Of a DNA stretch of 19,337 bases, positions 1-19,337 are shown piece after piece (the first letter of the stretch is position 1; each line of letters starts with the position of its first letter). This DNA comes from Fibrobacteria bacterium (GTDB lineage Bacteria > Fibrobacterota > Fibrobacteria > UBA11236): NCBI GenBank assembly GCA_043732185.1, contig JAYTHY010000135.1, forward strand, positions 1 to 19,337. The letters are read 5' to 3'. A program made the translations under genes and the position numbers. Under the pieces are notes generated by a model. It did not search any database, was not told the DNA's origin, and was given only the letters and a program-made list of their open reading frames with translations.

Positions 1-15
1 CTGGTCCCTGTTCAT
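1..15 (-). CDS. 5' end of a gene running off the window (MNRDQ...)
   Basis: Minus strand reads AAGGAGG-ctag-ATG AAC AGG GAC CAG: strong Shine-Dalgarno (20-26) before an ATG at 15. Confidence 0.5.
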
Positions 16-78
16 CTAGCCTCCTTGGTGAAAACCATGAGAGAATAGACATCCATGCCGTTTTCTAAAAGATGGGGT

Positions 79-378
79 TCACCGAACGCTTACATTCATC
101 CAAGTAATAACTATTACAAAGCAACATGCAAATACTTGGAATGATAGCCCCCAAAATTCGTGATACATTTTGCTATGTGTATTATCAATTTCCGAAGGAG
201 GAATAAGCCAAAAATCGATGCCAGTCATTAGGCTTAGGATAAGGATACTTACACCAAGTAAGGCGAACATTTTATCTTCTTTAAGGCTTACCGCCAAAAA
301 GATAAATTGCAGACCTAGTGTCATGACTCCGCACCATAAGACTTGCTGGCTTGTAGTTAGAAATTCGAGAATGCTCAT
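79..378 (-). CDS. Small membrane protein (about 3 TM), paralog of the N-terminal sensor region of the adjacent histidine kinase; possibly truncated
   Basis: WCGVMTLGLQFIFLAVSLKEDKMFALLGVSILILS aligns without gaps to kinase WGGLLALGIQFLYIGYRVRFDRTYGFFGASVLLLA; ATGA overlap with the kinase stop. Confidence 0.65.
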   Translation of the reverse strand: MSILEFLTTSQQVLWCGVMTLGLQFIFLAVSLKEDKMFALLGVSILILSLMTGIDFWLIPPSEIDNTHSKMYHEFWGLSFQVFACCFVIVITWMNVSVR

Positions 379-2114
379 ACTTGGAATGATTCCTCAATCC
401 ACATAGTTAAACTTTCTTCAGTGAACAGAAAATCTGATTTATCCTCACTTCCCCCTCTGCTCGTCCGCCTAGCTGTACGATTTGCGCCGACCACAACTTT
501 TTTTCTCCATTGCCAATTCATTGGCAATAGCCTGGTCACAGATTCTTCCAGCAAAATCGGTATTTGGCTTCCAGTTTCCCATTCAGCAAGGTATGAGTAT
601 TCCGCAGGCAGAAGGATGGGATTGATTCCTAGGTGAATTATGGGCTGAACCAAATCACTGCGAATGCGAGTATCCAGACTGAGAACCGGTATCTCAATTG
701 CAGGATGAGAGGAATTTTTATCGGCAAGATTTGGAAAGACGAGGTTTAGAATCATTCCGGTCTGGGAGGCGGCTAAGGCGTTTTTGGAGTAGAATCTGAG
801 ACTGGCCTTATGGTTCTTGAGGATGGACTCTGCTATGGAACAGCCCAGCCCAGTGCCTCCGGAAGCTTTTTTTGTAAAGAACGGTTTGGCAATTTGTTCC
901 ACTTCTTCTGGCGGACACCCGGTTCCATCATCTTCGATGGCGACAACCAATTTATTTCCGAAAATTCGAAGTCGGATGTCTATTGAATTGGAGCTCGCTT
1001 CCAGGGAATTCCTAATGAAGTTTACAAAAACTTGTTCTAACTGAAATGCATCCCCCAGTATGGAGTTCTGAACGGGAGATGCGTGAATCCGTATGCTATG
1101 TTGCTGTTCTGGAAACCAATTGGAAATACAGCGTTCCAGCAATTGATCCAATGCCACAGGCTTGCTCACTATCGGCATTGAGGCACGGGCATAAACGGCT
1201 ACATCCTTCGCTATGTTTTCCATGCGTTCAGCCGTGGACCGAATTCTATCCAACTCTCCCCGGTACTGCTCATCCGGCAACTTCCGACCCATGAGAATGG
1301 CATTGCCTTTGAGCGCGGCTGCAAAATTCCGGATCTCATGGGTGATGGATGCGGTGGACGCTCCTAGCTCTTTCAACTTAGCCGATTCCCCTAATGTGGC
1401 ATATGCGGCTGCCAATTGGTCCAACGTGTTTTTATTGGCTCGATGCAAAGAAAGAAAGCGGTGCATCAGAAAATAAACGGTGAGTGCGGCAAATACTCCC
1501 GCACCCAAAAAGGCCAAACCCTTCACCGGCCAAGCAAAAGTGATGGCCAACAAATCGGCCGCGCAGCCAAGCGTAAATAAACTCGCGCCTATGGCCAAAC
1601 AAACCAAGGGAGATTTTGCACCCTCGATGTGCGCTCTCAGTGAAAAGAGCAGGGAACGGATTATGAGGACATACATAAAAAACACTAAGGCAAGGATCGG
1701 GAAGCTGAGCAACGGAACAATGGCAAGGGAAGGACGTGTCGTTCCCGTAACTAATGGCTTTCCGATTAATGGGGCGCAAAGTATTATTCCAATTAAAGTG
1801 GCATCTGCCGCACAAAAAACCCAAAAGGCTTTGGGCGGTTTTGATTGAGTCGCTTCAAATATAAAGCTAAGCAACAAGGGTAAATAAAGGCTCGCCATAA
1901 AAAAGGAAAAATACGTCCAGCTGGAGAGTGTTCCATTTGTATTGATATAGCGCAGCGGCCACGCTTCCCTCAGGAAGGCCGAAGCCAATAGTAAAACGGA
2001 TGCCCCGAAGAATCCATAGGTGCGATCGAAACGGACGCGGTAGCCAATATACAGGAACTGAATTCCCAAGGCCAAAAGGCCGCCCCATATAAATGTATCG
2101 AGAAAATTACTCAT
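375..2114 (-). CDS. Multi-TM sensor histidine kinase (HisKA + HATPase_c) with C-terminal extension
   Basis: About 7 hydrophobic segments; H-box SITHEIRN, N-box QVFVNFIRNSLEA, G1 IEDDGTG, F-box PFFTKK, G2 GGTGLG. Confidence 0.93.
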   Translation of the reverse strand: MSNFLDTFIWGGLLALGIQFLYIGYRVRFDRTYGFFGASVLLLASAFLREAWPLRYINTNGTLSSWTYFSFFMASLYLPLLLSFIFEATQSKPPKAFWVFCAADATLIGIILCAPLIGKPLVTGTTRPSLAIVPLLSFPILALVFFMYVLIIRSLLFSLRAHIEGAKSPLVCLAIGASLFTLGCAADLLAITFAWPVKGLAFLGAGVFAALTVYFLMHRFLSLHRANKNTLDQLAAAYATLGESAKLKELGASTASITHEIRNFAAALKGNAILMGRKLPDEQYRGELDRIRSTAERMENIAKDVAVYARASMPIVSKPVALDQLLERCISNWFPEQQHSIRIHASPVQNSILGDAFQLEQVFVNFIRNSLEASSNSIDIRLRIFGNKLVVAIEDDGTGCPPEEVEQIAKPFFTKKASGGTGLGCSIAESILKNHKASLRFYSKNALAASQTGMILNLVFPNLADKNSSHPAIEIPVLSLDTRIRSDLVQPIIHLGINPILLPAEYSYLAEWETGSQIPILLEESVTRLLPMNWQWRKKVVVGANRTARRTSRGGSEDKSDFLFTEESLTMWIEESFQV

Positions 2115-2196
2115 GTATCTTAAAACTGCATCTTTGACGACTGCTCAATGCCAAAGTGTACCCACTTTTTCCTTAAAACCTACTTTTTAATTTTGG

Positions 2197-2225
2197 TTGA
2201 CCCTGGAAAGTTAACCTTCTATTAT
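2197..2225 (+). promoter_or_regulatory. Putative sigma70 promoter for the response regulator operon
   Basis: TTGACC (2197-2202), 17 bp spacer, TATTAT (2220-2225); an overlapping TATAAT lies at 2223-2228. Confidence 0.55.
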
Positions 2226-2274
2226 AATGTTTAAATTGCATCGTAAATCACCCTTTAAGGCATTATGTGGGCAA

Positions 2275-2940
2275 ATGAAACCAATCACACAAATATCGGT
2301 CATTATGGTAGAAGACAACCCGGACATGGCGTTTACGATTAAAGAATTTCTTGGGAGCGAATCCCAGATATTGCTTTTAGGGGAGGCTCGGGAGGAAATC
2401 GGTTTTCAAAACTTGATCGCCGAGCATTTGCCGGAATTGGCCTTGGTTGATATTGGCCTGAGCCATTCCCGAGCAGGATTGGAACTGCTACATTGGCTTC
2501 GACAGGAATATCCGGTGATTAAGCCCGTCATCATGACGGTAAATGAGGGCGATGTTTTGGAGGCCTACCAGCTTGGCGCTCGTGGTTATGTGCTCAAATC
2601 AAACCTCGAAATTTTGGTTCAAACGCTGATGGAAGTGAGTGAGGGCCAACTTATCATTCCACCGGAAGTGGGTGCTTTATTGGTACGTCAGATGGCGGAC
2701 TCGACCGTGCTTTGGAAAAAGATTCTGGAGTTGGCGCAATTATCGGAACGAGAAAAGGCTATCCTTCGGATGCTCAAAGAAGGCGTTACCCGTGATACCA
2801 TTGCCGCGCGGCTTAATATCTCTTTTTTCACTGTACGACGCCATATTCAGAATATCCTCACCAAGTGTGACGAATCCAACATGCATACGGTTATAAATAA
2901 ATTCAGCGCCGCACTCGACGCTTCGCCTGGGAAAATCTGA
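2275..2940 (+). CDS. NarL/FixJ-family response regulator (REC + LuxR HTH)
   Basis: VIMVEDN, phosphoacceptor LVDIGL, GYVLKS; HTH LSEREKAILRMLKEG...IAARLNISFFTVRRHIQNI. Start set at ATG 2275 because ATG 2227 lies at the predicted -10 region. Confidence 0.93.
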   Translation: MKPITQISVIMVEDNPDMAFTIKEFLGSESQILLLGEAREEIGFQNLIAEHLPELALVDIGLSHSRAGLELLHWLRQEYPVIKPVIMTVNEGDVLEAYQLGARGYVLKSNLEILVQTLMEVSEGQLIIPPEVGALLVRQMADSTVLWKKILELAQLSEREKAILRMLKEGVTRDTIAARLNISFFTVRRHIQNILTKCDESNMHTVINKFSAALDASPGKI

Positions 2941-3248
2941 TGCTCGTCAATGTCGTTACTATTCATGTCCAAACGGAGCATATTTCCGAATTCATCAATG
3001 CGACTTTAAAGAACCATCTGGGCACGCGCCAAGAACCCGGTAACCGTCGTTTTGATGTGTTGCGTTCCGATGAAGATTCCGACCGCTTTCTGTTGTATGA
3101 AGTATTTGTTTCCAAAGAAGCGGTAGAGGCCCATCGACGCACCCCCCATTACCTGGAATGGAAACAGGCTGTCGAACCTTGGATGGTCAAGCCTCGTGAA
3201 CCGAAGTGGCATTCTATCCTTGCCCCATTGGATGAGACGGCCTGGTGA
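2940..3248 (+). CDS. Antibiotic biosynthesis monooxygenase (ABM/LsrG-like) protein
   Basis: TRQEPGNRRFDVL...FLLYEVF...AHRRTPHYLEWK...WMVKPR pattern; TGATG overlap with the upstream gene. Confidence 0.9.
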   Translation: MLVNVVTIHVQTEHISEFINATLKNHLGTRQEPGNRRFDVLRSDEDSDRFLLYEVFVSKEAVEAHRRTPHYLEWKQAVEPWMVKPREPKWHSILAPLDETAW

Positions 3249-4423
3249 AAGACGCTTTCGATTTTGCCCGCATCCCCACAGTGCATTTTGGGGCGGGTAA
3301 ACTTGCGGAGTTGCCCAAGATTGCAGCCGGGTTTGGGAGCAACGCGCTACTGGTTATAGGTGCAGGCTCTTTGGAGACTTCGGGAAGCCTTGCCAGAATT
3401 CAAGATGGATTGCAGATGGCCGGAATCCGCATAGAGAGTCTGAGTATCGAATCAGAACCCTCCACGCAGTTTATCGACGCAGCCTGCGTGCGCCTGAGGC
3501 AACATGGGCTGCAAATGGTGATAGGCATAGGAGGCGGTAGCGTCATTGATGGCGCCAAAGCCCTGTCGGCCATGTTGCCGCATTCCAATTCGGTTTTGGA
3601 TCATTTGGAAGATGTGGGACGGAATGTGCCCCATAGCGGTGTGAAGCTGCCTTACATTGCGGTGCCCACCACATCGGGTACCGGCGGCGAGATGACCAAA
3701 AACGCCGTGCTGAGTAGCGTGGGAACACATGGATATAAAAAATCCCTGCGGCATGAAAATCTGATTCCGAATTCCGTTATCATCGATCCGGAACTCATGT
3801 TGTCATGTCCGGCACATATCACCGCAGCCTGCGGCATGGATGCTTTTACGCAGCTTCTCGAGCCTTACCTTTCTCCACTTGCCTCTCCCCTAACCGATGC
3901 CCTAGCCCTGAGTGGCCTAGAAAAAATTCGCGATTGCCTGATTCCCTCCTGCACGGACCGTAGCGGTGACGTTACGGTGCGCGCGGGTATGGCCTATGCC
4001 TCCATGGTGTCCGGAATTGTTTTGGCGAATGCCGGACTGGGAATTGTTCATGGGTTGGCTTCACCGATTGGTGGATTTTTTCCCGTACCCCACGGGGTGG
4101 TTTGCGGGACTTTGGTAGGCTCAGCTACACAAACCAATCTGAAAGCTTTACGAGAGCGCGGCGACGGGGCTTGGGCATTGGCCAAATATGCCAAGGTCGG
4201 AATAGTATTGGGCGGTGGAGAGGGAAAGAGTCAGACCTACCTCGGTGAGTTTCTAGTGGACACGCTGAACGGCTGGACGGAGACGCTCAAGTTGCCGCGA
4301 TTGGGCGCCTATGGAATAGGAATTTTAGATAGGGATCGCATTGCGGATAGTACCAGCAACCGCCATAATCCAGTTTCCCTGACCAAAAGCGAAATCTGCG
4401 AAATCATTTCTCGGCGCCTTTAA
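3245..4423 (+). CDS. Iron-containing (group III) alcohol dehydrogenase
   Basis: IGGGSVIDGAK, VPTTSGTGGE, IIDPEL, MDAFTQLLE, GLGIVHGLA, PHGVVC; GTG start overlapping the ABM stop. Confidence 0.93.
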   Translation: MKDAFDFARIPTVHFGAGKLAELPKIAAGFGSNALLVIGAGSLETSGSLARIQDGLQMAGIRIESLSIESEPSTQFIDAACVRLRQHGLQMVIGIGGGSVIDGAKALSAMLPHSNSVLDHLEDVGRNVPHSGVKLPYIAVPTTSGTGGEMTKNAVLSSVGTHGYKKSLRHENLIPNSVIIDPELMLSCPAHITAACGMDAFTQLLEPYLSPLASPLTDALALSGLEKIRDCLIPSCTDRSGDVTVRAGMAYASMVSGIVLANAGLGIVHGLASPIGGFFPVPHGVVCGTLVGSATQTNLKALRERGDGAWALAKYAKVGIVLGGGEGKSQTYLGEFLVDTLNGWTETLKLPRLGAYGIGILDRDRIADSTSNRHNPVSLTKSEICEIISRRL

Positions 4424-4425
4424 AT

Positions 4426-5025
4426 ATGAATCCTGTACCTCATTCCGAGACGCGTCTTCGTTACCTGCTTTTTCACAAACCCTATGGCGTGCTTTGCCAA
4501 TTCACGGACAGTGAAGGCAGGGCTTGTCTCAAGGATTTCATCGACATACCCGGCGTGTATGCCAGTGGTCGTCTCGATTGGGACAGTGAAGGTTTGCTGC
4601 TATTAACCAATGATGGTCCGCTGATCAAAACCTTGGCCTCACCCGCCTCCAAATTACCGAAAACCTATTGGGTGCAAGTGGAAGGCACGCCATCAGATAA
4701 GGCTTTGCACGCTTTGCAAACCGGTGTGGTGATTGAGGGAAAACGGACTTTACCCGCAGGAGCCGTGCGCTTTCCAGAGGGCGACGCACTGCCGCCGCGT
4801 TCCGTCCCTATTCGCATCCGCAAAGCCTTGCCGGTTTCCTGGATCCAGCTCACTTTAATCGAAGGTAGGAATCGTCAGGTGCGGAAAATGACGGCCGCGG
4901 TCGGCCATCCTACCCTTCGTCTAATCCGACAGGCCATAGGCCCTTTCAACTTAACCGGACTTGCAGCAGGGCAGTGGCAGGAAATCCCCGCAAACGTAAT
5001 CAGACAAAATTTGTCTACCTTTTAA
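4426..5025 (+). CDS. rluE: RsuA-family rRNA pseudouridine synthase, RluE-like (no S4 domain)
   Basis: FHKPYGVLCQFTD, catalytic GRLDWDSEGLLLLTNDG, KTYWVQVEG, EGRNRQVRKMTAAVGHPTLRLIR. Confidence 0.88.
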   Translation: MNPVPHSETRLRYLLFHKPYGVLCQFTDSEGRACLKDFIDIPGVYASGRLDWDSEGLLLLTNDGPLIKTLASPASKLPKTYWVQVEGTPSDKALHALQTGVVIEGKRTLPAGAVRFPEGDALPPRSVPIRIRKALPVSWIQLTLIEGRNRQVRKMTAAVGHPTLRLIRQAIGPFNLTGLAAGQWQEIPANVIRQNLSTF

Positions 5026-5057
5026 GGCCTTCGTCAAACCTGATAGGAGCTTCCGCC

Positions 5058-6290
5058 ATGTGGAAAATCTTTGCCGTACTTGTTTGCATGTCCATCGTAC
5101 CGTACACCTCTACATTTGCCCAAACTGTGGCAGCGGATGGCGCCCCAAAGGAGGCCATCGACAGTTCGGAAACATTGGACACAGCAGCAACGCGGGCTGT
5201 AAGCAAGGACACCATGCCTACTCCCAAAGCCATTGCATTGAGGGTCCCTCTCCTATCCAAGTTGGACCTGGGTGGCACAGTACAGCTGAAAGGATTCTAT
5301 CACAATTTGAGTTCGGATCGGGATGCGGACAAACGCTTGAGCCTAAATTTACGCCGCTTCAAAGTGGATCTGGATGGCGCCGTAGACAGCCATTTCGGTT
5401 TCAAAGGCGGGATGCTAATGGATGGCAACAACAAAAACTTCGGAGTAGACGATGCGTATCTCTATTATACGTTGAACGAAATGGTTGGTTTTAAAGGCGG
5501 CAAGCTCCGACGGCCTTTCTCGCAAGAGGCCCTACAATCTTCCAAATCCCTTTATACGGTTGAGCGCGGTGAGCTCTATCATGACTTTCTAGTCAATGTA
5601 ACCGGCTATGCTTATTTCGATGTTGGCATTATGGCATATGGCGGGTTTGTGGACGAAGGCCATGCAGTGGGTTATGAGGTGGGCCTGTTCAATGGGAAAC
5701 AAAACAATGACGCGGCTAGGGATTACAGTGGCCAACAATATGAAACCACAGACAAAGGATTCCTAGCCAAGGATGCTGTCATGCGGATTACCGCGACCCC
5801 ATTTGCATTGTGCAAAATAGAGGCCGCTGTTTCGACCAAAGCAGCGGACGATACGTCCAACTCCGCCAATTTCACCTACCATGTGAATACGGCCTATGAA
5901 GTAGGCTTCAGCTATATCGATAAACACTTAAGGCTATTAGGCGAAGTGTCCTGGGGAGACAATCAAAACAAACTGGATGCCCACATCATCAATGGCGGCT
6001 CCCTGTTCTTTGCATTTTATACCACCGGTGTGTGGCATTCCGATTATTCCCTGGGTCGAGCGAGTGAATTAGTGCTTAAGCTGGAAGGCCTGGATCCGGA
6101 TTTCGAACCCGGCAAGGGCAAAGGCAAACCCAATGACGGCAAACTGCGCTACACCCTAGGTACCAATTATTTCTTCACACCCCGAGTCAGCCTTTTGGCC
6201 AACTATGGTGTTTTGCAGCCTATCACCAAGGTTATTGGTGAAGGCGATTTGGTGCACAGTCTGGACGTGCTGGTGCGGCTTACGTACTGA
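5058..6290 (+). CDS. Outer-membrane porin, OprO/OprP-like
   Basis: AGGAG RBS before ATG 5058; signal peptide; LRRFKVDLDG, DAYLYY, GKLRRPFSQEALQSS..LYTVER; amphipathic strands ending in terminal Tyr. Confidence 0.75.
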   Translation: MWKIFAVLVCMSIVPYTSTFAQTVAADGAPKEAIDSSETLDTAATRAVSKDTMPTPKAIALRVPLLSKLDLGGTVQLKGFYHNLSSDRDADKRLSLNLRRFKVDLDGAVDSHFGFKGGMLMDGNNKNFGVDDAYLYYTLNEMVGFKGGKLRRPFSQEALQSSKSLYTVERGELYHDFLVNVTGYAYFDVGIMAYGGFVDEGHAVGYEVGLFNGKQNNDAARDYSGQQYETTDKGFLAKDAVMRITATPFALCKIEAAVSTKAADDTSNSANFTYHVNTAYEVGFSYIDKHLRLLGEVSWGDNQNKLDAHIINGGSLFFAFYTTGVWHSDYSLGRASELVLKLEGLDPDFEPGKGKGKPNDGKLRYTLGTNYFFTPRVSLLANYGVLQPITKVIGEGDLVHSLDVLVRLTY

Positions 6291-6308
6291 GCGTAACGCG
6301 AGTGTGGG

Positions 6309-7628
6309 CTATAATGGGTTGGGATTGTTCATGATGCCTATAAATAAAATTGCACCGGTTTGTTTTTCTGTAATGGCATAGAGATAGGGCCGATTCAAGC
6401 GCAATACGGGAATGGGTTCTGCTTTAGGGGAACGCCCACTAAAATGCATCATTGTAACGGCAACAGCGGCGGCTTCGCTGCCTTTCTCATTGGTTTCAAT
6501 AAAGGATTTATGTACCACCCTTCCGATAAAAACAGATTCCGCCTTTGAAATGCCGGTAAAATTTGCTTGGTTCCGAAATGCAATTCCCATGCCCATTTTT
6601 GTGAGGACATTTTTTATTTCATTTTCGTAGGAAACCTTTATTGTATGTTTGGGCATGTAAAACTTGATATAGCGGTGTTCAAGCTTGGAAACCTTTTGGG
6701 TCCAAGAATCTGCGGTAAGTGATTGCGTCAGGGCAAGCAAAGGTTTGCCTGGTTTGGGCAAAGCAACTACCATGGAGAAATGGGAATTGCCGTAAGGAAT
6801 GCGAGCCCATTGGGCGGTGCTGTCGTCTAAATAATCCATTTTATCATTGCGATGTAGAAAGGCTGCCTTGGTGGTTCGATGAAGGGTGGCATGGGATGTA
6901 TTGGAATCTGCGTAAAGGTTAAAGTTGGCGGTTTCTGTAGAGTTGCTTTCGAATTTTTGGGTCCATTCACCTTTGAAATAAACGGCATTGCATATTGCCA
7001 TGATATCTGTGGGTTCAATTTTATCGAGAACGATTGGGATTTTTCCGTGTGTTTTTTCATTGGCCCAACCATTGATTACAGTCAGGGAATTTTTCGAATT
7101 CGAAAAATCTAAAGGTTGAACCAAAGCATTGTAGGTTGCCTTGTTCTGATTGAGGAAATCGGGCTCTGATTTAAGCATCTTGTGATAAAAAATAGCATTG
7201 GCGATTTCCATTTTAACGTTGGAATCGGCATGGAGCATTGCGTTTTGCAGCCAAACCATTTGTTTAGAAACCATAGCTTGGGACATTCCAGCCCAACCCA
7301 AAGCCGCAGCCATGGAATCCGACGTGCTGGACTTGGCACCATTCCAGGCCATACCCAGGGAAATCTGTAAACTAAGCGGCGAGATGAATTGATTTTTGTC
7401 GACGGATTTCGCTAGCAGGTTTTCAAGGAATCGAAATGAAAACGTTTGCTCTGCCCGAATTAGATTTCCATTGCTTTGAATCCACTCTTTCAAATTTGCA
7501 GGTGTTTCTAAAATCCTGGGCATGTTATTCGATTTGATTTCAGCACTACGGCCTTCACAGTTTGAAAATAAAATTACTGCGCAAAAAATGAGTTGGCCAA
7601 AGTTTTGTTTAGAAAGGCTAAAGTGCAC
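6309..7628 (-). CDS. Serpin family protease inhibitor, probably exported or lipoprotein
   Basis: NQFISPLSL, INGWANEKTHGKI, NAVYFKGEW, hinge EKGSEAAAV, signature LNRPYLYAITEKQTGAILFIG; GTG start with AAGGA RBS; possible lipobox FSNC. Confidence 0.93.
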   Translation of the reverse strand: MHFSLSKQNFGQLIFCAVILFSNCEGRSAEIKSNNMPRILETPANLKEWIQSNGNLIRAEQTFSFRFLENLLAKSVDKNQFISPLSLQISLGMAWNGAKSSTSDSMAAALGWAGMSQAMVSKQMVWLQNAMLHADSNVKMEIANAIFYHKMLKSEPDFLNQNKATYNALVQPLDFSNSKNSLTVINGWANEKTHGKIPIVLDKIEPTDIMAICNAVYFKGEWTQKFESNSTETANFNLYADSNTSHATLHRTTKAAFLHRNDKMDYLDDSTAQWARIPYGNSHFSMVVALPKPGKPLLALTQSLTADSWTQKVSKLEHRYIKFYMPKHTIKVSYENEIKNVLTKMGMGIAFRNQANFTGISKAESVFIGRVVHKSFIETNEKGSEAAAVAVTMMHFSGRSPKAEPIPVLRLNRPYLYAITEKQTGAILFIGIMNNPNPL

Positions 7629-7641
7629 GCTACATCCTTTA

Positions 7642-8238
7642 TTAAACGTCCTTAGGAATATAAAAAATCAGGTCCCGCATACTCACTGCGAATTGCAAAC
7701 AGATTGCGGAAGCCTGCAACATTCCAAACAAAAATACGCCCACCGAAAAAGCCGGATTTGCATAGCGTAAGCCCCACATACACGCATACGTGGCTACTAA
7801 ACCGAAAAATCCGGCAGCTATCACCCCCGCCTTGGCTTTTTCCGGAAAAGCGGAAAAGGAAAAAATGCCACCTAAAAGAAATAAAATAAGACTGATAGCA
7901 AGCATATGCAGATGCGTAGTCAGGATCATGTCTTTCAGAGATTTTGGAAACTTCATACCGCGGGAACGGCTCTTCCATTCGTCAGTGAGGGTTGCGGGAG
8001 CAGTCTCATCCGATTCGGATAAGGCCGAGCTTGCATTGGAATCCTCAGATTGGGCAGAGGCAGGCCCTTGCCCACCGCGATATTGGGCCGCAATGCCGGC
8101 AGGCCGCATATCCGATTGAACAAAAACAAAAAGCAAGGCCACGGCATAAGCCAACGCCAAGCAGGTGAGGAAGCCTATCGCTAAGGTGCGGTGAGCGGAA
8201 CCCAAGCGCCTCAATTCAATTTTTTCCATTTTTTCCAT
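7642..8238 (-). CDS. Uncharacterised membrane protein (about 4 TM) with THxH motif
   Basis: TM1, acidic low-complexity loop, KSLKDMILTTHLHML, three further TM helices; overlaps the upstream FMN-binding gene. Confidence 0.8.
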   Translation of the reverse strand: MEKMEKIELRRLGSAHRTLAIGFLTCLALAYAVALLFVFVQSDMRPAGIAAQYRGGQGPASAQSEDSNASSALSESDETAPATLTDEWKSRSRGMKFPKSLKDMILTTHLHMLAISLILFLLGGIFSFSAFPEKAKAGVIAAGFFGLVATYACMWGLRYANPAFSVGVFLFGMLQASAICLQFAVSMRDLIFYIPKDV

Positions 8239-8785
8239 ACTTTAAATTCCAAAAATAGATGGCTTTGCGCACACCCAATGTGATGGCACGGGAAGATAGG
8301 GTAGCCCCGGAGATTCCGTCTATATCCCTATTGAGTTGCAGTCCATTTCCGGATTTTTTTCCCGTGAATTGCCCCAAAAATCGTTTGCTTTGCACTTCAC
8401 CGCCAACGCTTTCTCGGTAAGCGGTGAGCAAAACACGCATCACTTTTCCCTCGCCGTCCAAGGCAACGACAAAGTCCATCGGTTGCACCTTACCCAATTC
8501 TTGTGCACGATAAAGGGTAGCGACGCTTCCGTCCTTAGACAGGATGCGTTCGAAAACCACCGACTTAAGCGGGATGGAACATTTCAACGCTGCCTGTGCC
8601 AATGCCAAAGCAGAATCATTGAGAACCAGGGTATCCCTGTCTACCCGCTGATAGGTCGGAAAGATTTCTTTCCGGGAGCTCTCCTCGGTAAAGAAAGCTC
8701 CCATAGGTCCAGCCGAGGCGATACCCAGTCCAATCGAGAGCACCCATTTCAAACTAGGGCGAAGCCGCCACGTGCTTTGAACCAT
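8216..8785 (-). CDS. Extracytoplasmic FMN-binding (FMN_bind) protein, flavinylation substrate
   Basis: N-terminal signal or anchor; YRESVGGEV...FLGQFTGK; DIDGISGATLSSRA containing the [S/T]GA[S/T] flavinylation motif. Confidence 0.9.
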   Translation of the reverse strand: MVQSTWRLRPSLKWVLSIGLGIASAGPMGAFFTEESSRKEIFPTYQRVDRDTLVLNDSALALAQAALKCSIPLKSVVFERILSKDGSVATLYRAQELGKVQPMDFVVALDGEGKVMRVLLTAYRESVGGEVQSKRFLGQFTGKKSGNGLQLNRDIDGISGATLSSRAITLGVRKAIYFWNLKYGKNGKN

Positions 8786-8786
8786 A

Positions 8787-9956
8787 TCAGTACATCAATC
8801 CAAAACCAAAGTTAATAACGGTTTTTTGATTTCCCGTTTCACCACTTTGAGCCATATATCCATTGGGGTTTTGCGAGGTCCAGTTTTCCACGTCCAATTT
8901 GAAAGCCAGATTGGGAATGGGATAGTAGGCTAATCCAGTCGTGATTCCCTTTTCACCGACATCGGGAGCGTCAACCTCAGCTGGGTTCAGATCGAGATTG
9001 ATATTTTCAAAACGCACAAAGGGCGCCAACTGGGATCCAGAGCCCACCAAATCCTGGAAAAAGTAAGCGACTTCACCCAAGTAGCCGAACATATTTCGGC
9101 CAGTACTTTTCAATGTCTTGTCGAAATAGGAACCGCCCATGGAGCCATAAACGACTTGGGCTTGTACTTGGAATCCCATTTTCTTGAACTTGGCATCGGC
9201 AGAATATAGGCCTACAGTCAGTTGCTGGTTTGCATCGCTAGTTTGGTCCGCGCCTCCGAAATACGCTGATGCGCCCAGGTTTAAACTGAGGATCGGTGCA
9301 TATTCAAGACGCGCAACACCGGCGATATCCTCTGCATGGATCGTCTCACCCTCGGCGCGGCCTTCCGCGATTCCTTTGGTGCCCTTGTCAGCTATAATGC
9401 CTGAGCCTTTGAGGCCGTTGACAAGATAGGCACGAGCGGAAAGACCTTGCTCAGGATAGGAAAAAACAAATCCGGTTCCGACTTCATTCCAAGTGGTGGG
9501 GATAAGCTGAGTATTGATTTGCGATCGTTCCACAGACAGAAATAGGGGCGGTTCATGATATTCATTCAACGGGCCCATGGGCATCAGCATGTGTCCGATT
9601 CGCCAACTAAGGTTTTGCGTTAAGGCCCATTCCACATACGCAAATTCCAATTCCGGTTCCGTGAAAGCATGCTCAAAATCCAATTCCATATTGAAAAAGA
9701 TGGAAGAGGCAAGCTGCGCTTTGAGACCGATTACGGCTCTATGCACATCCAAGACTCTTTGCTGATCGAGATCATTATTGGAATGCACTTCGGCATAGCC
9801 GTGAAAATGAATGCGCTCTTCTTCTGCCGCAGAAATCTGGATAGCCGCCAGGGAGGTCAGAATGACCAGACCCTTTAGACAGCCCATTGGGGAATAGGAT
9901 TGTTTTGCTGTGCTTCGCCATCGTCGGAATACATTACTGGCCATTTTAGCCTCCAT
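8787..9956 (-). CDS. Outer-membrane beta-barrel/porin of a type often linked to iron-uptake and FMN clusters
   Basis: Signal peptide; HGYAEVH, ELDFEHA, ELEFAYVE, PMGPLNEYHEPPLFLSVER, IPTTWNEVG; C-terminal FGFGLMY strand. True start may be downstream of 9956. Confidence 0.8.
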   Translation of the reverse strand: MEAKMASNVFRRWRSTAKQSYSPMGCLKGLVILTSLAAIQISAAEEERIHFHGYAEVHSNNDLDQQRVLDVHRAVIGLKAQLASSIFFNMELDFEHAFTEPELEFAYVEWALTQNLSWRIGHMLMPMGPLNEYHEPPLFLSVERSQINTQLIPTTWNEVGTGFVFSYPEQGLSARAYLVNGLKGSGIIADKGTKGIAEGRAEGETIHAEDIAGVARLEYAPILSLNLGASAYFGGADQTSDANQQLTVGLYSADAKFKKMGFQVQAQVVYGSMGGSYFDKTLKSTGRNMFGYLGEVAYFFQDLVGSGSQLAPFVRFENINLDLNPAEVDAPDVGEKGITTGLAYYPIPNLAFKLDVENWTSQNPNGYMAQSGETGNQKTVINFGFGLMY

Positions 9957-9985
9957 ATAAAAGGTACCGAGTTTGTTCTTGGTTA

Positions 9986-10027
9986 AGGATACTCAAAGCT
10001 TGCCTTCAAATCAAGACTAAGTCTCAA
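9986..10027 (-). promoter_or_regulatory. Putative promoter of the porin/FMN operon with overlapping palindromic operator
   Basis: Minus strand TTGATT (10014-10009), 17 bp, TATCCT (9991-9986); dyad AGACT-N-AGTCT within TCAAGACTAAGTCTCAA (10011-10027). Confidence 0.5.
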
Positions 10028-10122
10028 TCTTAAACTTGCCAAAATTGCAAAGTGCCGGTTTTTCAGTCTATATTGGGGTTGCTACTCTTAAAAGCCTAAT
10101 TCTTTACCATGGGACCGATACA

Positions 10123-10809
10123 ATGAAATCAGAAAGCCAACACCGCGCCATCGTCCTTGGCGCAACCGGAGCCGTGGGAGCCAATATTGTAAAAGCGCTT
10201 GTGCAATCTCCCAGCTATGTAGGCGTGACAACTATAGGCCGTCGCATCCAATCCGATCTGGCAAATTCCAATGCAAAATTAACCCAACACATCGTGGACG
10301 TTTTTGATCCCAAGTCTTATGACCGGCTCCTACCCGGGCACAGTCATGCCTTTTGTGCCTTTGGAATTGGCCAACCTTCGAAAACCCATCCAGAAGATTT
10401 TCAAAAGGTGGACATTGATGCCGTTTTGCACTTTGCCGCGGCCTGTCATGCACAAGGCGTGAGGCATATTTCCGTGATGACCTCTGTAGGTTCAAATCCC
10501 AAATCATCTATTCGGTATTTGCGACTCAAAGGTGAATTGGAAAAAGATATCGCCGCTATGGGCTTTCCGCGAACCAGTTTTTTCCGCCCCTCCATGCTGA
10601 TAACGCCAAACAATCGCTATGGATTGATGCAAGGCATTTTATTAAAGGCCACGCCTCTATTGGACCCTTTTCTCTTAGGGCCCTTGAGCCGGTATCGCAG
10701 CATCAAGGTTTCGGAATTGGGAACAGCCATGGTATTGAATGCGGACACCACGGGACAGGGATTGGAAATACTGGAATGGAAAGATTTTAAAAGGATTTCG
10801 AAAATATGA
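10123..10809 (+). CDS. NAD(P)-binding atypical SDR (TIP30/HTATIP2, YraR-like)
   Basis: IVLGATGAVG, FCAFG, FQKVD, YLRLKGELE, FFRPSML; likely start ATG 10123. Confidence 0.88.
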   Translation: MKSESQHRAIVLGATGAVGANIVKALVQSPSYVGVTTIGRRIQSDLANSNAKLTQHIVDVFDPKSYDRLLPGHSHAFCAFGIGQPSKTHPEDFQKVDIDAVLHFAAACHAQGVRHISVMTSVGSNPKSSIRYLRLKGELEKDIAAMGFPRTSFFRPSMLITPNNRYGLMQGILLKATPLLDPFLLGPLSRYRSIKVSELGTAMVLNADTTGQGLEILEWKDFKRISKI

Positions 10810-11135
10810 ATTACTACGATAGCTGTGACTTGAAAAAATTCGGGAACATCCGCCGCACCAACAAGGAATTGGGAGATAAGTTTTTCGATTATTTCGACTC
10901 CGTTATGAAAGCGGGGGCCTTAAGTGAACGCGAAAAAGCTTTAATCGCCTTGGCGGTTTCTCATGCGCTCAAATGTCCCTATTGCATTGATTCCTATTCA
11001 ACCGCTTGCCTTGAAAAAGGCGCCGATGAGGCACAGATGAATGAGGCCGTGCATGTGGCAGCGGCCATGGCGGCAGGAATAACTTTGGTGCATGGCGTAC
11101 AAATGATGAATAAAATTGATGATTTGTCCTTATAA
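10806..11135 (+). CDS. AhpD/carboxymuconolactone decarboxylase-like protein, arsenosugar-biosynthesis-associated type
   Basis: YYDxxDLKKFG...KFFDY...GALSEREKALIALAV..CPYCID...TLVHGVQMMN; CxxC motif; ATGA overlap. Confidence 0.88.
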   Translation: MNYYDSCDLKKFGNIRRTNKELGDKFFDYFDSVMKAGALSEREKALIALAVSHALKCPYCIDSYSTACLEKGADEAQMNEAVHVAAAMAAGITLVHGVQMMNKIDDLSL

Positions 11136-11140
11136 AAAAA

Positions 11141-12118
11141 GTGAGCCCAATTTTGACGACACTCAAGCACTCTTGTTTTTCCAGCTTTCTAAAAATGGCC
11201 TTTTTGGCTCCGACAATTCTGTTTGCAGCCGAAACTAAGGTAAGGGATTTCGAACCCAGCGCAGCTTTGCTGAAATATTGGAAGTCCGGGCTCGCGGAAC
11301 TATCCAGTTACTCCATACTCGAAGAGCGCTACGGTGAAATGCGTCAGGCACAGGGCGTTATGGTGTTTGTCTATGAAGAAACCAATCTCGATACCCGCAT
11401 CAAAGTGGAAACCGACAAAACCATACCGGCCAAACGAATACCGGTACTCAAGCTCAACAACATCCTCAAATTTACTACCGGCATTTATGATTATTCCATT
11501 ATGACTTCGGTTTTTTCCGGTCTATCCAGCCGGGGGGTGCCTCGGCCTTTTGCCCCGCTTAAGATTTCCTTCAGCTCACAGGAGTGGTGCGGAAATGTCT
11601 ACCATCAACTGTTGCCGATGAAAAACGGGTTGGTGTCGGATATGCATTCCTACTTTGAGGCGGAAGGCGATAGCAAATCCACTCTGCCCTATCCCACCGG
11701 ACCCGTTTACTATGAAGATGAAATGCCCATACTGCTTCGCGAATTGGATGGTGAATTTTTAAAATCCGGCAGCCCGCTGAAAATACAGTTGGTGCCTAGT
11801 CTTTGGAAAAGACGCAAGCGCCATGCTCCTTTGACATTTCTGCCAGCCACACTTACCAAAGTCGGATCAGAATCTTTATCCTTAAATCAAACTCAAGTCA
11901 ATGCGTTAAAGTGGACCTTGGAAAGTCAAGACATAACTACGACTTTTCATATTGAAGCAGCCCTACCCCACAAACTGCTCGCTTGGGAAAACACCCTTGG
12001 CGAACAGGGAAAACTGCTTAAAAGCGTGCGGAAATCGTATTGGGAACGCCATGATAACAAGCATAAAATCCTACGAAAAGAGCTGGGCCTTAGTTATGGG
12101 GTGGGTGGAGAAAATTAA
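11141..12118 (+). CDS. Conserved exported hypothetical protein (YWxxGxAE...QEWCG family)
   Basis: YWKSGLAELSSY..EERYGE, PVLKLN..KFTTGIYDYSIMTSVF, SSQEWCGNVY; N-terminal signal-like segment; start could be ATG 11195. Confidence 0.75.
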   Translation: MSPILTTLKHSCFSSFLKMAFLAPTILFAAETKVRDFEPSAALLKYWKSGLAELSSYSILEERYGEMRQAQGVMVFVYEETNLDTRIKVETDKTIPAKRIPVLKLNNILKFTTGIYDYSIMTSVFSGLSSRGVPRPFAPLKISFSSQEWCGNVYHQLLPMKNGLVSDMHSYFEAEGDSKSTLPYPTGPVYYEDEMPILLRELDGEFLKSGSPLKIQLVPSLWKRRKRHAPLTFLPATLTKVGSESLSLNQTQVNALKWTLESQDITTTFHIEAALPHKLLAWENTLGEQGKLLKSVRKSYWERHDNKHKILRKELGLSYGVGGEN

Positions 12119-12188
12119 CAGAGCTATTGCCTTCATGCCTGCCGTATCGTAAGATTCTGCGAGTCACTTCCTAAAGCAGAGGCATACC

Positions 12189-12662
12189 ATGGCTCCTTCC
12201 GTTAAAGTTGAACACATCAACCCTTTCATATCGGCCACGGTCGAAACGTTTTCAAGCATGTTGAAAACCAAGGTTGTTCCCGGTAGAATTTTTCTGGTGA
12301 AAGGCTCCAATCTTCATCATGATATTTCCGGCATCATCGGCCTTAGCGGAGGTGCCAAGGGAACCATCACCCTTAGCTTTCCGAGGTTGACGGCAGTTAA
12401 AACCGTATCCGCATTCATCGGTGAAAAAATCGTCACGATGGATGATACTGTAAAGGACGCCATTGGAGAATTGGCGAACATCGTAGCCGGCGCTGCCAAA
12501 AAAGATTTAACCCAATTTAAGATCAGCATTTCCTTGCCCACGGTAATCATAGGTGAAAACCATGAAGTACAAGGCGGCAAGGAAGTGACACCCATGGCGG
12601 TGCCATTCGAATCTCCGTTAGGAACATTCTGTCTCATCGTCGGTTTCCAGAGCGAGCTTTGA
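12189..12662 (+). CDS. cheX: Chemotaxis phosphatase CheX (copy 1)
   Basis: HINPFI, DISGIIGLSG, catalytic ExxN DAIGELANIVAG, ISLPTVIIG; GAGG RBS. Confidence 0.92.
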   Translation: MAPSVKVEHINPFISATVETFSSMLKTKVVPGRIFLVKGSNLHHDISGIIGLSGGAKGTITLSFPRLTAVKTVSAFIGEKIVTMDDTVKDAIGELANIVAGAAKKDLTQFKISISLPTVIIGENHEVQGGKEVTPMAVPFESPLGTFCLIVGFQSEL

Positions 12663-12665
12663 TTA

Positions 12666-13136
12666 GTGTCGTTATCCATTCGGTCTGAACATATCAATCC
12701 CTTTATTATTTCAAATATGGAAACCTTCAAAAAAATGCTCGGCATGGAAGCCAAACCCAGCAAGGCCATGCTCAAAACCCATTCCACTTTGGACTATGAT
12801 ATTTCCGGGCTGATTGGATTATCCGGGAAAGTGATCGGTTCCGTAGCAATGTGCTTTCCAGAGGCATCTGCCATTGCCATCTGCAATAAGTTCATGACCG
12901 CGGAATATGAAAATCTGCACGAGGACATCCTGGATGCAGTTGGTGAACTGGTCAATATCGTAGCCGGCAACGCCAAAAAAGGACTGGCTGAATTCGATAT
13001 AGAGATCTCCCTGCCTAGCGTGATCGTGGGTCACAATCATCGTATTGTCGAACCCAAAGGAGCGCTTTCCTTTGTCATTCCTTTTACTACGCTGCTTGGT
13101 GGTTTTCACATGGGTGTGAGCCTAAAAGTCGCCTGA
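12666..13136 (+). CDS. cheX: Chemotaxis phosphatase CheX (copy 2)
   Basis: HINPFI, DISGLIGLSG, DAVGELVNIVAG, ISLPSVIVG; GTG start 3 nt after the copy 1 stop. Confidence 0.92.
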   Translation: MSLSIRSEHINPFIISNMETFKKMLGMEAKPSKAMLKTHSTLDYDISGLIGLSGKVIGSVAMCFPEASAIAICNKFMTAEYENLHEDILDAVGELVNIVAGNAKKGLAEFDIEISLPSVIVGHNHRIVEPKGALSFVIPFTTLLGGFHMGVSLKVA

Positions 13137-13174
13137 AACTTTAAAGAGTAAATCCGTACCGAAAGGAAAATCCC

Positions 13175-13537
13175 ATGAAAATCCTACTAGTTGATGACTC
13201 CACAACCATGCGCCGCATCCAAAAAAATACTTTGGAAAAAATAGGTCACACTGATGTTACTGAGGCTGGAGATGGGCTTGAGGCCCTGGCCAAACTGGCT
13301 ACAGGCGGGTTCGAGTTGGTATTGATGGATTGGAACATGCCTAATATGACCGGAATCGAGGCGTTGAAAAAAATCAAAGCGGACCCTGCTATAAAGCATA
13401 TACCCGTGATCATGGTGACTTCGGAATCTGAAAAAACCAGAATTATGGAAGCAATACAAAGCGGAGCGGCGAATTATGTGGTAAAGCCGTTTCAACCGGA
13501 AACGCTGGCCGAAAAGATCAATTCCATCAAGAAATAA
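13175..13537 (+). CDS. cheY: Single-domain response regulator CheY
   Basis: ILLVDDSTTMRRI, MDWNMPNMTG, PVIMVTSE, NYVVKPF; AAGGA RBS. Confidence 0.92.
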   Translation: MKILLVDDSTTMRRIQKNTLEKIGHTDVTEAGDGLEALAKLATGGFELVLMDWNMPNMTGIEALKKIKADPAIKHIPVIMVTSESEKTRIMEAIQSGAANYVVKPFQPETLAEKINSIKK

Positions 13538-13538
13538 C

Positions 13539-14468
13539 CTATTTGATTGGGTTTCTTTTCTCCAGAAACTCCAAGAGAAGACTGCGCTTGCCGGAGCAGA
13601 GAGGTATCAACTTCTTCTTCTCCTCTTCCAGTTGCGCGATATCTTCCATGAGCCTTTCAAACCGCTCCAGCAGATTTAAAGACTCCGCTAATTCTTCAAA
13701 TCGACGTTCATCAATGAGCATTTTTAAGGCGGACATTTTCCGGCGCAATTGACGGGCGACAAAATCAACTGAAGGCAATACGGCGCTCTGCGCGGGCTGC
13801 CCCACCTTTACGCGGATATTGTCTAAAAAGCTATTCCAGAATCGATTAACTTGCCTAAGCTGAATGGAGAAGTCGAGCAATTTGGACTTCATCTCCGCCG
13901 ACGTTCCCTCGGCAAGCATCAGCCCCGCCTTGCGAGGCGCGGGCAATACGCGAACTTCAAAAAGGGACGGTTCATCGAAATCCATTTCCATGGCTTCAGC
14001 TAGTCCAAAAATTTCCAATAGCTCACCAACTTGCAGCGGCTCTTGGCGCTCAATGCCAATTCCTTCAGCACTAAAATCAATCATTTTGGCTGCATGTTCT
14101 TCAGCACTACCCGACCGTCGATATCGGATGGGGAAATTATTAATGGACCATCGATCGCTTCTACGCTTGATCAAGTCCTCTGAATTACTCAATAAGCGGA
14201 TTGAAACGCGCCACTCACCAAGCGAGTCCTCAACTTTGAGAATCTCACCGCTTAAATGATATTGGCCGGTTTTAAGATCCTCGTCCTCGGTATCCGTGAA
14301 GCCTAGGTAAATATCGACAGCAACTAAAGATTGGGGGGTCTGCTTTAGCTTGCAGATTAAAACCGTCTCTTCCAAAGCCACAGGCTCTGCAACTTGAGAA
14401 TCCACCACTAAACGATGCCGGTCCTTAAAGGGGCCGAATAGCTGCTCTAAAATCTTTTTCAATGCCAT
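13539..14468 (-). CDS. PilZ-domain protein with C-terminal coiled coil
   Basis: RxxxR (RRSDR) followed by DxSxxG (DFSAEG); helical charged C-terminus. Confidence 0.75.
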   Translation of the reverse strand: MALKKILEQLFGPFKDRHRLVVDSQVAEPVALEETVLICKLKQTPQSLVAVDIYLGFTDTEDEDLKTGQYHLSGEILKVEDSLGEWRVSIRLLSNSEDLIKRRSDRWSINNFPIRYRRSGSAEEHAAKMIDFSAEGIGIERQEPLQVGELLEIFGLAEAMEMDFDEPSLFEVRVLPAPRKAGLMLAEGTSAEMKSKLLDFSIQLRQVNRFWNSFLDNIRVKVGQPAQSAVLPSVDFVARQLRRKMSALKMLIDERRFEELAESLNLLERFERLMEDIAQLEEEKKKLIPLCSGKRSLLLEFLEKRNPIK

Positions 14469-14539
14469 GCGGTACTCATCCGAAGTCCGCGTTAATTATC
14501 TTTCCTGGACCCCCTTTCAGACAATACCGAAATAAATTT

Positions 14540-15883
14540 TCACCATATTTCAGGAACCATTCTAGGTGGAATTTTTCCATCCTTATCCTCGACCACCATC
14601 AAGCCAGAGGCCTTTCCCCGCTCGAACGGTCTACCGTCCACGGTCTTAAAATGGAATGCTCCACGATCCAATTCCCGTCTAGAAATCGGTTTTTGACCCT
14701 GAGACAATCGAACCGAGGTGGAACCAGGACGCATATCCGGGGATTCGAGAATTCGAATCGTACTGCTTTCCACACTCATAGCAAAAACACGGCCTCGTGA
14801 ATCATTAGCAAAGGAACTCAAGCCCGCCAACGTGGCCACTTTCACGTCCGCCACTCGAGCGCCATTCTGTACTTGCATGGCCCAGATACTGCCGCTGGTG
14901 TTATCACCAAAAAAATACTTGTCATGGAAAGCACAAAGAGGATCGCCTCGGAAAAAAACGCCCCCAATCATGGCTCTATCGTTATTGGCATGGGACCTTT
15001 CCACAACAGGATCGATCAAACCGGTAGTGGAGCAAGTTGCCGGTCCACCTGGACGGCAATGCAGCCCTTCACGGATTTTCCACCCCATGTTACCCCCCTT
15101 GGGCACCAAGTCCACCTCTTCATACGCGTCTTGCCCCACATCACCCACCCACAATTCCCCGCGGGTTGGGTGGAAACTCCAGCGATACGGATTGCGAAAA
15201 CCATAAGCCCAAATCTCGCCCCGATAACCAGATTGCCCAACAAACGGGTTGGTGGTGGGAATGGCATATTGAAGACCGCCCGCTTGGCTGTTGACGTCGA
15301 TGCGCAAGATTTTCCCAAGCAGGCTATCCGTATTTTGAGCTCTATTGTCTGGATCGTTTTGCGGGCCGCCATCTCCAATACCGATGTAAAGAAATCCATC
15401 TTGACCAAAGGCGATGGTGCCGCCGTTGTGATTGGAAGCGGGGTCAGAAACTCGTAGTAGCACCCGTTCCGTGCCAGCCGAGTCGCTGGACAAATTGCTT
15501 TTTGTTAATCTTTCGGCCACATAATCACCCAATCCTGCGGAGCTGCGGAGAAAATAGGTGTAGTACTTCCGGTTCTGCAGGAAATTGGGATGAAAGGCAA
15601 AGCCCAGTAAGCCATCCTCACTTGAACCACCGGAAACTGGAACCGTCACGAAAATGGATTTGACCCAAACGCCACCAGCTCTTTGTACCAGTTGCGCAGT
15701 GCCTAACTGTTCAACAACAATATAGGCGCTGTCCTTCCCGGGATAAGGCACCATATGCACGGGTCGGGTAAAGGTGAGCCCAGGAAAGAAATCGCGCAAG
15801 GTCACGGTGTTGGGAATCGTCTGGCCAAATCCTGAGGAAAGCGCGCCCAGGAATGCTGCTACACTAATGAGTTTCAAATTCAT
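14540..15883 (-). CDS. Secreted PQQ-dependent sugar dehydrogenase (GSDH/sorbosone family)
   Basis: Signal peptide; GLLGFAFHPNF, NHNGGTIAFGQDGFLYIGIGDGG, LGKILRIDV, EIWAYGFRNPYRWSF, GDVGQDAYEEV, GGNMGW. Confidence 0.93.
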   Translation of the reverse strand: MNLKLISVAAFLGALSSGFGQTIPNTVTLRDFFPGLTFTRPVHMVPYPGKDSAYIVVEQLGTAQLVQRAGGVWVKSIFVTVPVSGGSSEDGLLGFAFHPNFLQNRKYYTYFLRSSAGLGDYVAERLTKSNLSSDSAGTERVLLRVSDPASNHNGGTIAFGQDGFLYIGIGDGGPQNDPDNRAQNTDSLLGKILRIDVNSQAGGLQYAIPTTNPFVGQSGYRGEIWAYGFRNPYRWSFHPTRGELWVGDVGQDAYEEVDLVPKGGNMGWKIREGLHCRPGGPATCSTTGLIDPVVERSHANNDRAMIGGVFFRGDPLCAFHDKYFFGDNTSGSIWAMQVQNGARVADVKVATLAGLSSFANDSRGRVFAMSVESSTIRILESPDMRPGSTSVRLSQGQKPISRRELDRGAFHFKTVDGRPFERGKASGLMVVEDKDGKIPPRMVPEIW

Positions 15884-15999
15884 GTTTTTCCCCTTTGAAT
15901 GACCCTTGGTAAAAATAACTATTGGGTCAAAAATGCGGGTGCAAAACAGGAGCTAAGAATCGGAACAGTCTACTCGAAAAAGCACAAATTGAACTGTTT

Positions 16000-16023
16000 A
16001 AAGCGATAACCCGCTTTTCGTTT
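16000..16023. terminator. Weak, possibly bidirectional intrinsic terminator
   Basis: AAAGCG-ataacc-CGCTTT hairpin with T runs on both strands, downstream of the minus-strand VOC genes. Confidence 0.3.
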
Positions 16024-16164
16024 AGCCTTTTTCCCAATATTCTTTTCCACCCTTGATGACTTGAAACAGCGGATGGGTTTCAACTTTTTTCTGGGCACTT
16101 GGCCTTTTGTGTCTAAATATTTAGGATGAGTGGACTAGATTCGCTTACTTGTTACTGCAACTTC

Positions 16165-16499
16165 TCACTGGCCTTGAGGCGGCTGCCAGAGTTCGACCTT
16201 GTTTTCCTCTGGATCCATGACCCAGGCAAATTTTCCATACTCGGAATCATCCATTTTTTCGAGCACATTGCAGCCTTCTTCTTTCAGTACCTTGACCAAT
16301 GCGAGAAGGTCTTCCACTCGGTAGTTGACCATGAAGGGGGCTGAGCTCGGCGCAAAGTGATTGCTTTTTTCCGGATCGATGCACCAGGCCGTGGTTCCAG
16401 CAAAAGGCTTGCCGTCTGCATCCGTCCATGGAAAAGCTGCTCCGCCCCAACCTTGAACATCAATTCCCAAGTGTCGCTTATACCAGTAACCCGTTTCAT
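16165..16499 (-). pseudogene. VOC/glyoxalase family gene with an internal frameshifting deletion
   Basis: Family-typical start MKRVTGI (ATG 16499) is in one frame; WYKRHLGIDVQ...MVNYRVEDL...YGKFAWVMDPEENKVELWQP is in another; the usual GGIFFK segment is missing. Confidence 0.8.
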
Positions 16500-16972
16500 G
16501 CAGCCTCAATTGCAGCGATATCGATTTTTGTCATTTCCATCATCGCGTTAAAAGCACGCTTAGCGGCAACGGGATCTGGATTCGAGATCGCCTGCGTGAG
16601 CGCGATCGGCGTTATTTGCCAAGACACTCCCCATTTGTCCTTGCACCAACCGCACGCGCTCTCCTGTCCACCGTTGCTCACGATCGCATTCCAGTACCGA
16701 TCCGTTTCGGCTTGATCAACGGTTGCAACCTGAAACGAGAATGCTTCATTGTGCTTGAATGTGGGGCCACCGTTGATGCCTAAGCAGTGAACCCCCATGA
16801 CAGTGAACCAAACGGTCAGCACGTCCCCCTGCTTTCCGGATGGAAAATCTCCGGGGGCGAGGTACACTTCGCCGACGGATGAATCCGGAAAGGTTTTGGC
16901 GTAAAACTGCGCTGCTTCCACGGCATCACTGTTATACCAAAGGCAAATCGTATTTTTTGCGGGGGTAATCAT
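16496..16972 (-). CDS. PhnB-like VOC protein (3-demethylubiquinone-9 3-methyltransferase-like domain)
   Basis: KNTICLWY, GINGGPTFKHNEAFSFQV, ESACGWCKDKWGVSWQITP, MMEMTKIDIA; AAGGA RBS. Confidence 0.9.
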   Translation of the reverse strand: MITPAKNTICLWYNSDAVEAAQFYAKTFPDSSVGEVYLAPGDFPSGKQGDVLTVWFTVMGVHCLGINGGPTFKHNEAFSFQVATVDQAETDRYWNAIVSNGGQESACGWCKDKWGVSWQITPIALTQAISNPDPVAAKRAFNAMMEMTKIDIAAIEAA

Positions 16973-17108
16973 GCGAATCTTCCTTTATATCGAGTGCCGA
17001 ATACGCACCGACAATGGACTTCGAACGGTTTTTGTATTGAGAGAAGTAAAATGTTCGCACATATTTGGCAATATTTTTTGGTGTTCGTATTTCCAGGGGG
17101 CGAGTACG

Positions 17109-17264
17109 CTATTTGAAGTTTTGAAATTGACGTGGGCTGACCGTGTTGTATAGCCCGTAGTGGGTTAGGCCCTTGTGCGCCTTGTCATCAAAAGAGTAGG
17201 CGTTAATGCGTGGACGGGGCTGCGGCTTTGGGGCGAGAATTTCTTCGATGGTGGGTTTATGCAT
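17109..17264 (-). pseudogene. Truncated 5' remnant resembling a GIY-YIG/T5orf172-type restriction endonuclease-helicase
   Basis: MHKPTIEEILAPKPQPRPRINAYSFDDKAHKGL matches my recollection of that family's N-terminus, which continues LKVGQT; similarity stops near 17166; ATG overlaps the yhcG stop. Confidence 0.6.
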
Positions 17265-18474
17265 CGTTGCGGTCGTTGCGGTCCTTGAGGGCGGTCTCAA
17301 GAAGCCTTCGCTTTTTTTCGATCTCTAGACGGAGTTGTTCTTCCGTTGGCAGGCAAAGCATGTATTTGGAGGCGAAGATTTGTTTGCGATCCTTCAGCAC
17401 CGAGTAACGGGCTACGGTCTCGTTCTTCTCCGTGCAGAGAATAAGCCCGATGGTCGGGTTGTCATCCGGAGCCGCGAAAATCCCATCATGCATCCGAACA
17501 TAACCGTCCATTTGACCGACATCACCATGGGTCAATTCGCCAACCTTCAGGTCAATCAGGAGATAGAATTTCAGGCGGCAGTGATAGAAGACCAAGTCGA
17601 TGTAGCGGTCCTGCTCCTCGATGCGAATATGCTTTTGCCGTGCAACGAAGGCAAATCCATTGCCCAGTTCCAGTAGAAATCGTTGCAGGTGGGTGATAAT
17701 GGCCCGCTCTAGATCCGATTCGTGAAAGGCCGCTTGATCCGGTAGTCCCAGAAATTCCAGAACATAAGGATGCTTCAACGCATCAACAGCTGAAACAGCC
17801 GCTATCGGCAGTTTGCGCCCATCGGCTAGCATTTTCTCTGGATGGCGGCTTTTGAGAATTCGTTCGTAATAAAAAGACTGTATCTGCCGTTCCAGAGTGC
17901 GTTTGTCCCACGCGCCTGCGACAGCCTCGCGCTCATAGAAATCGCGGGCCTCGATTGTGTCCACTCGCATCAGCGCGCGGTAATGCGACCAGGAGAGGTG
18001 GGGGGAGAATGCCTTCGGCAATCGGTCGCCAGCTTGGGAAATATTCTTTGTCAGAGCCAATTTTGTGCCCACCGGGCGCAGTTTTGATGACGCCTCGGTT
18101 GATTCTCTTCCCGTTGGGTGGAGAATTGGCAGTTCCAAAGATTCTCCACCCGTTGGGTGGGGAATCTTGGACCGGTCTTGAAAGGTTAAGTAGAACTGCT
18201 TGAAATACCACAGATTTGTGGTGGAAAATCCCTGCCCGTACCGCTCGGTCAGCTTTGCGGAAAGAGTTTCCACGAGTCGTTTGCCATACTCGGCTCTCTC
18301 CTCGCCACCCTGCAATTCCTGGATGATCTCGCGTCCTATCAACCAGTAGGCCTGCACCATGTTGCCGTTTACAGCCCTGACAACATTGCTCCGCGCCTGC
18401 TCGAGAATGGAAACAACGCGCCCAAAGAGCGCATCTGGTTTTTTCGCGGAATTTTTCCGATTTGGTTTTGTCAT
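17257..18474 (-). CDS. yhcG: YhcG/DUF1016 PD-(D/E)XK nuclease-domain protein with an expanded variable insert
   Basis: VRAVN..MVQAYWLIGREI, YGQGFSTTNLWYFKQFY, LSWSHYRALM, PYVLEFLGL, FLLELGNGFAFVARQ, IDLVFYH..IDLK, GQMDGYV, IGLILC. Confidence 0.93.
   Translation of the reverse strand: MTKPNRKNSAKKPDALFGRVVSILEQARSNVVRAVNGNMVQAYWLIGREIIQELQGGEERAEYGKRLVETLSAKLTERYGQGFSTTNLWYFKQFYLTFQDRSKIPHPTGGESLELPILHPTGRESTEASSKLRPVGTKLALTKNISQAGDRLPKAFSPHLSWSHYRALMRVDTIEARDFYEREAVAGAWDKRTLERQIQSFYYERILKSRHPEKMLADGRKLPIAAVSAVDALKHPYVLEFLGLPDQAAFHESDLERAIITHLQRFLLELGNGFAFVARQKHIRIEEQDRYIDLVFYHCRLKFYLLIDLKVGELTHGDVGQMDGYVRMHDGIFAAPDDNPTIGLILCTEKNETVARYSVLKDRKQIFASKYMLCLPTEEQLRLEIEKKRRLLETALKDRNDRNDA
18020..18165. 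repeat. In-frame array of palindromic units inside yhcG (centres 18153, 18114, 18072 and degenerate 18033)
   Basis: 18101-18126 and 18140-18165 match at 23/26 nt; ATTCTCCACCC-GTT-GGGTGGGGAAT and TGTGCCC-ACC-GGGCGCA are hairpins with 3-nt loops; spacing 39/42/39 nt. Confidence 0.85.
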
Positions 18475-18481
18475 AGAGCTC

Positions 18482-18507
18482 CATTCTCAGGTAAATCTAC
18501 CTGAATG
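18482..18507. promoter_or_regulatory. Inverted repeat immediately upstream of yhcG
   Basis: TCAGGTA-AATC-TACCTGA (18487-18504), extended by CAT/ATG past a 2-nt bulge. Confidence 0.4.
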
Positions 18508-18515
18508 ATACGTTC

Positions 18516-19145
18516 CTACTCGCGCACATAGCGCAAGTGTGTCGCAGTTGGACTTTCCACCACCTTGTCAATCCGGAATTGCGATACGGACTCCTGTAAA
18601 TTCTCGAAGAGGCGCCTTCCACTCCGAAACAGGACTGGCGCTAGGGCAATTTCGAGCTCGTCGATGGCTCCAATGTTCAAGTACTGTTGGATCACATCCG
18701 CGCCGCCTGCGATCCGAATATCGCGACCGTTCGCAGACTCTCGCGCCTGCCTGAGGGCACTTTCCGCACCGTCGTTGACGAAGTAAAAGGTGGTACCGCC
18801 CGGGCGGACCCAAGGTTCGCGCTTCACGTTGGTCAAGACGTACACGGGTGTGTGGAACGGGGCCTCCTCCGGCCAAGCGCGCTCGCCCTGATCGAACATG
18901 CGCTTGCCCATGATGTTGGCGCCAATGCGTTCCGTGGTTTTCCGGAGCATGTCATTTACCGTGCCAGTCTCTCCCCCGGGGCCCATCTTGAGGTTATCGC
19001 GGAAGTACTGTTGTTTGATTATCCAGGCCATCAGCTTACCCCACTTTGCGCCCCAGTTCTTGTACATGGGATTCTCCATGGTCATTCCTTCCGGGGCCAT
19101 GTAACCGTCTAGGCTTAGACCGATGTTAACGAATACCTTGCTCAT
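18516..19145 (-). CDS. Dihydrofolate reductase-like / RibD C-terminal domain protein
   Basis: GLSLDGYMA, IMGKRMF, PFHTPVYVLT, IRIAGGADVIQQYL..GAIDELEIALAPVLF; GAGG RBS. Confidence 0.92.
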   Translation of the reverse strand: MSKVFVNIGLSLDGYMAPEGMTMENPMYKNWGAKWGKLMAWIIKQQYFRDNLKMGPGGETGTVNDMLRKTTERIGANIMGKRMFDQGERAWPEEAPFHTPVYVLTNVKREPWVRPGGTTFYFVNDGAESALRQARESANGRDIRIAGGADVIQQYLNIGAIDELEIALAPVLFRSGRRLFENLQESVSQFRIDKVVESPTATHLRYVRE

Positions 19146-19337
19146 TATTTACCTCTCTGTGATCTGGATGCCGACTCAACCTGTTAGGGACTACGCACAT
19201 GAATTTTAAGCAATCCAAGTCGCTATCGGGGTAAAATATAGGCTCTTCGGGCGATCGAGTGGGTGAAATAGCGACCGAAATCTTCTGTAGGCCAATGTAG
19301 GCAAGGGATTTGTTGATTTTATGGATTCTAAAAATTT

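Follow-up and report, generated by a model that had tools for sequence, protein, structure and literature searches.

The window, by which is meant the whole stretch of 19,337 nt that was analysed (contig JAYTHY010000135.1, assembly GCA_043732185.1, from a Fibrobacteria bacterium), carries near its right end a yhcG/DUF1016 gene with Pfam matches to PF17761 (E 1e-41) and PF06250 (E 6e-55), that is, DUF1016_N and YhcG_C. The gene lies on the minus strand behind a RibD_C gene and contains an array of four units, three of them with significant dyad symmetry. Its features are as follows.

17257..18474, minus strand: yhcG/DUF1016 gene, 405 aa, with a predicted ParB-like DNA-binding N-terminal domain that is split by the array, then a PD-(D/E)XK nuclease
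18190..18231, minus strand: codons G82-Y95, predicted recognition helix; by covariation, S84 goes with base pair -5, T86 with -6/-5, and W89 with -7
18140..18166, no strand: unit 1 (centre 18152-18154), 11/12 pairs, p=0.0013
18101..18127, no strand: unit 2 (centre 18113-18115), 9/12 pairs, p=0.011
18059..18085, no strand: unit 3 (centre 18071-18073), 8/12 pairs, p=0.0011
18020..18046, no strand: unit 4 (centre 18032-18034), decayed, 5/12 pairs, p=0.26, not significant
17977..17988, minus strand: codons S163-R166; R166 covaries with base pair -3 and residue 163 with -2
17899..17904, minus strand: codons K191-R192, covarying with base pairs -2 and -1
17329..17784, minus strand: PD-(D/E)XK nuclease domain (aa 231-382), NucS/EndoMS-like, with D293, D308, K310, Q321, and Y325 present
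18516..19145, minus strand: RibD_C gene, upstream and co-oriented, ending 41 nt before the yhcG start; context, outside the element

A preliminary description of the window had pointed to four in-frame peptide units in this gene, and their positions, the spacing of their centres (39, 42, and 39 nt), and their common codon phase were all confirmed. Its statement that each unit is an inverted repeat in the DNA holds for units 1 to 3, scored as pairs of 12 against synonymous-codon shuffles, the symmetry of unit 4 not being significant on its own. One arm of unit 1 is, as described, complementary to one arm of unit 2, while the G-T pair ascribed to unit 1 is G-T on the plus strand and C-A on the coding strand. 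The strand of the array folds better than shuffled versions of it (z about -3, as DNA or RNA), and Rfam gave no match for the array. Allowing up to five mismatches, the window units were found nowhere else in the source genome, in which dispersed copies of the palindromes were likewise absent except in yhcG genes and yhcG debris. A contig from another study crosses the window array without gaps, differing from it at 28 of 1128 nt.

The neighbours of the window gene are RibD_C and VOC-type genes, and no partner of the CRISPR, integron, or DGR type (integrase, Cas, RT) was found in a scan of five proteins that the window encodes at and around the locus; nor is there a sigma-70 consensus match between the end of the RibD_C gene and the yhcG start. 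The earlier label of a defence-linked nuclease is borne out in so far as the protein matches PADLOC PDC-S02 (E 1e-135), a defence candidate label, and two of its source-genome paralogs sit in a type I RM locus, but not by the genes on either side of the window copy; the term 'S02' is absent from the main text of 10.1101/2024.01.29.577857. The nuclease motif of the window YhcG is intact, D293 and K310 being invariant in 110 sequences. An exact-word search of viral contigs with the window protein gave no match, whereas a yhcG paralog and the family alignment do find matches there, and the family occurs both in viral contigs and on 518 plasmids. Elsewhere in the window, a 20-bp perfect AT-rich palindrome (7089-7108) lies inside the ORF at 6309-7628, which by its motifs we take to be serpin-like, and two similar ORFs of 156-157 aa stand with a response regulator at 12189-13537, presumably a CheX-CheX-CheY-like set.

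The palindrome is a family-wide feature of YhcG. In a set of 254 distinct genes with a readable helix (30 rows having been skipped for gaps, and one row coming from the unpublished genome G011, on which no other claim rests), the first unit forms at least 10 of 12 pairs in 200 genes and at least 9 of 12 in 228, the background for the former threshold being 3 in 37,348 same-phase positions elsewhere in the genes. The source genome has six yhcG paralogs and six sites: the five other frames each contain a different palindrome at the same site and in the same phase (three with 11/11 pairs, two with 9/11), and each half-site pair with its AATT flanks occurs only in its own gene. Altogether, 63 distinct perfect half-sites were counted among 94 genes. 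When units were defined in 78 close homologs by a skeleton that leaves the five variable pairs out of account, the arrays comprised one to eight units with a spacing of 39 nt in 143 of 184 intervals, an R-N-Y centre in 241 of 262, and 25 different perfect alleles. Palindromes also occur as remnants. A region of yhcG debris in the source genome (C124:14400-15350, equivalent to L118:5404-6344), downstream of two intact yhcG genes in the type I RM locus, contains three more, and three non-cognate palindromes just outside the gene at locus L083 are probably relics of other yhcG alleles; among such flanking copies, seven of nine match the site of the neighbouring gene at no more than 4 of 7 positions.

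That symmetry is polarised along the array, as had been proposed for the window alone, is a general property of the 78 related arrays, in which the mean number of pairs at the five variable positions declines from rank 1 to rank 4 (4.36, 3.66, 3.31, and 2.78), the cross-gene null being 2.12. First units are perfect at the variable positions in 42 of 78 cases (null 4.4%). Units 1 and 2 are related, the left arm of the one and the right arm of the other pairing perfectly in 21 of 71 arrays against a null of 3.8%, and units 2 and 3 are not related beyond the null (0-1 of 58). Plain tandem duplication was accordingly rejected, the linkers differing by eye and only units 1 and 2 being related, and so was cassette insertion at unit centres, as there is no nesting (first left arm with last right arm in 5 of 71, null 2.7%). 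Hybrid units, both halves of which are known alleles, exceed a point-mutation null in three comparisons (9/64 against 4%, 4/20 against 1.6%, and 2/8 against 0.5%). Mismatches on the coding (mRNA) strand comprise 22 GT+TG and 28 AC+CA family-wide, or 14 and 16 in distinct first units; there is hence no preference for G-U by which an RNA hairpin would be favoured, and that candidate, which also lacks an Rfam match, was rejected. The arrays are not hypervariable between near-identical copies: two pairs show no unit differences at all, and two arrays differ at 8/189 and 11/357 positions, comparable to the 32/600 and 33/600 found downstream.

The sequence of the arms can for the most part be predicted from residues of the protein encoded by the same gene, so that the earlier formulation of a conserved hairpin geometry rather than sequence could not be upheld. 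This was first apparent when 134 genes were sorted by palindrome and the upstream helix G82-Y95 was seen to change with the arm sequence. Four rules were then fixed before 160 new loci were fetched; filtering (at least 9/12 pairs, duplicates and the G011 row removed) left 210 genes, of which 99, with a helix unseen in discovery, formed the held-out set, counts being taken at positions where both arms agree. Each of the four rules held in these genes: W89 goes with T at -7 in 5/5 (other residues 25/87), E89 with C at -7 in 13/13 (1/79), K/R89 with G at -7 in 32/36 (9/56), and R86 with G at -6 in 25/25 (7/71). Rules added later, after the new data, are aromatic 89 with T (27/27), D84 with G, and A/P86 with T at -5. 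A further rule fixed in advance, relating L at residue 93 to the outer bases, did not divide the genes clearly; nor could Q89 be assigned a clear base, or base pairs -4, -8, and -9 a clean reader residue.

A whole-protein MI-APC scan of 191 genes returned W89 for -7 (z 11.7), T86 for -6 (7.4), and T86/S84 for -5, and, unexpectedly, residues encoded downstream of the array: R166 for -3 (7.2), K191 for -2 (7.3), and R192 for -1 (6.4), with S163 also given for -2. The corresponding counts are 139/139 for R166 with C at -3 and 171/171 for R192 with C at -1, and residue 191 sorts base pair -2 into K with C (75/77), V with A (32/37), L/I with A (16/16), and T/S/A with G (37/38). In protein-DNA recognition, arginine and lysine commonly pair with G, glutamate and aspartate with C, and aromatic or aliphatic side chains with the methyl group of T. 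The observed pairings fit this standard chemistry, and the fit was counted in favour of the gene reading its own operator. The preliminary description had left room for an ordinary chance palindrome with no covariation in homologs; covariation is present, and the description's notion of an exchangeable module at the DNA level, general to YhcG, is supported, self-recognition being what we infer from it.

Among the 26 low scorers of the family set, 11 retain the palindrome, six in another frame (L142, L144, L145, L219, L278, and L133, where the other two frames yield unrelated peptides) and five with a 2-bp centre, and all 22 arm checks in these 11 genes fit the rules, which argues that it is the DNA site, not the peptide, that is kept. 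The group with a 2-bp instead of the usual 3-bp centre between its half-sites (L099, L147, L148, L254, and L279), still on code, may have a different dimer geometry.

Linkage contributes to the covariation, and several controls bear on how far. On a FastTree backbone tree built without the reading residues, phylogenetically independent pairs fall the same versus the opposite way at 16.5:0 for aromatic 89/T, 14.8:1 for K/R89/G, 6:0 for E89/C, 14.8:0 for R86/G, 12.5:0.5 for A/P/Q86, 5.9:0 for R/K166/C, and 8.3:0 and 9:0 for the residue-191 classes; D84, K191, and R192 offer too few such pairs. Of nine off-position controls, one is significant (aromatic 89/-6C, p=0.008) and eight are not, and on a short tree of the N-terminal part only, no independent-pair test is significant. 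The rules hold per arm in 99 units that were found from their position only (some 30 being weak or wrongly placed) and across 5-10 inner-triplet subfamilies, and R86 pairs with G whichever of the six Arg codons encodes it. Non-clonal genes that have a helix in common show no extra synonymous identity elsewhere and only a small local excess (0.57 against 0.47 at the helix). Prediction with clusters left out at 60% identity succeeds at -7 in 131/169 (baseline 66), at -5 in 150/179 (87), and at -6 in 112/185 (85); at 50%, the test gives no gain on baseline at -5 and -3 and is uninformative, because 185 of 191 genes form one cluster. Arm covariation remains after conditioning on one to three residues (-8, 59 against 52), and so does that of the centre-flanking pair (98 against 83, p=0.0003), in units partly selected on symmetry; either the code falls short of the full set of pairings, or some process that symmetrises the arms is at work as well.

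Applied to whole arrays, the code separates the leading units from the rest. In 76 arrays, the rules of a gene's own helix are obeyed in 91-94% of cases by unit 1 (a partly circular figure), 67-77% by unit 2, and 33-39% by units 3 and beyond, the null with the helix of another gene being 30-46%. Only units 1 and 2 are thus cognate to the code of their own gene, later units lying at chance level, and the extra copies look like mostly out-of-date sites. The window array conforms to this. The gene-downstream arm of its unit 1 is the commonest half-site for the window's helix type, and its other arm deviates at -7 in a way that recurs in 5 of the 13 genes with this helix. Unit 2 combines one cognate half-site, again the commonest for this helix, with a half that matches another allele. 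In unit 3, both arms show G at -6, as in genes of the R86 type, and the unit is probably an obsolete site; in unit 4, one arm is identical to an allele that other genes carry in perfect form. Since the palindrome bases change with the DNA-reading residues of the same gene, each gene appears to have a private lock and key.

Helix and site are exchanged jointly. Loci L004 and L123 differ at only 4/600 nt downstream, as against 41/210 upstream and 8/36 in the unit, with both helix and site changed. In E. coli, where the yhcG of K-12 comprises three units at 39-nt spacing, with a further, non-coding copy past the stop, two of 12 records contain a foreign helix-plus-array tract (nt 243 to about 400) that differs at 63 of 150 nt, the remainder showing 0-5 differences per 50 nt, and its site fits the new helix. 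In E. coli B and O104:H4 (L157 and L158, about 1906 to 2370), the nuclease half has been replaced from the outer edge of unit 3, a state found in 723 genomes; the replacing ORF of 101 aa is labelled 'transposase' and has no Pfam match, and the DNA-reading helix and the sites remain. Other E. coli copies of yhcG are truncated or frameshifted, and an O157-type loss of 78 nt has its ends outside the palindrome centres. Exchange boundaries fall at palindromes in three cases, namely L004/L123, the E. coli foreign tract, which ends in the right arm of unit 3, and the B/O104 replacement. The non-coding palindrome after the E. coli stop (L151:6971-6995, with equivalents in L152-L163) does not fit the K-12 helix, and shows a compensatory double change in two of nine records and a G/C flip of the centre base in four. 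Together with the residual arm covariation, this compensatory change suggests that template-switch correction may add to selection.

AlphaFold2 predicts for the window protein a long helix (15-55) and helices 60-79, 85-97, 162-169, 174-186, and 191-199, followed by the nuclease, with the array disordered (pLDDT 44-51, residues 111-150). The N-domain of a single-unit paralog was modelled with a pLDDT of 93, and the top ranks in two programs went to the DNA-binding domains of ParB, Spo0J, Noc, KorB, and SopB (PDB 6s6h, 1vz0, 7ol9, and 1r71 for ParB, Spo0J, Noc, and KorB), albeit with weak scores (Z 6.8 and 6.4, rmsd 4.5 over 102 residues; Foldseek E 0.05, prob 0.99).

Taken together, each palindrome is probably an operator read by the YhcG of its own gene, with portable autorepression of the nuclease as its probable use; that a YhcG dimer binds the palindrome in double-stranded DNA is, on the covariation, very likely. 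Such an operator would have AATT-type flanks and a 3-bp R-N-Y centre that separates two half-sites of 8 bp each. The ParB-like domain would read the outer five pairs through the helix encoded just upstream of the array (residues 84, 86, and 89), and the inner three through residues encoded just downstream (163/166, 191, and 192). The bound dimer may act as a transcriptional roadblock that limits the amount of nuclease, which would suit a gene often found close behind unrelated genes and unable to rely on a promoter of its own. The upstream context fits such a roadblock: among homologs, 120 of the 150 genes for which enough upstream DNA was available follow a co-oriented long ORF, 66 of these within 60 nt, the upstream ORFs (called mechanically) belong to 69 families, and the window gene has its short gap and no promoter match. 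Because both lie within about 100 bp, lock and key would travel together by recombination, and new specificities would escape cross-repression by resident paralogs, displaced operators decaying at the 3' end of an array that, being a disordered loop, the protein could tolerate.

The covariation speaks just as well for a different use of the same self-binding, in which the nuclease would sit inactive on its own gene as on a tether and be released when that DNA is lost or degraded, by element loss or phage attack, the DNA serving as antitoxin in addiction or abortive infection. The intact nuclease motif, the PADLOC candidate match, and the presence in viral contigs and on the 518 plasmids agree with this, as does the enrichment of YhcG next to invertible RM genes (odds ratio 17.4) given in PMC9881135. 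One or two sites would, however, titrate very few molecules, and the replaced nuclease half and the broken copies in E. coli indicate that loss is survivable, a K-12 deletion strain having moreover been used in PMC2672614, and we regard such a guard function as rather unlikely. A bolder version, in which reading residues and site, side by side in one codon string, form an orthogonal lock-and-key series, the gene itself being DNA antitoxin or integrity sensor that fires on DNA loss or degradation and the array a fossil record of past specificities, is likewise considered rather unlikely. YhcG might instead nick or cut its own gene for recombination, mobility, or allele exchange in the manner of homing. 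The three exchange boundaries at palindromes, the excess of hybrid units, and the association of YhcG with IntF, IntS, and PinE (PMC2672614) speak for such cutting; yet the units are unchanged in near-identical copies, the ends of the O157-type loss avoid the palindrome centres, the nesting expected from insertion at unit centres is absent, and crossovers just beyond the site would be enriched simply by selection for a lock that fits its key. Self-cutting is therefore considered improbable.

Two further readings were weighed. Were only the shape of a hairpin or cruciform kept, by template-switch correction, with the link to helix residues a matter of linkage, then the residual arm symmetry beyond the known residues, the compensatory double change and centre flips of the E. 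coli non-coding copy, and the superior folding of the strand would all be accounted for. The covariation, however, is specific to residue and position, chemically canonical, and robust to tree control, codon changes, and frame changes, and it involves residues flanking the array on both sides; arms that disagree, moreover, nearly always have one on code (14 with one on and 11 with both off, beside 361 with both on). This makes a shape-only origin very improbable, and template switching may still contribute, by transferring a new base from one arm to the other. The recoding of a specificity loop, as the preliminary description had it, draws on the units being in frame and, in most genes, sharing one phase, and on arm changes many of which are non-synonymous. 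It is scarcely credible given an array predicted to be disordered and varying from one to eight units, covarying residues that flank it, and the homologs in which the palindrome persists in other frames or spacing, six of them with unrelated peptides.

If the favoured reading of a self-read operator is correct, a DNA target is predicted for a widespread family of unknown function that includes E. coli K-12 yhcG, and the residue-to-base code is testable by single mutations. Each gene would be a matched protein-site pair, making public genomes a natural library for the rules of HTH recognition and a natural source of orthogonal repressor-operator parts. It would also follow that a hitchhiking gene can carry its own regulation within its reading frame, and that DNA-binding specificity can switch without a broken intermediate. 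New here are the residue-to-base code and the proposal that the array combines current with obsolete operators. No description of palindromes in yhcG was encountered in the openly accessible literature searched, which consisted mostly of listings and the beginnings of abstracts, nor in the available parts of PMC9881135, PMC2672614, PMC1189080, PMC7383237, PMC3430580, PMC7967276, PMC4316617, PMC13734603, 10.1101/2024.01.29.577857, PMC2996958, and PMC6649704.

Several known systems share individual traits with the yhcG array. PARCEL repeats are likewise tandem, variable in number, in frame, dyad-symmetric, and found in mobile genes, but are 25-residue amphipathic repeats of membrane proteins, with no DNA-binding partner or code in the abstract (PMC2996958), in contrast to the 9-codon unit and 39-nt spacing in a soluble nuclease seen here. 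Rickettsia palindromic elements, which also lie within intact reading frames, are, according to PMC4316617, selfish inserts of 100-150 nt in many unrelated genes, whereas the YhcG unit is 27 bp long and confined to one fixed site in one family, its half-site pairs and flanks occurring only in yhcG genes. The mitochondrial coding palindromes of Nematomorpha similarly place complementary arms inside protein-coding sequence, though of up to 284 bp, in conserved protein regions, and with no protein reader in the abstract (PMC6649704). Unlike arrays of the CRISPR, integron, or DGR type, the units of YhcG differ from one another and show no hypervariability between near-identical copies. EndoMS has a different N-terminal domain and cuts mismatches. 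Of the YhcG nuclease domain, predicted to be PD-(D/E)XK and NucS-like, NucS/EndoMS (PDB 2vld, 5gke) is the best fold match (Foldseek E 4e-4; Z 8.8, rmsd 3.2 over 89 residues), in agreement with the DUF91 link of the family made in PMC1189080.

The closest parallel is with the ParB family, for which PMC7383237 describes contacts with parS by the recognition helix and helices 6 and 8, and a switch of specificity by four residues. The three covarying patches of YhcG appear to be laid out similarly to these contacts, specificity in both cases coming from a few residues of the recognition helix together with later helices, and YhcG shares with ParB, Spo0J, Noc, and KorB on parS, NBS, and OB a palindrome with 8-bp half-sites (same source). 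By eye, and with no residue-level alignment behind the equivalence, the G-F-S-x-x start of the YhcG helix and its S/T163-x-x-R166 resemble G170-K171-S172-R173 and G201-x-x-R204 of ParB. YhcG differs in having no CTPase (ParBc) domain, as judged by Pfam, the model placing one long helix at 15-55, and no ParA neighbour at the window gene, in being fused to a NucS-like nuclease, and in the 3-bp separation of its half-sites. In Bacillus, parS is found inside spo0J; the site of YhcG has codons for the residues that would read it on either side, and every gene has a site of its own. By this analogy, the palindrome would work like a ParB-type operator, and not as part of a partition system.
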